This document shows positions 1 through 64,000 of a stretch of DNA of 64,000 nt, piece by piece. Source of the DNA: Octopus sinensis (lineage: Eukaryota); NCBI RefSeq assembly GCF_006345805.1, contig NC_043020.1, positions 28,644,001-28,708,000 of the forward strand, in the 5' to 3' direction. Every line of letters starts with the position of its first letter. Position 1 is the stretch's first letter. Position numbers and translations under genes: made by a program. The notes under the pieces are model-generated. The model saw nothing but the letters and a program-made list of their open reading frames with translations, was not told the origin of the DNA and made no database searches.

Positions 1-172
1 GTTTTATGTTCAAACTGACCAGATCCAGGCTCTCACACCTACCCTACAATGTTATTCTACATTAAGTAATTACACCATCAAGATCTTGAAGATATGAGAT
101 AATGCATGATTAATTCAAATCAATGGGAATCAATAGGCATTATGTTTGATTGAATAATCTGAACACTAAAGG
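1..172. mobile_element. Right part of a TTAA-flanked MITE (second family)
   Basis: ends CTAAAGGG-TTAA; body similar to 63218-63583. Confidence 0.65.
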
Positions 173-354
173 GTTAAGGGAGTTTGGAAGAGTTTACAAA
201 ATTGCTATATTCTCTTGAATGGTATTATTTCTGTTCACTTTATTTTTGTGACATTTCTATTTGAAATACTTCATTATTTATCATCTTTTACTTTCTTTCT
301 AAATGACCTTATATGTCCACTTACTCATGTGTTGGTTATTGCTTCTTATTTCAG

Positions 355-441
355 TCTTATCCGTCCGGATAACTTAAGAGAAATGGTCAATATGGTTACT
401 GAAGAACCATCTGAAGATATTGAAGAGAAACAGCGTTATAG
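355..441 (+). CDS. PPP6R3: PP6 regulatory subunit (SAPS domain), first coding exon in window (LIRPDNLREMVNMVTEEPSEDIEEKQRY); earlier exons lie upstream of the window
   Basis: ttcag/gtaaat boundaries; peptide resembles recalled human PPP6R3 [23 protein letters not shown]; phase 2 joins next exon. Confidence 0.92.
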
Positions 442-637
442 GTAAATTCCGCTTTTCGTTATGATGTGAATTTGTACGCCACAGTTGCAGGTATTTCAGA
501 TGAATTTGGACAGAGCGCTTAATTTTATATGCTTAATTAATTCTCATTATCAGTCTATCAACAAATGCCCCAAACTTCTAATCAACTATTTAATCAGTAA
601 TTGATTCTAATTAATGCTTTGTTTCTTTGTCCAAAAG

Positions 638-824
638 GTACCCAAATACATGCTGTGAAGTATTGACATGTGATGTAACTCAGATCAATGACTGCCTAAC
701 CGGAGATAGTGTTTATATAAACAAATTATATGGGTTCTTGGAGATGAAGGGCCCTCTTAATCCCTTATTGGCTAGCTTTGTCAGTAAAGTGATAGGTCTT
801 CTTACAGTGAAAAAAAGTGAGATG
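638..824 (+). CDS. PPP6R3: PPP6R3 exon (YPNTCCEVLTCDV...LNPLLASFVSKVIGLLTVKKSEM)
   Basis: aag/gtgagt; SAPS hallmark motifs YPNxxCExLTxDV and LNPLLASFxSKV. Confidence 0.97.
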
Positions 825-964
825 GTGAGTATTGTTGCATTTGAAGATCTCCATTCATGTTTGCTTTGCATAAATACACTTAACATATTATTGTAGTTGG
901 TTAATGGATGAGATGTTGTGAAGTAGAGCCTTATTAGGTTGGTACAACATTTGCAAATTCCATG

Positions 965-1158
965 TACTCTTTTACTTGTTTCAGTCATTTGACTGTGGCC
1001 ATGCTGGAGCACTGCCTTTAGTCGAGCAAATCGACCCCGGGACTTATTCTTTGTAAGCCCAGTACTTATTCTATCGGTCTCTTTTGCCAAACTGCTAAGT
1101 GACGGGGACGTAAACACACCAGCATCGGTTGTCAAGCAATGCTAGGGAACAAACACAG

Positions 1159-1246
<88 letters not shown>

Positions 1247-1418
1247 TATACATATATACGACAGGCTTCTTTCAGTTTCTGTCTACCAAATCCACTCACA
1301 AGGCATTGGTCGGCCCGGGGCTATAGCAGAAGACACTTGCCCAAGGTGCCACACAGTGGGACTGAACCCGGAACCATGTGGTTGGTTAGCAAGCTACTTA
1401 CCACACAGACACTCCTGC
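965..1418 (-). mobile_element. tRNA-headed SINE, family A (internal CA/TA microsatellite)
   Basis: tRNA-like head (reverse complement of GGAGTGGCTGTGTGGTAAGTAGCTTGC...GGTTCAGTCCC) and (AAGAGTA)n tail; near-identical copies elsewhere in window. Confidence 0.85.
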
Positions 1419-2166
1419 TCTGTATATCATCATCATTTTAATGTCCACTTTCCTATGCTTGCATGGATTGAACAGAGTTTATTGAGGCAGATTTTTTTTA
1501 TGGCTGATGCTCTTTCTGTCACCAACCCTCGCCTGTTTCTAATCTTCCATGAAAACATGTTTTGACCATGGGGTAAATATTACTTTACCTGGAAACAGAT
1601 GTGGGTTGCCAACAGGAAGAGCATTCGACTCTAGAAAATTCACCTCAACAAATTCCATCCAACCCTTGTGAGCAGAGAAAGTGGATGCTGAAATGATGGT
1701 GGATTAGTTACTCAGATGCCTTTAAACACTTCACCACTACCAACACGTATTGAGTTGTTCTAATGCAGTGCTTTTCAACCATTTTGCTGGAGCGGAACCC
1801 TAAGGAAACATTCCACTGGCTCGAGGAACCCCTGTGCAATAATTTAATAGTCTTATGCACACATATCTGCACATGAGAATTAAAAATTACTGCCAATTTT
1901 AGCAGTTTTGTAACTTCTTGCAGAACCCCTGGACTGTACTGGCGGAACCCTGGTTGAAAACCATAAACCACAACACATGAAAACAACCTGTATAGACTTT
2001 GCCAACAGCACAGATTTTTTTTGTGAAGAAAATAGATATTTAGCCTCTAACACACACACACACACACACTATACTCACTCTCAATATATATTTGCCAATT
2101 GAAACTAATCCAGCAAATTTTGCGATTTTTTTTTTCTTATTAATTAAAAATTTTTTTTTTCTCCAG

Positions 2167-2304
2167 ATATTTAAATATTTGAAATCAAAATCAGACTTTG
2201 TCGGAACCTTACTGACACACATTGGTACATCTGCAATGGTGGATCTCTTGTTACGGTTGATAACCTGTATAGAATCTACAAAACTAAAGTTTGAAATGAT
2301 AGAG
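2167..2304 (+). CDS. PPP6R3: PPP6R3 exon ([36 protein letters not shown]...)
   Basis: ctccag/gtaact; HIGTSAxxDLLLRLxTCIE motif; 138 nt, phase 0-0. Confidence 0.97.
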
Positions 2305-2342
2305 GTAACTCACCTTTTTTCCTTAACCTTATATTATTATTT

Positions 2343-2525
2343 CCGGCACGTAAAAAGTACCCTCTACACTCGCGGAGTGGTTGGCGTTAGGAAGGGCATC
2401 CAGTTAGAAACACCACCAGATCAGACTGGGCCTGGTGCAGCCCCTAGCTTCCCAGACCCCGGTCGAACCGTCCAACCCGTGCTAGCGCGGAAAACTGACA
2501 TTAAACGATGATGATGATGATGATT
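2343..2525 (+). mobile_element. Interspersed repeat family B ((ATG)n-tailed, SINE-like). Same orientation at 10995-11322, 22300-22520, 34885-35175; opposite at 6585-6750, 13100-13320, 30694-30930, 57085-57340, 62304-62437
   Basis: recurring ~200 bp motif GGAAGGGCATCCAGCTGTAGAAAC...CCAACCCATGCTAGCATGGAAA...TTAAACGATGATGATG; orientation assigned by treating the ATG run as the 3' tail. Confidence 0.8.
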
Positions 2526-3296
2526 TCATATATCTTTTGCTTGTTTCAGTGATGGGTCTGTGGCCATACTGGGGCATGCCTCAAAGGATTTAGGCATTAG
2601 GAAGAGCATCCAGCTGTAGAAACCATGCCAGTGCAGCTTGGTGTGGCCACTGGCCTTACCATCTCCAGTTAAACTGTCCAACCTATGCCAGCATGGAAAG
2701 ATGCCACATGAAAGGGGCCGAATCCAAAATACATCTTGGAATCGAACAAACTCAGCTAAATGTACTTCATGACCAGATGAAAGTGTTAGGCAGGGTGACA
2801 TTTTGAGCTTACTGTCTACGAAAAGGAACTGGGCATGTCTTATGGTGGTACCAATACTGGAGACATCTTACTAGTCATTTGCTGTTTAGGGTGACCCAGG
2901 CACTTAAACTTGGTGCTTTCAAAGTGGTTGTAGAAGCATCGTCATTCCTGAAATGGTTTACTGGCAGCTGATGTCAGGTTTACAAACCTATCAGGATGTT
3001 GAGTATTCAGAGAGAGAGAGAGAGTCAGAGAATGTGTGTGTGTGTGTGTGTGTAGATGAAAGCTTAGACTTTATCGGAAAATGGAATGAACATTTTTGGC
3101 CTTTGTACCTTTATAAAAGACGTGTATGAAATAGTTCCAAGGAATCTAAACTGTGTTGTGGAAAACCATGAGTAATATTTTATCTCTGTCACTTACAATA
3201 TTAAACTCTCTTGATCCAAATTTTCAAGTGAATTTCAACTGTAAATTTAAAGCCAATGTTTTGTGTCTCTATTTCCTTTTCTCTTCTATTTTTCAG

Positions 3297-3362
3297 TGGT
3301 TGAATGAAGAAAAACTGGTGGAAAGACTCGTGGATCAAGTTGTTCCATCAATTGAAGAAGAT
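3297..3362 (+). CDS. PPP6R3: PPP6R3 exon (WLNEEKLVERLVDQVVPSIEED)
   Basis: ttcag/gtgagt; WLNEEK motif. Confidence 0.96.
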
Positions 3363-4704
3363 GTGAGTTACTTTTAGTTCTCCATTCTGTAGTTTTCCAC
3401 CTTGGTTGTTTCTCTATTGTAGGTATGTGTGTCTGTGTGTTTCCCCTTTGTATCTACTATGTATATGTGTGTGTGTGTGTGTGTCACTTTGACAGTTGTT
3501 TACTTGTGTACCTCTCCTATTTCCATGTGTGTAACTCTCCAATGCGGTGTGGAGTTAGCAGAGACATTGCAGTGTTGGATGGAACACTTTGTGATATTTG
3601 TTTCAGCTTCCTTCATTCTGAGGTCATACTTTGCCAAGGTCAGCCTTACCATTCCATCCTTTTGGAGTTGATAAATAAAGTACCAGTCTAGTACACATAT
3701 GCATAGAAGGAATCAGTCTTAAGCGCTCTCTCTCTTGCCATCTTTCTCTTCCTTCCTCTATACTCTCTGTAGTCACTTCTATTCAAGAGGGATGAGTTCT
3801 GTGAATTTTAAAATGTGGAAGACACTGTACGTCATGATGGTGCCCCTACCATTCCATGTAGGGTTGAAGGCCCGAGGCAATACAACACTTCAAACCTGTA
3901 CTGAAAATCTATAACCACAAACTCTCAGCTTGCAGCAGAAGTTTCTCTTCAATAATACTTTCTCTCATTTTAATTACAAATGGAATAAAATGTTGTGGTG
4001 GCTGTTTTGATCTTTTCTGTATTTATGCTTTAATGTAACCATGTCTTGCTGTATGTTAGTAAACTTTAGAGACCAGTATTGTTTGGTATTTTCTTTGTTA
4101 AAAGTTCATCTGTTGTCCCTCCCTCCCTCTCCCCCCTCTCTCTCAAATCCCCCCAACCATCAGAAATTATTTAGTTATTTTATATCTTACCTTGACCTTT
4201 ATTTCTGCTTTATTCTTTCTGGATTCATTGTCTGTGATTTAGGTGTAGACATGGCCATATGGTTGAGATGTTTGTCTTCCAACCCAGCTCTAAAGACAGG
4301 GGTTGATTAGTAATAGTTTCACATGGAACCCCAGCTTCACAACCAGCACAATGCTTACACATCAGATTTGAACCAATGTTTTGACTATAATATTGTTACT
4401 ACTATTGTAGTCTGTGTGTGTATATGTCTATATACCTGTGTGTATTAATCTAGCTGTAACTGTCGCACTTGGTTGATTCGTTCTTTTTTTCTTCTCTTTA
4501 TCAATGTGCATGACTTTGCAAATAATAATGAGGACAAGCAATACATTGTCATGACCGTGTCTCCACTCATGTTCACCACTTTCTGCGTTCCCCCTTTATC
4601 GCCATTGCTTTCCATATGCCATTCTTTCCACACTCTCGTAAACTTAACTTACTCATCCTGTCCAATCCTCTCTATCACATCTCTTATATATAGACTTCTT
4701 CACC

Positions 4705-4930
4705 TATTTCTTTACTACCCACAAGGGGCTACACACAGAGGGGACAAACAAGGACAGACAAACGGATTAAGTTGATTACATCGACCCCAGTGCGTAACTG
4801 GTACTTAATTTATCGACCCTGAAAGGCAAAGTTGACCTCGGCGGAATTTGAACTCGGAACGTAATGGCAGACGAAATACCGCTAAGTATTTCGTCTGACG
4901 TGCTAACAATTCTGCCAGCTCGCTGCCTTC
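4705..4930 (-). mobile_element. tRNA-headed SINE, family C. Other copies near 32990-33170, 39410-39640, 44430-44610, 55675-55880, 58210-58420, 58920-59330
   Basis: recurring GGCGAGCTGGCAGAA..GTTAGCACG..GTTCAAATTCCGC..CCTTTCGGGGTCGATAAATTAAGTACC motif. Confidence 0.8.
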
Positions 4931-6800
4931 ACTTCTTCACTACCATCTGTTTTCCATTTGGGGTAACCATGTGTCCTCCCTTCAGCAAGACTTCTGACCC
5001 TCGATCATCCTCTAACTTCTCATAACCTGATATAAGGCCTCTTCCCTCAATATTACACTCCCTCAGTCAAGTGGGAGGTTTTGTGGTTACTTGGTTGATG
5101 CTACTTGTGCCAGTGCCATGTAAAAAAGCACTTAGTACATTTTATAAAACGGTTGGCATCAGGAAGAACATCCAGCCATAGAAATCACACCAAAGCAGGC
5201 ATTGGAACCTGGCACAGTTCTTTAGCTCGGCAGCTTCTGTGAAATCGACCAACCCATGCCAGCATGGAAAGCACATTAAATGGTGATGTGTTTATATCTG
5301 TAAGGTGTTGATGTGATTCAAACGACATGATTAAAATGTCGACACAGTGTCTTTGAAGTTAAATGTGTTTTATACTTGTGCGAGAAACTGATATTAAAGT
5401 ATGTGATGCCAAAAATGTCAGACTCGTGTAACAGACAGGATGACTTTAGATGCTGGTTTGGATTTTAATGTTTAATATTATTGACAAGTGGCTGAGATAA
5501 GTACCTTGTCGATGGAGAGGCAGACATAGATACGGAATTAAGTTAATTTAACTAACATATGGCTATAGATTGACCTTTACTGCTGGGAAATTTGTTATTG
5601 GTGAATTGTGTTGTGAGTGCTTTGGGATTTCAAAATCCAATATCAGATGTGCTGTTTGTATGGTTCTTATCATTATCGATACCCGGGTGGCCAGACACTG
5701 TTACTGTTTGTGGAAATGGTGTTTCCATGCATCCAGCGTACTCGGGTGGTTCAGGGTGGAGTTTAGATTTTTTTTTGTTAGTCTTGATGCCATGAGAACA
5801 TTCTGTAAAGTGGTTGGCAATAGAAAGGGCATTCAGCCATAGAATCCCCAGCCACATGATGTGTACAAGTGTTTGCTCCCAATGACAAATGGCTTTGGCC
5901 ATGATGACCTGTCCAACCCATTCCAGCATGGAAAGCAGGTGTAAGAAGGGAGGTAATCGTTTCTTAATATGAGGTAGGGTTAGAAATTTGAATTTGAAAT
6001 TACAACGAAAAAGTTGCATAAAAATTCAAATATTTACTTATTTTATTTTTATTTTGTTTACTAGTTGGTACTAATCATGTAAAACACTATTTCATTCCTT
6101 TTTGGAAATCCTCAACATGATGTAACTTATGACTTATTAAATCTTTTACTAAATTAGACATTTCATTAAAAGTAAAAATAATTACAAACTGGAGAAAATT
6201 TATGGAGTAATTTTTTTTTCTTTTTTGAAGAACATTAATTGTTTAGGAATCTGGGGCAAATAGGGAATGTTCTTAATACTTACATGTGGAATAATAGCTG
6301 TTTCCAAGGGATTTCTACGTTGAGAAAATGTCTTAGAGTAATCAATAATTTCAGTTCAAGTTGCAACAACTCCACAAACCATTTTCCAATTTATTTGTTG
6401 AGGTGTTGACAAGTATTTCAATCTAGGTTTTCTGTTAAAATTCTTTTCCACTGAAACATGTTAATCTGTTTTGGAACACTGCATTTGGTTGGATGGCTTT
6501 GCAGAGCATTATCAAATGGTTATTGTTACCGAAATCTGCATGACCAAACACTTCAAAGGAATCAAAAATTATTATCATCATCATCATTGTTTAATGTCCG
6601 TTTTCTGTGCTAGCATGGGTTGGACGGTTCGACTGGGGTCTGGGAAACCAGGAGGCTGCACCAGGCTCCAGTCTTATCTGGCAGTGTTTCTACAGCTGGA
6701 TGCCCTTCCTAACGCCAACCACTCCGAGTGTGTAGTGGGTGATTTTTATGGTAGACATCTATCCTCCTGCCTCCTTCTCTCTCTCTGTTTACATGTGTGT

Positions 6801-7208
6801 TACTTTTACTTGTTTCAATCATTTGACTGTGGCCATGCTGGAGCACCGCCTTTAGTCAAGAAAATTGACCCCGGGACTTATTCTTTGTAAGCCCAGTACT
6901 TATTCTATCGGTCTCTTTTGCCGAACCGCTAAGTGACAGGGACGTAAACACACCAGCATCGGTTGTTAAGCAATGCTAGGAGGACAAACACAGACACACA
7001 AACACACACACACATACACATATATATATATATATACATATATATGACGGGATTCTTTCAGTTTCCATCTACCAAATCCACTCACAAGGTATTGGTCGGC
7101 CCGGGGCTATAGCAGAAGACACTTGCCCAAGGTGCCACGCAGTGGGACTGAACCCGGAACCATGTAGTTTGTAAGCAAGCTACTTACCACACAGCCACTC
7201 CTGCGCCT
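6801..7208 (-). mobile_element. SINE family A copy
   Basis: same head, body and tail as 965-1418. Confidence 0.85.
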
Positions 7209-7928
7209 GTGTGTGTATAGTTTGATAAGTGCCAACACATGAAACTCTTGGACTTTGAGTCACTCTGTTACTTCTGCTAAATATTAATAAAAATATGCAT
7301 ATACTCATATTTTGACTTCTATTTTTTCCTGTTTGCACCAACATGCATGCATCTATATGTACACACATGCATAATCTATATGCATGTGTGTGTGTGTGTG
7401 TGTGTGCACACACATACTCACAAGCAACTATTTGACTGATTGACCGATTGGTACAGACTCACTCACCAACACTTGTCACTCACTGGCTCATAGCCATACT
7501 ATTTTCTTACCTCTTCTGACCATGACCACCACACTGATAGCTTCTGTTGTTCTAAACTGGCAAACAATACACCTGTCACTCCTGCCCGGTCAATGCATCC
7601 ACTGCTTCTTCTTCTTCTTTCATAATCCTTTCTCTCTTTCGATCAACAAACCCACCCTAAACCCTCTCCATAATAATCCTTGCCCCACAGCTTCTGTCGT
7701 TTGTATCCTTCTTCGAAGTGCTCTTCTTTTCCTCAGGCATCATTCTGTATAGTTCCAAGTATGGAAGAGCTTGCCAAAGGTTACTACCACCACCGTTTTT
7801 TGTCCAACTAAATAATTAAAAAAAACTAAACCTACTCCATGTATTATTCAGTTCCCTTCACGGAATATATATTTTCATTGTTCATTTTCCATTATTTTTA
7901 TTTCTATCATTTTTATTTCTCTCCACAG

Positions 7929-8041
7929 TTTCATACAAATGCAGCTCAGTTTCTTTGTGATATTGTCCGATTAGGTCGAGAACAACCGTCTCAGATTCAG
8001 GAGAGTCCTCAACCATATCCCCTCTTGGCAACTTTAGAATC
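7929..8041 (+). CDS. PPP6R3: PPP6R3 exon (FHTNAAQFLCDIVRLGREQ...PLLATLE)
   Basis: ccacag/gtacgt; matches recalled HSNASQSLCEIVRLSRDQ...PLLATLE. Confidence 0.96.
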
Positions 8042-8916
8042 GTACGTATACCAGCTTGCAAAATCTAATATCTTATAGCAGTGACTAGTTTCTCAACCGA
8101 ACCCTGTTTGCGTACCAGTTCCGATTATTAGTTCCCACTGCTTCACTGGTTGTGATCACCACTTTCTTAGATAAATATAAATTGCCATTGTTTCTTTCTC
8201 TCGTTAGTCCAAATGATCAAACCGATATATGCGACCCAGTGGAAACACCCCTGGATGAAACAGACGGAAGGAGAGGGACCTGCGCCTGGGCTTGCTAATG
8301 CTCGTTTCACTTGAACGGATTGGAGCAACATGATTAGAATTGCCTCGTTACCCTGTCAAGAAATTGAACTCACTGCCTTGTGATTTTGAGTTCATTTAAT
8401 TACTACAAAAAACAATGTAATATTTACTAAATGCCATGTGTGGATATGTGTATAGATGAATGACTAGCATACATGATGGTATTCTCTTGTAGTCTTCAGA
8501 AAGACAGCTCTGCAATTTCTTACTGAAGAACCTGCATGGATGATTTGTTTCTAGTGATCATATGTTCCTGCTGTACGTTAAGCTCACTTCCTTCATCAAA
8601 TTGATGCTGCATGAACAGGTGTAATAATGTACCACACATCAGGTGTCAAAATGAATGCAGAGCAACGTGATGTGAAGTGTTTTGCTCATAAACACACCAC
8701 ACCACACCACCCAGTCCAGGAATTGAAACCACGATCTTGCAATCATGAATTTGATACCCTAACCACTAGGCTATGCACCCTCACACTACCATATATAGAT
8801 TAACGATTAATGAGTTAGATGAATGACTAGTATATATATAAACTAATGCCTATAGTTCTCTGGTTTCTTCAACAGATTTGTCTAAACGGCCGTTTTATTT
8901 ATTTTGCTTTTTTCAG

Positions 8917-9027
8917 TGAACCTGTTATCGGTCGTTTGTTAAACAACATCTTGGACGGAGAAAAGAACGAATCAGTTATCGTCAACGGTCTTCTTGTCGT
9001 ACAGATTTTGCTTGATATCAAGAAAGT
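8917..9027 (+). CDS. PPP6R3: PPP6R3 exon (EPVIGRLLNNILDGEKNESVIVNGLLVVQILLDIKK)
   Basis: ttcag/gtaatt; phase 2-2 joins both neighbours; EKNES motif. Confidence 0.93.
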
Positions 9028-9931
9028 GTAATTTTATTTATATTTTCCACCTCCCACCCGACCCCCCACTTATCCTCTCACTCGAATCAGTTGCTTTGAC
9101 CATGTTTATTAACCTTGCATGTCTCAGGTGTCTCCACACCTGTAATAAACTAGGGGAAAATGTTGGACGACATATATCCATACACATGTGCATACTCTCT
9201 CTCACACACGCACACACACACATTCTTTTACTTGGTTTAGTCAGTTGACTGTGGCCATGCTGGAGCACCGCCTTCAGTCAAATAAATCAACCCCGAGACA
9301 TTCTTTGTAACTCTAGTACTTATTCTGTTGGTCTGTTTTGCCGAACTGCTAAGTTACAGGGACATGAACACACCAACATCGGTTGTCAAGCGATGGAGTG
9401 GGGTGACAAACACAAACACAAATATACCACACACACACACAGTCTTTATTCATGTATAAATTACACTATTTTGAAGTCGGTTTTACCTATAAAAAAAAAA
9501 AAGGGTGCTACTTGTGCTGAGGGCAAAGCTAAAACTATAGTTGCAGGTTCAGCTGCCCTCCACAGCACCATGGGCTTTTATCTTTTACTTATGGCCCCAG
9601 GGCTGACCAATGCCTTATGAGTGAATTTGGCAGATGGAAACTATGTTCTAGCCCATTGCATACACACACATTTGTCTCTTCGTGCCTTGCCTGTATTTGT
9701 CCCCTTTACCATGTGACAAATGGTGCTGGTTTTTCATATCCCTATAACCTAGCAGTTTGTCGAAAGAGACTGATAGAATAAATACCAAAACCTTTTTTTT
9801 AAAACTGAGGTCGATATGTTAGATGCATTTTTTTTTTTAAGGATATGATGTGAATTTTTAAAGCTGCTGTTTTTACCGTTTTTAGTGACTTTTGAAAATA
9901 CTTTATTGTATTCTCTTGTCTTTCTTTGTAG

Positions 9932-10061
9932 ATATGAAGGAGAAGTGGACCAGAGATCTAGTTTAGAAATTGAAAATATAACACAAGGTGTCAACCATGT
10001 TCTGTATGCTATAACTCCCAGAATAAAGGACTTCCATTCACTTTTATTAAATCCACCTAAG
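9932..10061 (+). CDS. PPP6R3: PPP6R3 exon (YEGEVDQ...IKDFHSLLLNPPK)
   Basis: ttgtag/gtgagt; FHxLLLxPPK motif. Confidence 0.95.
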
Positions 10062-11453
10062 GTGAGTGTCACTTAAAGCTGTCTATATCATGATGACTAT
10101 TGATAAACAGTTCTAACCATCTATCGGATTGATTTCCTTCACGTCTTGTCTTGTAGGGAATCTTTGATTTATTTCCAGAATCTGTGGCATTTCAAATCAG
10201 CTGTGTGGTTAAGAAGTTTGATTCTCAGCCACATGGTTTTCGCTTCATTTCCACTGCATGGCACCTTAGGCAAGTCACCTTGGTCAAGTGTCTTCTACTA
10301 TGACCTTGGGCCAGCCGAAGACTTGTGAGTGAAGTTGGTCAATGGAAACTGAAAGAAGCCTGTTGTGTGTGTGTGTTTACCTTTGTCTAGCTATCATATA
10401 ATGGATGTAAATAGGCATCATCATCATCATTACTAGCAAGGGTTGTTTATTTGTCGTCTTCCAAGAAAAACATGTCTGGCCATGGGGGAAATATTACCTT
10501 GCTTAGAAACAGTTGATGGTTGATGGCAGGAAGGGCATCCAGCTGTAAAAAATTTGCCTCAACAAACCCTGTCCAATCCATGCTGGCATGGAAAACTGAA
10601 TGATGATGAGTTAGTGCCAATGTGATTTGCTATTACACATTTGTTGAAATAAGCAAGCGAACTATAATGACTTTGTGTGTGTGTGTGTGTGTGTGTGTGT
10701 GAAGGTTCATGTCTTAGTGGCTAGGGTGTTCAGCTCATGTTCATAAGGTTGTGAGTTCAATTCCCAGTGGCATGTTGTGTCCTTGAGCAAGACACTTTAT
10801 TTCACATTACTCCTGTCCACTCAGCTGGCAAAAATGAGCTGCATCAGTAGCCCAAAGGGGCCAGTCTTGTCACACTCTGTGTCACACTGAATCTCCCCGA
10901 GAACTACATTAAGGGTGCACGTGTCTGTGGAGTACTCAGCCACTTGCATGTTAGTTTCACAAGCAGGCTCCTCTTTTGATTGGATCGACTGGAACACTTT
11001 TTGTCATAACCCGGTGGCACATAAAAAGCACCATCCGATTCATGGCCGTTGCCAGCTTCATCTGGTCTCCGTGCTGGTGGCACGTAAAAAGCACCATCTG
11101 ATCGTGGCCATTTGCCAGCCTCGTATGGCACCTGTGCTGGTGGCACGTAAAAAGCACCCACTACACTCACAGAGTGGTTGGCATTAGGAAGGGCATCCAG
11201 CTGTAGAAACACTGCCAGATCAGACTGGAGTCTGATGCAGCCTTCTGGCTTCACAGACCCCAGTTGAACTGTCCAACCCATGCTAGCATGGAATGCGGAC
11301 ATTAAACGATGATGATGATGATCAGTGATAGGAAGAAGAAATGTGTGTGTGTGTGTGTGTGTGTTTAGCCAATATAAAATTATTCCTGTTGATGATCTGG
11401 TGCTGTTCTATATAATTTCCCTTTTTTTCCCTTTTTTTTCTTCTTCTTTTTAG

Positions 11454-11612
11454 CCCCGGTACTGTGCTATGCCAACAACTATTGGTATACTCGAACCACC
11501 TCTGGGAAATACTAGGTTACAAATAACAAAATTGATCACTGCTTTAATTCAGACCAATTCTCATGAGGTCAATGTAGAATTGGCAAATTCTGGGACCATT
11601 GGTGTAATGTTG
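11454..11612 (+). CDS. PPP6R3: PPP6R3 exon (PRYCAMPTTIGILEPPLGNTRLQITKLITALIQTN...GVML)
   Basis: tttag/gtaagt; TTxGxLxPPxGNTRL motif. Confidence 0.96.
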
Positions 11613-11703
11613 GTAAGTAACGCTTTACCTGTGCGATTTGCATCTCCCCGCTTCTCTTTCGCAGCATCTGTTTTCTCTTAGATTTTACCATTTCTTCTTT
11701 CAG

Positions 11704-11829
11704 GATTTATATTTCAAATATATATGGAACAATTTCTTACATAGTCAAGTAGAGCAATGCATATATTTAATACTTAACAACTCACCTACAGAAATTGATA
11801 ACAGAAAGGAACATCCTCTTTTAGAACAA
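11704..11829 (+). CDS. PPP6R3: PPP6R3 exon (DLYFKYIWNNFLHSQVEQCI...HPLLEQ)
   Basis: ttcag/gtgagt; FKYxWNNFLHxQVE motif. Confidence 0.97.
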
Positions 11830-12745
11830 GTGAGTAGATTTTGTTGTTGTTTTTTTAAAGTTTTTTTTTTATTTTTATTTTATTTTTTTACTTTGTAAAA
11901 CATTGAAGTTTTGCTAGAAGTTTTGACAAGGTGACCTCATATCATGGCCTTGCAGGTGGAGTTCAGTTAAGAATTTTCTTCAGGTCAAGTTACCCATCTC
12001 GCTCAAGAGGTCCTTGAATAAGGGTTGTCTAAGGATGATGAACAAAACACCCATGTTTCCAGGAGTTAATTATTCTAACTCCAAACAATCCCTGCTCAAC
12101 ACTTGGCTATCATGCTCCCCCACTACTCCCACCTGTCAGGTAGATTATTCCATGCCCTTCATGTTGTCACACCTGTTTCTAAAACTTCTCCATGGCCAGA
12201 TATGTTTACACATATTATTGGAAATGAATGATACACACCCACATGCACATGTTTACATATATGATGGGCTTCTTTCAGTTTCCATCTACCTGATCCATTT
12301 ACAAAGCTTTAGTTGACTTAGTACTGTACAAGACACTTATTCTAGGTACCAGCTAGCAGGGCTGAACCCCCAAAAATGTTTCATTTCTATTGAATTATCA
12401 TCCTAATAATAATGATGATGGTTTCAAATTTTGGCACAAGGACAGCAATTTCTGGGTGGGGTTAGGGTTAGATTAGACTGACTGCTGCTAAGCATTTTGC
12501 CCTGAATTTCGGCACAGGGCCTAACAATTTTGAAGGGTGTTCAGCTGGTACTTTATTTCATCAATTCCAAAAGGATTTTCTTATTTATAATCACTGTTCT
12601 ATTAATTAGTAAAATCATTAAATCCATAAAAATGTTTTAGCCCGAAGGCCGCGGCCATACTGGGGCACCACCGCTAAACAAATAATGAAAACCTTGCCAG
12701 TTCTGTATGAAATCATAATTTACTCCTTTTTTGTTTTATCTTCAG

Positions 12746-12810
12746 ATATTTATTAAATGTAATTTGATACAGAGAATTCTAGATTCATGGGAAGAAAATG
12801 ACCAATACGA
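12746..12810 (+). CDS. PPP6R3: PPP6R3 exon (IFIKCNLIQRILDSWEENDQY)
   Basis: ttcag/gtaagt; matches recalled LFQKCQLIERILEAWEMNE. Confidence 0.95.
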
Positions 12811-14489
12811 GTAAGTGACCTTCAAATATTTTCATTTTTACATTTTGCCTTTTGTTGTTATGTTTGCATGAAACATGGCAAGCTGGCTGAATCATTAGTG
12901 TATCAGACAAAATGCTTGGTGACATTTCTTCTGGCTCTTTATGTTCTGTGTTCAAATCCAACCAAAGCCAACTTTGTCTTTCATTAGTTTGGTCAGTAAA
13001 ATAAAGTACCATCCAAGTACGCAGAAATTACTGGCCTTAAACACTGCTGCAAGCTGGCATCCTGTTCAATTGAATGCTGTGATCTTGATCTTGATCATCA
13101 TCATCATCGTTTAACGTCCACTTTCCATGTTAGCATGGGTTGGACGATTTGACTGAGGTCTGGCGAACCAGACTCCAATCTTGATCTGGCAGAGTTTCTA
13201 CAGTTGGATGCCCTTCCTAATGCCAACCACTCCGAGAGTGTAGTGGGTGCTTTTACGTGCCACCAGCACGAGGGCCAGTTAGGTGGTAATGGTAACGATC
13301 ACGCTCGAATGGTCACTTTATGTTTATTGCTTGAGGAAAAAATTGCTCTCACAGACTGAGACTCATAAAAGAGAAGCATTTGTTACATAACTATATTATT
13401 GCAGAGATACTGTATGGTATTGTAAGCTCTCTGTCAGTGGTTCAGTGGTTCTGATCTATTTGCTAGCCTGGCTGTGTAGATACAGAGTTAACTTAGCAAC
13501 TCTGAGGTTTTGTGTTCTTTCCCTGCAGGGCACTGTGGGCAAAGCTTTGCTTCCATAGTGTTGAGGTAACCAATGCCTTGACCGTGGAATTGTTAAGCTG
13601 AAACTGTATGGTAGCTCAGTGTGTGAGACCATTTAGCATCGATGTTCCATGGGTTGGGTGGTTTGACAGGATAGGATGCTTTGGCATGGATTTTGCAACT
13701 GGATGCCCTTCTAAACGCCAGTTACTTTACAGCTTGTACTGGTTTTTTTTTATGTCACGTGGTCGCCATGCAACTTGCAAGAATACGAACCCAGAGAGGG
13801 CAAGTTTATGTTAGGAGCTGAGGGATAAAGTAAAAGAGAAAAGGGCCAGAACAGGTTTTCTGCTGTAGAGGAACTACATGACTACTCGCATTTTAGAAAA
13901 GAGAGTGGAAGTGATCAGGTGGAGCTGGAGATAGTGATGATGAGGGTATTGGCATGGACCTTCAGGGTATGGGGTGGGTAGTAATGAGTAGAGGAGTAGG
14001 GGATGCCTGATAGTGCAGAGCACTGTGTGTGTGTGTGTGTGAAATTGTCTGTTTGCCCTGACAGTGTGTGATAGTCATAAGTGAGTATTACTGTCACAAA
14101 AGCAGTGTCATGCATTTCCAATGTTCTGTGAGAACATGTCTGGCTAAATATTATCCTTGCATGAAAACACATAAGAGGAAGGGCATTTGGCCATAGAAGC
14201 TCTGCCTTAAATATACTCCATACGACTCCTGCAGTCATGGAAAAGTGGACATTAGATGATAATGATGATGATGTTTAATCGCTCCATGATTTTGGATATT
14301 ATATGGAATAAGTGATACAGATATTTGGCTTCACAGAAGAGAATCATTGGGTTTAGGTGCATGAAACTGTGTTAAGTCATAGACTCTTTCCAACTCAGAG
14401 CAGCATGGAAAATGACATGAAATGAGAGAAAAATGAAAATGTTGAAATCTCAAAATGATACATGTTATTTTTTAATGTTTTTTTTGCAG

Positions 14490-14608
14490 ACATCGTATTG
14501 GAGGTAGACGTCGAGGATACATGGGACATTTAACTAAAATAGCAAATCACATTACTGAATGTATAGAAAAAGGAGAAAACAGCGAATTAATTAAAGAATA
14601 CTTAAAAG
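14490..14608 (+). CDS. PPP6R3: PPP6R3 exon (HRIGGRRRGYMGHLTKIANHI...EYLK)
   Basis: tgcag/gtaagg; GGRRxGYMGHLTxIAN motif. Confidence 0.97.
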
Positions 14609-15084
14609 GTAAGGGCTTTTATTAAATTTTCTACTTGGGGCAAATTTGAATGTTTTCACTTTAATCACAGTCAATATTAATATTAATATAGTTGTCATCA
14701 TCATCGTTTAATGTCCGTTTTCCATGCTGGCATGGGTTGGACAGTTTGACTGAGGTCTGGAAAACGGATGTTAAATGATGATGTTGATGATGATGATGAT
14801 GATAACTACATTAATATTGACTGTGAATGAGATTTTGGTGAATTTAAGAGTATTTATTTTAACATGTATCTACATGTGGGGGTCAAGCTGGGCAAAATGC
14901 TTAGTGATATTTCATCTGTCCTTACATTCTGAGTTCAAGTTCCAGCAAGGCTATCTTTGCCTTTTTTCCTTTCGGGGTTGATAAAATAAGTACCAGTTGC
15001 ATAATTATGCAAACGGTTGCACAAACAAATACAAACTTCCATAATTATATATTTACATATTAAAGAATGCCATTTGTATTTCAG

Positions 15085-15170
15085 AGATTCCAGAAGAATA
15101 TAGAAATAAATGGACGACTTTTGTTTCTTCGACACTTGCTGAGACCAACAAACAAAATACAATTGAATTG
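15085..15170 (+). CDS. PPP6R3: PPP6R3 exon (IPEEYRNKWTTFVSSTLAETNKQNTIEL)
   Basis: ttcag/gtacgt; matches recalled [28 protein letters not shown]. Confidence 0.95.
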
Positions 15171-15350
15171 GTACGTATTAGTAACTCAGTCTTGTGTATT
15201 TGGTTTAGATGTATTTAGGTGTGTGTTAGGCTCAACTTGAGGATGATATAGAAGACACCTGTCCAAGAACCCTGAGTTTCATGGCTAAGAGACAAACTTC
15301 GTTACCACTCATACATATGTGTAAATATAGATTAAAAAGAAAAACATATA

Positions 15351-15427
15351 CAGGGTGTCCATAAATTACTTTTACAATAGATACAATAAAATTGTAGAAG
15401 TTGTAAAGATTATTTATGGACACCCTG
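15351..15427. mobile_element. 77-bp Tc1/mariner-type MITE
   Basis: TA-CAGGGTGTCCATAAAT...ATTTATGGACACCCTG-TA; about 27-bp imperfect TIRs and a TA target duplication. Confidence 0.85.
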
Positions 15428-15772
15428 TACATCAGATATGTTGTTGGTAGTGTTCTGGTTAGCAAGAACTAAGTCTGTTGGACTTCACTGTCTTAAGTCC
15501 TAGAATTCACAGGGCCAGGTACCTGGTTTCCACGGTGCATAAATGACCGAAATCACAACCATTTTCCTCCAAATGGGATGCCAGTTCACTGCAGGGTTAT
15601 TCATTTACAGCTGAGTAGACTGAGGCAACGCGAAAGGAAGTGTTTTACTAAAGAGCACAATGCAGTATCTGGCTAGGGATTGAAACCACGATCTTGTGAT
15701 TGTGAGTACCACCCGTTAGCCACTAAGCCACACATGTTTGCCGTTTAGGTTAGGAAATGAGTAATTTGTTTA

Positions 15773-16165
15773 TACTCTTTTACTTGTTTCAGTCATTTGA
15801 CTGTGGCCATGCTGGAGCACCGCCTTTAGTCGAGCAGATCGACCCCAGGACATGTTCTTTGTAAGCCTAGTACTTATTCTATCGGTCTCTTTTGCCAAAC
15901 CGCTAAGTTACAGGGATGTAAACACACCGGCATCGGTTGTCAAGCGATGTTGGGGGGACAAACACAGACACACAAACATATACACACACACACACATACA
16001 TATATACGATGGGCTTCTTTCAGTTTCCATCTACCAAATCCACTCACAAGGCTTTGGTCTGCCTGAGGCTATAGTAGAAGACACTTACCCAAGGTGCCAC
16101 ACAGTGGGACTGAACCAGGAACCATGTGGTTCGTAAGTAAGCTACTTACCACACAGCAACTCCTA
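15773..16165 (-). mobile_element. SINE family A copy
   Basis: same head, body and tail as 965-1418. Confidence 0.85.
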
Positions 16166-16253
16166 TTTATATTATAGAAGCTTGCATATATGTAAAAGAA
16201 CTGCTTACTTTCAAGTACTTATATGTGTGTGTGTGTGTCTTTGTGATTTGTAG

Positions 16254-16343
16254 GTTCAAGGTCATCCGCTCCATTCAAGTAGTGAAGACGATGACACTGA
16301 CTTCAGAGATTTGCCTTTTAACCAAGATGCAGTCATGCAACAA
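16254..16343 (+). CDS. PPP6R3: PPP6R3 exon (VQGHPLHSSSEDDDTDFRDLPFNQDAVMQQ)
   Basis: tgtag/gtaagt; HSSSxD motif; phase 0-0. Confidence 0.94.
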
Positions 16344-17518
16344 GTAAGTCCACCTCTTTCTGCTTTTTTCCGTTTCCTTTTTAGACCCAAATATTCCGAG
16401 TAATTGCGGTTTCCGTCTCTTTGCTTTAAACTTCTGTTGAAATTGAAACACAATTCTTCAGATGGAAATGTTTAACCCCCACCCGCTCCTTATAACTCTT
16501 ATATTCAGTTAAATTCTTTTTCATTGTGGTGGTCGTGACAGGATATCTTGGAGGAACTTAAATGAGGCGGGTATAAAGATGTGTAAACTAAGTGCTATAC
16601 TGGATTGAGTATTGGGATTGGTATGAACGACTAAAACTGCTTGAAGGTCATATCTCAATATGATCACAGTCCAGATACTGAAACCTTCATGGCTAATTTA
16701 TGGGTAGTAAATTTCCTGTTTTTTTTTTTTTTTTTTTTTTTTTTTAACTATTAAGGTAAAAAATCCTTGCTTTCCTGTATGAGGGGGACACCTTTGTAAT
16801 TGATGTGAAACCTTGATAAGGAGACACGAGGACTTTCACACACACACATAATGGACTTTTAAATTCTGCCTACCAAATCTTCTTACAAAGCTTTGGTCAG
16901 CCTGAGGCTGTAGCTGAAAATTCTTGCCCAAAGTGTCTTGCAATGGGATTGAACCTAAAACCACATAGATGGGAAACAAGCTAATTAACCACACAGGCAT
17001 GCCTCATGTGGTTTTCTGCCTTATTTAACTGTTTCTTGTTTGATTACAGTTTATTCAATATTTCGTATTGTATTAAAACTGTTATGTATTCTATTCTCAA
17101 GTAAGTAATGTTTTAATAATGCATATATTTTGTACAGAAAATTTTTAGAGAAATGTTGATCAACTTTCCCAACTGCTTTAAATCTTATCCATTAGAGGTG
17201 TTTCGTTGTGAATGTCTTAAAAATCTGCTTTGGAGTTAGCTTATTCCGTTACTCAGGTTTATGGAATTGTGAAGGAAATTCTTTGAAGAACTATGTGCAG
17301 TGAATGGATGGTTGGCTCTGCCTAAGTGCCAGGCTTTAATACTTTGCTGTATTTATGTGTTTATGTCTAGAATACAGTTCTCCCCAGAGTCAGCATTGCC
17401 TTTCTACATTCAGACAGAAACCCTAATTATTTATAATTATTCTCACATTAGTTTTCTCATCTTCTCTCTTCTAACCACTTTCTTCTGATGCTTGTCATCG
17501 ACATTGCTTTTTTTTCAG

Positions 17519-17536
17519 AAACCCAACTATTCTCAA
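17519..17536 (+). CDS. PPP6R3: Candidate 18-nt alternative microexon of PPP6R3 (KPNYSQ)
   Basis: long pyrimidine tract ending ttcag, then AAACCCAACTATTCTCAA, then gtaagt; in frame in a phase-0 intron; no transcript evidence available. Confidence 0.65.
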
Positions 17537-20500
17537 GTAAGTAGTGGACACTTGTCTCACCACGTTAATGGTCTTGCTGCCCTCAGATCTGTCTAATGTC
17601 ATTTTATTATTGCTGGTAAAGTGGAGGGCAGGCTATATTATCAATTATCCTAGTCTCATAGCTTGTACTTTCCACATGACTCTCAACCATCATCACTCAT
17701 GTCACTGTGTGTTCACTTACTTCCAAACCTCCTCCCCAGCTCCCTTATTTTTTTCCATATTCAGTTGTTGCACTAGTTACTGTTTTCGTTTTGACTGATT
17801 TTAGTGTTTAGTAAATTGGGGTGAATCTGTGTTGTCCCACACAGTCCCGTGCACACGAAGGTTTATAAAGAGGTCTGTATACGAAAATATATTTCATTCT
17901 TTACAGCATATTACTCATATTTAGACAGGCCCCATGATAATTATATATATATGTATGTATGAGTGTGTGTGTGTGTGTGTGTATACACACAACACACACA
18001 CATATGCATATATAAAGAAAACAAGATGACAAAGGAATAAACAATTATGAACTTCATTAGCTTACAGCTGTTTCTGCTATAAGATGCAGTGGACTCAGGT
18101 GAGTGCCTGAGTAACACCTTAATGCTTCATCAGAGCCTCTAAAATATGGCTTAGTGGTTAGAGTATTCAGCTCACGATGGTAAGGTTGTGGATTTAATAC
18201 CCAATAATGTGTTGTGTCCTTGAGCAAGACACTTCATATTGCTCCAGTCTACGGAACTGGTAAAATGAGTAGTGCTGTACCTGTAATTCAAAGGGGGCCA
18301 GCCTTGTCACATTCTTTGTCACACTGAATCTCTCTCTGACAACGACATTAAGGACACATGTTTCTGTGGAGTGCTCAGCCACTTGCACGTTAATTTCACG
18401 AGCAGGCTTTTCCGTTGATCGGATCAGCTGGGACCCTTGTCCCCGTAACTGACAGAGTGCCAGTTATACAATCAATAAGGGGCCAAGCTGGTAGAATCAT
18501 GCGTTGGACGAAGGGCTTAGCAGCATTCCTTCCAACCCTTTTGGTTCTAAGTTCAAATACTGCCAAGGCCGACTTTGCCTTTCACCCTTTTGGGATCAAT
18601 AAAATAAAAGTACCAGTCTTGTACTGGGGTCAGTGTAATCAATCCCTCGTTCAAATCACTGGTCTTAGGTACTGATTAGAAAGAATTGTTGTTATAAGGC
18701 CAAGTATTTTGGCAAACCAAGGCAAAGCAAGAACTGTGCCACCAGTTTTGAGTTTATATAGCTTCTTCCCAGCAGGCATAAGTGTAATTCTCATTTGGTA
18801 TTGTGATTGTATCATGGAAGTTACTGGTAATGAAAATTTATTGTATTGTTGATATAGTTCTGAAAATAATTAGATGAAATATGGAATGTCTTGCAGTATA
18901 ATTATTAAGCTGTTTATCTGTATAAAAATTTGTTCAATGTTGATGACATTAATATATTCACAATATAGTTTAGATTTTGCTGTCAAATACTTTATAATGC
19001 CAAATCATTTTGGCAAGCCAGAGGGTAACAGCTCAGCCACCAGTTTTAGTGATATCTTCAACATCAGCTTGAAATCTAGTGACCATCTGCGGAATGTAGT
19101 ATAGAGCTGTATTTGAGGTTTTATGATTCATGCTGTTATTTTTACAAGACTAAATACGTTTTTTTTTAAATAACCAACTTAATGTCAATGCATCACCGAA
19201 AGTTAAATTACTGTGGTATTTATCTAGAGATAACATCTCTTATGGACATGCTGTGTTTAAAAAACATAATAGTGGAGGGGAATATAAATCACCCCAGCAG
19301 TGGCTAGTGGGAACACCAGGTGCATTTTGGCCTTGTTGGGTTTTATCAATGGCAAGTACTCACACCCAGGGACATGCTTAGAGGAGATTTGTCACATCCA
19401 ATATCTAGGAAACAATGAATAAACATTCACTAGTATTGCATTCTTGCTGGCCCTACTGGAGCAATTTTCATATCTCTGGATGAATCCTGCAGTAAAGTGC
19501 CTTTCAACATTGTATATACTTTAAGTATGATACATAGAGGGCTATTTTAATTTAATGCTGCTTCTATTATATATGAAATGTTGTTTTGAAGCATATTTTA
19601 TAGGCATTAGATATGCATATCATTAAATGATTACAGTAGCAAAATTTACCTACTTAAAATACATTAACAATATTTGATCATGATTTAGCTTTTTTGTAAG
19701 TGTTTTTTTCATACTTTTGAAAGTTAAAGCTCAGGGGTTTGTTAATGATGATAAATAGAGGGAAATACTTAAATAGGGTCTGTTGTAACTTTGTGCCCTG
19801 CAAGAATCTAATGGCTTGGTTTATTGATAACACTGGGGGGCTGGTTTGTACCTATAAAATGCAGTGCAAGGAAAACTATTCTTTGTCCTGCGCTACATTC
19901 ATAACCATGGCCCATGGGGCTGTTCCAGACAATTTGTCTGGAAGCTGGTTATGTTGCTGGATCTATGACGTGTTCGAGAGTTGCTTCATGCATTGTCGAG
20001 TCTTGTTAGACAAAGCAGCTTGCTCTGCCACTCTAGAAAATACATCTGAAAAGAAGTGGTTAAGGCAGGCCTGAGGAAGCTGAACATATTTTTCAGATCT
20101 GTGCAACATGGGGCTTGCATTAAAAAAGACCAAAAACAAAAAAAAAAACAGTCATAAAAACCAATACAGCTCATTAGTTTATGAAGGTCTTGTATAGGTC
20201 TTTATATTTGCTGGCATTTCCAGCTGATTTGGGATCATAGATGGGGTGTGCTGTTTTCTAGAGAGAGAGAAATAGAGGTTACTTGTTTTATTGAGAGAGG
20301 GAAATAAGATAGAAATGTGGTCAGGCTGGAGCATCTTTTGGATGTATCATAACGTTTATTGTAGCCAGGTGTTTATTTCAAGAACAAAGGCTGCATGACC
20401 TTGTTCCATCAAATTACAAACTGTTTGGATAAAGAGGAAATATAGAAGATTGCTAAGCTAACGACATGGCCACAGTTTAAAAATTTGCTCTAGTCAAATA

Positions 20501-20556
20501 TTAAGATGTACTCTTGAGACTATCAGTGTCATGTTACTAATAGAATGTTATACAAC

Positions 20557-20608
<52 letters not shown>

Positions 20609-21395
20609 CACGTTTTGTAATTTTAATTAGTCTGACCTTAAATGCATCTATTGCTCACAAGTAACGGTATAACTTAGTGATAACATAGTATTTTTTAGTG
20701 TTATCTTTTGACAACAGCAGGTCTTATTGTTAATATAAATTGTTTAAATGTTTGAGGTATTGTATCGAGGTTTTTTAACAACTGATTTTTTTTTCTCTCT
20801 CTTCCATGCCTAGTTGACCTGCATGTATTTTGTCTTTTAATGTCTGACATGCACTATAAACTAGATATTTGAAAATAAATTTGTTCCTCTGAAAAACGTT
20901 ACATGTGTACATATATATGTGTGTGTGTACATACATATATAAATGCATATATACATTCATGCATGTATATATTTATATATATACATGTGTGTTTATATAT
21001 ATATAAATATCATGTAATTTTCTTTTGTCTGCATGTATTTATATTTTAAGATGTATTAATTTGTATTTCTCTGATGTTCCTCTTAACCCACAATTACAGT
21101 ATTTTTTCCCCCTTTTTTTTTCGTACTTTAATCTGCATCAGTTAAATCTGCTGTATTCTGTTTAAAATTTTGGATATTTTACAGTAATTTTAATTTTGAG
21201 AGTTTAGAAACTGCTTCTGTAATTTGCCTTATACAGGAAGTGCTTAAAGCATTAAATTGGATGAAATTAATTATCACTGATTGAAAGACATTGTCACTGG
21301 TTTCTATGAGTTTTACTGAAATTGAGGTTTGCTTCTCTCAATTAGTTTCTTCTATTTTATTCAACTTTTTTCACATTTGTTTTCGTTATCAACAG

Positions 21396-21490
21396 GCCTT
21401 CTCTGATTACCAACTACAGATGACATCTAATTTCATTGATACATTTGGCTTCAATGAACATGATTTTGCTGACCAAGATGGCAAAATTGA
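21396..21490 (+). CDS. PPP6R3: PPP6R3 exon ([31 protein letters not shown])
   Basis: aacag/gtgagt; AFSDYQxQxMTSNFIDxFGFN motif. Confidence 0.97.
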
Positions 21491-21954
21491 GTGAGTGTTC
21501 ATTTTCCACCTTCCGTCTACTCATGTTATGCCTTGATATTTCTTTTTCTGTTTTATTTGATGGAACAGAAAATACTTTTTCACCAAAAAAATTTCTTCAA
21601 AAAAAAAATCATCCCTGTTTATATATGCAAAGTTGGGCTCATATTACATACTTCAGTTCTCTAAAACTTTTCCCTGAATATGCACTGCAGCAGTTGATGT
21701 GCATCCAATGTGTCCATGTGTGTTTTATTCCCTGAGATACAGTTGCATTAATTCTACCGAGCATCAAGATAGATTGAAAGCCATCTATCCACTGAGAGCA
21801 CACACAACTGAGTCAGAAGCCATGCATCCAGTTGATGTAATAACAACTTTTATTACATCAGTGTGCAGAATATAATCGTAGCTGCGATCGTCTTTTAGTT
21901 GTGAATAAATTGTAGCATCAATTCACTGTTTGCTTCTTTCCTTGTTTCCTGCAG

Positions 21955-22015
21955 CACCACATTTAATGAGAAGATCTCAAGCATTGACTTCAATATAAGG
22001 GCTGATGAAGATAGT
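21955..22015 (+). CDS. PPP6R3: PPP6R3 exon (TTFNEKISSIDFNIRADEDS)
   Basis: tgcag/gtaagt; phase 2-0 joins neighbours. Confidence 0.9.
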
Positions 22016-23187
22016 GTAAGTATAGACCTCTCTCTCTCTCTCTCTCATCAATTATCTCATGATTCTTTGCAATCCAACCCAAAGCACATCCAGACACAAC
22101 ATTCTCCCGTCATTTCATTCCATAGATAGAATTGAGGTGGTTCTGAAATGTTACTGGACCAATGGTTTCTCTGTTCCAGAACTGAGCATCCAAGACTAAC
22201 AAGAAAAGATGAAAAGTTCTTAAAAAGATCCAACTCAGACATAGTCATGTCTGTCACATAACACAGAAATACAAGATGTTTTCAATCTATTCAGATATAC
22301 AGCGTGGTTGATGCCAGTACCACCAGACTGGCCCATGTGCCGGTGGCATGTAAAAAGCACCCACTACACTCTGAGTGGTTGGCATTAGGAAGGGCATCCA
22401 ACTGTAAAAACTTTACCAGATCAGATTGGAGCCTGTTGCAACCTTCTGGCCCACCAGCCCCCAGTCAAACCGTCCAGCCCATGCCAGCATGGAAAGCGGA
22501 TGCTAAACGATGATGATGCATTATCTTGTCAGTCTCACCATAAAACATCTGGTCAGTCTCACCATAAAACAAGCAAAACATTTGGGCCGGACCTGGCCAG
22601 TTTAATTGCTAAAGGGTTAAATCTTCAAATGCGACAATGTTTACAAATGTTAGGCTTTACAACCCTGGGTCTGTCATAACAACAACATTCTCAACCTGGT
22701 CAAGATGTGATCTAAAAAGATAAGTTCTCTCTTCAGAGCCACTAAATTATTCAGTTGTCATGTACCACTCACACAGTCAAGTTAAATCTTCTACCATCTT
22801 CTTTGTTCCCCAAATCCACATTAATCCCATGATTAGTGTACTCTGAAATTAATGTGCATTTCATTTGACCTTATTTTATGCACCAACCTCACCACCACTT
22901 CCACAACCCCATAAAAATTGCTAAATAATCATTTCTCTGTAGAACACATCCCTGTCCTCCTAGAACTCCCTTATTCTCCATTCTAGGAGATACCATGGTA
23001 ACTAGGTGGTCTATTCAAGTAAGATCTTCATTGAAAGAGTCTAATTGTGTTATTATTTCAGCTAAATGCTGTCCAGACATTTTGACACAGTTATATTGAC
23101 TAAACACTTGTGCTGAGTGTCTTAGCGAAGAAGGAAAAAAAGTCACATGTATTATCTTGCTGCAACTGCACTTTCTATTGTTTGTAG

Positions 23188-23321
23188 GCCCCTAATGCCA
23201 CCATGTTTGAACAAGCCTGTAATGAACGAATCCAGCAGTTTGATGACAATGATAGCGATGAAGAAATATGGGAGAAAAAGGAAGTTATTCTCTTTGAAAA
23301 TTCACCTGTCCGGCCAACTGG
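23188..23321 (+). CDS. PPP6R3: PPP6R3 exon (APNATMFEQACNERIQQFDDNDSDEEIWEKKE...PT)
   Basis: tgtag/gtaagc; FExxCxERIQQFDD..SDEExWExK motif. Confidence 0.95.
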
Positions 23322-23492
23322 GTAAGCAGCCAGGTTACCTCCTAATGTCTCCTGGGCATGTCAGCCTCCCTCTCTCTCTCTCTTCTCTAATAATCTATAC
23401 TTTTCCTTATTGGAATAGAGAAATGTCTTGTAGTTGTGAAACCCTGCTCAGCCCTGTTCTCAGTTTGTTTCGTTTTCTCACTCTGGTTGTAG

Positions 23493-23623
23493 AATGTCAA
23501 CTGACAGTCTCGGTTCTGATGATCAGGAGGAGGAAGAGGACAACACCGACAGTGATGAAGAATTAGACTCTCCAAAGTGCATTCTACAACAGCCTCAAGA
23601 GAAGATGGATGTAGATGTAGAAG
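23493..23623 (+). CDS. PPP6R3: PPP6R3 acidic exon (MSTDSLGSDDQEEEEDNTDSDEE...DVE)
   Basis: tgtag/gtcagt; phase 2-1 consistent with neighbours. Confidence 0.9.
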
Positions 23624-23825
23624 GTCAGTTGTCTTTGATCCTTATTCTAGGCTATGTATCAACCAGAGAAAGCTGCTAATGCTCAGCCCCTCTTCAAATG
23701 TTCAGTATGCTGGTTGATGAGATTTCAAATTGTTTCCATCAGCCTGGTTCTATGTTGATCTTTTATTTCTTGTTTCCATCATTGGACTGCAGCCGTGCTA
23801 ACCCTAACCACGTTGACGGCTTTAA

Positions 23826-24045
23826 CCCTTTCGTTACCAACCCAGCTGAAACCACCTCTGGCTCTGTAGTACAAATGTCTCGTTTTCATAAGTTCTGAAC
23901 TAAAATCTTCCACCAACCTTAGTGACAATTTACATTTCTAACACTAGCTGAATGGTAACTAAGTTGTTTTACTAAATTCTTTGTTATATTTAAAATAATT
24001 ATGAGAAAAACAGAGAATCCCAAAATAAATACAGTAATGAAAGGG
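23826..24045. mobile_element. 220-bp TTAA-flanked (piggyBac-like) MITE; partial copy near 46918-47020
   Basis: TTAA-CCCTTTCGTTAC...GTAATGAAAGGG-TTAA. Confidence 0.8.
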
Positions 24046-24265
24046 TTAAGTTGAATAAATTGACCCCAACACTTATTTCTTAAGTCTGGTGGTACTTGTT
24101 CTCTTGGTCTCTGTTACTGAATTGCAAAGTATTTCTGACTATTTTACATCAATAATTCTCCACCAATTTCTTTGGTGTTGCATTTGATTATTAACAAATT
24201 CAATTTACAAAAAAGGTTCTGTCTTTGGAGTAAAATTGTTATAATTTTACTTTCTTCTCTTACAG

Positions 24266-24398
24266 CAATGGAAACGTCCCCTTGGGATGCAGCACTTGTG
24301 CCAAGTGAGACTCCTGATCAAAAGTGGGCTAACTTTGATCTGAAAATGTCAGAAAATAACTGGGCTGACTTTTCTAGTTTTAATTCCTCTTTAGAGCG
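24266..24398 (+). CDS. PPP6R3: PPP6R3 exon (METSPWDAALVP...WANFD...NWADFSSFNSSLE)
   Basis: tacag/gtaagg; WAxF motifs typical of the family C-terminal region. Confidence 0.92.
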
Positions 24399-25532
24399 GT
24401 AAGGACAAATGTGTTGCCTTGTTTGACTATGTTGCCGTAATACTTTGAACGAATGTTCTTAAAATCTTCATCACTTTTTCTTTCAAACTACTCTTCCTTG
24501 TTGAATGGGGGCAGCTTGTTTTGTTACTTAAGCTTTTCCTAACACCAACTGTTTTACAATGTGTAAGAGACCCCCTTTGGTCATGAATGACTATGGGATT
24601 GCACCTAGAAAGTTACCCTCTGAGGCACAAGTCCAGGCAAGGTTGTTTATGAAAGACCAGCAGTCACCCATGCACACCAAATTCCCCTCTCCATGCCACC
24701 AATGTTATCCAAGGGAATGGCAAAGGGGCCGATAGAGCTTGACACCAGTGATTTGAGTCACCCGAAGACAAGTCACCGTTATTTTCTTTTCTTCTTTTAC
24801 ACTTTCTAAGTCTTCGAGTATAAATCCTCCCAAATCAGAATCACTGAAGCTTCATGGGTAAATACAAAAGTATCAATCTGCAGTTCATGTGTTGTTGAAA
24901 ATTTCACAGTATTTACATTTAGAATCCAAATGTAGGAACATTGAGAAATATATAAGTCTTTATTAACGACATAAGTCCAACTGGGGTGGCCATATATCAC
25001 CTCTATTGCAAGACACGTGTTTATGTCCATCTAGCATAAAGCCACCTCCTTCAGTACACTCAGCTGATGGGTCTTGACTTCCAAGCTGCTTGGTGACCCC
25101 ACTAATGCTGGTGCTGTGTAAGAAAGCACCTGGCATGCTCTGTAAGGTGTCTGGTATTGAGATGGGTATTCGGCTGTTGAAACCATGCCCCAGCAAACAT
25201 TGGAACGAAATACAGTCCTCTGGCACATTGGCCCTATCAGAGCATCCAACCCATGCCAGCATGGAAAATGAACATTAAACAATAATGACGATGATGATAT
25301 CTTTAATAAAGACTTACGGCTTCTTAATATTTTTCAACATTTGTTCTTCCTGCATCTACTCAGAAGGCATCAGACAACTCAGAGAAGACAATTGCCCAAT
25401 GTGCCATGCAGTGGGGATTGAACCCAAAGTGATGTGGTTGCAGAGTGAACTTCTTAACCCCACAGCCATGTTTAAACCTGATGTATTGACCAATTCCTGT
25501 CATCCAATAATGTAATTCTTTTTTTTTTCCAG

Positions 25533-25606
25533 AATTCCTCGGAGTAGCTCTCCTATAGCTATGGATACTGGTGACACTGTGTCTAGTTCAGGCTGTGAAG
25601 ATAAGA
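25533..25606 (+). CDS. PPP6R3: PPP6R3 exon (IPRSSSPIAMDTGDTVSSSGCEDK)
   Basis: tccag/gtacgt; RSSSPxxMxT motif; phase 2-1. Confidence 0.9.
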
Positions 25607-25635
25607 GTACGTATCCATTTATATAATTGGAATAA

Positions 25636-25740
25636 TTATTACCTCCGCCTTAACGAAAGCGGAGGTATTCTTTTCAGTAGTGTTTGTTTGTCTGTTCGTC
25701 CGTGAACAAGATATCTCCAGAACGGTTTAACTGAAAACTG
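25636..25740 (+). mobile_element. Helentron/HINE-like 5' terminal fragment
   Basis: TTATTACCTCCGC-loop-GCGGAGGTA 9-bp stem followed by GTTTGTTTGTCTGT, as recalled for non-autonomous Helentrons. Confidence 0.55.
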
Positions 25741-26278
25741 GTTATCCAGGGACCTGCACCAGTTTCTGATCTGATTTGGCAAGGTTTCTACAGCTGGACA
25801 CCCTTCCTAACGCCAACCACTCCAAGAGTGTAGTGGGTGCTTTTTACGTGCCACCAGCACAGGTGACATTGACCTGACACTAGCATTGGCCGCAACTACA
25901 GTCTTACTTGACTCGACAGGTCAACACAAGGACGGTATATCACCCATGGTTTTGGCCACCTGTCACTGCCTCTCCACAAAGGCCCAACACTCGAACGATG
26001 CTTTTTATGTGCTACCATTATTATTTACTCCAGAAAATTAGATTTGAATTTATTTAATTGTTCTTCTATTTCATTGTTGTATATTTGTCTGTCTGTTTTA
26101 TAGTTTTATAACTCTGGTGACTGTTCGTTTGTTATGCTGTAAACCTGCCTGGTTGTCTTCCAGTCATGTGTGACCCCAGTAGCCGTCTTACTTGTATATC
26201 TATAAACTCTACATGTTGTGTGTGTGCAAGAGAGAGAGATAGACCATTATCATGATGTTCCAAAACTCTGTGTTTCAG

Positions 26279-26366
26279 ATTCTCCAAGAAGTCCTCAAAC
26301 CAGAACAGTTGAAACTGCTGCAAAAGATGAAAATGGGAAAAGTTCTAAAGAAGATGCACTTTGGAG
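26279..26366 (+). CDS. PPP6R3: PPP6R3 exon (SPRSPQTRTVETAAKDENGKSSKEDALW)
   Basis: ttcag/gtacaa; phase 1-2 keeps the frame open; low-complexity tail, so homology support is weak. Confidence 0.8.
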
Positions 26367-27788
26367 GTACAACTTTGATGAACACATCCTTCTATTTCTT
26401 TTTTTCATTTTTTTTAATTACTTTTTCCAGTCATTGGATTGCGGCCATGCTGGGGCATCACCTTGAAGGAAATCAGTCAAACAGACCCCATCTCTGTACT
26501 TTAGTTTTACATCTGGTACTTATTCTGTTGGGCCTTTTTTTTGACAAACCGCTAATTTAGATGGATGTAAACAAACCAAAATTGGATGCCAAGCTGGAGG
26601 TGCGGTACAAACACAGACACACATCCATCCATCCATCAATCAATCATTGAACTTCCATGTTCCATACTGGCATGGGTTGGATGGTTTGACAGGATCCAAT
26701 GGGTCTAAGGACTGCATCATGCTCCAGGGTCTGCTCCGGCAGGGTTTCTACAGCTGGATCCCCTTCCTAATGCCAACCACTTTACAGCATATACTGAGCA
26801 CCTTTTGTGTCCCCAGCACTAGTGAAGCCATCATGCAGTTTGAAAGAGTACACCATCACCCCTTAGATGGGGCTGGGGCAAATTTGTGCTTGGAGATGAC
26901 GGGCAAAAATATGAGAGAAAGGACCAGGGCATAACAGGTGTCTTGCTGTTGAGGAAGTGCGTGACTACCTTCACACACATGACAGGCTTTCACTGTTTCT
27001 CTCAACCAAATTTAGTGACACAGCCCCACGGCTATAGTGGAGGATATGTACCTTAAGTGCCTTACTTTGGACTAAACCCAAAACCACATGGTTGCAAAGA
27101 AAGCTTCTTAATCACCCTCCATTTCTTTTATCCTTGACATTTTGTCATAAATGGATTGAATGAGAAAATCTTTACCCAGATATTTTGAAATATAGACCCT
27201 TCAGTCAAGGAGAGCTTGTTTAGTGCCAGATGCCTCGATAAAATTCAATCTATGCATTCACTGGTTTATGGGGAAGCTGGGGGCAGCTTGTTTTGTTACT
27301 TAAGCTTTTCCTAACACCAACTGTTTTGCAATGTATAAGAGACCCCCTTTGGTCGTGAATGACTATGGGATTGCACTTAGGAAGTTCCCCTCCAAGGCAC
27401 AAGTCCGGGCAAGGTTGTTTATGGAAGACCAGCAGTCACCCATGCATACCAACCTCCCTTCTTCATGCAACTGATGTTATCCAAGGGAATGGCAAAGGGG
27501 CCGATAGAGCTTGACACCAGTAATGTCGCAACTCATTTTTACAGTTGAGTGAACTGGAACAATGTGAAATAAATTGTTTTGATCAATAACACAACACACA
27601 GCCCAGTCCGGGAATCGAACTCACTACCTCATGATTGTGAGCCCAATGCTCTGACCACTGATCTATGTACTGGGTGTTTTTTTTTTAGGGTAGTTTCTGG
27701 TGATGTTGGCTGTAGTGTTCTAGTACTGGTAATTTCATATTTGTATTTTAAAATGTTTGGTTTTTTTTTTTGTCTTTTTTTTTAACAG

Positions 27789-27935
27789 TGGTGATACCAA
27801 AAAAAATGTTACCAATAAAGAATGGTCTAAAGATGACAGCAGTCAATCTGATAGCAACCAGTCAGCTAACTCAGACCAAACTGCTTCAAGTGACGACGCT
27901 GAGGCAGAAAAAGTAGTAAACTGTTCACAAGAAAG
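27789..27935 (+). CDS. PPP6R3: PPP6R3 exon (GDTKKNVTNKEWSKDDSSQSDSNQ...CSQE)
   Basis: aacag/gtatag; phase 2-2; open S/D-rich frame. Confidence 0.82.
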
Positions 27936-28149
27936 GTATAGTCATCTCCAGTTTGTTAGGATAATGAGTAATGATGAGCTTCTGAAAGTACAAATTGTGA
28001 CTCCCTTCACTTCCCTCACCCCATGTTCTGTGACGTTGTATATTAGCACCTGAACCATTCTCTGCACTATTTAGACTGGTGTTGTTTTACATTTTAGACC
28101 TTGAGATCCAAGTCTAGAACATTACAGAACAAATTTTAAACCACCACAA

Positions 28150-28183
<34 letters not shown>

Positions 28184-29869
28184 TATGTACCTATGTATGT
28201 ACACTAGAGGTGGTGGAATAGCAAAGAGACCCTATACCCAACACCAAATCATATCCAACTCTAAGAAAATGAATTGCTCTGTGATAAGTCTTCTCACAAT
28301 AATTATATGTATCCTCGTTTATTATCGTTAACATCCCCTTTGCTTGCTTGCAAGGGTCAAACAATTTATTGAGGCAGATTTTCTATGACTGAATGAATAC
28401 CCTCCCTGTTTCCAAGCAAGATAATCTTTCCCCAGGGCCAGACATGTTTTCCACGGAAGACTGGAAACTAACTACACTGCCTGTATGACAGGGATGCTCG
28501 TTTACAACCATTACACGATGTCAAGACAAAGGTACACCCAAACATATACACCCACATGTATATGTGCACACATACATACATGACCGGTTTCTCTCGGCTT
28601 TCATTTACTTCATTCACTCACAAGGCTTTGGTTGGCCTTGGGCTTTAGTAGAAGATACTTGAGCCCAAGGTACCACACACTGGACTGTACGTGACTGAGA
28701 CCACATGGTTGATAAGCAAGTTTCCTAACCACACAGCCACTTCTCTACTATCCCTGATTATATAGTGTGGCTGTTTCAGATTTTCCAAATCTTCATTCCC
28801 TCCTTTTTTTGTTAAAGGCCTACTCCAGAATATCTTTTTCTCTTTATTATTAGTTTTATTATTCATTAACCAGTCATGGATGTGTGGTTACAAAGTTCAC
28901 TTTTTAACTGCAATGTTATGAGGAAGCCATTAGTATAAAGAGGGGAAGATGTTGGAGAAATTTTGGAGCCTTGTGGAGTTTATACTGTGGATCGGCAGCC
29001 TCGATGAACCGGTTTTGTTAAGAAATTTTTGACATAAGAGTTGGACAACAGCCGGAGCTAATAACCAGAGAGGTGGGGGTGAGTGGGGAGTGATACAGCA
29101 GCCTCTGTTAAGAAGTCTTTCTCCTTTATCTCACCTGTGTAGCACAGGTGAGATTGTTGACAAAAACAACAGAGCAAGAATCTGTGTTTACCACAAGACA
29201 GGTTGAGTGATTCTTCCAAGAGCGATTCCAAATGGTCAGAGGATTATTTTAAACTGGCAAATAAGGATTAAAACGTCCCTTTTTTTTTTTAAGGGTACGT
29301 TATATTTTTGTAGCAGCACTAGTCGTCATCTGACAGGACTCAGTCCGCTGTATATTGCCCTTGTTGTTTTTCAATTTTCAACAGTTTTCTGTTTCTTTCA
29401 TTAATTATTCTTCCTCTTATCCCCTAAGGCTATCCATCTGACCAACATAGCCACTCAACACAATTTCAAATATTTTAAAAATAGATATATGTTTTTGTCA
29501 CTTTTCCTTCTACATTTTATCATTATTTTCCTTAATGAAGTAACTCCATCTAAGTGTCTGTTTGTCTTTAAGTCAAACCATAATTTCTGTGCAAATAATC
29601 TCCCTGTAATCACTTACTGATGGAAAGCTAGTGGCGTTCGTTAGCATTTTGTAGTAATCTATTGATGGATTTGGAGGTTTCATATTTCAAAATCATTATG
29701 ACAATCACCTCATTAGTTAATTACAAACATAAAGCCCAACATTCTGTGTCTCAGGAAATCTTTTGCTCATGATTGCAGTATTTCTTTCTTTCTTTTTCTT
29801 TTTTTTTTTCTTCTCTTCACTCAGCATTGAGTCAAGATAGCTTTTCTTTTTCTCTCCTTCCGAATAAAG

Positions 29870-29911
29870 GTTACATTTTGAAACTGATGAAGAGCTTTAT
29901 CAGAATTTTAA
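29870..29911 (+). CDS. PPP6R3: Candidate 42-nt cassette exon of PPP6R3 (RLHFETDEELYQNF)
   Basis: pyrimidine tract + ataaag acceptor, gtgagt donor; open in the required phase 2-2. Confidence 0.5.
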
Positions 29912-30348
29912 GTGAGTTTTCCTCTTTGAAAGCTTCCGCTGACTGCACCGTTCTTTTAGGTGCAAACTGCTTCTCCTGCACTGCTTTCGGCTGGCACCAT
30001 TCGACCGGTTACAATCCAGACAGGACAACCTGTCTGACTTGTTCATTTCTTTGTTTTCGCATTCTTTATTTGAAATTCATATCAGATTTATACAAATATT
30101 ATTTCCCCATGGATTTTAATGTCTTTTTAAAAATTGCTTTTCAACATGAGTCTAGTTCCTCTTCTATGACAATCTACACAAGCTTTTAGCTTCAAAGATG
30201 TAGCTTTTATATACTAATATGCTCTGTTGTAATGAATTTAGTTGTTCATTCTCAGACTTAATTGTAATCTTTTGGAGTGATTTCTTCCCTGACGTGTGGT
30301 TCCCTCTTGACTAACGAGTTACACCTGATACTACTGTTTCCTCTTCAG

Positions 30349-30369
30349 TTGTATCCCGCTCTGCCATTG
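30349..30369 (+). CDS. PPP6R3: Candidate 21-nt microexon of PPP6R3 (reads S-CIPLCH-C across junctions)
   Basis: TGACTAAC branch point at 30308-30315, ctcttcag acceptor, gtaatt donor; length divisible by 3. Confidence 0.45.
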
Positions 30370-30933
30370 GTAATTCACTGCTAATATTTTGGGTTTGTGG
30401 TGGGGTGAGCAGAAACTGTAACACAGTTTTAATCCCCGATTTCTTTGTTTTGATAATGTTTTTGAGAAATTCTTCAATATTGCATTTTTACTTACATCTC
30501 CCAAAATACAGAGCCTTTTGTGCCTACTCAATTTGGTTTCAAGAAGAAAAGAAAAGAGAAAAAAAAACATTGAGGTTGATCTGACTGTAGTCAGTAAGTG
30601 CAAAGTGTTCTAAAACGCCTCTAATAGCTTAGGATTTGTGACATGATGATTTTAAATTTGAAAAAAACCCCAAAAAAACGAACACATGATATTCATCATC
30701 ATCGTTTAACGTCCGTTCTCCATGCTAGCATGGGTTGGACGGTTCGACCGGGGTCTGGGAAGCCAGGGGCTGCACCAGGCTCCAGTCTGATCTGGCAATG
30801 TTTCTACAACTGGATGTCCTTCCTAACGCCAACCACTCCGCGAGTGTAGTGGGTGCTTTTTACGTGACACCGGCACCTGTGCCAGGGGTGTCTGGCATTG
30901 GCCACGATCGGTTGGTGCTTTTGACATGCCACC

Positions 30934-32340
30934 GACACGGAAGCCAGTCAAGGCGGCACTGGCATCGGCCACGTTCGGATGGTGCTTTTTATGTGCCACC
31001 GGCATGGAAGCCAGTGGGGGCGGCGCTGGCATCGGCCACGTTTGGATGGTGCTTTTTATGTGCCACCGGCACAGAAGCCAGTCGAGGCGGCACTGGCATC
31101 GGCCACGTTCGGATGGTGCTTTTTATGTGCCACCGGCACAGAAGCCAGTCGAGGCGGCGCTGGCATCGGTCACGTTTGGATGGTGCTTTTTATGTGCCAC
31201 CGGCACAGAAGCCAGTCGAGGCGGAACTGGCATCGGCCACGTTCGGATGGTGCTTTTTATGTGCCACCGGCACAGAAGCCAGTCGGGGCGGCGCTGGCAT
31301 CGGCCACGTTTGGATGGTGCTTTTTATGTGCCACCAGCACAGAAGCCAGTCGAGGCGGCGCTGGCATTGGCCACGTTCGGATGGGGCCTTTTATGTGCCA
31401 CCGGCACGGAAGCCAGTCGGGGCGGCGCTGGCATCGGCCACGTTCGGATGGTGCTTTTTATGTGCCACCAGCACAGAAGCCAGTCGAGGCGGCGCTGGCA
31501 TCGGCCATGTTTGGATGGTGCTTTTTATGTGCCACCAGCACAGACGCCAGTCGAGGCGGCACTGGCATCGGCCACGTTCGGATGGTGCTTTTTATGTGCC
31601 ACCGGCACAGAAGCCAGTCGAGGCGGCGCTGGCATCGGCCACGTTTGGATGGTGCTTTTTATGTGCCACCAGCACAGAAGCCAGTCGAGGCGGCGCTGGC
31701 ATTGGCCACGTTCGGATGGGGCCTTTTATGTGCCACCGGCACGGAAGCCATTCGGGGCGGCGCTGGCATCGGCTACGTTCGGATGGTGCTTTTTATGTGC
31801 CACCGGCACAGAAGCCAGTCGAGGCGGCGCTGGCATCGGCCACGTTTGGATGGTGCTTTTTATGTGCCACCAGCACAGAAGCCAGTCGGGGCGGCGCTGG
31901 CATCGGCCACGTTCGGATGGTGCTTTTTATGTGCCACCGGCACAGAAGCCAGTCGAGGCGGCACTGGCATCGGCCACGTTCGGATGGTGCTTTTTATGTG
32001 CCACCAGCACAGAAGCCAGTCGAGGCGGCGCTGGCATCGGCCACGTTCGGATGGTGCTTTTTATGTGCCACCAGCACAGAAGCCAGTCGGGGCGGCGCTG
32101 GCATCGGCCACGTTCGGATGGTGCTTTTTATGTGCCACCAGCACAGAAGCCAGTCGAGGCGGCACTGGCATCGGCCACGTTCGGATGGTGCTTTTTATGT
32201 GCCACCGGCACAGAAGCCAGTCGAGGCGGCACTGGCATCGGCCACGTTCGGATGGTGCTTTTTATGTGCCACCAGCACAGAAGCCAGTCGGGGCGGCGCT
32301 GGCATCGGCCACGTTCGGATGGTGCTTTTTATGTGCCACC
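30934..32340. repeat. Minisatellite, 21 tandem copies of a 67-bp GC-rich unit derived from the interior of repeat family B
   Basis: unit GGCACAGAAGCCAGTCGAGGCGGCGCTGGCATCGGCCACGTTCGGATGGTGCTTTTTATGTGCCACC; 1407 bp = 21 x 67; explains the three overlapping 500+ aa ORFs. Confidence 0.95.
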
Positions 32341-33358
32341 AGCACAGGTATCACAACTACTATTTCCATTGATATTTATTTCGATGTTCATGTACTTGAC
32401 TCAACAGGTCTCCTCAAGCACAGCGGGATGTTCTGGAATCCAAGGTACTTTGAATGGGCAGGGGCTATGCGGGGCTGGGACATTGATAAGGAATATTAAA
32501 AACTTTCAAAAAAAAAACTTTTTAAAATGAATGTGCTGCTTTGTGCATGTCGGTGTGCTTTTGATGTGCAACTGTGCTGGTGAATGCATGTGGCAATATC
32601 TTTTAATGTTTTCCAATTTCAATGTGCAAACCTCTTCATCATGTGCAAGTCTTTTTGTTTCTAATAATTAAAAATTGTTCTCTCTATATTCATCTGCAAT
32701 GATAAACAAGTGCTCCAAAGGTCACTCTCTCTCCATTAATCATTGGCCTTTGGCATAGATACCTGTAGCTTTCCATTCCTTTATTTTCGGTAAGATTGCT
32801 TTTTTGCCTTGTTGTTACCAATTGCACACCTTCCTGCATTTTAGTACTCGTTCAGAGTCTGTATCAAATACGCATGACAAAGGCTGCTGCCATTTCTTTT
32901 TCTTTCCACAACTTAAAACGGTTGTCTTCATGTACTTTGATCTAGATATATATTTTACATTTGCTTTATACATTTATATATTTCTTTATTGCCCACAAGG
33001 GGCCAAACACAGAGGGGACAAACAAGGACAGACAAAGGGATTAAGTCGATTACATTGACCCAAGTGCGAAACTGGTACTTTATTTATTGACCCCGAAAGG
33101 ATGAAAGGCAAAGTCGACTTCAGCGGGATTTGAACTCAGAACGTAACGACAGACGAAATACTGCTAAGCATTTATAATTGAACCTTAAAGGCTATCACTA
33201 CACTTCTCTCTTGGTGTAGATATTGACTGCTTTTTGTATTTTCAGTCATCCTCATCATTTAACATCCTTTTTGTCTCCCCCTCATGATGCTGGCATGGGT
33301 TTCACAGTTTGACAGGAACCGACAAGCCAGGGAGCTGTGCTGAGCACCACTGTCTGTT

Positions 33359-33610
33359 TGATAGAGCTTTTCAGAATGACCCCGCAGCCAATGCTCTGGA
33401 GCAGGAGTGAAGAACAGCTCTTTCGAGAGGTTACACTTTCCGCTTCTGATGTTGTGAACTAGAATGAGATCACCACGGCGGCGGCGTTTTTCTAGAGAAT
33501 AAAGGTCGAGCGTCTTCAGCCTTTCTTCATAAGACAAATGCTTGAGACCAAGAACCATGCGGGTAGCCAGCTTCTGGACTCTTTCGAGATGCTGTATGCA
33601 TTAATGAGGT
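33359..33610 (-). mobile_element. CR1/L2-clade LINE fragment (post-RT C-terminal region)
   Basis: HLERVQKLATRMVLGLKHLSYEERLKTLDLYSLEKRRRRGDLI...LRGHSEKL. Confidence 0.9.
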
Positions 33611-34338
33611 CACCAAGTACTCATGAGTATTAAGTTTAAATAATTAAAGTTTTGCTTAATTTCCAATCTTACCTCAGACAATGAAATAGCGAGAGGTTGA
33701 CAAAACGAGTTTTCGTACTTAGCTGGAAAAAAAAAAAGCTGGGGTTGAGTTTGGGAAAAGCTGGCATCCTCACCCCATGAAACAAATATAGGGGGGATTG
33801 TTCTGTATATTGATGCAACTGCAATAATAATTCAAAAGAGCAATTTAGAGACCTTGATTACAATTGATAAATAATATATCTAGCACCACTTTGCTTTTAA
33901 AGCAGTCTCAAAGAAAGCTTTGATTTTCTTAATTCTTGTATGAAATTCAAACTTGAAATTTGAAGGATTTCCCATTTCAGCAAAATGTAAGAAAATGTGA
34001 CATATTTCTGTAGTTTCGTTCATGACTTCTCTTTCTTCTTAAAATATCAATATTTATCAATGATTGTTAAAACCCTTTTTTTTTTGTAATTTAAACACAT
34101 TTTTCAAATAAACCAGATGTAGCTATCAAAATTTTCCTGATAAAGTTAGTTTCTCTTTTGGCTTATTTTTCCTTTCTCTTTTGATCCTGCCTTGATTCTC
34201 TATTAATGGTTTGGAACCACTTCCAGCATTACCTAACAAACAAACAAACAAACAAACAAAAGCAACTAACATTGTTGTATCATTTTTTAAAAAAATGTTT
34301 TTCTATTCACGTGATCTTTGTATGTTTTTCTATTTCAG

Positions 34339-34683
34339 TTTTCTGAGTTCAGCTGGTCTTATTAAACCAAGTAATTTTGAAGAGGCTTCTTCCTCTTCTT
34401 CTTCTACCACCGTTGTTCCCAGTGTATCCACAACAGAAAGTTCATCCTGTGTGTCTACAACAGAATGTTCCAGTGTTGCTACATCAGAATGTTCTGGTGT
34501 TTCTACAACGGATTGTTCTAGTGTTGCTACAACAAGTGTTTCTACTGCCAGTAATGATAAAGACCCAGAAGGAGTTAGTGAAGATAAATCCAAGTCTAAC
34601 GATGATTCTGTTGCCAAGTCCACCACTTCCAATTCAGATGGCAACAGTGAATCTTCCAAATCTAATTTGATAGAAAATGTCAG
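34339..34683 (+). CDS. PPP6R3: PPP6R3 penultimate exon, Ser/Thr-rich, with internal 8-aa repeats
   Basis: ttcag/gtaatt; 345 nt, phase 2-2, open frame FLSSAGLIKP...LIENV. Confidence 0.88.
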
Positions 34684-35586
34684 GTAATTAATTATAAGTT
34701 TGCATGGTGTCAGGAGAGTCCTCTTCATGAGGCATCTCCTCAACCACTCTCACCCACCCCCATATGTAATAGGGGTTAGCTATATATCTCCTCTCTAGCG
34801 ACATGCCTGTGTTTTTCTTTTTCAACATCCAGCATCCATCTGTAGAAAATCTGCCTCAATGAATTCTGTTGCCTCACTAGCACTTGTGCTGGTGACATGT
34901 GAAGCATTCAAGCGAGGTCATCGCCAGTACCACTGGACTGGCTCCTGTGCAGGTGGCACAGAAAAAGCACCATTTGGGCATGGCCGTTGCCAGTTCCACC
35001 AAACTGGCCCTCGTGCCGGTGGCATGCACTCGGAGTGGTTGGTGTTAGGAAGGGCATCCAGCTGTAGAAACTCTGCCAGATCAGATTGGAGTCTGGTTCG
35101 CCAGACCTCAGTCAAATCGTCCAACCCATGCTAGCATGGAAAGCGGACGTTAAACGATGATGATGATGATGATGCTTGCATAGGAAAGTGGATGTTAAAA
35201 CGATGATGATGTTGTTTTACTGGATCCAACTCATGATGGTAACCAAAGGGTTGACAGGAAGAAAGAGAGAGAAATATTTGATGGAACTTTAGCTTAAACA
35301 GTAGCAAATCGGAAGAATTATTCCTTGTTGCACCTGACGAAATGCTGAGCTGCATTTCTTCCTGTTCTTTACATTGAGAGTTCAAATTCTGCTGAGGTCA
35401 GCTTTGTCTTTCATCCTTTCAGGGGTGGGGCGGGGCAATAAAACAGGTACCTGCTGAATAACCGAGTTGATGTAATCAACATTCCCCTCTCCCTTCAGAA
35501 TTGCTGGCCTTGTACTGGAATTAGAATTATTTAGCTTAACCCTTTGGCATTCAGATTTCTTACTGAAATATAATGCTTATTCACAT

Positions 35587-35966
35587 TACTCTTTACTCTT
35601 TTACTTGTTTCAGTCATTTGACTGCGGCCATGCTGGAGCACCGCCTTTAGTCGAGCAAATCGACCCCAGGACTTATTCTTTGTAAGCCTAGTACTTATTC
35701 TATCGGTCTCTTTTGCCGAACCGCTAAGTTACGGGGACGTAAACACACCAGCATCGGTTGTCAAGCGATGGTGGGAGGGACAGACAGACACACACATACA
35801 TATATACGACAGGCTTCTTTCAGTTTCCGTCTACCAAATCCACTCACAAGGCTTTGGTCAGCCCGAGGCTATAGTAAAAGACACTTGCCCAAGGTGCCAC
35901 GCAGTGGGATTGAACCCGGAACCATGTGGTTGGTAAGCAAGCTACTTACCACACAGCCACTCCTGT
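35587..35966 (-). mobile_element. SINE family A copy inserted in a TTAA MITE
   Basis: full-length match to the other copies; MITE sequence continues on both sides. Confidence 0.85.
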
Positions 35967-36087
35967 GCATTGTTTGGAATTAATTCTGCATTGTCTTTTA
36001 GCTTCAAGATTTCAATGATGTGACTGTATATTTTTAGAATGACATTGTAGGGTAGGTGTGAGAGGTTGGAGCTGGTCAGTTTAGGGG

Positions 36088-36285
36088 TTTTCTCCGTCCG
36101 GGTTGCGGATCCGTGGAATAAGCTGCCAGACGAGATGGTGAAGATGCCGACGACCGCTTGGTTCAAAGTCTCCCTTGACCTCAAGTGGCCTGAACTCTTT
36201 ACATGAACACCACCCTGTACATAATTCCATCTCCCCCTACATGGCCTTGCTTTTTGCTTTTTGAGCCAAAAAATTAACTAACTAG
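36088..36285 (+). mobile_element. CR1 LINE 3' end with 3' UTR and (TAAC)n tail; sister fragment at about 63335-63487
   Basis: FSVRVADPWNKLPDEMVKMPTTAWFKVSLDLKW; the two copies share the 3' UTR. Confidence 0.85.
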
Positions 36286-36369
36286 TATAAAACACAGAGT
36301 ATTGCGGGGCCAGCTACGGCCGGTTTAGTTGCTAAAGGTTTAAACCTGTCCTGTCTTTCTGTTTTGCAG

Positions 36370-36442
36370 GTCTCAAGCGATTGAAGCCATGGAAAAATAC
36401 GAAAAGGCTATAACAGCATCAATGAAGAATGGACCAGTTTGA
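36370..36442 (+). CDS. PPP6R3: PPP6R3 last coding exon (SQAIEAMEKYEKAITASMKNGPV*)
   Basis: tgcag acceptor in phase 2; ends NGPV-stop like the recalled vertebrate PPP6R3 C-terminus. Confidence 0.9.
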
Positions 36443-37209
36443 ATTAGATATCCTAGATCCTGTGTTGTCCAGGGCGGCAGCATAAACAACATTCTCAACA
36501 TGCCTTAATAACAACTCCCTAATTGTCTGACTGCCCTGTCTAACACTTAGAAAGTCAGCATAGTGTTTGGTTGCTAAGTAACACTGCCTGCAAACAAACG
36601 TCTATAACAAAACATCTTATCTGGAGGAACAGCGTTTGCCTCAAAGGTTTATTATACTTGATGGTCATCTTCCATCCAGCTGGCTGTTGACTTCAGTAAT
36701 TGGTAGTATATTTGTTTTTGTCCCCCTGTTCTTTTATTATTATTATTATTATAATAATAATAATTATTATTATTATAATTATTATATTCACACATTGGCC
36801 CCCTTTCCCTTGCCCCTCCACCCCATGTCTTTCTTTGCCCTTAACCATTTGATTTATTTTGGGTGGGGGGTTCGTTTTTTCCTTCTTCCTTCAGTTAGTT
36901 CTCGGTGTCTGAAATTGTTTAATTTGTCTTCATTTCCGGTTCTGTTTTGGAGCTCTCTTCTGGCCTTTGTTTCCAGTCCAGCTTATACGACTCTTGTCTG
37001 CTGCTGGGCACTCACCAAAGTAGATACTGTTGAACAGACAGACACACCCTCTCTTTCTCTCTCTCTCTCATTTGTTAATAATTATTCTCATTTTATATTT
37101 TCTTGTGTCCCCCTCCCCCCTTAAAATATTGCAATCTATTGGACTTGAATAAGGAACAGGAAGCATTATCTGTAGAAATGAGTTGCTTTGTTTTTTATAC
37201 ATACATTAT

Positions 37210-37455
37210 ATATATGTGTGTTAGAGTGTGTGTGTGTATATATGTATATATATGTGTATATATATATGTATATGTGTATATATGTGTATATATGTATATA
37301 TGTGTGTGTATGTGTATATATGTATATATATATATGTGTATATATATGTATGTCTATATATATATATATATGTATATATGTGTGTGTATATAGATATGTA
37401 TATATGTATGTGTATATATATATGTGCATGTGTGTATATATATATAATATATGTA
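37210..37455. repeat. Compound (TA)n/(TG)n microsatellite in the presumed PPP6R3 3' UTR
   Basis: direct inspection. Confidence 0.95.
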
Positions 37456-38400
37456 TATAAAATTCTATTGATGATGTTCTATTTGGTCAGAATTTTTATC
37501 TGTGCTCTTTTGTACGAGAAAGGTTTGCTAGATGAAATATGGACAATGAAAACTGTGTGAAACCCTTTTCTAACCGTTACATGTCACAGTTGCACACAAC
37601 AACAACAACAACAACAGGGTGAAATAAAATGTTAAAACCAAACCTCACCTATTTTTCCAACTCTGTATTTCTCTCCAAGAAGTGAAGCGTAAAAACACGG
37701 TATATTTTACTGGTGGCACTGAACAGTAATTGACTCAGATCTCCCGCGTACTGCGACGCCAGCCCCAGTGTGCCACCGCCGCCACAAGCGACTCTAATCC
37801 AATTCGAAGAGCTGTCTGATCTAAATGACATTTCTGGTGCTTTTTTTTTTTTTTTTATTTTCAGATACTATAATGATAATAAAAAGAAAAAAGAAAAAAA
37901 AAATCAGGGAAAGTGAAAGCCTTGTCTATTTTCTACGTGTTTGGGGGTGAAACTAAAGAAGATAGATGAGAAAAAGAAATATAAAAGAAGAAAAAAAAAA
38001 ACCCTCCCAATTTTTAAAACCTTTAGATTTTTGAAAATTTATTTTATTTTTATAATGAAAGAAGTGGTGATCGTTGTGGTGAGTGTTTGCATTGGTAATT
38101 AATGCTCTGACTTGGTTGTGGCTGTTTCTCTGTTTTATATAAATGCTTTGAGTCAGCTAATTTCAGTTGATTATTTTTCTTTTTCTTTTTTTTTTTTTTT
38201 TTCCATCTTTAACATTTTGCTTTTAATAACACTAATATAGTATCACCATGTTTCATTTCCAATAACTCTCAGACAATTGAAAATGGCCTTCCTTTTGATT
38301 AAAACGAAGCAGTTTGTGTCTAGATTCCGCGTCTTTTTTTTTTTTTTCTCTTTTTGTTATCTTTGATTAGATCAATCTCATCTTTGCAAAGGTGTGTCAC

Positions 38401-38406
38401 AATAAA
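38401..38406 (+). promoter_or_regulatory. Possible polyadenylation signal of PPP6R3 (one of several AATAAA candidates)
   Basis: AATAAA in the non-repetitive U-rich region after the stop; the true cleavage site cannot be determined. Confidence 0.25.
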
Positions 38407-40652
38407 GTACGGTACCAGTGTTTGGCTACTGTCCATCAAAACTGACCATTTGTCCATCTCTAGAGCTAGTCCATAAATCTGCCCGTTTGTACACTTTGAC
38501 TTTGTACAATTTCTTTAGTTTTGTATTGTCGTTATAAATACATTATTTTATTAGATATAAAATAATTAGGTACAACTTCCAGACTTCAGCGCTTCTCTCT
38601 CACCTCTGAACCACAAAGAGAGGGCAATTTGGCTTTAACCTGTATCTTACGTGTTTTATTTTATTTTATTTTTTCTAATCTTTTTATGTATTATTCGTTA
38701 TCCAGTGTAAATAGGCCAACACAAAAATTCTTTCTAAAGAGAAGAAAGCTGTCCTATAACAGCAACTTATTGCCTGATTAAGTTTCCTGGCTGACCACGT
38801 GAAACAGCTCTCTCATTCCAGCTCTTTTTGTTTTTTTCTTTTTATACTAGATCTTCCATATTTGACTGATTAGGCTAACGTGAAGTGTAAGTCTCTTCTG
38901 AGACGTCTCTTAGACTCCAGACACCATTGAGCCTAACACGTGGATATTTGTCATTTTTTAAATTTAAAACAAATGTTTCTAACACACACACACACACACA
39001 CACACACATTCTCTCTCATTCCGTTATGTGATTCAATTAAATTCTAAAATAGTTGTGAATTTAGATTAGTTTCACAAAACAACTATAACATTTAAAAAAA
39101 AAATTTATTAATGCTTTAAAATGGTGTTTCAAAACACACAGAAAGTTTCTTCCATAAACCTGTTGACTAAAATATACTCTAATTACAGGTAAGTACAGGT
39201 AAAATCTGAACTATAATTATTTAAATTTTGTTGAAATATCATACTATATAATGAGTTATTAACCAATATGATATAATTTACTAAAAAACAATTATATTTA
39301 TGGCAAAAATACCTTTATTTTGTATAGTTTATCCTTTGCTTACATTTTGCATTGTGATTTTTTTGTATATTTTTTTTTTTTTTTTTTGCTGTTATTATAG
39401 AATATTTAAGGTGGTGAGCTGGCGAAATCGTTAGCACCCTGGACAGGGTGCCAGCGGTATCTCATCCATCTTTATGTTCTGAGTTCAAATTCCATTGAGG
39501 TCAGCTTTGCCTTTTATGCTTTCGGAGTTGATAAAATAAGTACCAGTTGAGCCCTGGAGGTCAATGCAATCGACTAGCCCCATCCCTGGATTTCCGGCCT
39601 TGTGCCTATCGTAGGAAGGATTGTTATGAGCTGGCAGAGTTGTTAACACATCAGGCAAAATGCTTAGCAGCATTTCTTCCAGTTCCTTACGTCCTGAGTT
39701 CAAATACAGTCGAGGTTAACAAAACAAGTACCAGTTGAACGCTGGGGTCAATCTTATCAGCTAACACCCTCCTGCTAAATTTGCTGGCCTTGTCTCAAAA
39801 TCTAAAACCATTTGGACTGGAATAAACAAAAGTAAATAGTGAACAAGGTATTCTGATAAAGTCTTGGGGATAAACCTCTTGAAGTTTGGTTTCTTCTGGA
39901 AATCTTGGAAGAGAAATATTTTTTTAATCTTTTACTTTTGCTCCATTCTCTTTGCGGACATCATTTTCGGTGCCACTCTCTGACATTGCTTACACACTTG
40001 GAATTTGAAATCCGGTTCAGAGTCCATCACATGTTATAGACTTGAAGCAATTTTTTTTTTTATTTGCTGCTTTTCAGAATCGTTTAAATTCAGAGTTGCT
40101 ATTACGGAATCTGAAGCTTCACATAATTTCTCTTTTTGGAAAAAAAAAGGGCAGAACATTCTAGAAATTATGAACAAAAATATCAAAACAAAATTTGGAA
40201 AATACAAAATTCACATAATGTTGGCTGGTGCAATGTAAGTACATATTTAGTGAAATCCTATCGTTTATGCAATAACAATATTTTGATTTAATATGAATAG
40301 GTATACGCAGACAGTCTCAGGCACTTTGGGGAGTCTTTGATGATAGGTTGTGTCAGGCAGGCTGGTAATAAAAGGGTTGAGAAATATAAATTTCTGTGGG
40401 TGGAGGGGACAAGAAACCACTCTCTTGAGATGGAACCAGAAAATTCTGATCTTATGAGTATCCGGGCAGAAAGTATTAAAAGACTGTACTCTTGTTACAT
40501 TCTTTTTAAAAGTGTCATCTGTACGGCTGTTGTGTGGACGAATGGTATGACTGGTATTGTTTTACTACTACCTACTTGCATGTGGCTATGCATCCAATGT
40601 GTGTAAAATTTATTGAAAATACAAATTATACAGCTGATACATGTAATATGTG

Positions 40653-40992
40653 AAGGCGCATGGCTCAGTGGTTAGAGCGTCGAGCTTACGATTGTGAGGT
40701 TGTGAGTTTGAATCCCGGACTGGGCTGCGTGTTGTGTTCTTGAGCAAGACAATTCATTTCACGTTGCTCCAGTTAACTCAGCTGTAGAAATGAGTTGCAA
40801 CGTCACTGGTGCCAAGCTGTATCGGCCCCTTTGCCTTTCCCTTGGATAACACTGGAGGCGTGGAGAGGGGAGGCCGGTGTGCATGGGCGACTGCTGGTCT
40901 TCCATAAACCACCTTGCCTGGACTTGTCCCTCGGAAGGTAACTTTCTAGGTGCAATCCCATGGTCAGTGTCGTGACCGAAGGGGGTCCCGAC
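40653..40992 (+). mobile_element. tRNA-headed SINE, family D. Minus-strand copies at 24560-24750 and 27330-27655
   Basis: A box TGGCTCAGTGG, B-box-like GTTTGAATCC, then GTGTT(C)TTGAGCAAGACA central motif. Confidence 0.8.
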
Positions 40993-41887
40993 ATGTAATA
41001 TCCAAAGTGTGTGTGTCTGTGTGTCTACTGCCAATTATAAGATTTGTGCCTTAGTTCTTGGCTAGTTCTAGCAACTACATGTTTCACTTAAGTCTCTGTA
41101 GCTAATGGCTTTAAATTCCTGGCAACAATTCCTTACTTTCACCATTCTCTTTTGCCTCTATGCTACTCAACAACCTAAAGATTAAATCTGTTTCTCATGG
41201 GTTTAAACTACTTTATATACACCTAGTTTTATAGCATCCATCCCACTGCTGTACTGTAGCATATACTTTACCACCCAGCTACCACTGCTTTACTGTTTCC
41301 TGTAACATCCCCTGTTATTGACCAATTCATATTCTTACCTTCTGCAGAGTCGCTTGGCTGCAACTAATCCATCAAGCTCCGTTTGACACTCTGCTGTGTA
41401 GCTTGAAAACAAGGCACCCCCTGCATTTATTTTCTATTCTTGCAAATTTGTAATCATTCGCATCAATGGTTACAGGTTTCTGACATGTCAATCATTAGTC
41501 CTCTGCATCACGTGTCACAGTGAGTGACGAGGGAGCACGGCCGATTTGCTGAATCTTTTAAAGAGCATCAATCTTTTTTTTGTTTTTTGCTAATATACAA
41601 TGGCAAAAGATATAATTACACACGCACGTGCGCATGTATGTGTGTGTAAATATATGTATATTAATTGGTGAAATTTACGGAGTGACTCAAGGGCTGAGTT
41701 TCACTCATTGGCCCTTACCAAAATGCATAAAACTCAGGAGCCTTCAGTCACTCCTATAACTTCTACTGGTTAATAAAAATAAAATGTATATATACTCATG
41801 CTTCAAGTTCTATTTTCTTGCATATTTAATTAAACCTAGCAACATCTGTAGCCTGGTCAGTCACGGTGATCACAATGATATATATAT

Positions 41888-42155
41888 ATGGAGGCGCAAT
41901 GGCCCAGTGGTTAGGGCAGCAGACTCGCGGTTTCAATTCCCAGACCGGGAGTTGTGAGTGTTTATTGAGCGAAAACACCTAAAAGCTCCACGAGGCTCCG
42001 GCAGGGGGTGGTGGCGATCCCTGTTGTACTCTTTCTTCTGTTGGCCTGCTCGCTTAGCCAGCGGGGTGGCGTCATTCAAAGGCTAAAACAATGTGAAAGC
42101 GTTGTGACCAGCGATGTGTAACAACATCTGATGGTCTGGTCGGTCACGTGATCAC
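41888..42155 (+). mobile_element. tRNA-headed SINE, family E. Related copies near 49475-49720 and 56780-57070
   Basis: GGAGGCGCAATGGCCCAGTGGTTAGGGCAG head shared with 56781; shared 3' GTGACCAGCGATGTGTAACAACA. Confidence 0.75.
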
Positions 42156-43020
42156 ATGATATATATATATATACACACACACACATATACATAAGGCTTA
42201 ATGGCAGTTTCTGTCTGAAATTCCTCTCCCAAGGTATTGATCAACCTAAGGCAATGGTAGGCAACTCTTGCATAGAAACAAACAGAAACACTTGCTGGCA
42301 AAAGCCAACTCTATCACATAGCCATGCTTGTGTCCAGAATTCTATACAATTCTTTTTTTTTCTTCTTTTCTCCCCCATTTTTAAAATACATTTTCACATT
42401 ACAAAGTTCCACCGGACTGCTCGTAGCAGAAGTCTTTATTGTGCATCAACCATCTTCATTGGGTGTTGTTTTAAAGTAACAGAACTCAATCAGTAGAACA
42501 GAAACGAACAAAAGTCAACAATGTCCCTTATAGTCTGACAACTCCCTGAATTAAAAGGGATCATTCTCTTCTCTCTCACAGTGTTATCTACCACACCCAC
42601 CTCTTAGAATATTAACATAGGATTTCAGGGTTAATTATGACTATCATCTTTAGATGTCACTTAATGAAAAGCTGTCTCTGAAGTATGTTTAGTGATGGGA
42701 GCCGCAGGTGATCTGTAAGATTGATATAGTTGTATAGGGGGGAAGGGAGTATATTTTATTTGTAATGTTTGTTTAGCATGTGTTTTTACTCCGCCTCAAT
42801 TAGCAACACCTTGGTTCATGGTAATTTTGCTATTTTGTGTCATTCCTATTAATCAAATGGAATCTTCTCCGTGTCATTACCATCTCTGAAATAACTTTAG
42901 TGATGACAGTTTGTATGTATAATAACTATACTGTTTCATTTGTAAGACAGGGTGGCCACTGAAGGACTGAATGATGTAAAACAAAAATAACTTTTGCAAA
43001 CACAGTCACGGTTCGTAATG

Positions 43021-43160
43021 GAACCGTGACTGGCTCGCTATCTCCGGTGAACTGGCGCAGGACCGTCGTGCGTCGGCTGCCATGGTTCGAGATGCCTCGA
43101 GGGTGGTAGAAGAAGCCGACTCAACCCGCCCAGGGTGAATGTCGCCATAAGGACAAGTAC
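43021..43160 (+). mobile_element. 3'-terminal fragment of an RTE-clade LINE
   Basis: DWLAISGELAQDRRASAAMVRDASRVVEEADSTRPG* (W...AQDR C-terminal motif) followed by a CAAGTA-like tail. Confidence 0.65.
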
Positions 43161-43164
43161 ATGG

Positions 43165-43517
43165 TTTGTTATATTTTTATTTGGATAGAAACATTTTAAA
43201 ATCCAGTTTCAGAATCTTCTGAAGCGATGCTTAGTTGGGCTGAGTGACAACTGGCAGAGGTTGATGGATCCTGGAGGACACTCTGCTGTAAGCTTCCACC
43301 TCTGCGTCAGTGCGCTAAGGACCCCTTCCCGGAAGATCGCCGACTGATCCAATTCTTTCAAACTCGGCAAGTTACATTCTGAATCATGTTATCGCTGGGA
43401 GATATTCTGACAGTAAAATGTTGCCAGTATTTTCTCTGGCTTTAAATAAATTGATCTGTCACTGGAATAGAAATACTCAATGAGTTTCACCCGTTGCTGG
43501 ACATCATAAATAGCCAT
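43165..43517 (-). pseudogene. Decayed Tc1/mariner transposase N-terminus (DUF4817-type HTH region)
   Basis: MAIYDVQQRVKLIEYFYSSDRSI...LAEFERIGSVGDLPGRGP*...QDPSTS...LQKILK, with stops and frameshifts; resembles recalled family pattern QQRVxIVExY...KFEETGSVxDxPRSGRP. Confidence 0.75.
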
Positions 43518-44859
43518 TTTAATATCCAAGGGATGCAAAAAAAAAAGACGGTAAACAAACAAGTTATGACTTTTTCAAACCCTTCAGTTTTTCAGTGACC
43601 TCCTTGTATATTTCTTGATCATGTTAGTTCAGTCTTCAGAGGCTGACAGCCTCCGTTATCAACATCTTAGCTTCAAGCAAATGTGCTCTTTTTTTTTTCC
43701 CTGTGTCCTTGATAGTAAAATAGAATATTGTTATTGTGCAGGAAAGAAGGTCTGTTTTATATTTCATTCTTCGTATTGGTCCACTCACACTCTATCAACA
43801 TCTTAGTTTATATTTATTGTGCTATCCCCCCCCCCTTACTAATAGTTGAATAGAATGTTCTTACAGAGTCAAGTGATTATTTTTTTTCTCATAAAAAAAA
43901 AAAAATTCAGTCCTAATACTTTGCAAATTTCCAGTTTCATAGATGATGCGGTGCTTTTCATTAGATTGTTGTCTCACCAGCTTTGCAAGTTGTCACTGAA
44001 ATAGGAGTCATTCACTGCCTTCCTCCTCTCAACTACAGCATCAGTGATATATATTCTATCACATGGTGATGGTTTTGAAGGCTTGCATTGTTACCTATGT
44101 AAATTGTCGGTCTTTAAAAAAAGCAGTAGATATTTCTTGTTCCCAAATACATCTTTGTAAGAGAAAAAGGGATCCCTTAGGAAGTTACATAACTCTGCTT
44201 GCCTGAGAGATAACAGGTTATGTTGTCTTCTCCACAGAAGTACATTTAACTTAAATCTTCTTAGGTAATCTTATCCAGCTGGATCTTTAAATATTCATGT
44301 CAAGTAATCTTTAACAGCATTACCATGAGCTTCAAATTATTTTTCCATCATTTACTAAAAGAGAAAAAGTCCAGCATCTTTTCCCTATTTCTCTTTACAC
44401 ACACTTAGACATATATATCTAGATATAATCAAACGCGGCGAGCTGGTAGAAACGTTAGCACGTCGGGCAATTTGCGTAGCCGTATTTCATCTGCTGTTAC
44501 GTTCTAGGTTCAAATTCCACCAAGGTCGGCTTTGCCTTTCATCCTTTCGGGGGTCAATGTAATCGACTTAATCCAATGTCCCCTCTGTGTTTAGCCCCTT
44601 GTGGGTAGTAAAGAAATATATATATATATATATATTTAGATATAACCTAGGTCTCCAGTTTGAGGATAATTTTCTCCCGCCAATCTTGGAGGCCCCGTAA
44701 AAGATCAGAAACCCTCTCTCCTAAATGTAAGATGTAAAACCTCAGTATATATGTATATTGGTGCGTGTATATATAAAGACAGAAAGAGAAATAAGGGAGA
44801 TTCATATTTTTATCTAGTAATATGTTCCTTCTTTTAAGTGGTAGCTTAATGACTTTAAT

Positions 44860-45150
44860 AATATATATGTATGTATATATTATATGTACGTATGTATATA
44901 TATATGTATGTGTATATGTGAATATGTATGTATATATGTGTATATATATGTATATGTGTATGTATATATATGTATGTATATATTTATATATATGTATGTA
45001 TATATTTATGTATATATGTATGTATATATTTATATATATGTATGTATATATTTATGTATGTATATGTATGTGTGTGTATATTTATGTATATGTATGTATA
45101 TATATATGTATGTGTGTGTATATATATGTATATATACACACATATACACT
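44860..45150. repeat. Compound (TA)n/(TATG)n microsatellite
   Basis: direct inspection. Confidence 0.95.
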
Positions 45151-46785
45151 AAGCTGGAAGTTATGCTACAGACATATATTTAATAATCATCTCGTTATTA
45201 TAAAGATTCATCCCTGAAGTAATTTTGGCAAAACTAATTGAATATTGATTCTGATTATGTCAGCTGTATGATGATGCTGATGATGATGAACTTTGCTTGC
45301 AGTTTCTACAAAGTGAGTGCCTTCACTTCAACTATTTCTTGCATTACTGTCTCTTGTTTCTAGTGAATGTAAAAGATTGTCCTGTGCAGAGCTCTGAATT
45401 TGGCAATAAGTATTTCAGTTATTTTTAATCAGTTTCCATTTCCTGTTAATATCAATAATCCATTTTTCCTCAGAGAAACAATTATTACATTTGCAGTAAT
45501 TTAAAATATAAAAAAATCTTAGAAAAGTCCCGTCCAATCCATGGAAAGAAAAAAAAAAAAAAAAACGGACATAAATTTGATTTGTTTGTAAATAATTTTT
45601 CTTTTTTATCGCCGTGACCAGTTCATTTCAATTCCATATTAAGTCCACCCCCCTCACTTAATCATCTTGCCAAATTTCCAAGCCCAAACTCCTTAATAAC
45701 TGTTCTAGGTACTTCTGTTCACATTAATAAAGTTTTGATGAGCTGAGAGGAATTTTTAACAAATCAGATTATTTTTAATGTTATACATCTTATATATATA
45801 TACAGAGATATCAAAACTAAAACAGAAAAAAAAGTCATTGAATTTTATTGTGTAGTCTTTATACACCCTCTCAAATCCAACTGTAAAATCTACTTCAGTT
45901 ATTGGGTGGAAGTTTGAGAGATTGTGAAAAACTGACAGTTGGGTAATGAGTCATAAATCGGACACTACAGATTAGCCTGAAACTTAAATTAAGGATCTTC
46001 ATTCTACCACTCTCCATACTGTGTAACATATTCGATAATTGTTTTTTTTTTCTTTAATTATTGTACCAGCTTCTTTTGTAATCAAAGTCTGGTGGTACAG
46101 TTGAACTAACTGGTTGAGAAACAAAATCCCTGTTTGTAGAAGTTTCTCATCATAAGCAATAAATAAAAAGTCCATACATAAATCAGTCATTGTTAAACAA
46201 ATATAAAAAAAAAAAAAACAATACATTGTAGGTTATTTAGCCACTGGACAACCTGGTGTCTTTTTAAATGTTCCACGTCTGGTCCTGTGCTTTGCGCCCC
46301 CCGGCCCTTCTGTCACATGTGTAACAGGTTTCTGCAATTCGGTCAGATCTAAAGCCCTAATACACTTATTGTGCCAAACTGATATTCTTAACATCATCAG
46401 AAAAGGAAAACTAAAAAAAAAAAAAAAAAAAAAAAAAAAACAAACCTGTGTATTTTGCCATTTTAATTGTAAATTTTCTGCAATTTTATTTCAAAGAATA
46501 AAAAACAATATGAATCGTGTGTTTTTTTTTTAATTATTATTTCTAAGGGATGATTAGAACCGAGTTCTGCACTGTCTTTAGGTCACAAATTAACCCCTTA
46601 ATTGTCAGCAACCTGGCTTCTATGTTCAATGACATTATAATGTTTGTAATGATGATGACGTCATCACAGGATGTGGAAAGTAAATGAATGATAATGTTAT
46701 GCAAAATGACAATTGTATTTTCTGCCCATCAACAGATCACATATTACACAGGAAGGGGTGGAAAAGGTGTATGTGGGGAGGGGTT

Positions 46786-46876
46786 TTATTCTGTGATGAT
46801 CAGTTCATCAATCGCCCAATCTTCGTAGCTTCCGTCAGGTAAGTATCGGCGAATTATGATTGGAATTTTCCTCGCT
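46786..46876 (-). CDS. POLR2F: RPB6 exon 5 ([29 protein letters not shown])
   Basis: tgcag acceptor; invariant [17 protein letters not shown]; the five exons sum to 390 nt = 129 aa + stop. Confidence 0.98.
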
Positions 46877-47567
46877 CTGCAACAGATTGAACACAAGTTA
46901 ACAATACCATCATCATTAAACCCTTTCGTTACTGTATTTATTTCGAGCTGCTCTCTGTTTCTTTCAATTACTTTAAATATAACAAAGAATTTAGTAAAAT
47001 AGCTTAATTATCATTTATTTTCCTAACACCACTTGATAATTACAAATGAACATCAGCCGTACAATCGATGCCACTTCATTTCCATGTCTTTTTTCATTAA
47101 TTATTCTTAGTCTTACAGCTTTGAGATTTCAATGCTGTGAATGTTTATCTTCAGAACGACATTGCAGGGTAAGCGCAAGAGGCCAGGTCTGGCTCAGATT
47201 AACATAAAACCAGAAGAATATCTGAGTCTGATGTTGCCAGTTTAAATGCTAAGGGGCTGATCAAGATACCTTCCATCACATTCTAATTTAATGTTGCCTC
47301 AGTAAAATTTCTTTCCCGTTATAGTTTTAGCTTTGCTCCTGTACAAATTAAAATCTAGCATAAAACAGAGCAACTTATTATACGGATCAATACAGTGAAT
47401 GGCACCCTTTCCTAGTTTATACAATTGAGAAACACATCTTTCAATCCTTTGATGCTTTCTACACAAAAATAAAATTCAAACAGAAGTACTGACCATATTA
47501 AAGCCACTCATCTTAATGCCACTAATCTAAGTTAATCAGAGAAATGGTTAATGAAAGTAAAACTTAC

Positions 47568-47639
47568 TTGAGTTCCTTCATAGCTATCTGTAATGGATCT
47601 GTTTCACCTTCGAGTTCGACCATGACCGGAGCACACATC
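47568..47639 (-). CDS. POLR2F: RPB6 exon 4 ([23 protein letters not shown])
   Basis: tgcag/gtaagt; near-identical to recalled human sequence. Confidence 0.98.
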
Positions 47640-48133
47640 CTGCAGTTCAAAAAATGATTAAGTTTAGTCATTCATTACAAAATAGAAGACACAGGCATGG
47701 AGTGTGTGGCTGAGAAGTTTGTTTCTGAACCACAGGGTTTTGAGTTCAGTCCTACTGCGTGGCACCCACTACTAAAGTCCTGGGTTGACCAAAGTTTTGT
47801 GAGTGGATCTGGCAGACAGAAACTGAAAGAAGCACATTGTCATTATCATTATTTAATGCCCATTTTCCATGCTGGCATCGGTTGGACAGTTTGGCTGGCA
47901 AACTGGCTCCAGTGTTTTGATATGGTTTCTAAAATTCAATGTTCTCTCTAAAGCCAACCATTTTTCAGAGTGTACCGAGTGCTTTTTACATGGCACCAAC
48001 ATGTACCCATATCTGCATGCTTGACATCACACAATTGTTGTAAAACCATTGACACTATCATAAAAACGGTGCCGTTTGTTTCCAATATTCTTCAAAAACA
48101 TGTCCACACTTCCAACTTACAAAAGAATATATA

Positions 48134-48638
48134 CCGTAAATCCTCGAGTATAATACGCAGGGGATTTTTAGGGGGCTGTACCTCTGAAAAACCTAAAACT
48201 CGTGTATAATGCGCACCCCCTCTCTAACTTGAGTCGTGCGTAATTAAGCCAGCAGCACCTAGTCGAACAACCACTTCCGCGCATGCGTAATACAATAAAG
48301 GTGATGTTCTTAACTGTTATATGGGAATGTAAATATGTTTGCAAATTGTTTTTGTTACATGTTATTCTGTGTTCTGAATACTTTTATTTTAATAAATGTT
48401 GCTTACTGCAAGTTATGACTGATTCTTTTAAGATTCCATTGCTTTCAGGCTTAGCTTAAGGTATTTTCGCGTCCGACATCACAAAACGTGTCTGAATAAA
48501 CACTGCCAGACAGCAAATAGAGACTCGGACATTGCTTAGAAAATAATTTTCATTTTTAACCTCGTATATAGTATGCACTAAGGATTTTGACATCTAAATT
48601 TTGGGGGAAAAATGTGGATTATACTCGAGGATTTACGG
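48134..48638. mobile_element. 505-bp pogo/Tigger-like (Tc1/mariner superfamily) MITE in POLR2F intron 3
   Basis: TIR CCGTAAATCCTCGAGTATAA / TTATACTCGAGGATTTACGG; TA on the left, TG on the right. Confidence 0.85.
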
Positions 48639-48683
48639 TGAATATAAAAATTAACAAAATGCAGAACAGAAAACATTACTCAC

Positions 48684-48817
48684 GCTATTTGTAAGGCCCT
48701 CGTCCCAAGCACTCGAGCACGTTCATATTTTGTCATAAATGGTGTTGTGATTCTTTTATCATGGTCCACTTTCAGAGATGCTTCACTGCTTGGAAGGATG
48801 TCAATATTTTCAGATTC
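48684..48817 (-). CDS. POLR2F: RPB6 exon 3 ([10 protein letters not shown]...[24 protein letters not shown])
   Basis: ttcag/gtgagt; invariant RPB6 motif [16 protein letters not shown]. Confidence 0.98.
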
Positions 48818-49839
48818 CTGAAAATAAAGGAGGACAGAATGAAAAAAATAAAAAATATTTTTCTTTATATCAAGAGAAGGAGACAGTTCCAATACTCATG
48901 TCTCTTTCAAGAACGTCATTGGCATCAAGGGATTATAACAATCAGCAAGGCACAGGCTTGGCTGTGTGGTTGAGAAACTTGCTTAACAACCATGTGGTGT
49001 CAGGCTCAGCCTTACTGGGCAGCACTTTGAGCAAGTGTCATCTACAATAGTCCTGGGCCAACCAAAGCATTGTCAGGAGATTTGGCAAGTAAAGACCAAA
49101 AGAAGCCCTTCATTTAAGTGTGTCTTTACACCATGTGATGGTTGTAAACGAGCACAGAGTGGAACCCCTTTAATCAACCCCTGAAATGATCAAAAGCAGA
49201 GTTGATCATAGTGGGATTTGAACTCAGAGCATAGAGAGTCAAAAGAAACACAACCAGGCATTCTAACCAATACTGCAATGACCCAGGCCAATTCACCATC
49301 AAGGCCGGTACTTCTTAACCATTTTTTGACCATGGACCTTTTTGATTCCCGTTTGATTCCATGTTTATAAAAAAAAAAAATCTTAGTGTATTTTTACAAT
49401 ATTATTAGGAATTGTATAAAAAGAAAATTAAAACATTTTGTGTATTGTACAAGTGTAGCCAGTTTGTGAAGGCACATGGCCTAGTGGTTAGGCCGTTGCA
49501 CTCACGATCACCAGGTTGTGGTCTCAATTCCCAGATAGGGCGACGCGTTATGTTCTTCAGCAAAACACTCCAGTACTCTTTTCAACCAGTGGGGAATGTC
49601 GGCCTGCTCTCACCTAGCCAGTGGGGTGACGTCACTCAAAGGCCAAAACAACACAAAGCACATTGTGACCAGCGATGTGTAACAACATTTAATAGCCTGG
49701 TCGGTCACAGGCTATCAGATGATGTTATTTATTGCACATAAATTTTAACAACAAAACACCTGGACGTCCAAGAGTCATACGGACCCCCAACTGAGAACCA
49801 CTGATCTCGGCTTAAGTCTGCTAAGAAAGTACAACTCAC

Positions 49840-49903
49840 CTCAGGGTTTTCAATTGGTTCATCCAAAGGCTCTTCATCATAAGCAGTGTCTAAGTCTTCC
49901 AAC
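49840..49903 (-). CDS. POLR2F: RPB6 exon 2 (LEDLDTAYDEEPLDEPIENPE)
   Basis: ttttag/gtgagt on minus strand; acidic N-terminal region; phase 2-0. Confidence 0.9.
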
Positions 49904-51938
49904 CTAAAAATAAAATTACTCAGATGTACTGTTCATTTATATGTTTGTTTTACGTCCGTTTTTCCATGCTAGCATGGGTTGGACAATACTTATTATTGAG
50001 ACATCGTTTCATACCTGTTTTTCAAGTAAGGAATGTTGGATCTTTTCGCTTTGACCGGCAGATTTTTAAAATAAATTCATATGACACCGCAAATAATTGT
50101 TGTTGACAAAGAACCGGAGAAATTGTATTCCCCTTGTCTATGAAAGTGAAGAGTTACAGGTCAATTTGTCAGCAGAAACACCATCAACATGACAGTGTTT
50201 GCTGAAGTTGATAATTTTGCCTCCAAATTACATGGTTTTGGGTTCAATCCCACAGCGTGGCACAGCATCTTGGAGAAGTGTCTTCTACTCTAGCCCCAGG
50301 TTGACTGAGTGGATTTGGTAGACAGACTCTGAGAGAAGCCCATCATATAATAAATGAGTGTAGATAGATAGATAGGTAGACAGACTTTTGATCATTTCAG
50401 GGGTTGATTAAAGGGGTACCAATCTGTGCCCGTTTACAACCATCACATGGTGTAAAGACACACTTAATTAAAGGGCTTCTTTTGGTTTTCACCACAGGCA
50501 CAATGGGTTTTAGTAGTTACTATCTGTCAAATTTCATCTACAAAGCATTAATGCATTCTTGAGACTATAGCAGAAGACACACCCAGAGGGCCGTGCAATG
50601 GATCCAAAGTGGAACTGCTTAACCACAGCCTTTTATAGTCTTGTGGTAGTCTACAGCAAGAGTAAATGTATGCAGACGTGGCTACATTAGTTTCAAATTT
50701 TGGCACAAGGCCAGCAATTTTGAGGGAGGAGGCAAGTCAATTACATCAATCCCCAGTATTCAACTGGTACTTGTTTTATTGATCCTGAAAGGATGAACAG
50801 CAAAATCGACCAGTCAATATAAAGATCCTCACCCGGGAACAAAAAACAAAATCGACCATCCTGGGGGGTTTTAACAAGTATGTGGAAAACGAATATGAAT
50901 AAAAATGCGCGCTTACAACCCTTGGTGGGTGACTTTCGGAAAATTCAAAAGATCCGATTTTTCTGTCATAACTTCCGGTAAAATGGATATATATTGTTTT
51001 TGTTTTTTTTTATGGAATCCCATGTTTTTGGTTATGGAGGATCCGATTCTGAACAAAATTTTTTTTTCAAAAAATTCCATTTTCAAAATTTCAGTTACAC
51101 CCCACATTTTTTACTTTTCCTGGAAATTTTTCTTTTTGCGAAATACATAGAAAAATACGAAGATTATGATTCTGAAAAAAATTTGAAATCTAAATTTGAA
51201 TTTGTTTATTTTTTCCATATCCTTAATCTCCGTATATTCCCATGTAGATTGATGGGGGAAAAAATCCGAAAAAAGGTTTTTTTAAAAAAATTTTAAAAAG
51301 AAAATTTGAGAAAAAGAAACCCACTTTAATTTCCCATTAGTAGATTGATTGCCTTATGTTACCGTAGTTTTGTGAGATTTGGCTGTTATTTCTAGTATGT
51401 GGACAGTGGACAAAATGCTGCCAAGTATTTTGCCTAGCCTGCTAACAATTCTGCCAACTCAACAATTTATACACGGCTAGATAAGTTGTATGTGCATAAA
51501 ATACATGGGATTCGATTGGATCTTAGGAAGTACAGCTCTATGATAATAGTGAACGAAGTTTCCATTCTCAGTTGGAAGTCTTCTATTTCCCCTGTATTTC
51601 TGATGCTCTTGTGAAAATATGAACTTCAGTTCTAGAAATCTAATCCCACTTTTTAAAACTACACCTTTTTCACCTGATCCAAAACATCACTCACACTGCT
51701 GAAGTGATTCACAATGATCAGGTGAGTCATGGAAGAATGAAGAGTTAATTATAGGTGTGGTAAGAAGCTTGCTTACCAACCACATGGTTCCAGGTTCAGT
51801 CCTACTGTGTGGCACCTTGGGTAAGTGTCTTTTACTATAGCCTCGTGCCGACCAAAGCCTTGTAAGTGGATTTGGTAGGTAGACAGAAACTGAAAGAAAC
51901 CCCTCTTGTGTTTATATGTGTATGTATATATATATATA

Positions 51939-52261
51939 TATATAATATTAATTAGAGACAAAACCACTATTTTGCAAATCAAACAAAGAAAGACTTAATC
52001 CAATACATAAACAAATTTAATATAAATTAAATAAAATTAAATTCGCCACTACAATTATTTCTCAGATCTTCTATTCAATTTTAACTTAAAATTGAATAGA
52101 AGATCTGAAATCCACCTGATGAATGTCCTTAGAGACACGAAATAATTGTAGTGGCAAATTTAATTTTATTTAATTTATATTAAATTTTTTTATGTATTGG
52201 ATTAAGTCTTTCTTTGTTTGATTTGCAAAATAGTGGTTTTGTCTCTAATTAATATTATATA
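51939..52261. repeat. 323-bp near-perfect palindrome, probably Penelope-like element derived
   Basis: centre C52085; inner 23-bp arms perfect; outer 123-bp arms with 2 mismatches; 30-nt insert only in the right arm. Confidence 0.9.
52112..52154 (+). ncRNA. Minimal type I hammerhead ribozyme motif
   Basis: stem I CCAC/GTGG; CTGATGA 52116-52122; stem II TGTC/GACA; GAAA 52139-52142; T-AATT-G stem III with palindromic loop; GTA cleavage triplet 52148-52150. Confidence 0.65.
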
Positions 52262-52447
52262 ATATTTTACTATAAAATTGGATTCAATCCTAAATCTGAT
52301 TTTTCCCTGTAAATTTGGATTTATTCCCTAATATTTATTATTATATATATATATGTATGTGTGTTTGTCTCTAACCACCATCGCTTGACAACTGATGTTA
52401 GTGTGTTTAGATCGCCGTAACTTAACAGTTCGGCAAAAATAACTGAT

Positions 52448-52828
52448 AGGCGTAGGAGTGGCTGTGTGGTAAGTAACTTGCTTACGAGCCACATGGTTTC
52501 GGGTTCAGTCCCACTGCGTGGCACCTTGGGCAAGTGTCTTCTACTATAGCCTCGGGTCGACCAAAGCCTTATGAGTGGATTTGGTAGACAGAAACTGAAA
52601 GAAGCCCGTCGTATATATGTATGTGTATACGTTTGTGTCTGTGCTTGCACCCCCAACATCGCTTGGAAACCGATGTTGGTGTGTTTATGTCCCCGTAACT
52701 TAGCGGTTCGGCAAGAGAGACCGATAGAATAAGTACAAGGATTACAAAGAATAAGTCCTAGGGTCGATTTGCTCGACTAAAGGTGGTGCTCCAGCATGGC
52801 CACAGTCAAAAATGAAACGAAAGAATAA
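52448..52828 (+). mobile_element. SINE family A copy (rearranged or composite at its 5' side) in POLR2F intron 1
   Basis: head AGGAGTGGCTGTGTGGTAAG at about 52454; body continues to the tail region. Confidence 0.8.
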
Positions 52829-53691
52829 GCATTCACTGGGTCTTAAGAGCCAACTCTACGTGTTTGCTCAACAACCAACAACGAAACCTCTTCGCTGTAT
52901 TGACTGCGATTCGAACTTCTTAACCACAGAATCAAACCTCTGCACCTGGCTCTAATATTCGGACCTTTCGAAAGATTAACTCAGTAACACGATACATTGT
53001 TCCCTAATACTGTGACTTCTCCCCCACCTCATTATCTCATTTCGCAGGAACCGCAAAAGACCAAGGGTGCAGTTCTCCTCTTCTGACCAAGCCATGAAAT
53101 AATATACACTGTACGATTCTAAAAAATGAATCCCATATGACATCATGACTGGTTTGTTTATTTCAATTAAGTACATCAAGGAATGTGTTTATATCGCAAC
53201 AGATTCCAATATATTGACTTGACTTGAATGAATAAACAACAGACGACCAATGCAGACAATTTAATGTTTAAACAAAAGCGGAAAATATCATCTTTACACG
53301 AGGGACGTTTGTTTGAGTGAATCTCAGTCTCGAGTGTCCGTTTATTCTTCGGCCCAATAAATATAAAGTGAAGACTAAACAAAGGAAATGCAACCACAAA
53401 CGAAATATAAACGATAACATTTGCAACATTACATCATTAAATAATTATGGAATACGTCCGAAACTGTTATTTCACAGAATGGAATAAATGTTTTTTAAAA
53501 GAACCTCTTCTTCTTTACATGAGCTCAGAAAAATACTTCTGAATGTGTATAAGAAATGATGTCTTTGTAAACGTAAGTAAAAGAGAAAACAGGAATAGTT
53601 CAAAGCAGAATGTTTCAACGATATTTTCATGTATTAAATAAAAGTTTGAGACCAAATATTATTAATTTAAAGGAAAAGAAGTTCCACTCAC

Positions 53692-53720
53692 TGTTCGCCG
53701 ACATCGTCGCCGTCCGCCAT
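53692..53720 (-). CDS. POLR2F: RNA polymerase I/II/III shared subunit RPB6, coding exon 1 (MADGDDVGE)
   Basis: caaaATGGCG start context, GTGAGT donor, CpG-rich surroundings; phase 2 joins exon 2. Confidence 0.88.
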
Positions 53721-53900
53721 TTTGCAAATAAGGGAAGTAACTGGTGTGAAGACGGTGTCGTAGGGAAAACAGTCACCTGACTAACAGAGTTCCGGGTTTC
53801 TTGGGTTGAACAAGAGAATCCAATGTGTTCACAAATACACCTCAACATACATCGTTTCGAGATACGTCTTCTGCGATTTTACGTCGTTGTCTTAAGAATT
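53721..53900 (-). promoter_or_regulatory. Probable 5' UTR and core promoter of POLR2F
   Basis: CpG-retaining non-repetitive segment directly upstream of the ATG; TSS not determinable. Confidence 0.55.
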
Positions 53901-53929
53901 TTCCTTGAAATTTACAATAGGGAGAGAGG

Positions 53930-55300
53930 GGTCCGGACAAAAGCCCCCTAGAACGAAAGTCCCCTGGGATGAAAGTCCCACCCCCGGACAAAAGCCCCAC
54001 GGTTATATTTTTAGGCTATTTTTTCGTTTTTAGAATTTTTAGTTGAATGAATCGATCCCAATATTTTTTTTCTTTTTTACTTGTTGCAGACTGCAGCCGG
54101 CCATGCTGGGGCACTACCTCGAAGAATTTTCAGATGGCTGTATGGAACACAGAATATTTTAAAACCTTGATCAAAAACACTTCTGTGATATAATTCAACT
54201 TTGTTTTTCTTTTGACTTGTTGCCGTCATCAGACTGTGGCCATGCTGGGGCACCACCTTGAGGAACTTTTAGTCGACCCCAGAATTCTTTTAGATGATTT
54301 TCAATCAGCGCATAAAGTTAAGCCTAGAAGGGCTCCCGACATGCTAGAAATAACAGCCAAATCTCTTGAAATTTTTTCATAACCTACCTCGGTTACATTT
54401 TTTGGTTATTCTTCGTTTTTTTTCCTTTTTTTCTAAAAATCTTTTTACTTGTTTCAGTCACTGGAACGCGGCCATGCTGGGGCACCGCTTCGAAGAATTT
54501 TTAGTTGAATGCATCGACCCCAGAATCTTTTTTAGGTGATTTTCAACCAGAACATAAAGTTAAGCCTAGAAGGTCTATCCATGTGCTAAAAATAACAGCT
54601 AATTCTTACAAATCTTTTTTTTTTTTTTAATTTCACGTAAACAAAAACGGAAATCGTGGTTGTAAAAAAAAGTTATTTTCCAAAATTCCAATTTTTAAGT
54701 AAACAAGATATATTCAATAGAAAAGCGGTGTCAAAACATATAAGTCCCTAACAATGGTATGTTCCGTGTGTTTGCTCGTATTTAAAATACGTTTGAATGA
54801 CTAGCCTTCTGTTAGACCTTCAATGGCCGGAGAAAGTTCAAAAGGTCAACTTATTCTCATTAATCTGTAAATGCTGAGAGAAGAAAACAAAAGACTTTAA
54901 ATATATATTTTAAAATGCTGATTTTTTGCAACCAAAAATTCTTCAACCTAGTGCCCCAGCATGGCCGCAGTCGAATGACTGAAACAAGTAAAAAAATTTT
55001 TTTAAATATAAAAAAACCCCAAGGGGTTTATAAAAAGATTTCAAGAGATTTGGTTGTTGTTTCTAGCATGTGGAGATACCTCCTAGGTTTAACTTCATGT
55101 GCTGGTTAAAAATCATAAAAAAAAATTCTGGGGTCGTTACATTCAACTAAAAGTCTTCAAGATGGTGCCCCAGCATGGCCACAGTCTACTAACAGCAACA
55201 AGTAAAAGGTGAAAAGAACAAAAAAATTACTCGAAAAATATAACCATGGGGCCTTTGTCCTAGGGGAGCCTACATCCTAGGGTGCTTTTGTCCTACACTC
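53930..55300. mobile_element. Foldback/MITE-like element with long modular inverted arms; extra arm copy at about 56204-56310
   Basis: GGACAAAAGCCCC subterminal repeats at both ends in inverted orientation; internal ~200-bp modules direct on the left and inverted on the right. Confidence 0.7.
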
Positions 55301-55334
55301 ACAGTAAATATTGGAGCAGTTATACTTTGAAAAG

Positions 55335-55650
55335 AAAACTTCTGGATAACTGAAATGGCTTAAGTCAGAAGACTCGTTGTAGATATATTTACACATGCTT
55401 ACGATGGAAAGCTTACTGGTCTGAAATGGTCTTTTGCACGACATGTTTAGCAGAAAGGGTCATGGGTGGAAGTGGCAAATTGACCGAGTGGACACTACGT
55501 CCAGAAAAGAAGAAAGGGGAGAAGACTATGCAGAGGTTGGAAAGAAGACTTTGTTAGATTCTTTGGCACCCAAACATGGATGAAGAAAACATTGGACTGT
55601 AGATGGTGGAGAGAATATGCTGAGGCCTTCGTCCAGTAATGGACTGGACA
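55335..55650 (+). mobile_element. Decayed RTE-like LINE C-terminal fragment
   Basis: LKWSFARHV...EWTLRPEK...WREYAEAFVQ*WT across frameshifts. Confidence 0.65.
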
Positions 55651-57723
55651 TATGCAAGGATGGCGACAGAATGCTTAGGCGGCAAGCTGGCAGAATTGTT
55701 AGCACGCCGGGCGAAATGCTTAGTGGTATTTCGTCTGCCGTTACGTTCTGAGTTCAAATTCCGCTGAGGTCGACTTTGCCATTCATCCTTTCGGGGTCGA
55801 TAAATTAAGGACCAGTTACGCACTGGAGTCGATATAATCGACTTAATCCATTTGTCTGTCCTTGTTTGTCCCCTTGTGGGTAATAAAAAAAAAAATTAAA
55901 AAAAAGAATGCTTAGGCAGGTAATTTAACCAGTTTGCACACAACAATACAAACTTGATTTCAACTCTGATGAGGTGACACTAATCTGCCATACTCAAGTT
56001 CCTCAGTTCTCCTTAAATAAGTTTTATACATATAAGCAGTTGTGTATATATATAAGCAGTTGTGTATATATATGTAGGACCCTGCTTGGCCCTGCCCAAG
56101 ATTTGAAACCAAATCCACCTTCTTGTTGCTTGTCAAAACGAGAAATCTTTGTTCTATCAAGAAGGAACATTGACTGATGTGTTTCCACTCGACCCCATGA
56201 AAGTGGACAAAAGCCCCATGGTTATATTTTTCGATTATTTTTTTGTCTTTTATTTTTCACCTTTTACTTGTTGCGGTAATTAGACTGTGGTCATGCTGGG
56301 GCACCACCTTGCAGTGTCAGGAAGAGTTCAAATGGACAGCAAGTGACCTAGATGAGTATAAGCTATTCTTATAATGGCATATTTCCATCTTTCTAGCTGG
56401 AATGTGCTGTTATAAATACCAGCGCTCTGTAGACAGGAAATTAGAGACAGCCTCAACCACCACACTGGGAACTGTTCTTGGCTGCCGCAACCGAACGCGA
56501 TGACACAGACAACTCCAGCTTTCCAGCAACAAATACAACCGACCTGCCAGTCGCTCTCTACCTCTTTCTCACTGGCTTACAGGCATCTTCACTCCATCAA
56601 TTTACTGCTGAGAACAACAGGGTACACGTAAAGCACGCCTGCCCATTGTGGTTTGGCATTCAGAAAAAGTAACCATAAATAAAATTTGGTTATCACAACT
56701 TCAGCCATTGCCTTCTTTCTTGGAGTCAGCATCACCATCTGCAACACTTCTTCACATTTGGCAACCACATCTATTACATGTGGAGGCACAATGGCCCAGT
56801 GGTTAGGGCAGCGGACTCACAGTCGGAGGATCGCGGTTTTGATTCCCAGACTGGGCATTGTGTGTGTTTATTGAGTGAAAACACCTAAAGCTCCACGAGG
56901 CTCCAGCAGGGTGTGGTGGCGACCCCTGTTGTACTCTTTCGCCTCAACTTTCTCTCACTCTCTCTTCCTGTTTCTTGAGTAACGCTGCGATGGACTGGTG
57001 TCCCATCCAGCTGGGGGGAACACATACGTCACAGAAACCGGGTCCATGAGCCTGGCTGGGCTTGAAAAGGGTGCATCATCATCATCATCGTTTAACGTTC
57101 GTTCTCCATGCTAGCATGGGTTGGACGGTTCAACCAGGATCTGGGAAGCCAGAAGGCTGCACCAGGCTCCAGTCTGGTTTGGCAGTGTCTCTACAGCTGG
57201 ATGCCCTTCCTAATGCCAACCACTCCGTGAGTGTAGTGGGTGCTTTTTATGTGCCAGGTGAGGCTGGCAACGACCACAATTGGATTGGTGCTCTTTACGT
57301 GCCACCGGCACAGAAGCCAGTCAAGGCGGCGCTGACATAAATAAAAAAAAAATCTGTTACATATGTTTATATGAAAGGAATGTCTGTTTTCCTGCTGGCA
57401 TGGGTTGGACAGTATGACAGGAGCTGGCAAGGCTGGGAGCTGTACCATGCCCCAGTGTCTGTCTTGGCATGCTTTCTACAGCTTCAAGCCCTTCCTAGTG
57501 CCAAACACTTTACAAAGTGTACTGGGTGCTTTTTACATGGTACCAGCACTTTTTGTGTGGTACAGTCACTGAAAAGGTTACCAAGTACATACACACATAT
57601 ACGATGAGATTCTTTCAGTACCAACTTTAAGTACCCATGTGCAGAAAGCAGTGTGACAATAACAAAGATATTTTATGGCGAAAGTGCAGATAATTCTTGA
57701 CTTCTCCTCGTACATATATATGA

Positions 57724-57763
<40 letters not shown>

Positions 57764-60044
57764 GCAAGAGGTGGTGGTGGTGGTGAGGGGTGAAGTTGCT
57801 TCTCAACATACATCGTTTTGAGAGATGTCTTTTGTGATTTTACATCGTTGTCTTCAGAAATTGAGAGAAAAAATCAAATTCGACTTCAGTCGATTTATCC
57901 GACTTTACCTCGGTCTCAGTGAACATTTTTATTTTTAAAAGCTTAAGAATTAGAAAAAAAAACACCCAAAATTCAATCCTGAAGTGGAAAATCAATTAAG
58001 GTAACCTGTGAAAAAATGTACAAACCATTTATTGAAATAGATAATAAAGTTTTTTTATTTAATGTTTTTTCGTGTTATCTGGTTTTTCAAGAGAAGTCGA
58101 TTTGACTTGGAACCAATTACCGATGTTAGACTTGGAACCAATTACCGATGTTAGATGAGTTGTTTTCATTCATTTTTCATTTCCAGATATTGTTCACATA
58201 ATCGTTTCTTTTCTATTCTAGGCACAAGACCCGAAATTTTTGGGGAGGGGTCCAATCGAGTAGATCGACCCCAGTATGCAACGGGTACTTAATTTATCGA
58301 CCCTGAAAGGAAGAAAGGCAAAGTCGACCGTGGCGGAATTTGAACTCAGAGCATAAAGACAGACAAAATACTGCTAAGCATTTTGCCCAGCCTGCTAAGG
58401 CTTCTGCCAGCTCACTGCCTTTGGTTATTTGTATAATGTTGCTGGAAATGTTTCACTAACTATAAGGTACAGAGATGGGTGTGTGGTTAATAAGGTCGCT
58501 TTGCAGTCAGGTGGTTTGCAGTTCAATCCCACTGCACAGCAAGTGTCTTCGACTTATAGTCTCTGATTCAACAAAAGCCTTGTGAGTGAATTTTGAAGGT
58601 GGAAAATGTATGGAAGCCCATCATGTGTATGTGTGTCTTTGTTTGCTTCCCCCTCCATCAACACCACCTGACAACCAGTGTCCAACCATTTTGTACCACG
58701 ACCAAGGACACACACTGAAATTGGCACCAAAACTGATTCTATTTATAGGCTGTGTTCATGGAACCTTATTGAACAATCTGGAGTGGATGTCACGTGAACA
58801 ACGACCACTGATTGGACGCTAACTCAGCTGCACGCATGATCAAGTCATTGTTATGTCAGGACATGAAATTTGTGATGTGGTAACACGAGTTCACGTTCTG
58901 TTGTAATATTATCTGTTTGTGAAGGTGGCAAGCTGGCAGAAACGTTAGCATGTCAGGCAAAATGCTTAGCAGTATTTCGTCTGTCTTTACGTTCTTTGTT
59001 CAAATTCCGCTGAGGTCAATTTTGCCTTTCATCCTTTCAGGGTTGATAAATTAAGTACCAGTTATGCACTGGGGTTGATATAATCAATTTAATTCGTCTG
59101 TCTGTCCTTGTTTGTCTCCTCTGTGTTTAGCCCCTTGTGGGTAATAAAGAAATAGGTATTTTGTCTGTCTTTATGTTCTGAGTTCAAATTCCACTGAGGT
59201 CAATTTTGCCCTTTCATCCTTTCAGGGTCAATAAATTAAGAACCAGTTGCATACTGGGGTTGATATAATCGACTGGCCCCCTCCCCCAAAATTTCAGGCC
59301 TTGTGCCTAGAGTAGAAAAGATGTTATCTGTCTGTTAATTGGAACTTCTCATAGAAAAAATCGTCCTTTACTTTTTTTTCTTATGGCAGGAGCCAGGAAT
59401 TGAACATGGAACATATGAAGATGTAACAGATACCAAAAGGCACACCATCTGGTGCACTGGTAATTCTACCAGTCTACCACTCTCGGCTAGTTATTTATTT
59501 ACCAGAAGAAGAGAAGCAAAGCTGACCTGGGTAGGTTTTGAATTCTGGGTGCAAAGATTCAGAACAACTACTGCAAACCATTCAATCCGGCACTCTAACG
59601 ACCCCGAGTCGATTCCGCAATACTTCAAACGAGCAACAACATCTCCAACACAAACAATAAAACATCATTTCAACAATGGTAACATTGTGTTCGTTTATAA
59701 ACTGCTCCATTTAATCTGGCTGACAAAACAGGTTCCTTTCCTACTTTTCAGTTGAGTGATTATCAATAAAAATTACATCCAGCTGTAAAAATAACTCTTC
59801 TACTCAGACAAGCAAGTAAAATCAGGAGGAAACAAAAAATCAATAAACTAATCAGAACATAGATATTATGTTTAATATCTATATTTATATTGCTGCCTTC
59901 GTTTTTCTCTGATTAAGAATTATTTAACAAAGATTTCATCAGACTTAGTCTGCCCTCTGTTAAATAGTTAACATAACTTCTGTAGCAGTGGACCAACCAA
60001 AGCCTTGAGAGCAAATTTAGGAGACAGAAACTAAAGGAAGCTTG

Positions 60045-60456
60045 TCATACATACCTACATTTATTTATATATATATATACATATATACACACATATATAT
60101 ATACACACACACACACACATATATATACACACACACACACACATATATATATACAATATATATACACACATATATATATACATATATATATACACACATA
60201 TATATATATACATACATATACATATATATACAAACATATATATATATACACACATATATATATACATATATATACACATATAAACATATATATACACACA
60301 CATATATATACACACACACGTATATATATACATATATATACATATATATATATACACACACACATATATATACATATATATATATACACACACACATATA
60401 TATACATATATATATATATACACACACACATATACATATATATATATATATACACA

Positions 60457-60488
<32 letters not shown>

Positions 60489-60608
60489 CACACACATATA
60501 TATATATATACACACATATATATATATACATATATATACACACATATATATACACACATATATATGTATATATACATATATATATACACACATATATATG
60601 TATGTATA
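60045..60608. repeat. Long compound (TA)n/(CA)n microsatellite
   Basis: direct inspection; source of four spurious 170-190 aa ORFs. Confidence 0.97.
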
Positions 60609-60636
60609 CTTTGTTAATAAAGCTGTAAAGAATCAC

Positions 60637-60677
60637 AAAAACTGTTACTCAGAGTTTCCCGTTCATCGGACAGTTTT
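60637..60677 (-). ncRNA. Degenerate minimal hammerhead ribozyme motif
   Basis: minus strand AAAACTGT-CCGATGA-ACGG-GAAA-CTCTGA-GTA-ACAGTTTT; 8-bp stem I; core has U4>C and stem II is reduced to 4 nt. Confidence 0.45.
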
Positions 60678-61712
60678 GCTTTAAACAGCAATGTGAAACT
60701 CTGAGTTACAGTTTTTGTGACAGTTTTTATTAATAAAGCACATTACTCTACCTCCGGTATTCCAGTACTATTTTTTCCCACCTTGTTTCACATTTATGTG
60801 CTTACTCTGGAATATATATATATATATATATAAAAAGGAAATGAAGAAAATGCTGACAAAATAATTTAAGTACGGGAGAGTGTATTTAATTAGGTGAAAG
60901 TTCTTTTTACCGGTTGCGCATTTGTTATGCTTATCAAAAGATATTTTTTTAAGAGAGATAGAGTTCCTTTCTGATAGATTTTTTTCTCTTATCTGACTTT
61001 ATGTTGGGTTTGCTGTCTCTTATATGTGAAAAAAGAGGCTCCAGAGTTGTTTAAGATTTGCTTGGTTTCGCGCCTAAAATTTCTTGTGGACAATGGTCAA
61101 TACAATTTTGATTGGTCATTATAAAGGGGTCACGTGAATGTTTGAATGGAAGTTGGTGTTGGGGTAAGAAAATAGGCTCCAGAGATGTTAAAATTTGGCT
61201 AGTGTTGCGCCTAAAATTTCTTATTGGTCATAATAAAGAGGTCACGTGGATGTGGTCATGTGGATATTTTAAATAGCTTTTTAGGCATAGTTAAGGAGTG
61301 TATTTTCCACTTGACTGAATTTGAGCTGGATAAGTAAGTTCATTTAGGACAGGAAGAGCTATATGTATGTATGTGTGCGCGCGTGTGTGTGTGTGTTTAT
61401 ATGTATGTTGGGGCGCGCACGTGTGTATATATGTGTGCGTGTGTGGGTACAATTTTCAATATTTATAGTTCTGCTGGCCTTGTGCCTGTATCGGGAAGCA
61501 ACGTGTTTGTGTGAAGTCAATATTTACAGTCATTTCGAAAAAATAGTGTTGGATGTTTTGCACCCGTATCAATTTATGTGTATGTGTGGAACCATATATT
61601 TGCATGTGTCATGGTGTTAATATCTGGGTAAAAGTGTGTGCAGGTGTGTGTTTGTTGTGGGTTCGTGTTATCAGTATATGATTTAACTTAATAAACACAG
61701 TTTATAGTTTTT

Positions 61713-62106
61713 ATTCTCTTTACTCTTTTACTTGTTTCAGTCATTTGACTGCGGCCATGCTGGAGCACCACCTTTAGTCGAGCAACTCTACCCCGGGACT
61801 TATTCTTTTGTAAGCCCAGTACTTATTCTATCAGTCTCTTTCGCTGAACCGCTAAGTAATGGGGACATAAACACACCAGCATCGGTTGTCAAGCAATGCT
61901 AGGGGGACAAACACACACACACACACACATATATATATACATATATACGACAGGCTTCTTTCAGTTTCTGTCTACCAAATTCACTCACAAGGCATTGGTC
62001 GGCCCGGGGCTATAGCAGAAGACATTTGCCCAAGATGCCACGCAGTGGGACTGAACCCAGAACCATGTGGTTGGTTAGCAAGCTACTTACCACACAGCCA
62101 CTCCTG
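61713..62106 (-). mobile_element. SINE family A copy
   Basis: same head, body and tail as 965-1418. Confidence 0.85.
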
Positions 62107-63217
62107 AATAATAAAAACTATAATCTATTTGAATATAAATCATATACTGCATCCTCCCATATAAGTTTTCATACCTATAAAAATTCACATTAGTAAATTC
62201 AATAGCAAAATATGAAGAAACAACCTTAGAAATCTTTGGAAATTAAAGGATGAAGTTACATTCATCCATTAAAAAGTATATATAATATATAAAGTTCATC
62301 ATTCATCATCATCATCGTTTAACATCCGTTTTCCATGCTAGCATGGGTTGGACGGTTCGACGGGGGTCTGGGAAGCCAGGAGGCTGCGCCAGGCTCCAGT
62401 CTGATCTGGCAGTGTTTCTACAGCTGGATGCCCTTCCTATATATATGTATATATATATATATATATTACCATCATCATCATTTACTACTGTGCACCTTCC
62501 CATGCTTGAATGGGTCAAATGGAATTTGTTGAGACAGACTTTCAAAGGCTGGATGCCCTTCCTGTTGCCAATCCTTATCAGCTTCTAAGCAAGATAATAT
62601 TTCCCCATAGCTAGACACATTTTCCACAGATGATTGGAAGTAAACAACCCCGCTTGTCTGACAGTGATGTTTGTTTACAACCATGATGTGATATCTAGAG
62701 CTTCTTTCAGTTTCCATCCACCCACTAAGTGGTTTGGCAAAAGAGACTGATAGGATAAGTATCAGACTTAAACAATAACCATCTGGGTTTAATTTGTTTG
62801 ACTAAGCCATTGAAGGTGATGACTCACAGGGCCGCCATCCAATGATTGAGGCAAGTAAAAGATAAAAGAATTTCAATCAGTTTCGATGACAAGAATTTGC
62901 TTGTTTAATCAACTGGGTTTTGTTTTTTTTGTGTTTTTGTTTTTAATTAGCATGTAAATGGTAGAGTATTCCACAGACTCTTGTACCCTTAAATTACAAC
63001 CCACCCAACAAGTTTCCAGTTTTCCCCAACACAACTTCACTGACAAAACTTCAGTGGACCCAAGGCAATGGTAAAAGCAGTAGTGTAGCAAGAGGAGGGA
63101 TCAGTCCACCCAGACGATGCTTTTACAGGGGTTGGCACCTTTGTGTCTGCTGTATAAGCTTGTATAAGTTTGGGGTTCCCAGTGGGGACAGCAAACTCAA
63201 GAGCTGCCACTGGTTAA

Positions 63218-63583
63218 CCCTTTAGCATTTAAACCAGCAATAGATCCGGCCCAAATGTTCTACCTGTTTTATGTTCAAATGAGCCGGATCTGGCCTCTCA
63301 CACCTATCCTACAATGTCATTCTAAAGATATACAGTGAAGATGCCGAAGACCACTCGGTTCAAAGTCTCTCTTGACCAGAAATGGCCTGAACTCTTTGCA
63401 TGAACACCACCCTGTACATAACTCCATGTCCCCCTACATGGCCTTGCTTTTTGCTTTTTGAGCTAAAAAATTAACTTAACTTAACATCATTGAAATCTCA
63501 AAGCTACAAGACTGTGTGATTAATTCCTAAAAGAGGGAATAAATCCGTGTTACATCAGAGGAAGTAATCTGAATGCTGAAGAG
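63218..63583. mobile_element. TTAA-flanked MITE (second family) with an internal CR1 3' fragment
   Basis: TTAA-CCCTTTAGCATT...AATGCTGAAGAG-TTAA; CR1 tail interrupts the body. Confidence 0.75.
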
Positions 63584-64000
63584 TTAAAAGAAACTTGCCT
63601 AAGATGCTACACAGTGGGATTGAAACTGGGATCTTGCGGTTGAGAAGCGAACGTCTTAACCATTCATCCACGGTGCACTCACCCATGCAAATTAACAACA
63701 GATATTATCAGAGAAATTCATTACAGAAAAATGTTTTATTAACTTAAAAAGATGAAATTGAAAATAAGTTAAACAATTGAAACTTTGTCTTTTTGCTTTG
63801 TTTTTTGTTTTTTATTCGTGAGACTATTTCACAACTGAATAACAGATTGTCAACCGGGGGCCAGCAAATGGTGGCGGCCCCCAGTGATAATGCATTGTGG
63901 GATATGAAATCTGTTCTGAGTATCCCTCCAGAACAGCTGTTGATAATAGCAACCAATGAGACAGTTATTTACTGAAGGTAGAGGTGATGAGAGAGAGAGA

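What the first reader, a model, noticed from the sequence alone, without database searches (positions are those of the whole stretch)
17440..17545. Candidate 18-nt neural-type microexon (KPNYSQ) hidden in a 5-kb PPP6R3 intron
Seen: ...ttctaac (branch-like)...pyrimidine tract...tgatgcttg...cattgcttttttttcag, then AAACCCAACTATTCTCAA (17519-17536), then gtaagt. It is in frame in the phase-0 intron, turning ...MQQ-AFSDY into MQQ-KPNYSQ-AFSDY. Established: bilaterian neural microexons regulated by SRRM3/4-type eMIC domains have long pyrimidine tracts and UGC motifs just upstream of the 3' splice site. Inference: a neuron-specific 6-aa insert next to a conserved SAPS motif of a PP6 scaffold, too short for most gene predictors.
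Basis: partly seen in the sequence, partly recalled or inferred. Interest (0 to 1): 0.75.

Follow-up and report, generated by a model that had tools for sequence, protein, structure and literature searches.

The report
Annotated, conserved octopus PPP6R3 microexon
The 18-base stretch is a genuine, alternatively spliced mini-exon of the octopus PP6-phosphatase scaffold gene, conserved across octopuses and cuttlefish. It is already present in public gene models, and its proposed brain-specific use remains untested.

Summary

It is a real cassette exon, but it is not hidden. RefSeq isoforms X1, X2 and X4 of both Octopus sinensis and O. bimaculoides contain MQQ-KPNYSQ-AFSDY. Isoform X3 equals X1 minus exactly these six residues. 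The window's exons match O. sinensis X1.

The exon is 18/18 identical in Argonauta hians. An unannotated ortholog (KPSYSQ, intact splice sites) sits in the same intron of the cuttlefish Acanthosepion pharaonis, inside otherwise unalignable intron sequence. A gastropod, a bivalve, four unidentified invertebrates and a vertebrate have nothing comparable in that intron.

The upstream intron has the published SRRM3/4 (eMIC)-type architecture: a 65-nt AG-free zone, a CUAAC branch site at -45, UCUCUC, two UGC motifs and U8. Neural specificity and eMIC dependence could not be tested here.

The known vertebrate PPP6R3 neural microexon (VLKSY, also 18 nt) lies elsewhere in the gene, so the two are not orthologous. 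A tick carries a different 24-nt microexon at the same junction.

Verdict: ordinary and already annotated, with modest evolutionary interest.

The parts
16254..16343 (+). Upstream constitutive exon (VQGHPLHSSSEDDDTDFRDLPFNQDAVMQQ; residues 509-538 of O. sinensis isoform X1), ending in phase 0 with donor CAA|gtaagt
   Evidence: tblastn gives 100% identity to XP_029650348.1.
17452..17516 (+). 65-nt AG-exclusion zone upstream of the microexon 3' splice site
   Evidence: Only 10.8% of 111 strong decoy acceptors have a zone of at least 60 nt. The zone is 57-150 nt in the other four species examined.
17464..17475 (+). CU-rich element (ctctct) followed by the branch-site consensus ttCTAAC (CTAAC at 17471-17475, branch A at 17474, position -45)
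   Evidence: CTAAY is present at only 1 of 17 constitutive acceptors of this gene and 4.5% of decoys. It is conserved in O. bimaculoides but not in Argonauta or the cuttlefish.
17489..17491 (+). UGC motif at -30
   Evidence: Every cephalopod examined has a UGC between -30 and -40.
17505..17515 (+). Second UGC (17505-17507, position -14) followed by a U8 tract (17508-17515)
   Evidence: This second UGC is present only in the two Octopus species.
17519..17536 (+). 18-nt cassette microexon AAACCCAACTATTCTCAA = KPNYSQ (residues 539-544 of isoform X1), phase 0 on both sides
   Evidence: Present in RefSeq isoforms X1, X2 and X4 and absent from X3 in two Octopus species. 18/18 identical in Argonauta hians and O. 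bimaculoides. 14/18 identical (KPSYSQ) in Acanthosepion pharaonis.
17537..17551 (+). 5' splice site GTAAGT plus a conserved downstream intronic block (GTAAGTAGTGGACAC)
   Evidence: 15/15 identical in Argonauta and 14/15 in the cuttlefish, while the flanking intron drops to 28-56% identity.
21396..21490 (+). Downstream constitutive exon ([31 protein letters not shown]...), encoding the near-invariant motif
   Evidence: The motif is conserved from vertebrates to molluscs and ticks.

Best explanation
Window 17519-17536 is a genuine, already annotated, alternatively spliced 18-nt cassette microexon of the octopus PPP6R3 gene. The gene belongs to the SAPS family of PP6 regulatory subunits, and the window matches Octopus sinensis.

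Inclusion joins 16343 to 17519 and 17536 to 21396, inserting KPNYSQ at residues 539-544. Skipping joins 16343 to 21396 and gives MQQ-AFSDY, the form seen in all non-cephalopod homologs recovered apart from the tick forms described below. The exon and its first 15 downstream intron bases are under purifying selection across coleoid cephalopods.

Shown: the exon exists in annotated isoforms, is alternative, and is conserved.

Inferred, at roughly 50% likelihood: recognition of this very short exon depends on an upstream intronic enhancer of the SRRM3/4 (Srrm234 eMIC) type, namely a distal CUAAC branch site, UCUC, UGC and poly-U in a long AG-free zone. On that reading, inclusion would be enriched in neurons.

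Inferred at the protein level: the six polar residues, which include Tyr and Ser, extend a predicted disordered acidic linker (residues about 511-542). They sit directly at the N-terminal edge of the invariant [20 protein letters not shown] segment. This would alter the spacing, flanking context or phosphorylation of a probable binding motif in the part of the protein C-terminal to the SAPS domain.
For: Annotation:
- O. sinensis isoforms X1, X2 and X4 and O. bimaculoides X1, X2 and X4 contain MQQKPNYSQAFSDY, while X3 lacks it.
- X3 equals X1 minus KPNYSQ exactly, in both species.
- The window's exons are 100% identical to O. sinensis X1 residues 47-984.

Conservation:
- The exon is 18/18 identical in Argonauta hians and O. 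bimaculoides genomic DNA.
- The cuttlefish's orthologous 2.26-kb intron holds tttttttcag|AAACCATCCTATTCCCAA|gtaagtaatggacac (KPSYSQ). It is the only strong in-frame candidate there and the only significant blastn match (43 nt, 88% identity, E = 7e-9).
- Identity against Argonauta is 100% in the exon and in the first 15 intron bases, against 38-56% in the flanks.

Controls:
- The same scan ranks the annotated exon first in O. bimaculoides, Argonauta and the tick.
- It finds nothing in Haliotis, Mytilus, four metagenomic invertebrates or a vertebrate.

Cis-architecture:
- The features match published eMIC-exon features.
- All 54 Logan transcript contigs of the cuttlefish cluster, and one octopod transcript, are the skipped form. 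This is compatible with tissue-restricted inclusion.

Structure:
- The AlphaFold2 model gives a confident SAPS repeat domain up to about residue 510 and pLDDT below 50 for residues 512-546.
- It predicts a low-confidence helix at 543-561.

Prior: neural exons recur in the same gene families across bilaterians, and vertebrate PPP6R3 has a neural microexon.
Against: - No tissue-resolved RNA-seq, junction reads or SRRM perturbation data were reachable, so neural enrichment and eMIC dependence rest on sequence resemblance alone.
- Three of four RefSeq isoforms include the exon, which could equally mean broad inclusion.
- The CTAAC branch site and the second UGC are not conserved outside Octopus.
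- The Argonauta annotation may have been projected from Octopus models rather than supported by its own RNA.
- No cuttlefish transcript containing the exon was seen.
- The function of the AFSDYQ...FGFN segment is unknown, and the structural model is low-confidence there.
Confidence: 0.85

Rival explanations
1. The exon is real but not neuron-specific. It would be a broadly included or otherwise regulated cassette (developmental, muscle or gonad), recognised through its good core splice sites without an eMIC-type factor.
For: - Three of four RefSeq isoforms in each Octopus species include it.
- Its splice-site scores are typical of constitutive exons of the gene.
- UGC within 40 nt occurs at 51% of strong decoy acceptors.
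- Published work notes that UGC is neither necessary nor sufficient.
Against: - The combination of a 65-nt AG-free zone, a distal CUAAC, UCUC and two UGC motifs was found at 0 of 111 decoys and none of 17 constitutive acceptors.
- Assembled transcripts from unselected public runs are all skipped forms.
- The gene's vertebrate ortholog has a neural microexon, and neural exons recur in the same genes.
Confidence: 0.4
2. It is a chance pseudo-exon: a fortuitous AG...GTAAGT pair in a long intron that is never spliced.
For: By summed splice score alone, 0.22 such in-frame candidates are expected per gene of this size. One other candidate, at 13529-13534, reaches the same sum.
Against: - It is annotated in seven protein models of three octopod species.
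- It is 18/18 identical in Argonauta despite 40-55% identity in the flanking intron.
- It is conserved with intact splice sites and an open frame in the cuttlefish.
Confidence: 0.02
3. It is the ortholog of the known vertebrate PPP6R3 neural microexon.
For: It is in the same gene family, has the same length (18 nt), and both insert six residues.
Against: - The vertebrate exon (aGTGTTGAAGTCCTACcg, VLKSY) lies in the C-terminal tail between ...TETAVFK and EEEK.... It is listed as '23' under transcript ENSDART00000181722.1 and is not phase 0.
- Vertebrate transcript and genome contigs show SSLQQ|AFSDYQ with no candidate in that intron.
- No eMIC-like candidate exists in the window's C-terminal introns.
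Confidence: 0.01

Closest known systems
Vertebrate PPP6R3 neural microexon (VastDB DreEX0057914; zebrafish chr25:10,609,193-10,609,210 and mouse chr19:3,459,747-3,459,764)
   Same: It is in the same gene family and is also 18 nt. Its peptide is 100% conserved between zebrafish and mouse. Its inclusion rises from 0 to 0.81 across the sampled series in Figure 1 source data. Removing it in zebrafish gives a mild brain-size and acoustic-response phenotype.
   Different: It lies in a different intron (the C-terminal tail rather than the QQ|AFSDY junction), in a different phase, and encodes an unrelated peptide (VLKSY versus KPNYSQ). The relationship is recurrence within the same gene ('type II convergence' as defined), not orthology.
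SRRM3/4 (Srrm234 eMIC-domain)-dependent neural microexons of bilaterians
   Same: Shared features are a length of at most 27 nt, frame preservation, a strong 5' splice site, a long AG-exclusion zone, a distal strong branch site, a UCUC...UGC bipartite element between branch site and AG, and high conservation of the exon and proximal intron.
   Different: Neural-specific inclusion and dependence on the eMIC factor define the class, and neither was testable here. Membership is therefore a hypothesis only.
Tick PPP6R3 24-nt microexon (Haemaphysalis longicornis KAH9380471.1; L022 11595-11618, VFPRSVQQ)
   Same: It occupies the same phase-0 intron between ...ALQQ and AFSDYQ.... It has the same kind of acceptor: ttctaac at -43, a CU-rich tract, cUGCag and an AG-free zone of at least 150 nt. 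It is present in a transcript assembly, P0026.
   Different: It is 24 nt rather than 18 nt, with no convincing sequence similarity. A related chelicerate-like transcript (P0017) and all molluscs outside cephalopods lack any insert. Independent origin is more likely than common descent.

Membership tests
Alternatively spliced cassette microexon | Length of at most about 27-30 nt, flanked by AG and GT, and frame-preserving | tested here: met
   18 nt, cag|...|gtaagt, phase 0 on both sides, no stop codon.
Alternatively spliced cassette microexon | Both inclusion and skipping products exist | tested here: met
   Isoform X1 versus X3 differ by exactly KPNYSQ in O. sinensis and O. bimaculoides. A skipped Logan transcript, P0153, also exists. 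This evidence comes from gene models and transcript assemblies; no reads were inspected.
Alternatively spliced cassette microexon | Evolutionary conservation of the exon and its splice sites | tested here: met
   18/18 identical in Argonauta and O. bimaculoides. 14/18 in the cuttlefish with both splice sites and the frame intact. The flanking intron has diverged.
eMIC (SRRM3/4, Srrm234)-dependent neural microexon | UGC between branch site and AG, a long AG-exclusion zone, and a distal branch site and pyrimidine tract | tested here: met
   AG-free zone of 65 nt, CTAAC at -45, UCUCUC, UGC at -30 and -14, and U8. At least one UGC at -30 to -40 and an AG-free zone of 57-131 nt occur in all four cephalopods.
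eMIC (SRRM3/4, Srrm234)-dependent neural microexon | Inclusion enriched in neural tissue | not testable with these tools
   No tissue-resolved octopus RNA-seq was reachable. The supplements of the one preprint that analyses O. bimaculoides tissues are not held.
eMIC (SRRM3/4, Srrm234)-dependent neural microexon | Inclusion depends on the eMIC-domain splicing factor | not testable with these tools
   This needs a perturbation or minigene experiment.
Ortholog of the vertebrate PPP6R3 neural microexon | Same intron position and phase in the orthologous gene | tested here: not met
   The vertebrate exon lies between ...TETAVFK and EEEK... in the C-terminal tail and is out of phase 0. The octopus exon lies between MQQ and AFSDY.
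SAPS-family PP6 regulatory subunit (host gene) | SAPS domain (Pfam PF04499) and full-length similarity to PPP6R3 | tested here: met
   PF04499 at E = 1.5e-96. 99-100% identity to O. sinensis PPP6R3 models.

The most novel reading that the evidence does not exclude
The phase-0 junction just before the invariant AFSDYQ...FGFN segment of SAPS/PPP6R proteins may be a recurrent insertion point for eMIC-type neural microexons. Coleoid cephalopods would have gained an 18-nt exon (KP[N/S]YSQ) and ticks a 24-nt exon (VFPRSVQQ) there, independently or from a very old shared exon. Vertebrates tune the same scaffold through a different 18-nt neural microexon. This would be convergent neuron-specific retuning of PP6 holoenzymes in three phyla.
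Probability: 0.3. Interest if true: 0.55.

Novelty: already known. Interest (0 to 1): 0.3.

Why it matters
The exon itself adds nothing new to the public record, because it is already in RefSeq models.

Three points found here were not found in the papers searched here:
- The exon is conserved across coleoid cephalopods, including an unannotated copy in the cuttlefish genome.
- It is not the ortholog of the vertebrate PPP6R3 neural microexon, whose removal changes zebrafish brain size.
- A tick has a different microexon at exactly the same junction.

If inclusion proves to be neural, PPP6R3 would be a clean example of recurrent neural microexon evolution in one gene across distant phyla. It would also point to the uncharacterised AFSDYQ...FGFN segment as a functionally important interaction site of PP6 scaffolds.

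Tried and rejected
- A short (68-aa) protein query spanning the junction found only one unrelated metagenomic fragment. A 193-aa query found none of the cephalopod proteins either. The word index is too sparse for short queries, and only the 683-aa spliced query retrieved the cephalopod proteins.
- A PDB sequence search gave no PPP6R3 entry covering this region.
- The supplements of the eLife version held only behavioural data. The bioRxiv version supplied the vertebrate microexon sequence.
- The supplements of the 2026 preprint that includes O. bimaculoides are not held.
- The metagenome scan returned PPP6R loci of unidentified invertebrates and vertebrates. These served as negative controls but included no cephalopods.
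- Orthology with the vertebrate microexon was considered and rejected.
- A recursive-splicing site was considered and rejected, because the exon starts AAACCC and so does not regenerate a 5' splice site after CAA.
- Origin from a repeat or transposon was considered and rejected, at least within the window, since there are no other copies.
- I looked for RBFOX GCAUG motifs nearby and found none.
- My first exon chain was wrong in several places. It mis-set the start of the exon at 11704-11829 and the 23188 and 26279 acceptors, and it missed exons at 21955-22015 and about 25531-25611, the 29870-29911 cassette, and the last exon at about 36368-36439. These were corrected against the RefSeq protein.
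Full report
**1. Observation**

- The upstream exon ends ...GAT GCA GTC ATG CAA CAA at 16343, followed by gtaagt.
- The downstream exon starts GCC TTC TCT GAT TAC at 21396, after a cag.
- The intron is 5,052 nt long and phase 0.
- Inside it, cag|AAACCCAACTATTCTCAA|gtaagt occupies 17519-17536 and reads KPNYSQ in frame.

Upstream of the exon lie these features:
- ttCTAAC at 17469-17475, with the branch A at position -45.
- A CU-rich run.
- TGC at positions -30 and -14.
- A T8 tract.
- A 65-nt stretch (17452-17516) with no AG.

**2. Host gene**

I spliced the open segments on the + strand. The product hits Pfam SAPS (PF04499) at E = 1.5e-96.

tblastn later showed that the window's exons are 100% identical to residues 47-984 of XP_029650348.1, Octopus sinensis PPP6R3 isoform X1. 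They differ at several residues from O. bimaculoides. The partial O. vulgaris model shows the same O. sinensis-type residues, so the window is of O. sinensis/O. vulgaris type. Only the first coding exon lies outside the window.

A review states that PPP6R1-3 arose by the whole-genome duplications at the origin of vertebrates. It reports a single SAPS gene in flies, worms and fission yeast.

**3. Is it more than chance, from sequence alone?**

I scored splice sites with a generic matrix.
- The candidate's acceptor (4.0) and donor (5.1) fall inside the range of 17 constitutive exons of this gene (4.6 +/- 2.2 and 3.8 +/- 2.8).
- Among 12,027 AG...GT pairs 3-30 nt apart on both strands, only the candidate meets both of its own scores. 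Four others match its summed score.
- Markov simulations of the gene's 22 kb of introns give 0.057 in-frame, stop-free candidates per gene by the both-scores criterion, and 0.22 by the summed score.

Splice strength alone is therefore only suggestive. The acceptor architecture is much rarer.
- Of 7,389 AG dinucleotides in the window, two meet a relaxed composite of AG-free zone, CTAAY, TGC and pyrimidine run. Only the candidate meets the strict version.
- None of 111 strong decoy acceptors combines the three features.
- The feature list comes from published descriptions of eMIC-dependent exons. The thresholds, however, were chosen after I had seen the site.
- The region has no other copy in the window.

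**4. Decisive evidence: the annotation**

A 683-aa spliced query retrieved cephalopod PPP6R3 proteins, and the cluster members were then listed. Reading the sequences gives the following:

| Species | Contains MQQ-KPNYSQ-AFSDY | Lacks it |
|---|---|---|
| O. sinensis | X1 (XP_029650348.1, 984 aa), X2 (XP_029650350.1), X4 (XP_029650352.1) | X3 (XP_029650351.1, 978 aa) |
| O. bimaculoides | X1 (XP_014789872.1, 975 aa), X2, X4 | X3 |
| Argonauta hians | GAB1609180.1 | |

In both Octopus species, X3 is X1 minus exactly KPNYSQ, residues 539-544. The exon is therefore an annotated alternative cassette and is not hidden.

It is missing from:
- the O. vulgaris model CAI9739956.1;
- a Logan octopod transcript, P0153;
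- both Acanthosepion pharaonis models;
- all 54 Logan transcript contigs of the cuttlefish cluster.

**5. Conservation at the DNA level**

- Genomic loci of Argonauta (L016) and O. bimaculoides (L017) carry the identical 18 nt with cag and gtaagt.
- In the cuttlefish locus (L021), the orthologous 2,256-nt intron contains tttttttcag|AAACCATCCTATTCCCAA|gtaagtaatggacac at 23496-23513. This encodes KPSYSQ and differs by two synonymous changes plus Asn to Ser.
- That site is the only strong in-frame candidate in the cuttlefish intron (sum 9.9; the next best is -1.8). It is also the only significant blastn match to the octopus region (43 nt, 88% identity, E = 7e-9).
- O. sinensis against Argonauta is 100% identical in the exon and in intron bases +1 to +15, but 38-56% in the remaining flanks.
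- Against the cuttlefish the figures are 78%, 93% and 28-60%.
- Every cephalopod keeps at least one UGC between -30 and -40 and a long AG-free zone. The CTAAC and the second UGC are specific to Octopus.

**6. Controls and taxonomic limits**

The phase-0 intron between ...QQ and AFSDY is ancient. It is present in a vertebrate contig (L008), four unidentified metagenomic invertebrates (L002, L010, L011 with its near-duplicate L012, L014), Haliotis rubra, Mytilus edulis and a tick.

| Locus | Best in-frame scan score |
|---|---|
| O. sinensis (window) | 9.0 (the annotated exon) |
| O. bimaculoides | 9.0 (the annotated exon) |
| Argonauta hians | 10.5 (the annotated exon) |
| Tick | 13.6 (the annotated exon) |
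| Vertebrate contig L008 | 4.8 |
| Four metagenomic invertebrates | at most 1.6 |
| Haliotis rubra | 1.6 |
| Mytilus edulis | -6.9 |

None of 13 Mytilus isoforms, and none of the other non-cephalopod mollusc or brachiopod proteins whose junction could be read, has an insert. Two metatranscriptome contigs show the skipped junction: L004 (an invertebrate) and L007 (vertebrate PPP6R3-like). The exon therefore appears to be a coleoid innovation. Squids and Nautilus could not be examined.

**7. Relation to the known vertebrate microexon**

Vertebrate PPP6R3 has a conserved, developmentally regulated neural microexon. Deleting it in zebrafish reduces the size of the thalamus and pretectum and alters acoustic responses.

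Its sequence is aGTGTTGAAATCGTATcg in zebrafish and aGTGTTGAAGTCCTACcg in mouse, encoding VLKSY. Its context is ...AKTETAVFK[R VLKSY R]EEEKQ.... That places it in the C-terminal tail, out of phase 0, and unrelated to KPNYSQ. The mouse RT-PCR primers of an independent study translate to GMKETL and DAACKDA. From my own recollection of the human protein, which I could not verify here, these flank the same site.

The octopus exon is therefore not its ortholog. The pair fits 'type II convergence', meaning different introns of orthologous genes. A 2026 preprint that includes O. bimaculoides reports this pattern as common for neural exons.

**8. A parallel at the same junction**

Haemaphysalis longicornis KAH9380471.1 and a Logan transcript (P0026) read ...[18 protein letters not shown].

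In the tick genome this is a separate 24-nt exon (L022 11595-11618) inside a 4.7-kb intron. It has ttctaac at -43, a CU-rich tract, cTGCag and gtgaga. A related chelicerate-like transcript (P0017) lacks it. I could not show homology with the cephalopod exon, and independent origin seems more likely.

**9. How it probably works**

*Splicing (inferred).* An 18-nt exon is too short for ordinary exon definition. The strong 5' splice site (GTAAGTA), the distal consensus branch site, and the UCUC...UGC element in a long AG-free zone match the bipartite enhancer that recruits SRRM3/4, SRSF11 and U2AF2 to microexons. The invariant 15 nt downstream of the exon may be a further enhancer.

*Protein (inferred).* AlphaFold2, run with a 32-sequence alignment, models a confident helical repeat SAPS domain up to about residue 510. 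Residues 512-546 have pLDDT below 50. A low-confidence helix is predicted at 543-561, covering [17 protein letters not shown]. The insert thus lengthens an acidic, serine-rich disordered linker directly at the edge of a near-invariant segment that looks like a binding motif. [quoted passage not shown] Which partner uses this particular segment is unknown.

**10. What remains open**

Tissue specificity and factor dependence are untested. I put the probabilities as follows:
- about 0.95 that the exon is spliced in vivo;
- about 0.55 that inclusion is neural-enriched;
- about 0.45 that it depends on the eMIC factor.

The exclusively skipped transcript assemblies argue against constitutive inclusion. 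Their tissues of origin are unknown, so this is weak evidence.

**11. Verdict**

The exon is already in public annotation, so its novelty is low. The coleoid-wide conservation, the unannotated cuttlefish copy and the tick parallel are modest new observations.

Noticed in passing
L022 11595-11618 (Haemaphysalis longicornis, GCA_013339765.2): A 24-nt microexon, GTTTTCCCGAGGTCAGTGCAGCAG (VFPRSVQQ), sits in the same phase-0 intron (ALQQ|AFSDY) as the octopus exon. It has ttctaac, a CU-rich tract and cTGCag upstream. It is annotated in KAH9380471.1 and present in a Logan transcript (P0026).
   Followed up: partly
L021 23496-23513 (Acanthosepion pharaonis, GCA_903632075.3): An ortholog of the octopus microexon (AAACCATCCTATTCCCAA, KPSYSQ) with intact splice sites. 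It is absent from both deposited protein models and from all 54 Logan transcript contigs of that cluster.
   Followed up: yes
window 29870-29911: A 42-nt alternative cassette (ag|GTTACATTTTGAAACTGATGAAGAGCTTTATCAGAATTTTAA|gtgagt). It encodes RLHFETDEELYQNF(N) in isoforms X1-X3 and is skipped in X4 (replaced by S) in both Octopus species. Its acceptor is purine-rich and weak.
   Followed up: partly
window about 9020-9030 (end of exon 8917-9027): Isoform X2 in both Octopus species lacks two residues (KV, residues 279-280) at this exon junction. I could not find a canonical GT/AG pair that explains a 6-nt difference.
   Followed up: partly
window 30892-32347: A tandem array of a 67-bp unit, 21.7 copies at 93% identity. 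It is open in all three + frames for more than 500 codons. It lies in the long intron between the 42-nt cassette and the penultimate coding exon.
   Followed up: partly
window 13529-13534: A second splice-like mini-candidate in the same gene (ctgcag|GGCACT|gtgggc). The acceptor is very strong (9.2) but the donor is weak (0.0). No annotated isoform includes it.
   Followed up: no
proteins P0014 and P0040 (unidentified species; alignment A2): These homologs lack exactly QAFSDY at the start of the conserved exon (...DTAVQ-QMQQMT...). An alternative acceptor 18 nt inside the AFSDY exon would produce this.
   Followed up: no
L007, L008, L009 (metagenome collections): Vertebrate PPP6R3 sequences (one transcript and two genomic contigs) are present in environmental metagenome and metatranscriptome assemblies, presumably from host or eDNA carry-over. 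L004 is an invertebrate PPP6R transcript.
   Followed up: partly
window, many sites (e.g. 1114-1323, 6948-7109, 15922-16071, 61860-62012): Numerous copies of a SINE-like repeat joined to (TA/TG)n microsatellites on both strands. They give recurring pseudo-ORFs in translation, such as ...HQHRLSSNAR...THTH...YIYIY...STKSTHKALVGPGL.
   Followed up: no
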